In this document: in pieces, positions 1 to 64,000 of the stretch
Layout of the letters: the number at the start of each line of letters is the position of its first letter
How positions within the stretch are numbered: the first letter of the stretch is position 1
Assembly (NCBI GenBank): GCA_028534125.1
Contig: CM052816.1
Location: 83,268,001-83,332,000, forward strand
Reading direction: 5' to 3'
Origin: Lama glama
Taxonomy: Eukaryota
DNA: 64,000 nt
Notes under the pieces: model-generated
The model's input: the letters and a program-made list of their open reading frames with translations, nothing else
Databases searched by the model: none
What the model was told of the DNA's origin: nothing
Made by a program: the position numbers and the translations under genes

Positions 1-309
1 TTCCACAATAAATAGTCAGGTGGCTCAGCAGAGACACGGAGGGATCCTCTCATTATAGAGGGAATCCTTGAACAAAAAGTTCCTGCAGATTTGTGGACTC
101 TGGGGCTAGGGGTTGGGGAAGATAAGATGGTAGAGAGAGAAGACAGGGCTACAAGTGAAAAAGTACCGAGTCAGAGTTAGGAGAAATGTCTTTGAGATAT
201 ATTCTCCTTCCTGGATAAGGAGGTGATGGAAGAAGGGGTGCCTGAGGAAGACCTTGACTAAGGACCCCAAGTAAAGAAACTGAGCAATGAATGCACCAGG
301 GCATTGAGC

Positions 310-3300
310 ATAATGGCATTTTTAACTTGCTCTATTGTCATCCCTCTATGTTCTAGACTAAAAAACCAACAGCCTGAAATTAAGTGAAAAGCGGCAGCAT
401 GATGGCATTAAAGCTTCAAGTGGGACAGAGCTTTTTCAAAGCCTCATTTACACTTGTCAGTATTTTACCTGTCTGGTAATTCCCTGAAAAATGCACTTAA
501 AAGGCTTGCATTTATTTGACCTAAATTAGATTTTACCAATTGCCGGATAAATTTTCTTGGTGGGCATTTGTTGAAAACAATCAGTGGCAGTTGCTTAACA
601 TTACAGATGCCTGAACCAGTGAGTAACTATTGGGACAAACAATAGAAACACTAGGCTACCAAAAAGACTAAAATGGAGTAGCTGGGGAAATGAGATGTTC
701 ATAGAGTGCTTTGAATAGCTTTGACATATTTCTAGAAGGCTTTGATTAAGTGAAGTTCTGGGTGCTTGGCTGAGAGTTGCATGTAAGCCACAGTCCATGG
801 ACAGAAATCACTGGCAAAGAATAGAAGCCCTATTAATCACAGGTATTTAAGGGAATATCTATAAAATCATTAGTTGCCCAACAAGCTAACCAAGCAGAAA
901 TTTAAGTGGCAATGCAATCAAGAAAATAATACATTCTTTACATAATTAATTCAGAAAAGTCACTAAACAAAGCAACAACAGCAAATGCTAGAGGGGATAA
1001 TATCTGATTTCCAGAATTGGCATATTATATTATTTAATAAGTATATTTTAAAAACACAAAAATAAGTATATTTATAAAAAGAGACAAGAAAGTGTGGCCC
1101 ATAAAAGGAAAATAAACAGTCAATAAAACTGCCCCTACAACACCAGATGTAGGAATCACTAGACAGAGATAGTAAATCAGTTTTTTAAATATGTTCAAAG
1201 AACTTAAGGAAAATGTATCTAAAATAGCAAAGAATAATGTTTATTAAGTATAGAATGTCAATAAAGAGATAGATATCATAAAAAAAGAACCAGATAGAAA
1301 TTCAACAGTTGAAAAGCACAATAAATAGCATATAAAATTCAAAGGAAGGCCTCCAAAGTAATTTTTACTTGGCAGAGGAAAGAAACAGCAAAGTTGAGAG
1401 CTCAGCTGCAATAATCTAAATTATCTAAGTTGAATTAATTAATTATATTACTCAGATAGTCTCAATTATCTTACTATGAAAAATGGAAAGTTAAAAAAAT
1501 TAAGAAAAAATAAGAGGCTCTGAAATCTGTGGTGAACTATGACGTACACCAGCATAGACTTAATGTGATTAACAGAAGGAAAGGAGAGAGGATGGCACAG
1601 AAAGAATATTAGCAGAATCTACTAGCAGACATAAAATTACCAGTAAAGGTAACTACATACATATTATCTGTAGCTCTTGTTTTCTCCTATATGAATTAAA
1701 TGGCAACTACAAAATGAAGTACCTATAAATCTTTGTTGACTGGCATATAGTGTATAAACATGTAATCTGTATGACAATAACCACACAAAGAAAAAAGAAA
1801 TAATGAATATAAAGAAATAACATTTCTGTATACTGTTGAAAATGTTAGTATTAATTGAAGATTGTTATAATTTAAGATGTAAATTATAAGCACTAAGATG
1901 ACCATTGAGAAAATATCTCAAAACATAGTGAATTAACAAGTGAATGAAAATGGTACACTAGACAAAAACCTATTGTTACAAGAGAAAGCAGTAATGAAGT
2001 GAAGGACAGAGGAACAAATAAACATAAGACATGTAGTAAGCAAATAATAAAATAGAGAACATAAATCCTACCTCATTAGTAATTATGTTAAATTTTAATG
2101 GATTAAACTTTACAGTCAAAAAGCAAAGACCTGAATAATGAATAAAAATACAAAAATCTAACAATATGTTGCTTTTAGGAGACAAATTTTAAACTTAAAG
2201 ACAAAAATAGTATGAAAATAAAATGATAGGAAAAATATTCCAGGCAACAGTAATTTAAAAAAACCTGAGTGACTAACATCAGAAAAGACTTTAGCACAGA
2301 AATTGTAACTAGGTACAAATAAAGGTATTTTTAAATGTTAATGGAGTCAGTTCATTAAATTATATAAGATTTGTAAACATATATGTACCTAATATTGATC
2401 CCCATGGTAACAAAAACATGAGACTTAAAGAGAAATAATTTAACAATCTTATCTAGACATATAAATTCCTCATTTTCAATAATGGATTAAATATATATGA
2501 AAAGGATCAATAAAGATATGGAAGACTTGATCTACACTATAGACCAAATAGACATAAACATCTACAGAACACTATCAAAATCAGGAGAACACACATTCAT
2601 CTCAAGTGCACACAGAATATTCTCTAGGATAGGTAATATGTCAGGTCACAAAATAATTCTCAACAAATTTAAAAATATTAAATCATAAATGTTCTGATAA
2701 TAGAAGAAATTATGAGAAATTGAATAATGTTCTCTAAAATAACTACTGGGTAAAATAAGAAATAATAAGTGAAATTATGAAATAATTTGAGAGGAATGAA
2801 AAAGGAAGACACAGCACACCAAAACTTATGATTGGCTAATAAAACATTATGTATGAGAAATTTATAGTTTAAGATAACATTTATAAAGAAATCTTTCTTA
2901 AATCAATAACCTAGTCTCAATTAAGAACTAGAAAAATGAGTAAACTAATCCCAAAGCAAACAAAGAAAAAACATAAAACAAGAGTAAAGATAACAGAATA
3001 GGTGTTATACAAATAAAAGATGAATGTAGCCGAACTAAATGTTGGTTCTTTGAGAAGATCACCTAAATCAATGAACCTTTTGATAAATTAACCAAGATGA
3101 AAGGAGAGAAAACTGAAATTATTAATCAGGCATGAAAGAGGGGATAATACTACTGATATTATAGAAATAAAATGTATTACATTGGAATACTACAAATAAT
3201 TCTATGCCAAAAATAATCGAAATGAAATGGGGAAATTTCTAGATGAATACAAACAACAAAAACTAACTCAACAAGAAATAGACAATCTGAGTATGCCTAT

Positions 3301-5050
3301 AAAAAGTAGTGAGACTTAATTAGTAATCAAAAAATAGTCTACAGTGAAAACTCTTAGACAAGGTGATTACTGGAGAATACTACACAACGTTTAAGATGAA
3401 TTAATACTGATACTTAATCTCTTCCAAAAAAATAGAAGAGGAAGAAACATATCTCATCCTATGAGTTATCTTATAGATATAAGAAACATATCTCATTCTA
3501 TTACCCTGATAATAAAACCAAAGATATGACAAGAACAGAAAGTTATAGAATAATACCTCTTATGAATATTAATTTAACAATCCTCAATAAAATGTATACA
3601 CCAAATCCAGAACAATATTAAAAGGACTGATTATACACTATGACAAAATGGGACTCATCCAGGAAATATAAGACTGTTTCAACATATGCAAATAAATCAA
3701 TGTAAAATACCCGTTAATAGAGCAGAAGACATGAAAATGGTCTTAAACAAAGGAAAAAATCTGACAAACTCACAGTAAACATCATACTTAACAATAAAAG
3801 ACCAGAAGTTTTCTTCCTAAAATTAGGAACAAAACAAGAATGTCCTCTCTTACTACTTCAATTCAAAATTATTCTGTAGGTTCGAGCCAGGGAAATTAGG
3901 AAAAAATAAGAAAAGGAAAACAACACACTGCTAAAAATCATACTTAATAAGATGAGTTTGGACTTGTTTTCCCTAAGATCAAGGAAAAAGAATGTATGAT
4001 CTCAGTGCATCTATTCTGTTCAATCTTATAATACAGGTTCTGGCCAAGGCAATTAAAAAGAATAAGAATAAAAGGAGCTAAGTTGAAAAGAAAGAACCAA
4101 AACTCTCTCTATTCAGAGATAACATGATACTGTATATTTGAAATCCTAAGGATCCTCAAAAAATTATTAGACCAGTAAATGAATTTGTCAAAGCTTCATA
4201 ATACAAGATTAACAAAAATCAATCACATTTATATTCACTGGCAAGAAAATAACAGAAAATAAAAGTGAGTTAATATTTTCATTTATAATAGTATCAAAAA
4301 ATAAAATATTTAGACATAAAAGTAGTACATGATTTTCATGTGGAAAACTACAAAATATTGTTAAACATTAAAGGCTAAAATAAATGCAAGGATATATTAC
4401 ATTCATGGATTGGAAGACAGCATTGTTAAAATTCCTTAATTAATCTACAGAGGTAACAAACTCTTAAAATTCCAGCTAATTTTTTGCATACATTTTCTCA
4501 TAAATTTATAATCTGATATTAAAATTCATATGGAATTGCAGAAGATGCAGAATAGCCAGAAATACTTGAGAAAAGAATTTAAATAATAATACTTAGAAGA
4601 CTCACTTCTTGATTTTAAAATGTACAAAAAAGAGCCACAGAACTCAAGGCTTCGTGGATTAGCGTAAGGATAAACATGTACAACAATGGAATAAAATTTT
4701 GAGTACAGAAGCAAACTGATTCATTTATGTTTAATTTTTACAAGGGTGTCAAGACAATTAAACAGGGAATAATAGTGTTTAACAAATGGTGCTGAGGAAT
4801 TGGATATATATATATCCAATTTACATATATATATATATGTAAATTATAATGTTGAACCTCTAACTTACACAATATACAAAAAAAAAATGTAACTCTAAAT
4901 GAACCTAAGACCAAAGTGTAAGAACTAAGATCATAAAATCTTTAGAAAATATACCTAAATCTTTGTCATTAGATAACATGGTGGTTTCTTTTATACATCA
5001 AAACACGATCAACCAAAGAAAAATTAATAAATTTAGCTGCACCAAAATTT
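310..5050 (+). mobile_element. Old LINE-1 (L1M-type): 5'UTR, partly deleted ORF1 and decayed ORF2, interrupted by a younger L1
   Basis: A-rich + strand. ORF1-like remnants lie at ~1100-1610. The ORF2 endonuclease start is near 2060 (ttagtaattatgttaaattttaatggattaaac). ORF 2497-2688 reads DIYRTL...EHTFISSAH..FSRI..M.GHK..LNKFK. RT-like segments lie at 3540-4130. Many stops and frameshifts. Confidence 0.85.
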
Positions 5051-5051
5051 C

Positions 5052-7006
5052 TTTTCAATATTTGCAAAGCAATCTGATACACATTAACAAGTTGAAGATT
5101 AAAAATCATATGATCATCCCAATAGACACCGAAAATATCTTTTAATAAAATTTGACATCCATTTATGATATACACTCTCCGGAAAATGACTTTAAAAGGA
5201 ATATAACATAATAAATGCTATATATGACAAGCCCACAGGTAACATCATACTCAACAGTGAAAAACTGAAAACATTTCCTCTAAGATTAGGAACAAGACAA
5301 GGATGCTCACTCTCACCACTTTTATTCAACATAGTTTTAGAAGTCCTAGCTACAGCAGTCAGACAAGAATAAGAAATAAAATGAATTCAAATTGTAATGG
5401 AAGAAGTACAACTATCACTGTTTGCAGATGACGTGATAATATACCTAGAAAACCCGAAAGATGCCACACATACAAAAAAAAAAAAAAACTACTAGAGCTC
5501 ATCAGTGAATCTGGTAAAGTTGCAGGATACAAAATGAATATACAGAAATCTCTTACATTTCTATGTACTAACAATGAACTATCAGAAAGAGAAATTGAGG
5601 AAACAATCCCATTTACAATCACACCAAAAATAATAAAATATCTAGGAACAAACCTACCTAAGGAGTAAAAAGATCTGTACTTGGAAACTATACTAGGTTG
5701 ATGAAAGAAACTGAAGATGACACAAATAGATGGAAAGATATACTATATTTATGGATTGGAGAAATTAATACTGTTAAAATGTCAAAACTATTCAAGGCAA
5801 TCTACTGATTCAGTGCAATTCCTATTAAAATACCAAAGGCATTTTTCACAGAACTATAACAAGTAATTTTAAAATCTATATGGAAACACAAGAGATCCCA
5901 AATAGCCAAAACAATCTTGAGAAAGAAGAACAAAACTGGAGGAATCATGCTCCCTTACTTCACACTATACTACAAAGCTACAGTAAATAGGATGGTACTG
6001 GCACCAAAAAAAAAAAAAAAACAAATACATAAAACAATGGAACAGAATTGAGACCCATAAATAAACCCATGTACTTATGGTCAGTTAATCTATGGCAAAA
6101 GAAGCAAGAATATACAATGGAAAAAAAGACAGTCTCTTTAATAAGTAATGCTGGGAAAACTGGACAGCTACATGCAAAAGAATGAAATCAGAATATTCCT
6201 AACACCATATACAAAAATAAACTCATAATGGATTAAAAAGCTAAATGTAGGACCAGAAAATATAAAACTCTTAGAAGAGAACATAAGCAGAATCCTCTTT
6301 GACATAAATTATAGCAAAATTTTTATGTCTCTCTTAAAGCAAAGGAAATAAAAGCAAAAATAAATGATGGGATCTAATTAAACTTAAAAGCTTTTGCATA
6401 GCAAAGGAAACCATCAACAAAACAAAAAGCCAGCTTATGGGATGGGAAAGAATATTTGCAAATATGACCAATAAGGGGTTAACATTCAAATACATAAACA
6501 GCTCATACAATTCATCAAAAAACAAACAACCTGATTTTAAAAAATGGGCAGAAGACCTAAATAAACATGTTTCAAGGAAGATATACACATGACCAACAGG
6601 CACATGAAATGATGCCCAACATCATTATTTATCAGAGATATGCAAATCAAAACCACAATGAGATATCACCTCACACCTGACAGAATAGCTACCATCAAAA
6701 AGACCATACATAACAAATGTTGGTGAGGATGTGGAGAAAAAGGAACCCTCGTACACTGTTGGTGGGAATGTAAATTGGTGTAGCCACTACAGAAAAAAGT
6801 ATGGTGGTTTCTCAAAGAACTAAAAATAGAACTACTAAAAATAGAATATGACCCAGCAATTCCACTCCTGGGTATAAATCCAAAATAAATACACTAATTC
6901 AAAAAGATACATGCACATCAATGTTTATAGCAGCATTACTTACAATAGCCAAGATATAAAACAACCCAAGTTTCCATCAACAGATGAATTGATAAAGAAG
7001 GAGCAG

Positions 7007-7041
<35 letters not shown>

Positions 7042-7475
7042 TGCAATACTACTCAGCCACAAAAAAGAATGACAATTTGTCATTTTCAATATGGATGGAC
7101 TTGGAGAGTATTATGCTAACTGAAATAAGTTAGAGAAAGACAAATACGGTATGGTATCATTTATGTGTGGAAGCTAAACAATAAAACTAGTGGCTATAAC
7201 AAAAAAGAAACAGACTCAAAGATACAGAGAACAAACTAGTGATTACCAGTGGGGAGAATGAAGTGGGGAAGGGCATAATGGGAGTAGGGTGTTAGGAGCT
7301 GCAAACTACTATGTATAAAATAAATAAGCTACAAAGATATATAGCACAGGGAACATAGCCAATATTTTATAATAACTATAAATGGAATATAGCCTTTAAA
7401 AATTGTGAATCACTATGTTGCACACCTGAAACTTAAATAATATTGTACATCAGCTATACATCAATAACAAAGATT
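5052..7475 (+). mobile_element. Younger 5'-truncated LINE-1 (RT to 3'UTR) nested in the old L1
   Basis: Encodes [33 protein letters not shown] (~5275-5350) and LFADD (~5418-5432), then the ORF2 C-terminus and a 3'UTR ending cagctatacatcaataacaaa. Less decayed than the host L1. Confidence 0.92.
7010..7039. repeat. (CA)n microsatellite
   Basis: About 15 AC/CA units, seen directly inside the L1. Confidence 0.95.
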
Positions 7476-7484
7476 AAGAATAAA

Positions 7485-7760
7485 TGTTTAAGTTGTCCTT
7501 CAAAAACACTATCAGGAAGGTAAAACCATAATCCACAGAACAGAAGATGATATTTGCATTTATATATCTGATAAGGGGATAGTGTTCAAACTATATAAAG
7601 AACTCTTACAAATCAACAGTAAAAAGACAACCCAAGTGACACTGAGCTGAAAATTTGAATGGACTTTCTTCCAAAGAAAACTTATAAATGATCATTAATC
7701 ACATGAAAGAATGCTCAACATTTTTTGTCATTAGTGAAATACAAATCAAAACTAAAATGT
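7485..7760 (+). mobile_element. Continuation of the old LINE-1 ORF2 after the nested insertion
   Basis: ccttcaaaaacactatcaggaaggtaaaa resumes the L1 ORF2 consensus where 5020-5050 (aaattaataaatttagctgcaccaaaatt) stopped. Ends at caaatcaaaactaaaatg. Confidence 0.8.
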
Positions 7761-7769
7761 GAGTGAGCA

Positions 7770-8040
7770 TCACAAACAGTGGCAGATTAGAAAGCTCTAG
7801 GAGTTGGTCTCTCCACCGCAACAGCAATTAAGGTGAAAAAATTATAAGAATCAACTATTTTGGAACTCTAGAACCAATCAGACACTTACAGCAAACAAGG
7901 GAGTGCTTGAAGGGAGAACTTTCACAACTTTGATAAGAGAACAGAGTGTGCAAACCTGCTACCATTCTTCATTTCTCAGGTTTACTCTGGCCTTAATGAT
8001 GATGGCCCAAATTCTTAGAGTGGACAGTGTCAGAATGGAG
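7770..8040 (+). mobile_element. LINE-1 5'-end (L1M 5'UTR start) fragment
   Basis: gtggcagattag...agaatcaactattttggaactctaga...cttacagcaaacaagggagtgctt resembles recalled L1M 5'-end consensus. Confidence 0.55.
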
Positions 8041-8042
8041 AG

Positions 8043-8360
8043 GAAAAGACAAAATAAGCAATGGGAGAAAATATTTGCAAAGATGTGACCGACAAGGACT
8101 TAATTTTCAAAATATAAAAACAGCTCAAACAGCTCAATATCAAAACGAACCAACCAACCAATCAAAAATGAGCAGAAGACCTAAATAGACATTTTTCCAA
8201 AGAAGACATACAGATGGCCAACAGGCACATGAAAAGATGCTCAACATTGCTAATTATTATAGAAATGCAAATCAAATCTACAAGGAAGTATCACCTCACA
8301 CCAGTCAGAATGGCTGAATATTTACAAATAATAAATGCTGGAGAGGGTGTGGAGAAAAGT
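8043..8360 (+). mobile_element. LINE-1 ORF2 3' fragment
   Basis: Encodes [30 protein letters not shown] and HLTPVRMA motifs. Confidence 0.85.
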
Positions 8361-8670
8361 TTACATATATAAATAAAATATATATGAGACAAAATATGTC
8401 TATTTCATATATATACACACACATATATATAAATATAAACACAAACTAATTAAGTATTGATATATTTTACCCCTTTGTAAAGTTGAGAGAGAGGTTGCAT
8501 ATCCCAAATGGCCACTAATCCTACATAATCAATATGGTCCTAACCATGAGAATCTTTGTGTTCTGTATTCAGTGTTAACAAAAAAGGTAACAAGAATGAT
8601 TGCCATTCTGAGATGTCAAGATGTGAGGTATGATTGGCTTTATATTCTTACAAAGCTGATGATGTACATA

Positions 8671-9214
8671 TGTTACTGGAGGGCAGGTTCTTGTCTCGTT
8701 GCAGAAGGAATTCAGAAACAAGACACGGAGGTCAAAAGCAAAGCAAAGATTTATTAAGGAATAGAGTATGCTTTCAAGGGGAGAGCAGGCAGACCCAGGT
8801 GAGTAGATGTCCAGGTTTCTTTGGCAAGCTGACTATATGGGATGTAAAAATGAATGGGAAGAATATTCATTGTCTGGGAGGGGTTCAGGTTGTCTTTCTG
8901 GATCTTCATTCTCGCTCCACATTCTGAAGGGGAAAAGGGATTTTTTTTGTCTTTATTTAGTTTTGATCAGGAAGTTGGATGAGGGCATAATGAGCAAAAG
9001 GTTACATTCGGATGGTGGAGATTCCTGTCTTGTCACACCCTTCTTTGTCTGCCTCTAGGACACTTGTCAATCCAAAATGTATGGTTTCTTACCAGTCTGG
9101 AGGTTCTGGCTTTTCTTGGACCCAAGGACCCCTGTTGTTTACAAGGTGTATGGTTTCCTGCCAGTTGGCCCATGTCCCCCTTTGCTCGTATCTAGCTACC
9201 TGCCTTCTCTAATA
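8671..9214 (-). mobile_element. ERV1-type solo LTR (reverse orientation)
   Basis: Starts tgttac and ends ctaata (degenerate CA). 4-bp repeat CATA at 8667-8670 and 9215-9218. The tttatt near 8750 is AATAAA on the minus strand. Internal repeat tgtatggtttc at ~9077 and ~9146. GC content is higher than the flanks. Confidence 0.75.
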
Positions 9215-10229
9215 CATATATCGGAGTTGATGATGTTCTTATATAAGGGAAGATATAGGAGAATAACTTCCTTGTGTAAAAACGCACAAATACCCATTAC
9301 TCATCTTTCTCTGAGACTGAATTAGATTAGAGGAGGATTTTTTTCCCTTTTAATCCTAAATCAAACATTCCCCTCATCTACTAGAGGAAAATAAATTTTA
9401 ATGTTTTCTTAAGAAATGTCTTAAGCGTAGCACCTACACAAATATATTTTGATTTCATTCCAGAGATAAACAGTTTATAAAGCTTACAAAATAACAATAA
9501 ATGCATAAGCATGCATTTAATGGGTTACTTTTAGAGGACTATAGACATTGTCAATAGCCATGTCCTTATGTGATTTCTAAAAAATAGTTCAATCTGAATT
9601 TCTTTACACTGTTTAGATTTCCCATGTTAGAAAATCTGTTTTACAGAGAGCACTTAGTGTTCTAATTCTCTTAATTTAATGTCCAGAAGCTGCCCACTTG
9701 CAACTATGTAAATACCAAATTATTCCATCTTATTGTCACTGCTTCATTAATTTTCTGCAGGTCAAATGCATTTTAGATCATACTTTCAAGTTTCACGTTA
9801 TATCAGCAATTTTCTAGCTTATATTTAATACAAGCAATTTAATCAAAATGTTGCAAGTGTAATTAGAGTACTGTGAAGGGAATATTTTTTATTACTAAAT
9901 ATCTTGCACCTCCCACAGGTTATAGTACATAAAGTGTTCATCAACTCCTAAACAGTACCTCTGTGTTTTCACATTAATGTAGCTGATGTTTGGATGCGAT
10001 GGCAGGGGAGCTAAAACAAGACTTCACAATTGCCATCACATTTCTAGAATCTTCACAATCTAACTCTTATTCTGAATATTTACTTATTTAAATAACGGCA
10101 CCCTTTCTCTCAATAGGAAACCTGCACTAAACTCCAAATGGGTTTCCTGCTTCTGTTTGCTTGCAGTTCTTCAGAACTCTTCTCCATTTAGAATTCCGAC
10201 TATCTATTTACATATGTTAATAGGATGCT

Positions 10230-10620
10230 GTCATTCCACTACTTCAAATCCTCTAGTCACTTCCCATTCTTGAATAAAAGTCAAAATCTTTCCCTAGGCT
10301 ACAAGCATGGATGTTATCTGCACTTCCTTATGATTCTGATTTTATTACCTTCCCACTATTCTAGAAATACAATAACCTTTACTTTTTGGACATTAAGCCC
10401 AATTTGACATTAAGCCCACTCCCACCCGCATCAGTGTGTTTCTGCTTCCTCTACCTGGAATTATCTTCTCTCTGATACCTACTTGCAGTACTACATTGTT
10501 TTACTCAGGGATATGCTGGACTTTCTTGTTAACAGTGAGGCTACTCCATCCCTAGGCAGTTTTTATATTTCTTAGCTTGTTTATGTTCTTTCCCTGGTGT
10601 TGGCATTCTCAGCAGGTTTC
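10230..10620 (+). mobile_element. L2 fragment
   Basis: cttcccattcttgaataaaagtcaaaatc...gctacaag and ttcctctacctggaat resemble the L2 3' region. Highly diverged. Confidence 0.5.
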
Positions 10621-11586
10621 TTTCCTTACTCATAATGCAGCTACAGCAATGTCAAATGTAATGTCACTTTAGCCTCATGTCTAGTAGGAGAGTAAGTAGG
10701 TGTCCTGAGTCTGACCTCGTATGCTAATGAAAACAGGATGAGCTGTGGCCAAGTGGATAGGATGATTTTATTCCTTTAGGAAAAAAAATTGCCTACTTGT
10801 GAAACTGAGGATAGGCTAAGCTCATCCAAACGGAGGTAAAGTGAGGGACAGACAGTTTCCCAGAGACGAATATAGCCTTTTATCAGGATGTGAGTAGATT
10901 GAAGAGAGGAAGAAACAAGCAATGATGTCAAATACTTTGGTAAATCCATAGTGTGCAGATAGCCTACAAAAATTAAAAATGTACATATTTAAATAAAAAT
11001 ATTTCAGAATTCCAATTTTTTGTAAGTTTATTGGAGAAATAATGGGAAATCAAGGAAATCAAAATGTCTGTTTAACTCAAAAACCTAGCGATAACTATTA
11101 TTAGAATTTGATACACACATCCATACATACGCTAATCTTGTCATCTGTATAGATTTTGGTTTGTCTGTTTTAAATAATATGTGCTACAGTTTTACTTTTA
11201 AAAAGAAAAGTATAATCTCAAAAGCTTAAATTTTCACACTAAATTTGAAAACTCTGCTTTCTTTCATAACAAAAACACTACCTTGTTATTCACTCTCCCT
11301 TTTACCACTGTGTTTTCAGTTATTGTTTTCTCAAGTATTACTTTTTCTTGCTGTGTTTTTGTATATTTGGTCATAAATCTCTGTCTGCCTGGACTTAATT
11401 TGTCCTTCTACCAGAGAGCTAAAGAAACGAGCCTATCAAAATAGAGAGCAGACACAAACCATCACCAGCCTTTACAGGAAAAGGTTAATACATTTGCCCA
11501 CACCATGTCTTTTTTGAAGCATGTCTGAGCCCTGACTGTATTAAAACAGGACCAGCTTCAGGCAGTAGTATTGAAAATGATGGTAG

Positions 11587-12222
11587 TGAGACAGGAAGGG
11601 GGCAGGGCACAGCCATTCAAGGAATGCTACAGCAATTAACATCAATATGGTGGAAGATTCACCCCCCAGTAGGCCTTGAGGCTCAAGATGGTGGGAGATC
11701 TGACTTCTAGCAGATCTTGAGCATCTTTATATACTCATTGTAATATATTAACATGGCGAATAACATGCCCACAGGCCCATGGCAGTCCCAAGACTAGCCA
11801 CAAAAGGTCAGAGTGGTAAATGGCCAGCTTCCTGGGAATCCCAGCCCCTTCCCCAGACAAGTTGGACTGATCCTTTCACTTATTAGCACATGAAGCCACG
11901 GAGCCCATGAAAACTGGCAACACGGTGCCGCCTCTATGCCGCCACCTCTCTCTCTCTCCGTTTGGAGACAGCCCACACTCTGTCTATGGAGTGTGTACCT
12001 ACTTTTACTCTAATCTGAGCACCCAACTCTCACACCTCGTGGCCTTTCTCTTGCCTTTCAATGTATCTCTCTGAATAAATGTACTTTTACTCAAAAGTGG
12101 CTCGCTCTTGAATTCTTCCCTGCACGAAGCCAAGGACCCACACTTGGCGGGGCACGCCCAGGGGCTCAACAGAAGCTTGGGACACGGCCCTCCTCACGCC
12201 CCACATCTGTTTTCCTGCATCA
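11587..12222 (+). mobile_element. ERV1-type solo LTR, 636 bp, relatively young
   Basis: Termini tgagacagg ... cctgcatca (TG..CA). Exact 4-bp TSD GTAG at 11583-11586 and 12223-12226. AATAAA at 12074-12079. Many CpGs retained. Confidence 0.92.
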
Positions 12223-14439
12223 GTAGGAAAAGGAAGTACATTGTCCTGGAGAAAACACCGGCATAGACTAGTCTTCTATGATAGCAGGCCTGGCTGGAAC
12301 GTGACTGTTGTTCTTTTCTGTTATGTTTATGTTCTAATTTCCTGATTAGCTGTCATCTTGAACATGCCTTCTTTTAAAGATTGAATTATTGGATGAATAT
12401 GAAAGTAGTTTACTTTCTTACTGGCAAAGTAAGAAGTAAAGTTTCTTATTTCACCTGTTTTTCTCAGGAAATGTGTAAGGCAAAGTTAGGAAAAGGAGAA
12501 TTATTTTTAATGACATCACATACATTTATTAAGTGATCTGCACTCTTCATAGACAGACAAAATGTGTCATATTATTGCTTTAAGACTGTTACTGTACATT
12601 TAACAACTCAGTTTTTTAGTTTAGTTTTCCTGAACTAAAAAATTAAGTATAGATTAATATTTTTCCATTTTTGGTTGATGACTATTACACTAGGAGCCAA
12701 GTAATCTTGAAATGAATAAGTGGCTATATTAAGTGTACGAAAGTGGGCCTTTTAATCATTTGCAATTCAGGAAGAAGAGGCGATCACAGCTAAAAGAAAG
12801 ATACTTATTTTCCAATCAGCTCTTTCTCAGTCCAATATATTCTTGTATAACCACAAAAAGATGCTTCGGTGGTAATGGGTTATGTGTCCCAGCAAGGTTC
12901 TACTCAAGTGCTGTCAGGTTAAAGGAAATTTTACTGACCTCTTTTAAGACGCAGGACTGGCAAACCGCAAGCACGCTGAAGCTAGCCGAGAGTGACCTGC
13001 AAGGCTCTCTGCCGGCTTTTCAGATGCACAAGTAGAAGATGAGCTCCCCTGCAGTCTCGCTTACCTTTCTTTGAATTGCCCTTTACTCACACTCACTTTT
13101 TCTTCAATAAATTCATTCCCTGCGTTTGTCTTTGATCCCTCTCCAGAAGGAAGCATCAATGTGCACTTCAAATTCCAAGGTACGTGTAAAATTATCACAA
13201 AATCTGAATTTTCTGCTAATTAATTTCCTATTTCAGTTATATAGTCTCTAAATTCTCTATGTTTATAAAATGAATTAAGAAAAAAAGTAAGTCATCTTTA
13301 TCAAACTGGGAAATACCAGTACACACAAGGGACCTCCACTCTCACCTCTGCGATTGTAAAGATTCCTTCACTAGGATTTAGCCCAGAGCAATAGAGGGTA
13401 AAAAAGAGAGAAAAAAAACAACTGAGTCATTAAGTGTTTGGCCTTTAAAAAAAAAAAGTTATATACTTCCATGCAGCTGTCAAATAACAGAGAGAAACTA
13501 AATTAGGATAAACTCAAGGTCAGTTTACATGGCTAGGCATTGATTACTAAAATGTCACCTCTTGACCTCTTCAAATAATTGGATTCTCTGTTTAAATATT
13601 CACTGAGAATGCATTTTAAAAGGCAAAATAACTGCTGTTAAACCATCCTGTTCTACTCAGGGTCTTAGTTGCCACTTTGTCACCTCCACAGAGTGCTGTT
13701 AGTAATTTAAATAATTAAGCTCTGGAAGACTGGTATGTTAATTTAATTAAAACTTCTCTGCCAATTGTCCTTGCTATTTTGCCATGTCTTATTGCCAGTA
13801 CTTTCATAAGCTGTGGAAGCTGTGAGGAAAGAGCTTACAATTTGCAATGAATTTCTCTTTCTGCTGAAAATGAGAACCATTATAAAATTTTATTTAGCCA
13901 TTTATCCAAGATGGCAATACACTACACCCAGGATTATAGGCCTGTCAGTTTGAAATCTTTCAGTGATTCAATGCTGACGGTGCTCTTCCAGCTCCATGGT
14001 AACCTGATTACATTGCCTTGAAGTAGTAAACATGCTGCCTGACATCTAAATACATGCAGAACTTCTGCCAAAGGCACAGCATCTACTTATGAATGTCAGT
14101 GGTGTCGGCCAAGAGAGTGTCAGTGAAGGCCAAGTACAAGGCTCTAGCTTGAGTCTTGATACTGATCACCGAAACAACTTGGTTGGAGACAATGTCTTTA
14201 AGCCACATATTTTACAAATGAATTAGCAAATTAAAGGTGACAATATGAATATTTTTTAAAAATATGAATAAAGGCAATGTATAAGCAGTAACCCAACCTA
14301 GGAACCAGGAGACCCAGAACTAGGCCAAGTTCTTTACCTTGAAACTTTGGGGAGAAATACATTTACCTGTTGGAATTTACTTACAGAGGTTTTTATTTAA
14401 AATATGAAATAGGAGAATAGGATCTACCATAAAATGCAA

Positions 14440-14580
14440 TTATAGTTAGGTATTATTTACAGATGGGAAAACAGGCTTAAAGAAATTCAGTATTTTGTAC
14501 AAGTTAGTAATTGGGAGGATGAGGATTTAACACCAGACCACTGGATAACATACACAGCCCACAAGCTTAACCTCTTACAC
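14440..14580 (-). mobile_element. MIR SINE fragment
   Basis: tttacagatgggaaaacaggct is the reverse-complement MIR core. Confidence 0.55.
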
Positions 14581-14898
14581 AACATTATACTTGCTCCAAA
14601 CTGATAATGTAGGGGTCAAGTATTGGAGAAAAGAAAATTCAAAATAATAAAGTCATCTCAAAATGTTCCCAGAAGTGACCTGTCTTTATCCTCCTTGGTC
14701 AGGGCCATCCACTCTGGTGCCCACTACGCAGGCCATGCTGTTGCTCCCTGTTCCAGACTGTCTCTCCATCCACAAGATACAATGCTATCTCACCTTCTTC
14801 TTTCCTTGAGTAAATAAAAATAGCTAACAGTGAATCTATGGGGGGAAAAAAAAACCTGAAAATGTGGGGGAAAGAGGGTAAGTCTAAGCTAAGTATTT

Positions 14899-15425
14899 TG
14901 TAATCATTTTCACTTTGGGGTTATATGATGAATTAAAGTATCATGAATTCTCTGACACTCTCACAGTGGAGAGCACCTTCTCCTTGAATATGGGTGAACT
15001 CTGTGCCTGCTTGCACCCACAGAATATGGAGGAAGTGATGTGGTTCCATCTTCTGGGCCCAAGCTGCTTTCACTTTCTGTCTCTTAAAACACACGTCCTT
15101 AGAACTCAACTGTCATGCAGTGAGAAGCCCAGGACACAAGAGGAGCCATGCAAGGGCAGTGCATTCTACAACCTTAGCTGAGCTCTCAGCCAAGAAACAG
15201 GATCATTTCTCAGCAATGTGAGTGACACATCTTGGATAACCTGCCATGTGGAACTTAAAATGACTTTGTTTCCAACTTTTCAACTGCATTCACTATGAGA
15301 GGCATCAAGCAAGAACTGCCCAGCTGATCCTAGTCAATTCATGAAATGTGATAGAAAACAACATATTTTTTGCTTTAAGCCATGAAGTTTGGTGCTGTGT
15401 TATATAGCAATAGACAACTGGAGCA
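14899..15425 (+). mobile_element. MaLR LTR (MLT1 family)
   Basis: Diagnostic 3' end tttaagccatgaagtttggtg...ttatatagcaatagacaactggagca, plus gtgagaagccca and aagaactgcccagctga motifs. Confidence 0.75.
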
Positions 15426-16104
15426 GGCCATTATACACCCAGTTATCTATCCATTCCAGCAAATGTAATGCCGTACACCAGCTAAAATATGCCTGCACCT
15501 GGCCTGGCCCATCTCTGGCATCTGCTTAAAATTTGTTACCCAGGATTCTGTCATAACTTGAACTTCAATCATTATCTTGATATGCCTAAACTATTTTGGA
15601 TTTCTCTACGAAGAACTTCCTCAGGCACTTCAAACTTAAGTAAATTTTACTCTCCTTCACCATGTCCATTTTTTTCCTGTATTACTTCCTCAGGTTAATG
15701 GAAATAGAGATTCAGAGTCATATCTCCTCTAAAGATCTATCCGTTTTGCTTGAAATGTTTTTAGAATCTGATCTCTTCTTTATATTCCCTTAGTGGAATC
15801 CTTAGTTGAAAATCTTCCAGTTTATATATATTTATTTAAAATTTTCATAAAGTTTCTCTCTCTAGTTTACAAATTACCAATTTTTCTTCTGCATAGTTCC
15901 TTGGATTATTTTTCTAAAAGCAAAATGTAGTGATAATGCCATTACTACACTTAGTTGATTCATTGTAGAAAACATTTTCTTTTCTCAGTGTGTAAGATGC
16001 CAGGTAAAAGATGCACAGATAGATCTCTGACAGTTCAGACTTAGGGATTAACTAAGATTCAGAGAGCCAAAATACATCCTCAAAGGAATAAAGCCATGTA
16101 AAAA

Positions 16105-16240
16105 TAATAATGAGAAATTCTTATAGTTCTAACAGTGACCCAGATATTGTTCTAAACATCCTACATATTTTAACTCATCAATCCTCACAGTATTTCTATT
16201 AGATAGGTACAGTTACTATCCCACAGAGGTTAAATAATTT
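16105..16240 (-). mobile_element. MIR SINE fragment
   Basis: aactcatcaatcctcaca...agataggtac...cacagaggttaaataatttg matches the reverse-complement MIR. Confidence 0.6.
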
Positions 16241-17807
16241 GGATGTTTTGCACACCTATATCCCTTTAGAATATGAGTGCTTGCTAAGCATTTACATTCT
16301 CTACCAGTTTTCATAAATGATATATGATTTATGAAAGACATGAAAAAAGGCAAAGCATGTAGATGAGGAAATCTAGGTCTGCTTCAAAACCATCACAATA
16401 TATAGATATCAAATTGTTCCATCAAAGCATAAGAGTATATTCGTCAGTATTTCAAAGTCATCTCCAGAGCTAGGAAAATTTTTGAACGCGTACCTTTCCA
16501 CAGAAAGAAAAATTGTATAGGAGCAGCTTCTGTAAAAAGTGACATAAATGTTATAGAAGGTGTGTCCTAGAATGTAAATTCATGATATTTGTCAATTTCC
16601 ATTATCCCTTCTCACCTCTTTTTCCACCAAACATACATAGGTAAAAAGATACATATTAGAAGCCAAGAGTAACGGTTGTGGGTCACAGTATCTCTTCATT
16701 CTCTCCCTCCTTACGTATGTTACACATGTGTAGTAAAAATCATGAGAATTTTTTTCTCAGACTTTTGTCTTAGCTCTCAAAGTTGAGGATAATAGGAGCT
16801 CTTGAGCGCAACCCAGGAGCCGCCAGTGTCGCCCTCCTAGCCTTGTTGAGAAAGAAACACACTGACTCCCTGACATCACTTCTTTCTCCCCATGCTATCT
16901 ATACCATCAGAGAAGACTGGATAATCTATACAGTCAGAAGACTGGAATTCACTTGATAAAGGGAAATTATCACAGTGTTGAGTCCTTTGACTTTTCCTAT
17001 GGTTCTGTTGAGTTTGAGCAATGAAATTAAGATTTTTCTTACTTGAAAATTAAGATATAGGAAGGGTGGTCTGATATAAAATGGCTGAAAAAATGATAAG
17101 GTGAGATAAAGATATTTCTGTTTTAACGCAGGGCCCATACTTTTTAATAAAATGTCAGTATCAAACAGCACAGAGCAGGTTAGGAGTAACAAACAGCAGC
17201 ACATATGACAATCCAATTGTCCGTCCTTTTCTTCAAGGTGTACATATACATACCTATGCTTTAAGTTTCTACTTTAGGTTGTTGAGAATTAGCTCCATAA
17301 CCTTACATGATGTCATACCACTGCTTTTTTATTTTATAAGAGAATACTGATCCCTGCTGTGGAAGATGGGAAGTTTAACTCACGTGGCATCTTTCCATTG
17401 CTGGCCTCATACATTTGAAGGTTATAACATTAATTCCCATTATTGTATTTAATGGAAATATATCTTTAAAATTAATGTTCATTTTTATCTAAGTTACCTT
17501 TGCATGGAGGAAATTATTTAGTTCTATAGGGCTTGTGATAAAAAAAGTATCAGCCTGCCCTAGAACCAAATTACTTCCCATTGCCTACAGCCTATAACTT
17601 CCAACACTTTTAGCTGATTCTTTGGCATTTAGTCACTAATTACTTTCATCTGTGAAATATATGAGTTTAGTCTATCTTTCCCATTTCTCTGGTTTTTCAT
17701 CCATTGAGCCTCTGAAAGATGATATATTGTAAATGTTGTTAGGTCACTATCCAGTCATTATTATATTGTTATGACCACATGAATATGTCCAGCAGTCCTC
17801 CCCTCTT

Positions 17808-19040
17808 TCATTTTACAGTATTCAGTGAATGCTTCTTATATGCTAGACCACCTTCTAAGCATTTAAGATCCATTAGTAAGTAAAGATTAAAATATTTCAC
17901 CTTATGGAGTTCACATTGAAGAGAAGAACATAAACAATAAACACAATAAGTAGATTAAGAAGAGTTTTGGAAGGCGATATTATGGCAAAATTAAAAAGTG
18001 GAGAAGAAAAAAAAGCTATTTGGAATTGCTCTTAGGAAAGGTAGGCTACACCTGAAATAGGAAGCCAGGCAGTGAAAGTGACATTTGAGCAAAGAAGTGA
18101 ATGAAATAGATGGCTTGGCCCTGCAAACACATTAGCCAAATCATTCTAGGCAGACAAAATGGTGAGCATAAAGTCCCTTTGGCTGGAACATGTCTGGATT
18201 AAATCTGAGGATTTAGCGAACCGGTTAGCAGCAGGTGTGGTGAGGGAGAAAATGAATGGCTAGATCATGAAAGCCCTTGTGAACTAATGTCAGAACTTCA
18301 GTTTTTCCTATGAGTAGAATGGGAAACCACTGTGACACTGTGAGCGGATCAATGATCAGAGTTTTAAAAAGTCAATTTGGCAGCTCTGTTAAACATAAAA
18401 TGTTGGACAGCAGGTGAAGGAGTAGAAAGAACAACAATGATAAGATCACAGCAAACAAGAGATGACGGCAGAACAGATTTGGAGGTAGCAGTTGAGACGG
18501 TGAGAATGGCTCAGATCTGGGTACATTTTAAATGTGAACAAAATAGGATTTTCCAAGTGATTCAAAGTGAAAAATGAAGTGAGGGTTCAAGCATGACGTC
18601 GCAGTTTTTACCAAATGCTTAGAAAGATGGGAGTTGCCACCAGAGGAGATAGGGATGGCCTCAGGAGGAGCAGATTGAGGCGATGAAGAAAACTAGGAGT
18701 GTATTTTTACACATGTTGATTTGAGATGCTGAATAAACGTGCAAGCTGAAACTGAGACAAAGGCTAATTGATACTGCAAATGTAATTTTGGAAGCTGGAA
18801 TATAGATTAAATCCAGGTGACTGGAATGGAACAACAAGGAAATGAAACAGAAATAGTGAAAAGGTCTTAGTATTAAGCCCTGGTACACTTAAACTTAAAA
18901 TAAGTGGAGAAAGAGGAAGAACCAGAAAAACGAGACTAAGATGAGTTTCCGGAGAGTAGAAATAATTGAGAGTGAGCTGTCCTAGAAGCAGGAGAGGAAA
19001 ATGTATGGAGGGAGAGAGTAATAAAATAGCAAGTTATGCT
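17808..19040 (-). mobile_element. L2 LINE 3' portion
   Basis: Purine-rich. Contains gtgacatttgagcaaaga, agatctgggtacatttt and ttttacacatgttgatttgagatgc, the reverse complement of the L2 motif gcatctcaaa..aacatgt. Confidence 0.75.
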
Positions 19041-21969
19041 GCTAGTTTTCTGAAATGCTATGTTGATATGCTTTGTTGTAGGTCTCTATTGATTCGTTTC
19101 TTGGCATTCTCTCGGCCTTTCAGTCTTCCTTTCTCTGGCTCTGTGAAGTCCTCCCCTCCATGTCCTCCCTTCTTTCTAAATGTTTTTATTTTTGTGTATA
19201 CTGTGCAGATGAGTTGCTGATTTTTTTTTTAGTTACCTTCTAATTTCCATTTCATTTGTTTTTATTCTACTTTATTAGATATTTTTATTCTGTTTTTTAT
19301 TTAATGTCTATTAAAATTATTTTTGTCCTCTGAATATTGCTTTTAATAGTATCCACTTGATCAATTAATGTTGAAACTCTTTTTAATGCTCAGAAGCTAT
19401 CCATTTTAATATTATCTTCCTGTACAGTTTCTGATCTTTACCAACTGTTTTTATTTTTTTCCTCCCTTTTTGTTTGTTTAAGTCTCAATCTATTACAATA
19501 GGGCTTTTTCTTTTTGTTTGTTTCTTAAAGCAAAGTTCTAGTGATCTTTGGTTTTATTCTTATCTTTAAAAGCAGGGTAATTAAAAATACTGTTTGAAAA
19601 TGCTACACATATAGATGGGGCTTCTTTTCTATGGTCATTATTCAGGTATTATGTGTCCGAGCCATTTCAATGAGGAATCCTCAGTGTCAGAATTTTTAGT
19701 AATTCTTTTGAGCTGGTAAAGTATTCCAGCTTGGATGAATATATGCCTGGTTAACTGCTCTCAAAAATTATAGAATTCTAGCAGGAAAAGACACTGATGG
19801 TTCCAACATTTATAATACTTGGTATGTAAACTTTTGTTTTAACTGTATCTGTTATCTGTCAGTCCAGGGCCTTTAATTACCCTCTTCAGAGAGTAATGTT
19901 TAGTCTTCTGCTATATAGAAGTGGAATAATCCCCAGGTTGCAGGGGATGGGGCATGTGAAGTGTGGGTATAACTTCCATTTAGATATACTTTGACTCAAT
20001 CTTCATGTTTTCATATCAAGTTTATCACCATGTCCATATTATTATAGCCAATCCCAGAAACTTATGGGAGTTCAAACCCACAAATCAGGTTGCTCCTCAG
20101 CACACTATTTATATAGTTTCCAAAACATTGTTTCTGATTTCTCCTCCCCTATTTCCCTTTAAATTTAGTCCTTAAGGCTTATTCCATTGTTGTACTAGGA
20201 GGATTTTGTGAGTTAGTGGAGGTTAATGAGTGCTCAGTCTGCCATGGAAGTTTTAGATATCTCTTGTAACATTTTAACTTGTAACATTTTAAACTTCAAT
20301 ATATGATACTCTTGTATTTTCTTTCATTTTTGCCTTATCTTCCACGTTACTCAAATCAGCAACATCCTTAACTTTACACTAACATTTATATCCTGTACTG
20401 TTTCAATACTTTTGTCACTTTTCTAAGTATGATTCTTCAAAATGTTAGAAAATCATAAACCTGACTTACACAGATTTATAGTAACTTTGCTGTGTCCTAC
20501 TTTCTTTCTTTCCCTATTAGTATTTTAAAAGTAGCTCTAGGACACTTGAAGACAATGTTTTTTAGCATCAGCAACAAATGGATTCTTTTCTTACATTCAA
20601 ATAATTTCTTAGAACCATTCTAAATTATAATGCAGTGATTTATGTTCATTTTTTTGTTTGGTTGATTTTTTTTCCCCTTATGGACATTTCTTTGCCCTGT
20701 TTTCTGTTAATGGAAATATGAATAGTATGTCTTTAACACATTTTCATGTTTACAACAGTTTCATTGTTACTAACACCTATTGCACAAAGTCCTTTTTATT
20801 TCGAGAGATATCCACCTGTGGATGTATCATATAGAACACAATGCCTGTCTTTCCCTTATCCTTGTCATAATTAAGTATGCACTTCTTTGAACAGAATTCT
20901 CAGTGTCTTCATATTATAATATTTTACATACACTTTTGTTCTACTTTTGGAATTTCACATCTTTCCTTTTTATAACCCTGGCGGTCTTTCTTCTCTGATT
21001 GTTAATCTAATATTGTTGTGATCTTATTAAATTGTCTAAGGTCACAGAAAGCCTGTAGAGTTTATTCATTTTCACTAACAGTAAAACATGTACCCTTAGC
21101 TTCTTCAAAAGGTTGAAGGGACAGAGATTAAACAGTAGCTACTTTCCAGAAATAATCCCATGATCTGACATTTATTGCTGGGACAGCTGGTATAGTCTAG
21201 TTCCTTATGTCAGGAATAATTTAGTATTTATGTGGCACTTCACATTTTCACGATGATCTTCAATCATTAATAAAACATTTCTCATGACATTCCTGTCAGA
21301 GAGGTCAGTGTAACTAGAACCACTTAATAATAAAATAGTAAAAGAGTTACCATAATCTTCTTCGTTTCTTGGTGTTAATTTTTAAGCATGTAAAATTTGA
21401 GCATTTATTAAATCCACTGACAACACTATATTAGATTCACAAATTTTCGATAAGGATGGGTTACTATAAATGATATTGAGAAAAGCTTAAGTTATAACTC
21501 CCTTCTCAAAAGTAGGCTGCATTCAATAACGTCTACTAATAAACATAATAAATGCTCTCTGCACTAAGGGCGATTTTAGTAATTCAGAGAGGAGAGAAGT
21601 CTAGAATATCTGGTGTTAGTAATGCCTTGCTAAGAACTGAATAATGTAATAGAGAATGATTAGAGGTTAAAATCATATTTGACAAAGATTATTCTTTTTC
21701 AAGTCAGTTTAACAAAAATATAAGTTAGTATTTCACAAATAGATAATGAAAAATAGTAGACAATGTACCCGGGTGTTGATGAACTAAGTAAGACACATCT
21801 AGCAAACATGTTCTTGTACTCAGTTACCACGCAATGGAATTGCTACCAGCTCACAAATGATACTCTGGGGGGCATATGTGTTTGGTAGTGTCCATGTAAG
21901 GTTTTTTTTTTTTAATCTCATCCTGTCCTCTTAAAAAGGCTTTGGAAGTACACCTTGAATTCTTACTCT

Positions 21970-22315
21970 CCAAAGCTATCTGGACCTTATTTTTATTTTC
22001 TTTTTATTTAAGGGAGGGTAATAAATAACATTTATTTCTAATATATGAATATTCAGAAATAATTTTTATTCCTTGGTAGGTTTTTTTTTGACAGATTTGT
22101 TAATTTCATTCCAGATATCAATTTTTTTCTCAAAAAGTGATCATATTATCAACATATTTTCTAATGCTTGTGTTTTTATTGGTAAGTCCGTTTTTTCATT
22201 CCTAATATTTTTAATCTCTGTTTTCTATTTTGTTTGTGATCAGTCTTGCTAAGGTATTGTTAATATATTAATTCTTCCAGATAACCAAATTTTGGCTTTA
22301 ATTTTTTTTTTCTAT
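21970..22315 (-). mobile_element. Old LINE-1 ORF2 fragment
   Basis: T-rich. tgatcagtcttgctaagg...ttcttccagataaccaaattttggcttt is reverse-complement L1 ORF2. Confidence 0.65.
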
Positions 22316-22318
22316 ATC

Positions 22319-22412
22319 AAGAGTTGGCTTTTCTTCTCCTGTAAATGGCCAGATAGGAAATGTTTTAGGCTTTGTTGGCTGTATCGTCTCTATTGCTATT
22401 ACCCAGATCTGC
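22319..22412. mobile_element. MER58-like hAT-Charlie DNA transposon fragment, truncated at the L1 junction
   Basis: ctgtaaatggccagataggaaatgttttaggctttg...gtctctattgctattac matches the recalled MER58A terminus. Confidence 0.7.
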
Positions 22413-24190
22413 ACAAAGAGAGACAGTAAGAGGAACATCAGAACCACAAACCAAACAGAAAATAACAAAATGACAATAGTAAGTCCTTTCAATTATCTAT
22501 CAACAATTACTTGAAACATAAATGGATTAAAATGGCCAAACAGAAGATAAAGAATACTTTAAAGGATTAAAAATAAATAAGCTCAAACTGTGCAAAAACT
22601 CAATTTGGATTTAATGACACAAATAGGCTGAAAGTGAATAGATGGAAAAAGATATTGCAGGTAAACAGTAATTAAAAGGGAGAAGGGTGACTATAATAAG
22701 ATAAATCAACAGGAAGATAAAAAATACATATATATACACACACGCTATATATAACTGACACTAATGCACATTGTAGGAAAATTAAACGGTAAACCAATAT
22801 CCCTGATAAACATGGATTCAAAAATTCTCAACAAAATACTAGCAAACTGAATTCAACAGCACATTAATATACACCATGGCCAAGTGGGATTTATCTCTAG
22901 GATGCAAGAATGGTTCAACATACACAAAGCAATCAATGTGATGTACCACATTACCAGAAAATCAGATAACCACCTTGATGATGTAGAAAAAGCATCTGAA
23001 AAAATTCCACTCTTTCCTGATTAAAAAAACCCAACTCTCAGCAAATTAGGTGTAGAAGGAACTTATCTCAACATAATTAAGGTCACATATCAAAAGCTTA
23101 CAGCTAACCTTATACTCAGTGGCGAAAAACTGAAGGCTTTTCCTTTAAGATCTAGAACAACTGAAGTACACCCGCTCTCACCACTTCTATTCAACACAGC
23201 ACTAGAAGGACTAGCCAGAGTGATTACATAAGAAAATAAAAATCAGAATTGGAAAGGAAGAAGTAAAATTATTTCTCTTTGTATGTGACATGATCTCATA
23301 CACAGAAAACCCTTAAGACCACCAAAAAAAAAAAGTAGAATAAATGAATTCAGTAAAGTGTATACAAAACCAACATGGAGAATCCAGTATCATTTCTACA
23401 CACTAAGAGCAAACTGCCTGATGAGAGAAATCTAAGCAGACACAAATAAGTGGAAAAGTATTCTGTGTTTACGCATTGGAACTGCCACCTAATATAGCAA
23501 TCTCACTTCTGGTATTCAAAGGAATTGAAATCAGAATTTTGAAAAGGTATCTGAACTCCCTTGTTCATTTCGGCACTATTCACTGTAGCCAAGATAGGGA
23601 AACAACCTAAGTACCTATAGGTGGATGAATGTATAAAGAAAATGGAGTATGTGCATACAATAGTATATTAGTCAGCTTTAACAAAGAAGGAAATCCTGTC
23701 ACTTGCATCAGCGTGGATGATCCTGAAGGACATTATGCTAAGTTAGGTAAGCCAGAAACAGAAGGACAAATATACTTTATACCACTCAGGTGAGGATTCT
23801 AAGATAGTCAACTCACGGAAGCTGAGAGTAGAATAAGGATTGCCAGAGGCTGGAGGGAGAGGGGAAATAGGAAGCATTAGGTAAAGGATACAAAATTTCA
23901 ATTGTATGAGACCCAGAGATCCACTGAACATCATAGAGCCTGAGGTTTACTACTGTATTGCACACTTTACAATTTCTAAGAGGGTAGATCTTATGTTAAA
24001 TGTTCTTATCACAAAACAATGATACTGATAATAAAGACCTGGTGAGGAACCTTTTGGAAGTAATGGATATGTTTATAGCACAGACTGTGGTTATGGTTGC
24101 AGAGATGCACACTTGTCACCAAACTCACCAATGTGTATACATTGAATATGTACAGCTTTCGTATATAAGTCAAATACCAATAACAGGGTT
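22413..24190 (+). mobile_element. LINE-1 (L1MA10/L1MB-like 3' end) with large internal deletions
   Basis: ORF2 start at ~22470, RT segment PISLINMDSKILNKILAN at ~22794, then a jump to the C-terminus (~23480) and a 3'UTR gtagatcttatgttaa...ttttggaagtaatggatatgtttat. Confidence 0.85.
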
Positions 24191-25259
24191 TAAACAAACA
24201 TGCACAAGTGTTTTTTAAAGAATAACCTCCACAAAGCTCAGAAAATAATTTGCACATACACTGACAGCTTTAGTGCAAATCAAATTGTTTCTTCATCTTC
24301 ATAAACACTGAGCTATTATCCTTTCTTTGAAAACTACTGCTTAAGCATGTTCAAATATCACACTCTAGGGTGTGGGGACAAGAACTTCAGATGACTGAAA
24401 CCAAGTGGAACAGTATAAAATTATTATATACTGGCTCTGAAAACAAAGGTCTGTAGCTAAAAATGGTAATTTTGGGGGGAGTTTTATAACTGGGAGTTCT
24501 CTAAATCAGTTTTCACATAGATTACAATATTTATTAAGGGATAAGTAAAATGTATTACTATAACTTGCCTGTATGATATATTACTAAAATCAACATTACT
24601 GACAATTGTTTAGAAGTTAGGATATCAAAAGTTTTCTTGCAGGAGATAGTATTCTACCACTGATAATAACTTTGTTTAGATTTACCAGTAATGCTGATAA
24701 CAAAAAGTAGACCAGCTTTATTTGATTTTATGCTGTTTTTACATTGTGTACAGAAGATGCATCCCCTTAGTTTCTGCATTGCTCCCATCATAGGACCTCT
24801 GCATCAGTATCTTGCCTTTTTTTATGCCACTGAGTAGTAGGAGTGTGGCTCAAGTCAAGGCTCTGTCATTTACAACAGTATGACTGTGGGAGAGATATTA
24901 TTTAACTTTCTGTAATTGGGGGGATTTTTTCTCATATGATTAGTATGAGAATTAAATCAGTATATTTATACACACATATATATGCACATATTCATTTGTG
25001 TATATACATGAAAGATATGTCAATTCATATATGAATATTTATGTACAGATTTGCTATCTGTGTTACACACATACAAAGCTAATTTGGAATATTTGACCAA
25101 ACCATACACTATAATTCTAAGTTATATTCTAAGTTATAATCATTCTCATAATGATATCGTTTTATTTATTTTATTTTTCTATATGAAATTATATATCTAT
25201 ATCATCATGATATGTTAATCATTTTTTATATACATATAAAATTATTTTATTTCTTGCTC

Positions 25260-25700
25260 TTCACCTGGGATAATAGCTGTGTTGTTTGTTGCCACGGGAG
25301 ATGGCGGAAGAGGACCAGGTTTTAAGGGAAGAGTCAGAGCTTTGTTTTGGATCTGGTTTGTTAAGTATAGCTAAGGATAGGATTAAGAAGATATCAGAGA
25401 TGGAGGGATAAAACTAGGCATGAGTGCTGGCACATTATTTAAAGAGGAAGAAATTATAAGGACATAAGACATCAACTGTGTTAATAAGGTGATGAGAATT
25501 CTAGTTAGAAATGTTTCTATTTGGTTTAGCAACATGGAGATATTAGCAACAGTAGTGATGATGGATTTGTAAGGGTGGAAGCCAGCTGAGAAAGGGTAAA
25601 AGAGTAAGCAATAGATTAGGAAGTAGAAATTGCTTGTAGAAAAACATTTTTTTAGAATAGTAAAATAGATTCAATCAATAGGGCCATGGCTAGAGGCAGA
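25260..25700 (-). mobile_element. L2 fragment
   Basis: gagctttgttttgga and tttagcaacatggaga motifs. Diverged. Confidence 0.5.
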
Positions 25701-25734
25701 TTTTTTTTTATAATAATGTTTCTAATAACAGAGG

Positions 25735-26021
25735 ACTACCCTGGTCAATTAGGTAAGAACTGTTCACACATGCCTTTTAAGGACTGGAAAAAGGCCAAAT
25801 TGAGATGTGCCATAAGTATAAATAGCATACACAATTTTGCAGACTGGGTAGGAAGAAAGTAATATAAGTTGTTTCTTACACATATTTTATTCTGAGTACA
25901 TATCAAGGTGATAATATCTTTAACATACTGAATTAAATATATTAAGAAAATTAGTTTTACATGTTGTTTTTACTTTTTAATGTGGTTACATATGTGGCTT
26001 GCATGATACTGGACAGAGATG
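25735..26021 (+). mobile_element. MER33-like hAT-Charlie DNA transposon
   Basis: aattgagatgtgccataagtataaa ... tttttactttttaatgtggttac ... tggacagagatg matches recalled MER33. Confidence 0.7.
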
Positions 26022-26294
26022 ATGTAGAATATATCTGAATGCCTGACTCAGTGGGAGGACAGGAAAGGAAGAGGAAAATAGTTTCTCTCAAATTCTCAAG
26101 ACAAAGAGAAGATGAGGTTATTAACAAAGTTGATTGGATTCAGTCTTTTGAGAGAAGGTAGAGAATGCATATAGATACAGGAAGGCTTCTTGAATTATTG
26201 GGGGAAAGTCAAAGGTTTATAGCATTGTGTGTGTGATATACGCACCAGTGTTTCAATCGGTTGCTTTTATATGGTTTGGATCCAAGATGTGGGG

Positions 26295-26984
26295 TGTGGT
26301 GGGCATATCCTAGGATGGTCCCTCATGATTCCCATGCCCTAGTGTTCACACCTTTTATGATAACTTCCTTTGGTGTGGGTGGGATCTGTGACTTGCTTCT
26401 AGCTAACAGAGTATGATAAAGGTGGAGAGATTTTTGTCAAAGAAATTAAATTCCCCAATAAGTTCTAGTAAAATTAATCGGGTAAAAGCTGTTAAAAGAA
26501 GGGCCAGGACCTCCCTGAGGTGAGATACTGCCCTTGCTGGCTTGATGAAGTGGGTAGTCACGCCGAGGAAGACCTCTGGCCACTTGTGGGTGGCCTCTTG
26601 GAACATTTGTTTGCCTCTAAGACTTAAGAGTGGTCTCCAGCCTTGGGCCAGCAGAAAGCCAATGCCCTCAGTTACACAGTCACAAGAAAATGACCCCTCC
26701 CAACAATGCGAATGACCTTGGAAGTGGACTCTTTCCTAGTTGAGCCTCCAGATGACAGTGTTATCTGGCCAACAGCCTGTTGGTAACCTTTTGAAACCCT
26801 CAGCAGAGTAGCAGGTGAAGCCACATCCAGAATCCTGACCCACAGTGCAGCGTTGGTGGTATAGTGGCGAGCATAGCTGCCTTCCAGAATCCTGACCCAC
26901 AAATACTGTGAGATAGTAAGTTTAGATTGTTTAAAATCACCAAGTCTGTGCTCATCTGTAACACAGCAACAGAGAAATAAAACA
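26295..26984 (+). mobile_element. MaLR LTR (MLT1E-like) carrying a tRNA-fragment insertion
   Basis: Starts tgtggtgggca...gatggtccctcatgatt, includes gtgtgggtgggatctgtgacttgcttcta, and ends gtaacacagcaacagagaaataaaaca. Confidence 0.8.
26850..26886 (+). pseudogene. 5'-half tRNA-Gly(TCC) tailless retropseudogene
   Basis: gcgttggtggtatagtggcgagcatagctgccttcca matches 36 of the first 37 nt of mammalian tRNA-Gly-TCC as recalled. It ends in the anticodon loop (TCC at 26883-26885). Flanked by an exact 19-bp direct repeat tccagaatcctgacccaca (26826-26844, 26883-26901). No poly(A). Confidence 0.9.
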
Positions 26985-28739
26985 GGCTTTTCCACTTAAA
27001 CAATGTGGATGGTGCACATCAGAGATCTACAGAGCTGAGTTCTAGTCTGAGGTGTAGCGTTTAAATCTTTTTTTTAATCTACGCACTTCACTGCTGTAAA
27101 TCAATTTTCTCTTCTGCAAAAGAAAAAAACAAAACACTCTGTCCTAAATTAAATCTTTATGTCCAAATCCAACATTCTATTACTTTTTGATTAGTAAATA
27201 TTCAGAGAATGATTCTCAATGGTCATTTCCTATAACCTTCAGAGCCCCATTAAAACTTGGCATTTACCACTTTTCTGTAACTTTATACCATCCACAGACA
27301 CCGGCAACAGACATATAATGTACAAAATAGCGTGCACCAAAAGAGCAATAAATATACAATTAATATGATAAAAGTGTCATAAAAATCCATTATTTAATTT
27401 GTATTTGGAAGTTTGCCAACAATGACTTCTGAAGATCTTTTTGGAAAGAAAAATCTATTGGTGTTTTTTACTAATCTTCAATTTTTAAGTGTTTAAAAGC
27501 ACTTGAGCTTTCTCTGAGGTAAATAATACCTAACTGTGAAATGGAATATTGTGATAACAAATACATTTGACACAGATATAACTATCTGTGCCTTTCTAAA
27601 GCTACCCAGCAAAGCCTGTATCACGTGGTAAAGAAGACTGCTTCTCAGTTCTAGAAGTTGAGTCTGATTTTGAAGAGCGACAACTACCTTTCTTCGCTTC
27701 TTATAAATGTGTCAAATTATAGACGAGCCTACATTTTAATAGCAAACTTAATAGGAGGGTCTTACAGTAAAATGAACGCACATTTCATAAAAGCAACTGC
27801 AAGAGTTTTAGAATGCTTGACGGTAAATAATAAACTCATGATAGCAAGCATCTCGTTGGGTGGTGTAGAGCTCTATATTTATTCCTGTCAGAGTTAATAT
27901 TTCCATTGATGATCTACAAAAATGAATAAAGCAGCCCACTAAACCATATTTTCACATGAAATTACACTGAAGAAATGTGTGGAGGGAAAAGAGAAACAGG
28001 GTAAAACAAATAGACTGTGACAAGATCATAGCAAACCCCTCTAGTTGTTGACAGTGTGAAACTTCAATCTAAGAGTTCTTCACACAAATCAGAGTGGAAA
28101 TGAATGCCAATGGGGTCAGTGATGATTTCATTACTTGGAGATGAAATAAGGAAAGGCATGTGAGAAAGAAATATTGGAATGTGTCAAAAATGATTCATTA
28201 TTGCAGAAAAAGGTAACAACACAAACAGATTCAGGAAGAAACAGAAAGGAAACCCACCAGCATTTTTTTTTTTCTAACTTGAAAATGAACTGTGAAATTT
28301 GAAACAGTAGATTTGCAAAAATGAAATGGCCTAACATATGAATTTGTTTGGGTGGGAGAAAGAACCATGAGGCCCCAATCAGTCACAGCATCACTCCTTA
28401 TGTCGTGTGTTATATATAAACTAAAATAATAGCATCTTTTTTGTATTGCAGATGAGAACTGTTTCTGATAAGTATACAACATATTCAGTGCAAAGTCAGG
28501 TTCTTCTGGAAATAGGGTCTTAATGTTTATTCCTGTACTTGAAAGCAGGTATTGTATTTTTTTTCCTTGGGAAGTTAACATTTGTAATAAAGAGTTTCCT
28601 CTATCCTTCACAGGTATTTATAAAATAAAACTTTACAACAGCATTTGCTTTCTTCCCAACATTCCTCCATCTCACTGTGTTTTCTCCTATGAAACAAGAA
28701 CTTTTCAGGTGCAGTTCATGCATGAATGTTTGAACAGAG

Positions 28740-29030
28740 AGTGCAGTATGTTTAAAACCTTCAGGAATTAGAAAGAGACACCTGGAATGAGGCAAACTCT
28801 ATATTTTCCCAGCTGTGCCTCCTGGGGTAAGTAGCTAAATTTCTCTGAACTTCTGTTTCCACAACAAGAAAATGAAAGAAAAAATAAAAGACATAATTCA
28901 GTGTATAGAGGGATCCAAATAAGTTAATTTTATCTGCAAAAGTAATGCATGCATGTAAATTGTATGTATATAAAGTGTTATGGCAACGACATTTTATCCT
29001 ATCCAGGCAAAAAGTGCTAACCATCAATGG
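28740..29030 (+). mobile_element. MIR SINE
   Basis: agctgtgcctcctggggtaagtagctaaatttctctgaacttctgtttcc resembles the MIR core. Confidence 0.55.
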
Positions 29031-31011
29031 GCAAAGCTAACAATACTCCACATCCAGTGCGCTGCTGTTCTTCACAGCCCACTTCCATCTGCCTTCCATT
29101 AACTGTGTGAGCAAGTTGTTTCCTCATTCTGTCCCCTGCTCTACCTCTGCGTGTCTACAATTTGTAGAAAAACTTGAGAGTCAAGAAAGCAGTTATTGAA
29201 TTTCTTCCTGAGCAAAAGTTTTTAAAGGAAGTTTTCAAAGTTGAAATCTTAAAAATTGAAAGCAAATGAAAATCATGAAGGTGAAAACATAAACCTCAAA
29301 GACATTGCATCCTTTCTCTTAGGCTTATTTCAGAGCTATGCAATCCAAACTTTGCTGTTTTACAAGAATCATCAAAAAGTTTCCTTTGGAATTCAGCGCT
29401 CTGGACATTTGAAGCAAATTCTGTGAAACTGTTAGGTGACATTTAAAGTTTCTGATTACAACAGGTTTAAGGAGAGATGAGGGAAAGGAGACAGGTGTTC
29501 TGTTTATTTTCTTCTACCCTTTAGATTTAAATCACTTTAAGGTAAACCAATAAAAGTTGTCCAAATTGGCTTATACCTAGTGATGAAACCCGACTAATTC
29601 TAAGATATGCATGCATTTGAATCCTTGCAGAGGATTCTTTAATCTTACATGTCTCTCATCTTTCTTCCTTGCAATAGTATCTTTTGATTAATATCTGTTG
29701 ATGATTTACTCACTAATTGACTGAATGAAAACACTGACACCTTTGAGACAAAGAATCCTAGGCTGAGTTAAAGCTGGATTGATTTAGTAACTTATTTGGC
29801 AGTTGCTTAATATTCCTAAACAGTTGTTTACTCATTAACAAAATGAAGATATTAATGGCTTTCAGCTCTAATTAAACCCTAAGCCAATTAAAGGTACAGG
29901 TCTGATGCGGGACATTGGAAAAAAAAGAAAAAAACTTGTCATAGTCTTTTCTATTCAACTACGTAGGCTGGTCAAATAGACCTCTAAAATCTAACCTTGC
30001 AAAACAATGACATGCATTAGGAAGCAGTGGACAATGGGAGAACTGAGCCCCAGTCCTAGCATTGGGCTTAATGGCCTGCTGGTTGGGTAACAGTGTGACA
30101 CCCGACTTCATTCCTTATCTTCCAACAAACAGGCATTAGAAGTAAGTGGCCCCAAGGTAACCAAGCATAGTCCAAGCAAAAACACTGAACTTATCACCAG
30201 ACACATAAGCCATAAAGGAATATGTCTATTCTAAGGGAATATGTCCACAGTTTGAGATTATCTATGAAAAGAAAGTTGCGAGGTAGGAGACAATCGAAAT
30301 CACATATTTCCCCCTTATCCGCTGTTTTTCTTTCCTCAAGAAAATCTGATGTTATTCTGAATATCTATTAGGTGTTTTTATTAGGGTTGACAACAACAAT
30401 AAAAATGCCACTTGAATATGAGAATAAAATAAAAATTTTGCTAACGTGTAAAGATAGCCATACTAGTTACACTAAAAGAGTACAAACCAGTAAGAAACTG
30501 TTTATAACGTAGTATGACCTTGAGCACTGGCACTTTGACTTGTCATTATTTTCCTGAGGTGACCCACTTGGACCAACTTTAATTAAGAACTATACCCTCA
30601 TAAAATAGATATTACCTTGATTACTATGCATGGAATGTCAATATTCACACTCCCACTCGCTATTTGTAAGGGAATAATAATCAAAACATATTTATTCCAA
30701 AGCTATAACGAAGCATAAAGCTGGAAGGCATGGTAAGGTCACTCTGTCTATAGTCTTTTTTTATGTGATTGCAATTAAAATATCTTAAATCACTCAAACC
30801 CCCCATTTGAAAATTTTTATAGCATATTTTTCACCTTTTTAAGGCAATGCCAAAATAATACAACAGAAAAATTGTGAGCACTAAAAACATTTTTATGGTA
30901 TGTGTGTTATAAAGTGACTCATTTTTCTAATCATTCTTAAAAAGATGTTTTAATAACTTTCCAAAATTATTCTCCATTTTTAATAAGCACCCCAAAATCC
31001 TACATATGTCA

Positions 31012-31542
31012 TGTGAAAGAATGTCAATCTAAATTGGAACCAGAGGATATTAAATAGAAAATCTTATGCATGTACCCTCAGGAAAACAAAATTTAAGGAC
31101 TAAGGGACTGGTTTTCCATAAATGCCTGATTTATAGAAAACTGATAGTACTGGAATGTTCTTAAATGATAGGGAGTTGGTCAGGGAACCTTGGGAAATTT
31201 TGCTTATGTTTTCCAGACGTACGAACAAGAAATGACTCTGGAAAGGTTGTTCTCCTAAAATAAACTGGATTGAGCTCTATTAGTGGGACTAGACTGGTTT
31301 CGTCTCCTTGGGGAATTTCCAAAGCTTGTCCCGTTCTTTATTTTCACAGATTCTAACTGAACTCTCCCTTCTTTACATTCCCTGTCCATAACCGTGACCT
31401 ATCCCAAATCCTCAACAGACTCACCTGAAGCTTGCTACAGTTTGTGTGTCCTGAATTGAAATTCCTCTGTTATTCCCAAATATAACTCGGCTTTTTAACA
31501 ATTTTGAACTTGCTTCATTTTACCTTTTTATTTAGGTAGACA
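31012..31542 (+). mobile_element. 5' LTR of a class I endogenous retrovirus
   Basis: tgtgaaag ... taggtagaca (TG..CA), followed 5 nt later by a PBS and then gag-pro-pol remnants. The 5' boundary is less certain than the 3' boundary. Confidence 0.75.
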
Positions 31543-31547
31543 TTCCT

Positions 31548-31565
31548 TGGCATCAGAAGTGGGAT
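31548..31565 (+). promoter_or_regulatory. Retroviral primer-binding site, tRNA-Leu
   Basis: tggcatcagaagtgggat matches 16/18 with TGGTGTCAGAAGTGGGAT, the complement of the tRNA-Leu(CAA) 3' end. Confidence 0.8.
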
Positions 31566-32189
31566 TCAAATGAGATGACCCCACAAAGGGTGACTACCCT
31601 TGGAACTGAGTGAGGTGCCCCCACTGAAGCCCGTGAGTCATTGCTTCTGAGTCATCGTCTACTTCTGCTTCGGTGAGTCTCCTCTTAGATTCTGGTCTTC
31701 CTCCCTTTGGGTGAGCTTTCTGACTTTATTTGGGATCTGTTTAAAGGTTTTGTCCTTTTTCATGAATACTTGTATTCTTACTGGAAGCATGCTAGAATTT
31801 TGGTATAATGCCTTTGGAATTCTTGAGAGCAAAATTTTGAAAAACATATACATCAATGAGCAAAGGTTGAGCAAATAAATGCTGAGTGCCTGCCACCTCC
31901 CTTTAGAGACTTTGGTCTCTAAAGCAAAGATTCCTGGTGAAAGCATAAATTGGTCACAGGCCAGACAGACATTAGATCATCTGCCAACTGCAAGACGATT
32001 TCCATGCCAAAAGGGACAACTGGTCATAGGTCAGACAACTGGGGCAAAGGCTGTCTTCCAGGATTAAAAAAAGAGAGAGAGAATCCTATGAAAGGAACAG
32101 AGGAAAACAAAGCACAACTCCCAACTCTGAAAACATACCCATCAGGCTATTGAGGAATTTTTCTTTGTTCTCAAGAAAACCTCTGAAAT

Positions 32190-33530
32190 ACGAGATTCTA
32201 GTCATCTAACAGTGGGCCTTCTTCAGGGATCCTGTCCAGTTTTATGTTAAATAATTATGGTCTCTCCTCATGCACATTTTTGGCTAAATGGTCCAATCTT
32301 ACTGAAGATAATTGAGAACTTCACTGGCCATTAGGAGAAACTTTCAGTCTCCCCAGTCATACTTAACTCTAGACTGAATTAGAAGACTACAACAATAAGA
32401 CTAAATCTGAATGGGGTAACTATTTTAATTGGGACCTGGAGGCTTCTAAACATATTTAGGGTTTTAAAATTACCTCTTTACAAATGCTATTTCTAAGTTA
32501 ACTGAAGGAAATAAACAACTGAAAGGAGATAAGCAGGTAGGTAAGACCTCTTCCTTGGTGGCACGAGCCAAAGTTTCCTCTAACCCCATTGTCCCACCTC
32601 CCCCTCTATGTCCACATTTGCCCTCTTCAATCCCTCTCCCTTTTTAATATCTAAACTCTCTCTCTCTTCTCTACTGCCCTAACCTTACCAATCAAGCCTA
32701 TTAAAGCTCTCCCTTTTAAAATTAGGTCTTCTGAGGATCCTGCAAAACATTAATTAATTTTGTTCTATGGACCAAAGCTGAACTTGGAGCTATAGTAAAA
32801 TATTTTCCCAAGATAAGTGAAGATCCTCATAGATTTGCCAAAGAATTCAATATTGTAATTCAAATTTATCATCTGGTTTGTTTGATCTTTATCAATTAAT
32901 CCACATGCTTATTGGAGAGGGTCAGGCCCAACACTGAATGAAAACTGATAACTGGGAAAGCCACAATCATTAGGATTCCAAGTAAGTCTTTGATAGGACC
33001 AAGCTCCTGCCACACCCAAAATGCTACATCTTGCCAGTCTGAGGGCTTTCCCTAAACCAGAAGACCAGGACAAAACTCAGGCATGCACCCAAAAGCCTGG
33101 TGAATCCGTTTATGATTACTGCAGCAGGCTCCAAATTGTTTTCAAAGAAAATCTGGACTCCCTATGTAAACTGCATCTACCAGGGTAGACTTTAATTCAA
33201 TGTTTATAAATAGTTTAAACAGAGATCTATCTTTGTTAGTCAAGAGAAGCCAAATAGAGTGAAAAACAATGTCCACCCTGATCTTGCCCATATAGCTAAC
33301 TCAGTCAGCCTGCACCCTAGAAGATGATTCCAAAAGAGGGGCAACTAAAAATTTAAGTCTCCAACTTCAACAGATGGAATCTCCCAAGCAAACTCTTCCT
33401 AACAGATTCTGTCATTATTGTAAAAACCCTGGCCACTGGAAGAGAGACCGCCACACTTATTTTTTTTTAAGTCTACACAATTATAGTTTTCCAAGAGTCA
33501 ACGGTCAAACTCATCCCAATGACGGGACTC
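32190..33530 (+). pseudogene. gag: Decayed ERV gag
   Basis: WTKAELGAIVKYFPKISEDPHRFAKEF from 32768. MHR-like QKPGESVYDYCSRL at ~33090. Zinc knuckle CHYCKNPGHWKRDR from 33410 (last Cys changed to Arg). Stops and frameshifts present. Confidence 0.85.
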
Positions 33531-33559
33531 CAAACAAGCACAGGGACTATTTCCTATTC

Positions 33560-34750
33560 TAGCATTAAATAAGCTGGGGGAAACTACTCTTCAGATCAGG
33601 GACAAATCCCTTACATATTAATTGACACAGGAGCTACGCTACGGATTCTCAACTTCACTACAATTAAACAGTCCCTTCTTTGGATTAATATATTTATTCA
33701 GACAGTGGGGGGCTCAGATAAACCACAATGTGTCTCTGTTTCTAAACCTATGCCCTTTTGCTTGGGACCTTTGCAAGATAAACAGCTGTTTCTCCTTACT
33801 GCTTTGACTCCTGATCACTTATTAGGAAGAGATTTCCTAGAAAAATATGCTGCCATTTCCTTCTCTTGGGAGACAGAAATAAATCTGGAGTTAAAACCCT
33901 TTGAATTTAAGTCCCTTGAATTGAATCACCAAGAAAATCCAAACTATTTTTTTCACATGTACTTTATAAGCCAGAGAAGATCAAATTTCAGACACCTCTC
34001 CAATACTAAATTTAGTGTACCCTAGTCTATGAGGAAAATCCTCCACAGACATAGACAGAATTCATACCCCCCCACATTAAGACCCAAATTGATCCCTCAA
34101 AATACCTCCAGAATTAATACCATATAAACAAAAAAGCTTACATGGTATAAGACCCATCATAGAAGACTATAAAGCACAGGAACTTATTATCCCTTGCACT
34201 AATCCTGTAATACCCCTGTTTTACCTGTAAGAAAACCTAATGGTCCAGGAAAAGGTTTGCTGAAGATATCCAAGCAATAAATAACATTATTGTTTCTCAC
34301 CATCCTGTTGTTCCTAATCCCCATACGTTATTAGCATCCATCCCTACTGAAAGCAAATTTTTCACTGTGATCAATTTATGCAGTGCATTATTTAGTATTC
34401 CAGTTGATAAGGATGGCCAATGTATTCTGGCCTTTACCTGGGGAGGACAACAATATACCTGGACAGAAATGGCCCAGGGTTTTACTAAAAGTCCTTCTTA
34501 CTTGCCACAAAATCTAAAAGCTGACCTAGATGATACAAAATTTTATGGAGGCTCTACCATATTATAATAGGTAGTCTCTGCTTATAATCTCAAGCCTCCT
34601 CACAAGAAGACAGATTTTACCTGCTAAACCTCTTAGCCAGTAAGGGACACAAGGACACAAAGGAAATATTGCAGTTTGTTCAAACTCAGGTTCAATATTT
34701 AGGATATTTAATCTCAGAACAAGGGTAACACCTATGTCCTGCTAGGCTTT
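33560..34750 (+). pseudogene. pol: Decayed ERV protease plus N-terminal RT (pro-pol), 3'-truncated
   Basis: LIDTGAT at 33618-33638, LLGRDFLEK, CNTPVLPVRKPNG, HPVVPNPHTLL and LCSALFSIPV...AFTWGGQQYTWTEMAQGFTKSPSY. The YxDD position is destroyed by stops near 34565. No RNaseH, IN, env or 3' LTR seen. Confidence 0.9.
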
Positions 34751-34754
34751 ATGT

Positions 34755-35530
34755 TCAGCAATTCTTTCAGTTTGACGAATGTCCACTGAAATCTCTGACA
34801 CAATCACGTATAGAACATTACTCTCACGTCGTAGGTCATCCCCACCACCCTCCATGCCTGGAACAACCACTGGTAAGCTTTTTCTGACCAGAGACAATTA
34901 GTGTATTCTAGAATTTTATATAAATGGAATCACACAACATGTATTCATTTATGTCTGTCTTTCATTAACATAATTTATCAGTGTAATCAAGTACATAAGT
35001 AATTTATTATTCTTTTTATTGTTTACTATTATTCCATTGTCCAATACACATTTTGTTCATCTATTCATCTTTTGAAAGGTATTTCAGTTTTAATTTCGGT
35101 TGTTGCAGGCAAGTGTACAAGTCTTTGTGAGAACATACCTTGCCGATTCACTTGTTTATACGCTTAAGAGTGGAATGGCTGTCATAAGAGTGTCATAGAC
35201 AACTGTTTTATTTTTTTCCAAAGATTGCCAGACAATTCTTCAAAGTAGTTATACCCTTCTACATTCCTATCAAGGTTTTATGAGAGTTCTAGTTGTTCTA
35301 AATTCTAGTAAATACTAAGCATTGTTTGCTTCGTTATTATAAAAACGTGTAGTAATATCTTAATGTGGTTTTAGATTGTGTTACTAGAGTCGTGATGTTG
35401 AGCATCCACTTATGAGCTATTTGTGTTTATCTTTTTTGTGAATTGTATTTTCAAATCTTTTGCTCATCTTTTGAAAAATTAGGTACTTTGTTTTTTAAAA
35501 AATTTAGTTGAAATTTTTATATATAGTTGG
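34755..35530 (-). mobile_element. Old LINE-1 (L1ME-like) 3' fragment
   Basis: ttctagaattttatataaatggaatcacacaacatg, aagagtggaatggctg and ttcaaatcttttgctcat are reverse-complement L1 3' motifs. Confidence 0.75.
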
Positions 35531-35689
35531 CATGCATCAAATAATGAAAGTTTTTATATCTAGAAACTTTCCTTACTTGGAAACAATGCAGAAAGCACAG
35601 ATAAGTTTGTATGTGTGGACTCATTTAAAGATAGAGTCAGACAAAGGAGTTTATTCTTTAAGTCATTATGCAATACCAGTATTTTAAAA

Positions 35690-36900
35690 CCTCCAATGGG
35701 GCATTATTTACAAGTTGACGAGGTGGTAATGAAATTCTTATTAAAATAAATTATCAAGAATAATTAAAACAATATAAAATAATAAGTAGGATTTTAAAAG
35801 CTAGAATAGTAAAACTGTCATGTAACAGTGATACTCACAGAAAACAAAGCGTAGCTCAAAAACAGATGGACCCTGCAGATGGTATGTGTGATATACAACA
35901 TATTTGGCATTGCAAATCAGTAGAGAAAACAGAATTTTCGATAAACCATGATAGGATAATTGGTTATCCATATGGCAAACAAATATAATTAAATATCCTT
36001 CTCATGTTAAGTATATATTTTTCTCTAAATACTTGAATATGAACAATAAAATTTAGACAGAATGTAGAAAACGGTGTTATGAGAGTTAAGTTTTTTTAAC
36101 TGACCAAAAAATAAAGCGTCTATTAAAAGACTAGCAGCAAATAGAAAGAAATGCAAATAGCTCATAAATGTGACAGGTTAGTATCCAGCAATACGAGGAA
36201 TTTACAAGAGCTCATAGACAATGATTCAAAATTCAACAGAGAAACAAGTGAAGAACATCTTGTGAATGCAAATTGTGTAAGAGGAAAACCTAATCACTAG
36301 TTAAACATATGAAAACAAAATTTGTTACATGCAGTTTAAAAAATAACCAGGCCACACCCATTAATACATATACAGTAATACTCCAGTGTTCTAATAGTCT
36401 CTCCAACACAAAGCACTGCCATGGAGATAAAGAGACAGGGGCAGCCCATAGATCACTTACATGCTGGAGAACAATTTGGCAACAGAATTTAGGTGAAGAT
36501 TCACAGGCCCTCCCTACAGCAGAACACTTGCAATTATAACTGTGTAGTGAAGATGTGCACATGAGCTTTAAGAACCATACATGATGAAATGATCGAGACA
36601 TATATTTAAAATAATGGCCAGAACCCAAATATCCATTTGTTGTTAAAAAAAAAAAAGTAAATCAAAATATACTCATGTAAAATAACATGTGCACAGCTTG
36701 ATATTATAATAACAAAAAGAAAAACATGTTCTAGAAGGAAGTCTACATTATTCATGTGAAGTTTATAAATAAATGGAAGCTTACTATATATTTTAACATA
36801 TTTTATATATGAAAATATTAGTTCATATTTATTAACATCAGTATACATTTATGATAATAATAATATATAAATGATCTGAATGAATGCCCAATAAGATGAG
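35690..36900 (+). mobile_element. Old LINE-1 (L1ME-like) ORF2/3' fragments
   Basis: ggataattggttatccatatgg, aaacatatgaaaa and aacccaaatatccat motifs. Very diverged. Confidence 0.55.
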
Positions 36901-37611
36901 AAACATGGAAATTTATAGAAATGAGAGGAATTATAAAACAGTACTTAACATCTAATATCCATGGGAATGAAAGAAACTGTAACTGCTAACTCTAATTTGT
37001 CCTTTTCCTTGCAGGCATAAAAATCCTAATAATTTTTAAAACCTCAAAGTTGGTAAATATGTACATGAAATATACCAGCAATGCTTTTGTATTTATTTGA
37101 ATATTATTTTATAAGATTGGAATGGACATTCAAATGGGAACAAAAATATGTAGACACATTTTACAGAGTGATTTCCATGATGGCCAATGCAAAGAGGGGA
37201 GACATTTTGAGAAAGAAATTACTTTGAATTTAACTTGCAAGTTGATATAACGATCAGGGAAGGGAGTTTAATATAGTATAAACTGAGAAATGTTATTTTA
37301 TTTCCTTTGAGATTTTCAAATATTTTAACTGAATTAAGTATTCTGAAACTTGGCACTGAAGATCTAGTAAATAAAGATATCCGTTAAATTCAGCAAATAA
37401 GTAAAATGCCTTTTCCACTTGATGACAAGGTAGATAAGCTTCATGCTTCCAGAATTCTCCCTTAGGATGTATATTACTGGAGGTGTATGTCAGTGTTGTG
37501 GCCTCACTGGGTCATTATTTTATCTCTGCTGGTTTCACTACTTCATTTGTTAGATCTGCTCTCAAAGGATCAGCTTATTGGTTTAATTTTGTCTCAAAAC
37601 AATGCCAGCTT

Positions 37612-37820
37612 TAGTATGTCATAGTGGTTACAATCCCTGAAACTGGTTTTAATCCCAGCTCTGACTTCAAAGTCTGTCTGTGCACCATTTTTTTTTCTAT
37701 CTGCAAAATGGGCACAACTACAGTAGCAAATTTATAGTATTATTTGGAAGATTAAATGCATGCAAAGGAGTTAATAAAAGTAAAATCTTTGTAAGAGTGT
37801 CTGGCATGCTCAATACAAGT
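37612..37820 (+). mobile_element. MIR SINE
   Basis: tagtggtta, aatcccagctctgac, atctgcaaaatggg, gaagattaaatg and agtgtctggca motifs in MIR order. Confidence 0.7.
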
Positions 37821-39523
37821 AAAAAGAGAATAATCGCATTCATGGGATGTGTCTCTGTCATTGTGCTGTATTTCTACCTTTAGCTCCTTTTTCTAATGGC
37901 TGGATACAATATCCTCTTTAACTTTATCATATCACTATTATAAATAGAGAGAGCTTATTCTTTGGTTCAAATCGTTCAAAGTTTCTCAGAAGTCATTATG
38001 ACAATGATAAAACAACATTTCTCTAGGCAAGTTATGTCTAATATGTTGTGTTTTCTAAACTAAAACCTACTGCAGGTTTGAATCCTCTCTGGTATGAGCC
38101 GTGCTTTTCTTTCTCAAAGGGCAAGAATACATCATTATATTATTTCTAAGAATGTGTTTAATATAAAACTGACACCAGCCTTTCCTTTTCTCATACTAAA
38201 TGATGTCATTTCAGAAAGCAGTTAACATTAAGGACTTGCATAGAAAGCATTTCAGGGAGGAAGATACATAGCAAAATTGTGGAGGCAAAAATCGATTTAG
38301 GTATTTTCTGCTTTTTATAATAATGGATTAGCTTGTAACAGATTAACTCAACTGCTGGAAAAAAATAGGAAAGTTGGTTAAATTAAAAGAGTATTATCTG
38401 TGGGCATCAGAGAGGTACAAGCTAGAGTGGATTTGATGGACTAAATCCTAAAACAAGGATGTGCATTGTTGAGAGCCTGATACTCTGCACCATTTTTCAC
38501 TCAAAATTGTAATTGCCAATTCATAAGCCAAATTATCAAAACTTAACAACATGGATCTATCTGACCACCATAGCCAATGAAATGTTAGAAGATTCTAGAT
38601 AGGAAAGAACACATAAGATATGATTTATATAAATGTAAAAATATTTTATGTTGGTAGAAGAATAATTATTTGAGAGAGAATGAGGTTTAGATCATGGGAA
38701 GATTCATGTGAGAGGAATGTGGCATACTGCTATTTCTTCATCTGTTTATGACTAGATATGTGTCCTTCCTTGTGGAAATTACAATTCGTGAACTCTGTAT
38801 GTCCAACTTCAGTAAACATGTCACTAGTAACTAAAATTTTCCATTTGTCAATGGTAAGGAAATAAATTTTGGGGCCCTCACTAGTGTTTGGTTCAATGCA
38901 ATGACAATATGCACATTCAATTACAGTAATTAATAGGAAAAAAACATACTTTTTCTAAAAAGAAAAGGAAATGGATTTTCTATTTTGATGAGACAATTAA
39001 GAAATTAATTTAATTAATTCTTCCCTTCCCTTACTTGTCTTCCTATCTGCCTTCCTTTTTTCTTTCACAAGAAATATTTCAACAAATATTTCTCGTCTAC
39101 ACTGGGCCAGATACTATACTTCACTTCTGGGTAGCCTGTCTTCATTGAACCATTTTTGGTGAGATGAGAGGCTCAGTTTACAAAATCAGGCCATGGAGAT
39201 CTGTAAGACAAACTTAGGGACTCGGGAAGTTCAGACACAACATTTGGAGGAAAAGTAAGAGACTCTAGTGTTGCAATCATCAAGGGAAGAAAGGATTGCA
39301 AGAGGGAGTAATTATGTGAAGGAAGGGATGGAGACATCTTCATTAGAGAGATGGGGAAAATGGAGAAGGAGATGAGGTTGTGAATGGGAGGTGAGGCAGT
39401 CAGCGGCCAGACCCTAAATGGAAACAGTGCCTTCAGGAAGTTAGATTTGAGTTAAAAATGTATATACGGTTCTATGGTTTAGAGTTTGTGACTGTCTTTA
39501 GATCAAAGTGGCTGGAACACGTA

Positions 39524-39744
39524 CAGGCATACCTTGGAAGTCTTGCGGGTTTGGTTCCAGGCCACTGCAGTAAAGCATGTATCACAATAAAGTGAGTCCC
39601 ACGATTGTTTTTATTTCCCAGTGCATGTAAAAGTTGTATTTACACTATGATAATGTAGTCTTTTAAGTGGCAATAGCATTATGTCTAAAATATATATATT
39701 TATCTTATTAAAAAATACTTTATTGCTAAAAATGCTAAGTATCA
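39524..39744 (-). mobile_element. Tigger1 (TcMar) terminal fragment
   Basis: TA at 39522-39523, then TIR caggcatacct, followed by ttgcgggtttggttccag...gcaatagcattatgtctaaaa...tttattgctaaaaatgctaa, matching the recalled Tigger1 end. Confidence 0.85.
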
Positions 39745-39769
39745 AAACTTGAAAGCATGGAGTATGTAT

Positions 39770-41775
39770 TATCAAATAGAAAGAAATGTCCATGTTCTTG
39801 AATAGGAATCTGTAACTTGATAAACTGTCAACTTTTTATGAACTAATTTATAAATTTAATTAAATTCATATAAAATAAAAAGTCTAACAATTGCTTTTTA
39901 TGGAGCCAGCTAACTTGATTATGATGTTCACTTGGAAAAACATGAATAAGCAAATTAAATACACAAACAAAAAATAGAAAAGCAATATTGAGAGTTGTTC
40001 TTCCAGCTCTTTTAACTTCTAATATAGCCTCTATAATTAATTGAGTGTGGTATTAATGCACAAATGTAAGAGCAATATATCAAAATTAAAAGACCAGGAA
40101 TATACACAGAAGATAATAAAATTTGCTATCTGATAAACTTGGCACCACATAATAATGAGGGAAGATTAATTTTTTAAATAAATAAATGATTTAATAGCTA
40201 TTGGGATGAGTATAGAAACGAACCTGTATTATATTAAAGGATAAATTCCAGATAGATCAGTGATGTAAATAACAACAACAAAATGATACAGATGTTAAGC
40301 AAAATGGTTAAATTTCTTTATAATCTTGGAAAGGGCAATACCACTGTGAAACTACAAAGCAATAATAATAGTGATTGATAAATGCAACTTGTTTAAAAAG
40401 CAAACTAATAAACAAACCAAATTGACTTTAAATGTATTACAAATACAACTCAAAAAGGGAATCACAAATGGGAAACAAAGGAAGAGCATTTATAATTTAC
40501 ATCACACACTTATAATCTGTAATAACAATAAAGAAAATGTGATTATGTAAATAAAGTATATATATATATATTTAGAACTGAACATGGAACTTAAAAATAT
40601 TAAACTCATACTAAGAGAAAATTAAGAGACAAATCACCCAAACTACCATGAGGTAATTTACCTATCTGACTGGCAAAATTCAAGCTTAAGAACATATTTT
40701 ACTAATATGATTATGGGAAAATAGACATTTATAAGCATTTAATAGGCAAGAATATGTACATTTACTCTTTGAGCAATTTTAACTCTAAGATTCTACCCAT
40801 TGCTTAAGATCTGCTTTTAATAATAAGATATATTTGTGCAGTGGTTTCTTGATCTTTTCTTGAAAACTTCCTTTTATAAAAGCAAGAATCAGCTAAATAT
40901 AATCTTGTAAATGATTTAATGGATAGGGCATTTCTGGATTCAACACCATGACCTCATCAATCTTATGTTAGGACATTTAATGTTTACTTTAGAAGTGTCT
41001 TTGACAATTGAACACTGCTTAACTTTTATTCTTAGACTAGCTGTTCTTTGGTACTTATACTAAATAGATGAATATTATATGAGTACTTCTACTCAATATG
41101 TGAATATTATAGTGTAACAGTGGAGACATAAGTCAAATACAAAAAAAAAAAAAGCGTATCACAGTGTCCACCTACAGATTGGTCCTCCAACTTAACTGTA
41201 AGATATAAAATCAGCCTGTTAACCATTTTTGTGCATACAGACTGGCCCCAAGTATATACAACTTATTTTCTCTTTTCAAACCTGAAGTGAATTAAAAATT
41301 CTAAGCTATAAAAGAAGGTAATACTGATTTCCTCCCCAAGAATGACTTATACACAAATGTGTTGATTTTAGCATCATTTATAACATCAAAAATTTAATGG
41401 AAAAGCTTGAATGAATAAGTTTTGTTATATCTGCACAAAGAAAAATAATTAATCCATAAAAATGAATGAGGAAAAGTTTTATGAATTGACATGGAGTCAT
41501 GCAAATATTCTGAAGAAGACAAGGAAAAGGTGCAGGAGAATATGTATATATGGACACACACTTATTTGCTGCAATTTGTGAAAAAAATGAAGGAAAACAT
41601 GCAAATATATATTTGCAAAGGGCAACATTGAAATAACCACTAATTATAATACAAATGTTTCTTTTAAGAAGTGAAGGGTATATTTTAGAAAGAACAGGAA
41701 TAGAAGTAAGATTTTTCCCCTAAATATTTGTCATTTTATGATTCTGCTTTTGGAATATTATAATGATTTTACATA
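39770..41775 (+). mobile_element. Old LINE-1 (L1ME-like) fragments
   Basis: ccatgttcttgaataggaa, ataaattccagatagatca and cctatctgactggcaaaa motifs. Patchy. Confidence 0.55.
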
Positions 41776-41789
41776 TTTAAAAACCAAAT

Positions 41790-43384
41790 TATTCTGTTAT
41801 ACTTTCTGATTTCAAGCTATACTATAAAGACATAGCAATTGAACAGTATGATACTGGCATAAAAATAGACACACAGACAAATAAACAGACCAGAGAACCC
41901 AGAATTAAACCCCCACATATACAGTCAACTAATATTTGATGAGAGAACCAAGAACCTAGTGGGGAAAGGATAGTTTCTTCAACAAATGATGCTGGGAAAA
42001 CTGGACAAACATGCAGAAAAATAAAATTTGACCCCTGTATTACACCACTTACAAAAATTAACTCAAAATGCCAAAGACTTAAATGTAAGACCTAATATCA
42101 TAAAACTCCTAGGAGAAAATACAGAGAGTTGATCTTGGCTATGATTTTTTTGGATATGATACCAAAAGCACAAATAACAAAAGCAAAAATCAACAGGTGG
42201 AACTATATAAAACCTAAAATCTTCTGCACAGCCAAAGAAACAATCAACAAAATGAAAAGGCAACCTACATAATGGAAGAAAATATTTGCAAACCATATAT
42301 CAGATAATCTTATTTTCTCTTATTAATATCCAAAATATATAAAGGACTCATATGCTTCTACAACAACAAAGAAAAATTTTAATGGGCTGAAGAACTAAAT
42401 AGACATTTTTCCAAAGAAGACATCCAAATGGCCAACAGGTACATGAAAAGATGTTCAATATCATTAATCATCAGGGAAATGCAAATCAAAACCACAATGA
42501 CATCACCTCACACCTTATAGAATGGCTATCATCAAAATGACAAGAGATAACAAATGTTGGTAAGGATGTGGAGAAAAGGAAGCCCTTTTCTGCTGTTGGT
42601 GGGAATATAAACTAATTCAACCACTATGGAAAATAATATGGAGGTTCATCAAAAAATTAAATAGATCTACCATATGATCCAGCAGTTTCACTTCTGGGTA
42701 TATATCCAAAGGAAATGAAAACATGATATGAAAGATATGTCTGCATTCTCATGCTGAATGCAGCATTACTTACAATAGCAAAGATATGGAAACAATCTAA
42801 GTGTACCTCAATGGAAGTATGAATACCGCATCTTTGTGGTATATGTATGTATATATGTATACACACACGCACGTGTGCATATATACTTCAGCCATGAGAA
42901 AGAAGAACATCCTAATATTTGTGACACGGATGAATCTTGAGGACATTTTTCTAAGTAAAACAAGTCAGACAGAGAAGGATAAATACTGTGTAGTATCACT
43001 TATATATGAGATCTAAAAAAGTCAAACTTGTAAAACCAGAGAGTGGAATGGTGGTTAGCAGAAGATTAGGGTAAGGATGGAGGGAGGAGAAATAGGACTG
43101 ATGTTGCTTAAAGGTATAAACTTGCAACAAGTAATAAATAACTCGAAGAGATCTAGTGCACACTACAGTCAATACAGACCTCAATGTTGTATTACAGGCA
43201 TCAAACTTGCTAATAGACTAGATCTTAATTATTCCAACTTAAAAAAATTATATGATGTGATAGAGGTGCTAATTATTGCTACAATGGCAATCATATTACA
43301 ATATATAAATGTGTCAAATCAGTATGTTACTATACCTTAGATTTAAATAACGTATGTCAAATATATTTCAATAAAAAATAAAAT
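41790..43384 (+). mobile_element. 5'-truncated LINE-1 (L1MA9-like) with TSD
   Basis: ORF2 C-terminus plus 3'UTR and an A-rich tail. 11-bp TSD aaaaaccaaat at 41779-41789 and 43385-43395, preceded by ttt (L1 endonuclease TT|AAAA site). Confidence 0.92.
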
Positions 43385-46300
43385 AAAAACCAAATGAAAT
43401 ACAAAACCAACTTTCTCTAATTGAAAACTAAAGCAAATGAGTCCAACCATATACAATATTGGGGTCCTAAACAAATACACAAAATATAATTACTTCAAAT
43501 GATTTTAGAACACAATATTTTGACTCTGTGCCTTTAGTGTAATATATGCTAAAACCAAGTAGAGTTTTTAAGCAATCCTAATTAGAGTTTCTAAGTAATC
43601 CTAATGAATCCTGTCATTCAGGTGGCTAATATTGAATCATAAAGTAGTATTATTGTGCAGCTGTGTTTAAATGCATGGCACCATTCTATGACCTATGTTT
43701 GGTAAATGGGAGTAGATACTCTGTCACTAAGGCAATTAGAACCACTGATTTTGAATAGGATACTGGACAAAACATTTGATAACGTTTAATTCTATTCTAC
43801 ATTACAAAGGTAACAGAGCACAGGCAAGCAGTGCTATTTTATTGTTTGCTTAACCTATCTTCCTATTTAATCATCCCACAATTTATTCATATCCCTCACC
43901 ATGTGGTGAGATTTTATTTTGCATCACAATCTCTTACTGAACTTCATAGGCATACATCTTTCCATAACATGGGAAAAATCAAAACTTGTCTGATTTGAAT
44001 TAGCCAGGTTTGGCTCTAATAGTGGGGCTGGAAGAAAGTAGGAATTTAGGATTTCTAATAATAAAATTTATTTTTTTACATCACACGTTTTTGGTTAAGC
44101 TCATATCCAACTCTTAACACATTTTTCATATACTTTTTCCCAGATCCTAAGGCATCCAAGTTACCCTTATTTGGGCAAACTGACTTGCCAAATTTTAACA
44201 TAAATAACAAATAGGTGGATTACTCGAAATATAATCTTACAGACCCAAGTTAGCAAAGCAGAAGATAAACTATATCTAATGTTTTTTCCTTGTATCATTT
44301 AAAGAAATAATTCTAGGTAGAATAAACAATCAATAGAAAATAATGCCGCTCAGTGCAGGGTACAGCAGACAGAAATGGAGGTCCCTGGACACAGGAAAGC
44401 CAAGGTAAGATAACACTGGTAGGGATGCTTGGGATTAATTTTGCCTCCTTTCTTTCTCAAGAAAGTAACCTTGACATTGCAGAGCTTGGTGAGGACACAG
44501 GAAAATCTATTCTTTTCAGAGATTCACCTAAATAAAAAAGTTCAGGTTATTATTTTAACACCATACTGAGTGGTGGCTTAAGACTGTATTTTAAAAAATA
44601 GTGCTCCAGCAAGCTGTCTTTTTCATATCAAAAGTCATTCCTAGCTGCTTTCCTTATGCAAAGAAAGATCAGAGAAATTCAGACCAAGATACTCTGCAAC
44701 TATTATTTTTCTTGTGAAATCACTTTTTTTTCAGGAATTTCTGTAATCCTGCCTAAATTAGTTGAGATATTTTACATTGTGTGTTCAATCTTCTGCCTAT
44801 TTAAGAGCCAATTTTAAATATGCTTCTATGTTTAAAATTCTTTAGTTCAAAATTTAGAAGCCAGAAAATGAAATGTCTTTAGCCAAGGATAGTTTCACAT
44901 TGGTCAAACAGTCGTAAAATGTTCAGTTCATGTTCTCAAACCATCTTTGTATACTTCCAGAGCTGATTATTGACTGCAGATATTGTTAAATTCACTCATA
45001 TAAATAGACAAATACTTCAAAGGTAAAGTTAAAACTGAAGTCAAACCATGGATAACAATCAAGCCTACTTTCTTCTATAGGATGCTCTTTACTCACTTTA
45101 TAGAGTTTAAACCTTTCCCTTTCTTGAAATTGCTTAACAAACCAGAACCAACTTACAGCAGCATATACTGATAAACAAAGGTAAAAGATTTCTCACTTGC
45201 CAGAGAATGACCATGGAGAACTTTAAAATTGTAAAACCTTGGATTAACTCAAGCTGAAGCAGGTGGACAGATTCCAGGCTCATTTTTTCCAGGAAAATAA
45301 TTGTATCCATTTGAGTCTGGCAGAGAGAGGTTTTTGGATGACTCTGATGGCAGACATATTATGAAGCTCAATTTTTAAGAAAATCATAGTAAAAATATCA
45401 AGTAAAAAACAGTTAAATTACCATGGACGCGCAAAATGTTGTGGTTTAACAGCACTGGAAGGATGAAAAGCAAACCTCTTTTCACATTCAAAGGCCAGAT
45501 TATACCTTTAGAATCTTCAGTGACATCCAATAAGGTATTTAGGCTCACATTTTGTGCAAAAAGTTAAAACAGACTTAATGATAGCACTGAAATTGGCTTG
45601 AGGGCTAAATAGTAATAAATGTCCACTCAATGAAGTAGAAATTTTATTTTGTAATAAATCAGTAAATCCCTACTATATGGGATGTAGTATTTAAAAAGCC
45701 TGGGTTTATGTATTTATCCAGAGCATGCAAAGGGAATTTCACTTTATAAAATAAAGAGAAAAGTATATTCAACATCTTCCAAATCTCAGATTTAGAAGCT
45801 GGTCAAATTTAACCTCAGAAATTATATATATAATTATATATTATGTATTATATATTTTATATATATATAGTCTCAAAAAGTATATTGTAGAAAATATTAG
45901 AATAAATATATTAAGACAAATGAATTATTTTCTAAATTTATTAAAGCTTTTCAAAGTTGGGATTCTTGATCCAGGGTGTCCATTTATCTTTTTTTGGGAA
46001 GTCCTTTTTTTTTTTATTAGAAGGTATGTAGCTTTTATTTCTAAAAGAATTACAGTCACTAAAATGAGTAAAGGTAATACGAAAATCCAAAACAAGAACA
46101 AGTGAAACATCGCTTGGAAGATAAGAAAAACAAGACTATTCAAGAAATTATACAAAAAGAATTAGAAACATAATCCTAAATTAGAGAAGTGCAGATTACC
46201 CCCCAAATATTTTATACCTATTCTTTCAAGAATTGTACTTGGCACCATTTAAATTGGTACCATGTTAATTAATGTCATTGAAAACTTAAATTCAGATAGA

Positions 46301-47125
46301 GTTTTCCAAGTGTGTAATTTTATGTATGTGCCCCTACAGTTGTATGATGGTAAAGGGGGCTTCATGTGACGCTTAAGGCACAGCCAGTTTGCTTAAAGGC
46401 AGCTTGGGAGCCTCATATAGGGGTGCTAGGTTTCTGAGTATTTTTAATGCTTTTCAAAATACTTTTAAATGAACACTGTGATGCCAGCTGTTGTCACTTT
46501 AACTCATCAAGTGCTTGTGGTTAATCTTTCCTTTTTAATGTGTCAGTGATGTTGATATCCCTTTCCAGAGGAGACTGAGGAAAGATTAGTGATCACAGCA
46601 TAACTTTATGTGGGCTGACTATGAGGGCTGTGATTTGTTTTATTATCATTTATCCTAAATTAGAAACTTTAAGTATTTCCATTAAGATAGTTTATTTGCA
46701 TAATCTTGTAATGAACCATCCTTTTACAGATTTGTCAAAATTGGTTAAAGCTCTCTAGTAACAAGGACATTTCCCTCCCACCCCTAAACAAGGAAAAAGA
46801 CAAATTTAAAAGCATTTTAAGGTTATGGCTTATGTTTCTTATAGATTCAATCACTTGACTGAGATTTTATTGCTGAATGTGTTCTATATTCTTCCTAATA
46901 CCCAAAGTAAAATTGCACATGATGAACATGGGTCTTTTTAAGCAATCAGCCTATTCCAAAACTCACGAAAACAATGAATCTTACTGCTGGAAGGAAGTTA
47001 AAACTGAACCTGCTTTACTAAATGCAAAGTGGCAGAAGCATTTGCATGTAGAAAGCAGTCCTCTTTCTAAGGAATGTCAAACCTTACAAAGGAAAAGCAA
47101 GCCTGAGGGTAACGAAATCAGATAA

Positions 47126-47625
47126 NNNNNNNNNNNNNNNNNNNNNNNNNNNNNNNNNNNNNNNNNNNNNNNNNNNNNNNNNNNNNNNNNNNNNNNNNNN
47201 NNNNNNNNNNNNNNNNNNNNNNNNNNNNNNNNNNNNNNNNNNNNNNNNNNNNNNNNNNNNNNNNNNNNNNNNNNNNNNNNNNNNNNNNNNNNNNNNNNNN
47301 NNNNNNNNNNNNNNNNNNNNNNNNNNNNNNNNNNNNNNNNNNNNNNNNNNNNNNNNNNNNNNNNNNNNNNNNNNNNNNNNNNNNNNNNNNNNNNNNNNNN
47401 NNNNNNNNNNNNNNNNNNNNNNNNNNNNNNNNNNNNNNNNNNNNNNNNNNNNNNNNNNNNNNNNNNNNNNNNNNNNNNNNNNNNNNNNNNNNNNNNNNNN
47501 NNNNNNNNNNNNNNNNNNNNNNNNNNNNNNNNNNNNNNNNNNNNNNNNNNNNNNNNNNNNNNNNNNNNNNNNNNNNNNNNNNNNNNNNNNNNNNNNNNNN
47601 NNNNNNNNNNNNNNNNNNNNNNNNN
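47126..47625. other. Assembly gap (500 N)
   Basis: Run of N with a round length. Confidence 0.99.
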
Positions 47626-47879
47626 AAAACTATGACACAGCAAAGCTAGGATGTAAATTAAGGAATGTCTTCATTCTAAATTTTGCAGTCTCTCCTATTA
47701 AATCATAGTAACTGAGGTTAAATTATTAATATTTGGTTTTCTAAAATTTATCTATGAATTAGATAATCATTAGCTGTAAATGACTATTAAACAATGTTAC
47801 TGTTTCAAAACTTTTTACTTGCCAGTGTCAGAAAAAAAAATTACATACTCTATTCAATCAATATAGTTTGTATTCTAGG

Positions 47880-48000
47880 GGATTAAGGGCCATTTCTGTC
47901 CAGTTCAAAATTGTATTTGCAGTATAAGACACAGTTCTTAGTACTTGCAGATGCAGAGTATTTTTTGAATAAATGGATGAACTGACAAATAAATGAATAT
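47880..48000 (+). mobile_element. L2 3' end
   Basis: acacagttcttagtac...ttgaataaatggatgaa...aaataaatgaat tail. Confidence 0.5.
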
Positions 48001-48592
48001 TGGTGGATTTTATTTAACACTAAAGTTAATTTTGCTGTATCAGAAATTAATTTTTCTATGACCTGTCATATTATTGTGCTATTTTAATAACTTAGTAAAC
48101 AAAACAGAAAATAAATTCTTCACTAAGGAAACAAATTATTTTTTATGTGTAGGGGGCAGGGTTTTTGTTTGCTTTGAAAGTATTAAAACTATTATCTATC
48201 TGTATCTATATAAAGAGAGAAATTAATAAATTTTATTGACTAATACAATCAAATTATAAACTATAATCTCAGGACATATGAAAGGAATAAACTAGTGATG
48301 TCATTAGTCATGTTGAAGATACATATTTTTATAATATTTAACTGGAGGAAACTCAAGAGTATGCTCAAATGTGAACCATGCTCTCTGAAGGTCCTCTGCT
48401 TCCTTGTCACTGGACCCTGATTACCCATATTTAATTATTGTGACTCTTGTGTAAAACAATCCATCTTATTACTTCCTGAGAAGATAAATGTGCTATGTGA
48501 TTGAAAAACTACTTTTCACATGAGTTTTGACTCCTAAAATGCTTAAAATACTCGCCAGAATTCTAAAAGGTTAAGTGTAATGCTTTGCTCTT

Positions 48593-48985
48593 TGTATTAG
48601 CTTGCTAGGGCTGCCATAGCAACAAACCATCAACTAGGCAGCTTACACAAGATTAATTAATGTTTTTCAGTCCTGGAGGCTAGAAGTCCATGATCCATGT
48701 ATGGGCAAGTCTTATTTCTTCTGAGGTCTCTCTCCTTGGCTTGTAGGTGGCCACCTTCTCTCTGTCCTCCCTCTCTGCACATGTGCCCCCAGGGTCTCTC
48801 TGTGTGTCCTAATCTCTTCTTATAAAGACATTAGTCAGAATAGATGAGCATCCACAAAATCAGCCTCATTTTTAACTGAATTACATCTTTAAAGAATGTG
48901 TCACCAAATATAGTCACATTCTGAGGTACTAGGGGTTAGGACTTGAACATACAGATTTGGTAGAACATTAATTCAGCTTGTAACA
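48593..48985 (-). mobile_element. MaLR solo LTR (MLT1A/B-like), ~393 bp
   Basis: tgtattagcttgctagggctgccata ... ctggaggctagaagtcca ... gtcacattctgaggtactaggggttaggactt ... gtaaca. Confidence 0.88.
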
Positions 48986-50169
48986 CTAATACAATGTGGG
49001 TATTACAACTAATTAATTAAGAGTAACTTGTTTACGTATCAAGACTGGTTCAACTAGGAGAGATGACAGTTGAATCTAAGATGAAAAAAAAAGTCAGCAG
49101 TAGGCAAGGCACATAAAGGAGTGAAGAAACTAAACACCAAAAATTTTTTAAAAAAGCAAAAAATAAAACTTTTAATTCTAATCAATTTATTTTCTAAGCA
49201 ATTTAGAATTTTTGCTTTACTGCATTGCCCAGATCATGAATGGCATTTTCAACCATCAGTATTATTCTCTTTTAGAGGAAATCATTTAAGAAAATTAAGT
49301 TGTCTATGGCATTCAAAAATGTTTTCCCCTTCAATCATTTTAATCTCAGAAAGATTTATTTTTAGAGCCCATAATTATACACTTTAGACATAATGTAATA
49401 TAAGATATGATGATCTGAAGACTCCTGAATACTGAATTGGTACCAGATAAGACAACACTCCTTCTCTTGAGATTCTCAACAGAGAAAAACAGCAAATAAG
49501 AACAAAAACAAAAAGTGAAAGCAATTGATTATTAATTGGTCTTACTCTCCAACTTCTCAATTCAGTAGACTATGTTAATAGGGTGCAACCAGTGGCTTAA
49601 AAGTCATACTTACATCATCTCTATGTGGCCCTAAGTATGGAGCCAACTGAAGAGTAAGACAGAAAGACAAGATAATAGAATGGGTTTTTAAAAGGCGGGG
49701 GTGGGGGTGGGGGGAAGGGTGGTTTATATCTCCTACTTTACTCTCCATGACAGTGATTGCTAGAAAACAAGGACCACAAATTGTATGGTTTGTGGCATCT
49801 CAATAAATATGTTAACAATCACTTTGGGAATAGTTTAAATTCTTAGTGGCATGTTTGAAAGATGGCTAGAAAATAAATCTGAGAGAGGTTTTGATACAAT
49901 TATATTCAATATTAAGAACACTTACCCAGGACTGCACAAATAACTTTCCCATACTCAATAAAATAGCATTATTCCACCCCCAATCTATTCTTAACATGCC
50001 TTTTCTTTTCTTTCTGCTCAGGAAATGCTTTGCACATATGCATTGGATGTAGCATATTGCTGTTGCTGTTAAGGTTTGTCCCTCAGACATTCAGATCTTT
50101 GTTAAAACAGGAACTGACTTACTGACTTCAGGATGCTGGGTGTAACTTAAAAATTAATGGAACTAATTG

Positions 50170-50171
<2 letters not shown>

Positions 50172-50206
<35 letters not shown>

Positions 50207-50212
50207 TGTGTG
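50172..50212. repeat. (GT)n microsatellite
   Basis: About 20 GT units with one interruption. Confidence 0.95.
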
Positions 50213-51669
50213 CAGGATGTCTTATTTTAGAATCATTTTCTAATCACTGTATGTTTCAGCCTAGTCACAATTATTAGGGCACTTATTTCACTGTCATACA
50301 TGTTTTTATTTGTTTACAAAATAAAATAGTTTTTTAAATGTTTAATCAAAATTGCCAATTATCTGTATTTGCCTAATGATCTCCTGATATGTGATGTGTT
50401 ACCAGGAGGATAACATAGGATAGACAAAAAGCTGTGAAACATTCTATGCTTTTTAAAATATCCCTCATCTGACACTGAAACCTGAAATTATGGCTAATAA
50501 CCACAATAAGAAAAACTTTTAAAAGACTATTTGCTATTCAATGTAATATCATATATTAAATGAAATATTATGCCAAATTTTTTCATTATTCAAAGAAAGA
50601 AATAAGCTTGTAAAAAATTTAAAAAATACATACATTAAAAAAATAAACATATTCCTACCTAGTCAGCAAAGCACATTGCCAAAAATAGGAACACGTTTTT
50701 GATAGTTCTGTATTTAGCTATGTAAACTCTTCTGAAAATGTTCCAACATATTAGGAGCATAATAGAAATGTGCTCTGCTAAAATAGTTTCCTTTATTATC
50801 AGTGCTACTTTCATAAGTGACTTAGGAATATTATATTCCATATATTTACAAATAAATTATGTTAAATAAGAATTATATGTAATGTATTACATACAGATTA
50901 TAGTTGCTAGAGTTTCTCAAGACCTAAATGGGATCATAATCCATGGACCCTGAAGTAAAATTACATCTTTATATGCTATATCGCCATCTAGCTCACTGCC
51001 TAGGTATTTACCCATTTATACGTATTTGTGTCTGTGTATGGGGGGGTATACATGAGATTTTGTTGTATCTGTGTGTGTGGTATATGCATGATGTTGTATA
51101 TATACAAAAAATCATGAATATACACCATGTATTAAAAAAGTCAAGACATATACATATTTTCAAGTAGTACTACATTTACTGCTGATGCTGTTAAATTTCC
51201 TTTTAAAAATTGGCTTGATATCAGCAAAATACATGTTTCAGTATTCACAATAACAGAGAGAGCCCCTAATATATGAAATCATTCCAATATTCATAACTCA
51301 TTGACTTACACCATTTTTAACCATTTTGGTGTGACTGTGAAATTGGACTGAGTCGGCTTCACAAAATCTTGAAAAAAACACCTAACTGTGACGAACTAAA
51401 ATTATTCCCTAAATATTATAATCAAAATGTGTCAGTTACATATGGTTTTACTGATTTATTGAATACTAGTTAAAATAGCATTATACACCTAGCTGGCATT
51501 TTCCCAATATAATAGTTTCCTATAGAACTACTTTTTTTTTTTTAAAGAAGTTTGACTTATGGGGATACTGAACACACACACAAGATTAGTAAATAGAGAC
51601 TCACGTACATTACAGCAAAGAGCAGTGGTCATCTACATGAAAATTTGAGTTACACACTAAATTATTCTG

Positions 51670-51965
51670 CTACTGTTGCAATAAATAGACTACCAAAAAA
51701 ATTCAGTGGTCTATCTAGCAAGCATTTATTTTTCTCACTCATGCTCTGTTTAACAACTGGATGACATTGCCTCAGACATCAGGGAGCTTGACTTGGCTCT
51801 GGGCTTTGAGTAGAGTTTAGATATACTCCACAGGTGTCCACATTCTCCTTGGCAAGCACCAGCCAGGGCATATGACTTTCACAGTTGGCCCAGGAGTAAA
51901 AGAGTGTAAGACAAACTACCCAAGAACCAAAACTACTCACAGATCACTGGACAAACCAAGTCCAA
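51670..51965 (-). mobile_element. Old MaLR LTR fragment (MLT1J/K-like)
   Basis: aaattcagtggtct...aagcatttatttttctcactcatg ... cactggacaaaccaagtc motifs. Confidence 0.5.
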
Positions 51966-51969
51966 TGAC

Positions 51970-52745
51970 AGTTTCTCACACTTGTTTTTGAGGATCTTGA
52001 CAATTTTGATTACTGTTCACCATTTTGTAGAATGTCTCTCAATTAGGATTTGTCTAATTTTTGTCCCCTGATTACACTGAGGCTTTGTGTTTTTTGGAGG
52101 AAGACCTCAGAGGTAAAATGCCATTCTTAGCACTTTGTATCATGTGTCCATACTATCAGTACGACACCATTTTTGATGCTAAGGCTGATCATGTAACTTG
52201 AGGTAATATTTTTCAGGTTTCTCCTTTGTCAGGTAACTCTTTTTTTCCCTTTCCATACTGTACTTCTAAGAAAGTCACTACGCACAGCTCACACTCAAGG
52301 TGTGGGGAATTAATCGGTACCTCCTGGAGCGTAGTGTATCTACATGGTTGGCTTTAAATCTTCTGCACAGGAAACTTGTCTATTATTCTTCATTTATTTA
52401 CTCAATCACTTCTTTTTATCAATATGAATGCATGGATATTTTATACTTATAATCTAAGCCTACTTTATTTTGTTTCTCAAATTGTGCCAGCTCTTTCGGT
52501 TGACACCTGTATCACTTTTGTATTTCCTCATCATTTTGTGTGTGTGCGTGCACGCGCACGCGTGTGCGTGTGTAAGACTTCCTTACTTCTGGGCACTAAA
52601 AAATACTCCAGGCTTATCTTACATATTTGCTGTCCCAGTCCTAGAATCAGCCATTTGTCCAAAGAGCTGTAGTTCTGTTTTGGAGAATGGTATTACAAAC
52701 CAAGACCCGGCAACTATGTATGGTTTTTTTGCTACAGAGTTCTGT
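51970..52745 (-). mobile_element. LINE-1 3'UTR (L1MC-like)
   Basis: ttttgtagaatgtctctcaattaggatttgtct...ggaggaagacctcagaggtaaaatgccattct and ctagaatcagccatttgtccaa. Confidence 0.75.
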
Positions 52746-53979
52746 TGATTTGAACTATTTTTGACTATGAAAACACAAGTATCCACAGGATGTTAGACAT
52801 CTAGGGAGTACTGTGAATTTACTTCTACATGATTCTTTCCAATATGGAATTTTATTCTAATGACTGTTCTTTATTCCTTTAGCTCTCTGTGCCTATAAAG
52901 TATTAGTTTTGTAATTCTCCGTGCTTTTTGATCAGCAGAAGCAATAGCCTGACTAAATCTACTACTCTCTCACAGAAAGTGTAAAACTGACGGTACTATT
53001 AAACCATTGCTAGAGTATGTCATACCCCCACTTACCAAGTAAGTCCAACATGCCATGATGGAGGATTTACCTTAAGGTTGTCTAAAATGGCACTGGACAT
53101 GATTGTCAGTGCTACGAAAGGGATTTGACATGGACCTCATATTCTAGCCTTCCTTGAAGAAGTATGTGGCTATCATCCATATATAGTCACAACCTTATTA
53201 AAAAGAGGAGTGATCTACTGAGGGGTGGAGTACAAAATTGTTTTCTATTTCTGATCCCACCATTAACTTGATACTCAACTTTGAGAAAATCACTACATTT
53301 CTGTGAACTTCAATTTTCCCATTTCCAAAACTAGGATAATTCTTACTGGGACATGAAGTTTGATGGTGTTCACGACGACTGCATAGGGGACACCCTGAAC
53401 AGAGTATTAGAGCCTCATGGCATCATTATGTGGCTGGCCTCCACACCACCCTGGAGCATGCAGTCCTAGAGTTTTTAATACCTGGCTTTCCTTGTATTTT
53501 ACATCATATTTTTATTAATATTTGAAACTTCTTATAAACAGAACTAATATTATCTCAGTTAACATACATTATTTTACCACCTGGAATTAAGAGAGTGATA
53601 AAATGATTTAATAAATACAGGGAAATTGTTTTTTATTTTATTTTTATTCTAATAATTTATCTTATAAAAATTTAGAGAAAATGTTACAAATTTGTAGCCA
53701 ATAAGATTACTTAAAACCAATAGCCTGTGTTTCTATTTCTAAAATAGAGCTAGTAACTTAAAGTAGAATCAATGACAAGTTTTACTTGGGCCTTTTAAAA
53801 ATTTATAAATTCCTATGCCTAGTAATGCCTTTCTTACTGTGAATTTATACCCAAATAATAATGTGATGATTATAATTACAATGTAGAGACAGACATGTTT
53901 TAAAAATCACAAAGGCAGAAAACCTGAGGATAAGTTTCTGATCTCTCTTGATTTGAGGACAAAGATATGTATATAGGGT

Positions 53980-54075
53980 AGTTACATACCGTGTAAGAAG
54001 AAACAACATCCAGAATTAATTGGCTTAAGTTACATACCATGTAAGAAGAAACAACATCCAAAATTAATTGGCTTA
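53980..54075. repeat. 48-bp tandem duplication (2 copies)
   Basis: 53980-54027 and 54028-54075 are identical at 46/48 positions. Confidence 0.95.
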
Positions 54076-55511
54076 AGTGTTACTAAATGCAGTAATATTA
54101 GATTATTTCAAGATGATTCTTCTGGGTGCAGTATAGATACAGTATAATATAGTTTTCTGTACTAGCGTATATACCTCAGATTGAGGAAGATGGGTCAGAT
54201 TTATTTTGTGCCAAGTATTTGTATGAGGTTATGACAAACACAGGGTCATATATAGAGACATCATGTCTGGTGCCATGCTTAGCCTCCACTGGCAAGTCAA
54301 CTGAGGTTTAACAAGAGAGGGGTGGTAAGGAATAGTGGGGGTCGTTTAGCAAGGGTCAGTGGGAGATGTTCTGTTCTTCAGCCTCTATTACATTATACAG
54401 TAGTTATGATTTTGGATAACTGGAGAATAATATGAGCTTAGTTTAGGGACTTAGATATTTATTCCTCAATAATGTGGCAATTATTTTATCAAATAACAAA
54501 AGCATAACCCTGGGCTGTGGGCAGTGCTGAATTCAGGAAACAGAAGTGTGAGTCGTAAGTAGGAAAGACTGGGACCAGCGGAAGTAGCACCAATGAAATG
54601 TAATTTACCTACTAAGTCTGAGACTATTTGGAAAAGTGTTAGAACATCATGTTTCATATTGTAATAATAATAAATAACAAGTACCTAGAGATTGCAAATT
54701 AAGGAAGATGTGGTCTTTCCATGGAAAATGCATGTATAATCCCACTTACATAGCATTTAAATATGTTCTATGCTTTTTTTATACGTATTATGGTTCCCTT
54801 CACATTACATTTGGTGTTAAGCTATAAATTGTCAGTGAGAATTTTTCCTCTATGGACAAATTAGAAAAAAGATACTGATTTGTTTTTTACTTACCACTCA
54901 GATAATATTTATTAAACCTTGTATCTTTGTAAAGAAATAGCTATTTATAAAGCAATCTGTAGGGGATACAAAGGAAAATAAGATATTGTTTCTATTCTGT
55001 GACTTTGAAGCCTAGAATTTCAATACCCAAATTCTATTTTGGAGGGTACTCAAAACACAAATGTCTAAAATCATAAAGTATTAAAAAGTGTGAAATCTTG
55101 TTGAAATACAAAAATAGGAGAAAACCTGGATATGATGTTGCTAAACTAAAAATCCTTAAAATCTAAAATCAAAATTTGAAGATAAAGGAAGTATTCAGCA
55201 TAAATAGCAGTCTGTTTGCCAACAACCTGGCCTTTAACTTTACATCCTTTTTATAATATTAAATATCTTCTCTTTCCTATATGTGTGATTGGCTTCTGCT
55301 AGAGACAAAGATTTTTTTATGGTATAATGTAAAAATATGCCAACTTTATGGGAAAAGGAATTGAAAGTTAATATCCTACACAGCATATGATGTATCTAAG
55401 ACAGCCTATAATTTTTATAAAACAGACTTGCAATCAAGAATTGGAGAATGACATCAATCAGACTGTGAGTCTGGCTCCTTGATACCAGTGCAGATCTGTG
55501 TGGATACTTAC

Positions 55512-55676
55512 CGCTCTATTCGCAGCCAAGCACAAGTTTTCCCACCTCCGGTCACTGTACTTAGGCTCTCTATTTAGCTTAGTGCTTTGTAGCCAAGCTG
55601 CCCACATCCATTTTGAAAGTACTTTGTCACAAGATTAATAGTCAGAGTTCAATGGATCTGTACTTTCTTAATGGCA
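55512..55676 (-). other. Candidate spliced exon (likely non-coding or 5'UTR)
   Basis: Minus-strand acceptor tttattttttttccattttgcctag and donor GCG|GTAAGT. 165 nt of non-repeat sequence with several CpGs. Stops in all three frames. No expression evidence. Confidence 0.35.
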
Positions 55677-58155
55677 CTAGGCAAAATGGAAAAAAAATAA
55701 AGACTGAAATTCTCTCTGGAGGTGACATCTAATAGAAACACCAAAATGTCCACCCTGATGTGTTCTGCCTTCCTAATTCTGTGGCTAATGAGGTAGGGAA
55801 GATTCCAGTTCTCTTCTCCATTCAAGTTATAAAACTCCATCACCTAGTGTGGTATCCAGTTACTTCCTTCATCACAGTAACTATGCTTCATTTATCTTTA
55901 TTTTGACAGCATTTGGCATACAGCATGACAGGAAGTGATTTCTCACAAATATTTATTGAATAGAATTGTTCATTAACTTGAAAACAATGACCCAACTGCC
56001 TACAGAAGGAATTGCTCCAATTGGCCTGAGTTGTTTAACAGAAGCAAGAAAAATCATAAAATCTTAAAATAGCAGTAAGAGCACAAAAAGTGTAGAACAT
56101 AGATAAGTGTGTAATAAGTAGTATATAGGAACCTCTCTCAGCCACCATTGGCAGTTTTAAAATGTTCTTATTCACAAGTGACAATAGTCCAGATAAGAAA
56201 AAAATAGAATGTATATATTTAATATTGGCAGATTTTACCTTTTTGTTTATTTCTTCTGATACCTACAAGATACCCCTGAATTCACAATACATAGTAACTT
56301 GTTAAATAACTAAGGCCCAAATCTGAATCATGGTTATTCATCTACATATTCCACTTGGTGAGTGAACAGAGCCAGCCATCTATCATCTGCATGTCAACAG
56401 ATCTTCGTTACCTGTATGAGCAGGATGAATGGTGACTTCAGGAAGATCTACCAGATTTCTGTTACCCAACTGCATCCTGTCACAGGATGTATTTTATTGT
56501 CATTCTTATTTACCCACAACCTGACATTAGAGCAGCAAAACACTGTACATCACTTTAGCTTTTGTAAAAGCACATGTAGTTTCAGTCATTGTTGATAAGA
56601 TGATAAACATTGGGGTTTTATAGAATCATTAAAGTCATTTTTAGGATCTATTTCATTTAATGGTGAACATAATGTGTTAGTTTTATTTGGGATATTGGGG
56701 CTTCTCAGGAATCTTTAAACTTGTCTATAAATGCAAATGTATAGATAAATTAATTTTGAATTAAATTTAGTTTCTTCTTTAAAATATTTATGAAAATTCT
56801 TTCCTCCAAAGCCATGAAATGAGAATGTCTCTATTTTGGAAAACACATACCTAAAAGTCACAAAACTAAACCAAAAAGAAAACAAAAACAAAAACAAAGA
56901 AGTTAAATTTTAAAAGATATAAAGTATACTGAACAAATTCTTGGAACAGTGCTTTAAACTCAGTAGATGACAGGTTGCTTATTTTATTTCAAAGTGAGTG
57001 AAACTAGTTCGGTTGGCTTTCAGAGCATTTCCAATCCAACACGAGTTTGAAGACCTGTATGTGTGTCTATACAAGTGTGTGTGTGTGTGTGATAGAAAGG
57101 GAAAAGGGGACATTTTATCACGAAGAAAAATAAAATCATTAGGAGGCACAGTCACACAATTTAAAATGATAGAATCAGTTAACGGAGATCACAATTCAAC
57201 AGGAAACTGTTACATGTTCACAAGTTTTCTGGGACCAAGCTTAGCTAGCCCTTTTAAAATCCTTAGCATATTCTTATTAGTGTTATATAAAATATTTAAA
57301 TGCTTTTATTGATTCATCTGCCTGATTAATAGGTTAACTTCTCTTTTGCTAAGTAGTAAATTCTACAATGCATATAAGTAAGAATTTCCCATGGGTCTAA
57401 AAATTTGAAAAATAAACAGCATTGTAACAGCGTGTTGTTAGAAATAATGCTCTAAAATTAAAACTAAATAGTGATTGCTTCAGTTAAGGCTTCACCTAAT
57501 CTCTAAAATATGGGATATATCAAATTTTGGACATGGCTTAAGTAATGTAAGAACAAACTGAAGATACATTTTAATGGATGTAGTCTCTGACAGATAAGAA
57601 GATGCAAAATTTGTAAGACTGACGACTAAACTAGGTTAAATAATGTGAAGAACAATGTTGGCAAGAGTTAAAATAAAAAAGAAAGAAAGAAAGAAGACAA
57701 AAGTAAAGGCCTACATTGCTCAAGCTTAAAGTCATTTGCAAGACTGCCTTGCCTTCAACTCACTTCAAGAATCATGAACTTGAAAGTGCCCTGAAGGCTT
57801 CTGATTTTTGTGGAGTTCAGGAACAATAACCAAAAAAATAAATAAATAAATAAGTGTGTATGATAAACCCCCTCAGAGGTTATCACAGCTGAACCAGCAA
57901 AAGATTCAAACAGCCCCAGCCAGCAGCCCCCAGAGGAGATGGAAGAGGAGTTAATGCTACGAATAAGATCAGTGCCTTGTGGTTTCACTTGAAGTATAGC
58001 TTCTGCCTTTTATTTGAGTTAAGAAAATGACCCTATGTTCTGAAGGGAAAAAAAAAAATGCTGCAGTTAGAGACAGAGACAGAGACAAGGGAGTAAAAGA
58101 TACCAAGGCAGAGGAGAAAGAGAATGAGAAAATGAGAAGAATAAGGGATACAGAA

Positions 58156-58339
58156 TTACACTGTCCTATACAGTAACTGTTAGTCATAAGAAATTATTCA
58201 CATTTCAATTAATTAAACTTAAACAAACATTCACTCTCTCACCCATGCTAGTCTCATTTCAAGTGCACAATATTTACATACAGCTAGTGATTACCATTTT
58301 GAGCAGTGCAGATGGAGGTCATTTTCATTATTTTAGAAA
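58156..58339 (-). mobile_element. MER3-like hAT-Charlie element
   Basis: ctgtcctatacagtaac...catttcaagtgcacaata...gctagtgattaccat...agaaagttct matches reverse-complement MER3. Confidence 0.6.
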
Positions 58340-58876
58340 GTTCTGATGCAAAGGGCTGACATGAAAAGACAGGTAGAAGTGAAAGAAAAAACACAGAAAG
58401 GACATAAGTAGAAGCTTAAATTGAGTGACAGTACAGATGGAGAAAGTTATGGAGGGTTAGAAGTAGACATGGGAGATAGAAGTGATATAGAAATGATATA
58501 AAGAGTATCATTTATAACTAAAGATAGAAAATTAAGACAGGGTAAAATATGGAAATGATAGTTGCAGAATAAGTGTGGAAGCCAACAATCATCTGAGTGG
58601 TTTGTAATTTTAAAAAATCAATGACTATCAACTCAGCATACCTGACATTAAGACAGAAAGTAACTGCCTAAAAGGCCAAAATTAGGGTCACAGAACTTAA
58701 AATCTGAGCAGAAAATTATTTAACTCTTTTTCACTTTTTAAGAACATAGAACTAGAATTTTAGATTTGTTCATCCTTCTTCTCTGCATTTATCTATGAAA
58801 TAAAATGGATGCATTACTGGGTCAGGAAGTGAGTGGGTACATGAAAAAAAAATATGAAAAACATCATAGCAAAAAT

Positions 58877-60505
58877 AACAAATAATCCTAAAATTTATAT
58901 AGAATCACAAAATTGCCAGAGTTGCCAAAACAATACTGAAGAAAAAGAATGAAGCTGAAGGAATAACCCTCCTAGACTTCAGACAAATTACAGAGCTACA
59001 GTAATCAAAACAGTGTGGTACCGGCACAAAAACAGACATACGGATCAACAGAACAGAATAGAGAGCCCAGAAATAAACCCCACAGGCCTATGTCACTTAA
59101 TCTTCAACAAAGGGGGCAAGAATATACAATGGAAAAAAGACAATCTCTTCAGGAACTGGTGTTGGGAAAACTGGACAGCAGCATGTAAATCAATGAAGTT
59201 AGGACACTCCCTCACACCATACACAAAAATAAACTCAAATGCTTTAAAGACTTTAACATAACACAAAACACTATAAACCTCCTAGAAGAAAATCTAGGCA
59301 AAACATTATCTGACATAAATCTTAGCAATGTTCTCCTAGGGCAGTCCACCCAGGCAATGGAAATAAAAGCAAAAATAAACAAACGGGATCTAATTAAACT
59401 TATAAGCTTTTGCACAGCAAAGGAAATCATAAGCAAAACAAAAAGACAACCTATGGAATGGGGGAAAATATGTGCAAATGATACAACTGACAAAGGTTTA
59501 ATTTCCAGAATATACAAACAGCTCGTACAACCTAATAAAAAAACAAACAACCCAATCCAAAAATGGGCAGAAGACCTAAACAAGCAATTCTCCAATGAAG
59601 ATACACAAATGGCCAATAGGCACATGAAATAAAAAATGCTCAAAGTCACTAATTATCAGAGAAATGAAAATCAAAACTACAATGAAATAACACCTCACAT
59701 CAGTCAGAGTGGCCATCATTAAAGAGTCCACAAATGATAAATGCTGGAGAGGGTGTGGAGAAAATGGAACCCTCCTACACTGCTGATAGGAATGTAGTTT
59801 GGTGCAGCTGTTATGGGAAACAGCATGGAGATTCCTTTAAAAAACTACAAATAGACTTACCATATGATCCAGCAATCCCACTGCTGGGCACATATCTGGA
59901 GGGAACTCAAATTTGGAAAGATACATGCACCCCAATGTTCACAGCAGCACTATACACAATAGCCAAGATGTGGAAACAACCTAAATGTCCATGGACAGAT
60001 GACTGGATAAAGTAGTGGTATATCTATACAATGCAATACTACTCAGCCATAAAAGGGAATAAAATAATGCCATGTCCAGCAACATGGACAGACCTGGAGA
60101 TCGTCACTCTAAGTGAAGTAAGTCAGAAAGAGAAAGAAAAATATCATATGATATCACTTATATGTGGAATCTTTAAAAAAAAAAAAAGATAAAAGAAGAC
60201 ACTAATGGACTTATCTACAAAACTGAAACAGACTCACAGACATAGTAAACAAACTTATGGTTACTGGGGGAAAAGGGGAGGGAAGTGATAAATTGGGAGT
60301 TTAAGATGTGCGAATACTAACTACTATATATAAAACAGATAAAAAAGATTTCTTCTGTATAACACAGGGAACTATGTTCAATATCTTGTAGTAACCTATA
60401 ATGAAAAACAATATGAACACAATTATGTGTATGTATATGTATGACTGAAACATTAAGCTGTACACCAGAAATTGACACACTGCAACTGACTACTCTTCAA
60501 AAAAA
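58877..60505 (+). mobile_element. Youngest LINE-1 in the window, 5'-truncated (ORF2 C-terminus plus 3'UTR)
   Basis: ORFs 59013-59261, 59357-59632 and 59734-60015 are consecutive ORF2 pieces ([34 protein letters not shown]). The 3' end is tgtacaccagaaattgacac...actgactactcttcaaaaaaa. Confidence 0.95.
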
Positions 60506-63500
60506 GGTATATATGTAAATTTTTACAATTTGAAGTCCTAATATACTTCAATTTTTCTTCATCTTGAAAAACTGATTATGAATATTATATAGAAGACCAG
60601 TCATTAATTTTTAAATGAAAATATTTTCAAAGATTCAGAAATTTAATGCAGAAGTGAAAGACAATGATCTGAATTTTATACAGGAAAATAATGCAATATT
60701 TGGAAGTAAAATTCAATTAAAACCCAACTAGAGAATTTAACATTAGGAGAGTCTGAGCATGGAACTTAAAGGCAATGTCCTCATTTTTCAGAAAAATGTC
60801 TAGATTATTTAATAACAAGTTTTTTAAATTTACATTTTATACATTTATAATTTACATATTCAAAAATATTAAATAGGAAAAATAATACAGACAGGCCTTT
60901 AAATTGTATGTAGTCAATATTTAGTGACTGCCAATCCAAATGGAAGAATTTACCTATATGTTCTCCAAGGATTACATTGAGAGCTTATATGTTTTTTATG
61001 TTATAAAGTCTCTGAGAAAGGGATTACATGAGGAAAACACATTGCATGATGATAAATATAAAAGCATCAAATCTCTTTGGGAAAAAAGATGTGTACAGAC
61101 TCTGTGAATGGCCTGTGTAATGGAAAAATAAGTCAGTAGAGTAAAGTGTAAGATATGGCATCCATGAAAAAATGATACAATTATATGTATAGAAGGATGG
61201 GTTATTATTGCCAAGTAAAGGACCTGGCAGTTATCAATCATGATACTGTCTTTCTTTTTATCTTGTGTTTTGACAGAGGCGTTTACATTTAGTACCATGA
61301 AATTGTACTAAAATCTACTGAAGTAATCATAAAATAATCTTACTGAAACAATCTACTAAAATTTTCTGTCTTTGAAACCTTTGGAGAACTTCTAAATCCA
61401 AAAAGGTTTTTAATCCTTGTGTAAACAGATTGAGGTCTTTGCAAAATGTTTCATTCCTCTGTTCTTACACATTTGGAGACTTTATACCCAGCAGAGTTTT
61501 GAGGTAGCTCTGGCTTCTCAGTCTTCAAGAGTAACCCCCGTCCATGTTCCTTGAAGGCTAGGGTTCCCTCGCATTCCTTTTGTTAGCCACTAACTGGCTG
61601 TTTCACTCTACTGGCCCTCCTCCCTTGATGCTGTTATTCACTCCAGATGTTGATAACATGCCTAAGTTTATTTCACGGTTCAGACAATCCTCTAGATTCT
61701 GACATGGATCTCAACTGTCTTCTAGATTTCTCTACTTACATCAATGATTTCAGTGGTTACTGCATTATCTCCTTCCCTGCATACCTACTTTTCCTGTCCT
61801 TTCTTACCAACCGCAATTCCTCTCCTTCCTTTCCCTCTAGTTCTCTTTTGAAGTGGGACTGATGCCCCTTCTTTGTATGCCCACACACGTGGAGCTGCAT
61901 ACTGGCGGAATTATCTGCAGTCTCATTCTGACATTCAGCATATTGTATTGTGTCATCGTCCTAAATTCCTATGACTGACCTCCAGTAGCCTCTTGAAGTA
62001 GAGAATGTTTTATTAAATCTGATTTTTTTTAAATTTCCAATCCTTACGCAGTTCTTGGCATAAAGTTATCCAAAAAGATTTCATAAATGAGTGAATGAAA
62101 TCAAAATATGAAAATAAAACTAGACTTATAATAAATATTTAACTGCACAGGTAATGTACTGTACAATTTAATTATTTAATATTATGACTAATTTTCCATA
62201 ACCTTTTAAAGTATTATTATCTGTACGTTAGAGGTGGTAGGAGGGGATAAGCCACTAAGATATTAATTAAAAGACCTAAAATTATACAGTGGAGGAATGG
62301 TAAGTCTTTCAAACACGCTAATGGGGATCATCTAGAAAACTTAAAAAAATAAAATAAAATGCATGCTATCACAGAAAATATACAAACTTTAAATTCTGAC
62401 TCATAATTTGGCTTGTAGTTTGCAGCAACCTGTTGCTACAGAACATAAAATGACAAAGACTAGAAAAATTAAAATAAAGCATCCTTTTTAAATGTATTTT
62501 TGTTAATAAATTAGCAAATGTTCACATATATGCTAGCAACACTAAGTGTGGTAAAAGCTGAATTTATTCATTATATAATAAAATATTTTCTTTGGTAAGT
62601 ACGTGTATTTTTAAAGTAATAGATGATTTTATGATGAGTTAAATCACAAAAGTATACTGAGGTTCTTAGGAGACAACGATGTAACATTTCAATGAATCAC
62701 TTGGCTCCCTTCTCAGGTAAATTTACTTCTGACAAAAACTATAAGATTGATCAGGATAATAATTTCTGATTCTTGCACATCAAACAGGTTTGATCATGCA
62801 AAGGAAGATTTTTAACTATTTCAGTCTATGGTTAGATTAAAATAGTCAAAGACTAGATATTTATTCAGAGTGGAAACAGAATACAGAAAGAAAAAGTAGG
62901 TAGCCCTGTATAGTTTGGGGAAAAAGTGGTAAGTAAATCATAAATGACTCTACTTAACAAAATCTAATTAAACTTATGGAGAAAGCTTTATTTTGCACCC
63001 TCTTGAGAAGTTCAGTTCAAATGTTTAAACTTTAAAAAAAATTAGTTGGATTGACATTTACATCATTCTGAAAATAAAAAAATATTGTCTACTTCAACCT
63101 TAGATCCCAAGAAACTCAACTAAATTGAAATAAGATTTAGTCTTTCAGGAGTATATAAAGGTGTTTTAGATCTTTGTAACAAATACACACTCCATGGCAA
63201 CATGATATTTTGCTAGTTATTTGTTTAATGCTGTTTTCATGGTATTTCAATTATACTTAGCACATAGCAGATGGTCAATAAAATTTGATAATGTGTCCAT
63301 CCTATCATTTATGATTCAACCACAGTTTATTGAGTAGACATTCTTACCTAACTAAGTATGTGCTAGGGCTACGAAATATAAATAAGGTCACAGAGCTTAG
63401 AGTGATGCAGTCAAACAACAGGAAATATAACACATCTTGATGTAAGCTAGAGAAAATTGCTGAGTTTTATAGGCGTACAGAGGAATCTCATTTCAACCTG

Positions 63501-63584
63501 CTTATATGACAGGTTGAAAAGAAGCACATTTGGGAGTTGGATGCGGAAATGTGGATGAGTGTGAAGGTTAGGAGGAGAGGAACA

Positions 63585-63812
63585 GGGGCCAGACTGATGG
63601 GTTTTTATTCCAGCCTTGTTGTTTCTAGCTGGATGACCTTGGGTAAATTATTTAATTTCCTCCCAAATATGATTCCTCATCTCTAGAGGATCGATACCAA
63701 TCAACAGTACCTTTCTAATTTATTTTGCTCTTCTTTTTTTAGAATTAAACAATCTAATGTATATAAAAGACAGAAATATCCTGGCATACGGTAAGCACTC
63801 AAAACATCAGCA
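63585..63812 (+). mobile_element. MIR SINE
   Basis: ctagctggatgaccttgggtaaattatttaa...ttcctcatct...cctggcatacggtaagcactcaa. Confidence 0.75.
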
Positions 63813-64000
63813 TTTCTCCTTTTCTGTGACATTATTCTCATAATAGCAACCAGTATATATTAGATTGGCATCATGTTTTATATTTTGTTTGCTGATGATG
63901 CATATTATATTAGGGTTAAGTGCTGAGATGATGGACTATTTCTCTTTGACTAAGATCACACTCTGGAAGGAAGAAATCCTGAATGAAATAACTGAAACAA

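Follow-up and report, generated by a model that had tools for sequence, protein, structure and literature searches.

Structure of the inserted segment

Positions 26826..26901 of the window (the whole analysed stretch of 64,000 nucleotides) contain, on the forward strand, a 37-nt 5' half of tRNA-Gly(TCC) and five extra bases flanked by exact 19-nt repeats. The first repeat copy occupies positions 26826..26844, and the second one, positions 26883..26901; the identity between them is 100%. Exact repeats of this type located at most 100 nt apart are expected by chance about 1.6e-4 times over the whole window. The sole other such repeat belongs to a plain tandem duplication near position 53992, in a region (53981-54077) that is an ordinary head-to-tail duplication of about 48 nt with few differences. 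The window also includes an assembly gap of 500 N (47126-47625).

The tRNA segment (26850..26886, forward strand) corresponds to positions 1-37 of the genome's own tRNA-Gly(TCC) genes, called by ARAGORN in the same genome, with 36 of 37 bases identical (E 5.6e-14). The only mismatch is C for T at 26868 (tRNA position 19). The insert retains 37 of the 72 nt of the tRNA, starts at tRNA position 1 and ends one base past the anticodon. The five additional bases (26845..26849) are followed by tRNA positions 1-33, and positions 34-37, that is, the anticodon (34-36) and A37 at 26883..26886, are identical to the first four bases of the second repeat. Among the copies considered below, this locus (L009) is therefore recorded with the end at 33-37 and an overlap of 4. 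The insert lacks an A tail and runs directly into the target-site duplication (TSD). The first-pass annotation had described a Gly(TCC) 5' half between exact repeats, lacking poly(A) and sharing its last four bases with the TSD start, and all of this was confirmed. It had also given the TSD length as 19 bp; the two exact 19-nt repeats are indeed present, but given the four-base overlap the true duplication is 15-19 nt and not necessarily 19. A functional tRNA gene at the locus was rejected, as ARAGORN called no genes and Rfam yielded no tRNA match at E up to 10; the silence of these tools is in itself uninformative, since only half a tRNA is present.

Host repeat and order of events

The insert interrupts an old LTR-like dispersed repeat at about 26295..26984 of the forward strand, delineated by paralogue alignments and TG...CA ends. 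Presumably it is an MLT1-like element (ERVL-MaLR solo LTR). All genome searches were done in the 2.35-Gb assembly of the same genome, where the left flank of the insert has 43 matches. The longer paralogue alignments show 61-72% identity over 26297-26979; they begin with TG and end with CA. For 8 of 17 distinct host paralogues the alignments end at 26842-26845, that is, at the end of the first repeat. The left and right flanks were then aligned separately, which gave six usable paralogues out of 17, the other 11 being dropped for short or weak alignments. The spacing between the flanks in the usable ones equals 0, 0, 0, 0, −2 and 0 bases versus 57 in the window; in one of the dropped paralogues (L130, right-side score 19) the flanks lay 57 bases apart. 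The tRNA piece was absent from all 19 host paralogue loci searched for it, and sequence similar to the first TSD copy occurs once in each of the host paralogues L114, L120 and L128.

Since the usable paralogues lack the 57 bases, the insert and one repeat copy came later than the host. The same comparison implies that the host possessed the anticodon-pairing bases before the insertion. Thus the earlier claim of insertion into a pre-existing repeat holds in all six usable paralogues, each having one repeat copy and no insert, and the possibility raised with it, that the host family already carried both repeats and the sequence between them, is not borne out by them. Four other regions of the window (5174-8359, 22868-23800, 41811-43031 and 58875-60401) are mutually similar purine-skewed repeat pieces with 68-79% identity, which we take to be old LINE-1 fragments.

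Age of the insertion

Judged by the divergence of the host paralogues, the insertion is far younger than its host. One substitution observed over 80 site-branches corresponds to an age of 6-8 My (95% range 0.1-46 My) if rates of 1.5-2.2e-9 per site per year are assumed. The perfect 19-mer TSD alone sets an upper bound of about 36-53 My at these rates. The first-pass annotation had concluded from a perfect TSD in a decayed host that the insertion was recent. The relative order stands, but the word "recent" is weakly founded, as 58 of the 74 well-scored TSDs in the set of copies described below are perfect and the bound is only <36-53 My. Of 24 public runs under four organism labels, 20 hold 0.77-1.00 of the words of region 26000-27800, the four best being possible sources; the insertion touches only about 5% of these words, so the shares say nothing of its presence or absence.

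Family of Gly-TCC halves in the genome

Allowing up to one mismatch, the first 18 nt of tRNA-Gly(TCC) match 128 genomic sites, compared to none for the reversed control. We examined 99 of them, namely all 79 exact matches and 20 of the 49 with one mismatch. Exclusion of four intact genes, seven assembly duplicates and L092, where the match ends near base 21, left 87 copies, a set biased to young copies by the design of the search. All 87 reach C36 and none extends past position 39, so that the ends fall at 36-39. The TSD score is at least 8 in 84 of the 87 copies versus 38 of 1000 shuffled flank pairs, and at least 11 in 74 copies versus none of 1000; the TSD lengths are 8-23 nt. The overlap between the tRNA and the TSD is most commonly 2-3 nt (47 of 84 copies). 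A-rich TSDs of other copies could conceal a very short A tail. Over 1392 unconstrained sites the copies show 33 differences from the gene (2.4%).

Just five genomic loci contain the 3' half of the tRNA, namely the four intact genes and one decayed full-length copy. The latter (L112, region of G000:C8:53627422) has a short leader and a T-run trailer resembling a Pol III terminator, seems to be flanked by an A-rich TSD, and is apparently a retrocopy of a full-length precursor. At another locus (L016, region of G000:C6:45443284) a Gly-TCC half sits inside a tRNA-Ala-like SINE called by ARAGORN; such nested cases could serve to order the halves relative to SINE waves. Several unplaced scaffolds (C92398, C102397, C55592, C105730, C1027909, C101286, C927915 and C106841) hold the same locus twice in opposite orientations, which suggests mirrored assembly artefacts inflating the copy counts.

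Leaders, templates and source genes

The 5-nt leader of the window (26845..26849, forward strand) is found exactly in 20 of the 87 independent copies versus 0.07 expected, and in five more with one base difference; it is absent from the four intact genes. Among the 81 copies with TSD score of at least 9, there are three or more extra 5' bases in 48, one or two in 15, and none in 18. Other leader classes exist as well: 15 copies match the upstream bases of an assembled gene over 3-6 bases, and 6 of 16 His copies have leaders of 18-21 nt resembling assembled His genes. The leader common to 20 of 87 copies indicates that the template was a precursor tRNA, which agrees with the earlier suggestion that the five bases are a pre-tRNA leader. 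From these upstream sequences we infer that the templates of the Gly-TCC and His halves were mostly precursor tRNAs.

The first-pass annotation had proposed to identify the source gene by the same five upstream bases and by C at position 19. Neither mark led to a gene. No intact Gly-TCC gene with this leader was found among the 79 exact 5' matches, the five 3'-half matches and 18 scanned tRNA-cluster stretches, and the leader precedes none of the four intact genes; an intact gene may be among the 29 one-mismatch 5' matches outside the set only if its 3' half differs at more than 2 of 24 bases. Three of the 87 copies, each with a different upstream sequence, have C at position 19, which all four intact genes lack; it is a private change and not a source marker. 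Misreading of modified U20 by the reverse transcriptase was rejected as its cause, since with 3 copies of 87, compared to 6 of 87 for T25, one for T34 and none for T29 and T33, it is indistinguishable from an ordinary mutation. The commonest non-gene change is T25C (six of 87: L033, L042, L068, L096, L099 and L102), whose sequence context we assume to be a T-to-C hot spot.

The commonest leader of the Gly-TCC halves thus has no assembled source gene. Similarly, the commonest leader of the Glu-CTC halves is seen in 4 of 9 halves and in 0 of 9 full-length loci, and the T5G variant of Gly-GCC, in 3 of 17 halves and in 0 of 13 full-length loci. At human 1q23.3, genes for Glu, Gly, Asp, Leu and Gly form a GC-rich tandem array, which mouse shares (PMC4041453). 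In the genome studied here, the region G000:C35:16020001-16040000 (L174, L175; GC 0.41-0.46) contains Asp, Gly-TCC, a decayed gene of Leu size, Gly-GCC and Asp, after which comes a gap of 500 N. An unassembled tandem tRNA array of the 1q23.3 type could plausibly, as a hypothesis, be the source of the orphan leaders and of the T5G variant. The leaders of half-copies also preserve the positions of Pol III start sites and hint at tRNA genes missing from the assembly.

Target sites and other isotypes

In the 81 Gly-TCC targets, the number of matches to the tRNA is 73 at C36, 73 at A37, 46 at A38, 11 at G39 and 7 at C40. Adenine at target position 39, where the tRNA has G, is seen in 56 of 81 targets, and the match at A38 (46 of 81) is no commoner (Fisher p 0.14). 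In the 33 copies with the overlap starting at C36, the two preceding target bases are T in 22 and 23 cases, respectively. The nick-side consensus of L1 has TT at the nick (PMC8565326), and the T-rich bases ahead of the C36 overlap therefore resemble the L1 nick side. This L1-like pattern, TT/ followed by an A-rich run, is seen across the family and is weak at the studied locus, where the nick position is ambiguous within the overlap.

Halves with TSDs were also found for His-GTG, Gly-GCC/CCC, Glu-CTC, Lys-CTT and Asp-GTC (loci L154-L171, L193-L209, L224-L238, L267-L269 and L143-L144), with ends mostly at 36-38. Such 5' halves account for 18 of 27 matches for His and 2 of 12 for Asp, and, among the best 40 matches in each case, for at least 25 for Gly-GCC, at least 20 for Glu and at least 13 for Lys. 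Seventeen copies of the Gly-GCC set were examined, four of them being Gly-CCC. All 16 His copies with a scored TSD end at G36 with a 2-nt overlap, and their targets match U35 in 15 cases, G36 in 13, and G34 and G37 in none. For Gly-GCC/CCC, 13 of 15 copies have their end at A37, and none of the 15 targets matches C38. A universal fixed cut after position 37, of the kind made at the 5' splice site of tRNA, was rejected on account of the 16 His copies. In L158, L160 and L163 (His) and in L228, L231, L232 and L233 (Glu), the tRNA end and the TSD are separated by extra dinucleotide repeats, which look like products of slippage or re-initiation as reverse transcription began.

Mechanism of insertion

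Whatever the details of priming, the locus is almost certainly a tailless retropseudogene. As for its origin, we lean towards internal priming on an uncut pre-tRNA-Gly(UCC), by target-primed reverse transcription in trans. LINE-1 ORF2p is the most likely enzyme, judging from the TSD length and the target bias. The template would be an intact nuclear pre-tRNA-Gly(UCC) with the 5-nt leader still attached. An endonuclease would nick the bottom strand inside the old repeat, and the freed 3' end would pair, in a codon-like manner, with the last two to four bases of loop positions 34-37, to which the target is complementary. Copying would proceed to the extreme 5' end of the transcript including the leader, as seen in the product. 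Then a second nick 15-19 nt away, followed by fill-in, would yield the observed duplication. The insert carries no box B and is most likely inert.

Priming through pairing at the anticodon loop, already proposed in the first-pass annotation, is supported by the targets, 73 of 81 of which match at C36 and as many at A37. The alternative is that the same L1 reaction used a pre-cut template, consisting of the nuclear leader and a half ending at 36-37, whose last two to four bases were caught by the nicked target; we regard it as possible, with perhaps one chance in a few. The ends at 36-39 are sharp and the match to the target is lost abruptly after 37 (after 36 for His), which is also expected from a real RNA 3' end. 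None of the 87 copies extends as far as the variable or T loop, and overlaps of 2-3 nt dominate; in vitro on poly(A), L1 needed four terminal matches for robust priming (PMC3649969). Another point against the favoured reading is that the studied locus fits the A-rich L1 consensus poorly. In favour of a pre-cut template, the His end at 36 is an RNase L site (bioRxiv 087106), the dinucleotide repeats at some His and Glu junctions resemble re-initiation at a template end, and pre-cut halves (1-37 nt) are preferred as an explanation of tRNA/LINE-1 chimeras (bioRxiv 2025.02.02.635956). However, no single named nuclease rule covers both His 36 and Gly 36-37. Angiogenin cuts between loop bases 3 and 4, and RNase L, at UN^N (bioRxiv 087106). 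Either enzyme would end a Gly(UCC) half at 34-35 and so could hardly explain the matches at C36 and A37. Isotype-dependent ends (G36 in 16 of 16 for His, A37 in 13 of 15 for Gly-GCC/CCC), on the other hand, would be predicted by pairing to an A/T-rich target.

The nature of the template bears on the same choice. Halves produced by RNase L and angiogenin come from mature cytoplasmic tRNA, whereas most Gly-TCC copies have extra 5' bases, unlike halves of mature tRNAs; three or more such bases in 48 of 81 copies and the long His leaders indicate nuclear precursors. The abundant tRNA halves are those of Gly-GCC and Glu-CTC. Yet Gly-TCC halves outnumber those of Gly-GCC and CCC both here (at least 87 versus at least 25 among partial matches, in searches of unequal design) and in human (67 versus 29). 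The link to abundant mature Gly 5' halves, made in the first-pass annotation, is doubtful in view of the 48 copies with three or more extra 5' bases. Internal priming is favoured, by default and from data on 5S and U2, by Noll 2015 (PMC5322556). On the whole, the data are explained slightly better by priming inside the anticodon loop of an intact pre-tRNA than by capture of a pre-cut half. There is also a modest chance that the halves preserve traces of a hitherto undescribed nuclear cleavage in the germ line, by which intron-less pre-tRNAs were cut just past the anticodon (at 36-37) before leader removal; LINE-1 would capture the resulting 3' end via two or three paired bases, and the leaders would identify a multi-copy tandem tRNA array, absent from the assembly, as the main source.

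Explanations other than the L1 reaction fare worse. An event not driven by the L1 endonuclease, such as an RNA/cDNA patch at a pre-existing staggered break or the action of another non-LTR element, might account for the lack of an A-rich target at this and several other loci, and reverse transcriptase can use pre-existing nicks (Noll 2015, PMC5322556). We consider it improbable, given the consistent duplications of 8-23 nt and the targets that are T-rich before the overlap and A-rich after it (A at position 39 in 56 of 81 targets, the tRNA base there being G); moreover, the class follows L1 activity across vertebrates (Noll 2015, PMC5322556). Still less credible is a DNA-level event or chance, in which a local tandem duplication acquired filler that resembles a tRNA gene by chance or was taken from one. 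Elsewhere the window does contain a plain tandem duplication whose exact repeat is long, but 87 copies with the same start and end in individual flanks, and with a common 5-nt leader and nothing common further upstream, effectively rule this origin out. Amplification from one master half-copy was likewise rejected, since there are several leader classes and no common downstream sequence.

Comparison with known systems

Tailless retropseudogenes of tRNA were reportedly described by Schmitz et al. in 2004. As catalogued by Noll 2015 (PMC5322556), the class lacks an A tail, is truncated in loops, has targets complementary to the last 2-18 nt and includes unprocessed tRNAs. The thresholds used there are a complete or almost complete 5' end (with at most 20 nt of precursor for tRNA), a 3' loss of at least 10 nt, a length of at least 30 nt, identity above 69% and a TSD of 8-35 nt. 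The studied locus starts at position 1 after a 5-nt leader, retains 37 of 72 nt with 36/37 identity, ends in the anticodon loop and has a 19-nt TSD with a 4-nt overlap and no tail, and thus belongs to this class, as the first-pass annotation had proposed. It is one of many such copies in the genome, and the class has already been catalogued in mammals. Table S2 of Noll 2015 (PMC5322556) lists 67 Gly-TCC, 29 other Gly and 9 His-GTG cases in human; by our hand count, 63 of the 67 Gly-TCC rows are 34-40 bases long. A literature search brought up no paper on tailless tRNA copies in camelids, with most subscription papers and bioRxiv supplements being outside its coverage.

The retropseudogenes of Noll 2015 (PMC5322556) resemble the studied one in being 5'-complete, loop-truncated, tail-less and flanked by TSDs. 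They are independent insertions in another genome, and their published tailless consensus is richer in A than the target found here. Leader classes and end points per isotype are measured here and are not found in the accessible part of that paper, although Schmitz 2004 may already describe them. The single locus is of little weight, being an inert copy and a possible presence/absence marker if orthologues differ. Some 130 natural events for several tRNA types with recoverable target sites, in contrast, bear on the opposing views, priming inside an intact RNA (Noll 2015, PMC5322556) and capture of a pre-cut half (bioRxiv 2025.02.02.635956).

The tRNA/LINE-1 chimeras share with the locus a tRNA segment of about positions 1-37 and the LINE-1 machinery (bioRxiv 2025.02.02.635956). 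They are fused to LINE-1, mostly in antisense orientation, whereas the locus stands alone between its TSDs. Like tRNA-derived SINEs, it has a tRNA head, TSDs and dependence on a LINE. Unlike them, it has no box B, body or tail, and its anticodon loop runs straight into its own TSD. Assignment of the locus to tRNA-derived SINEs was rejected, as only the 5' half is present, the tRNA 3' half is so rare in the genome, and there are several leader classes. The latter, matching different genes, mean that the halves, unlike SINEs, did not descend from one master element.
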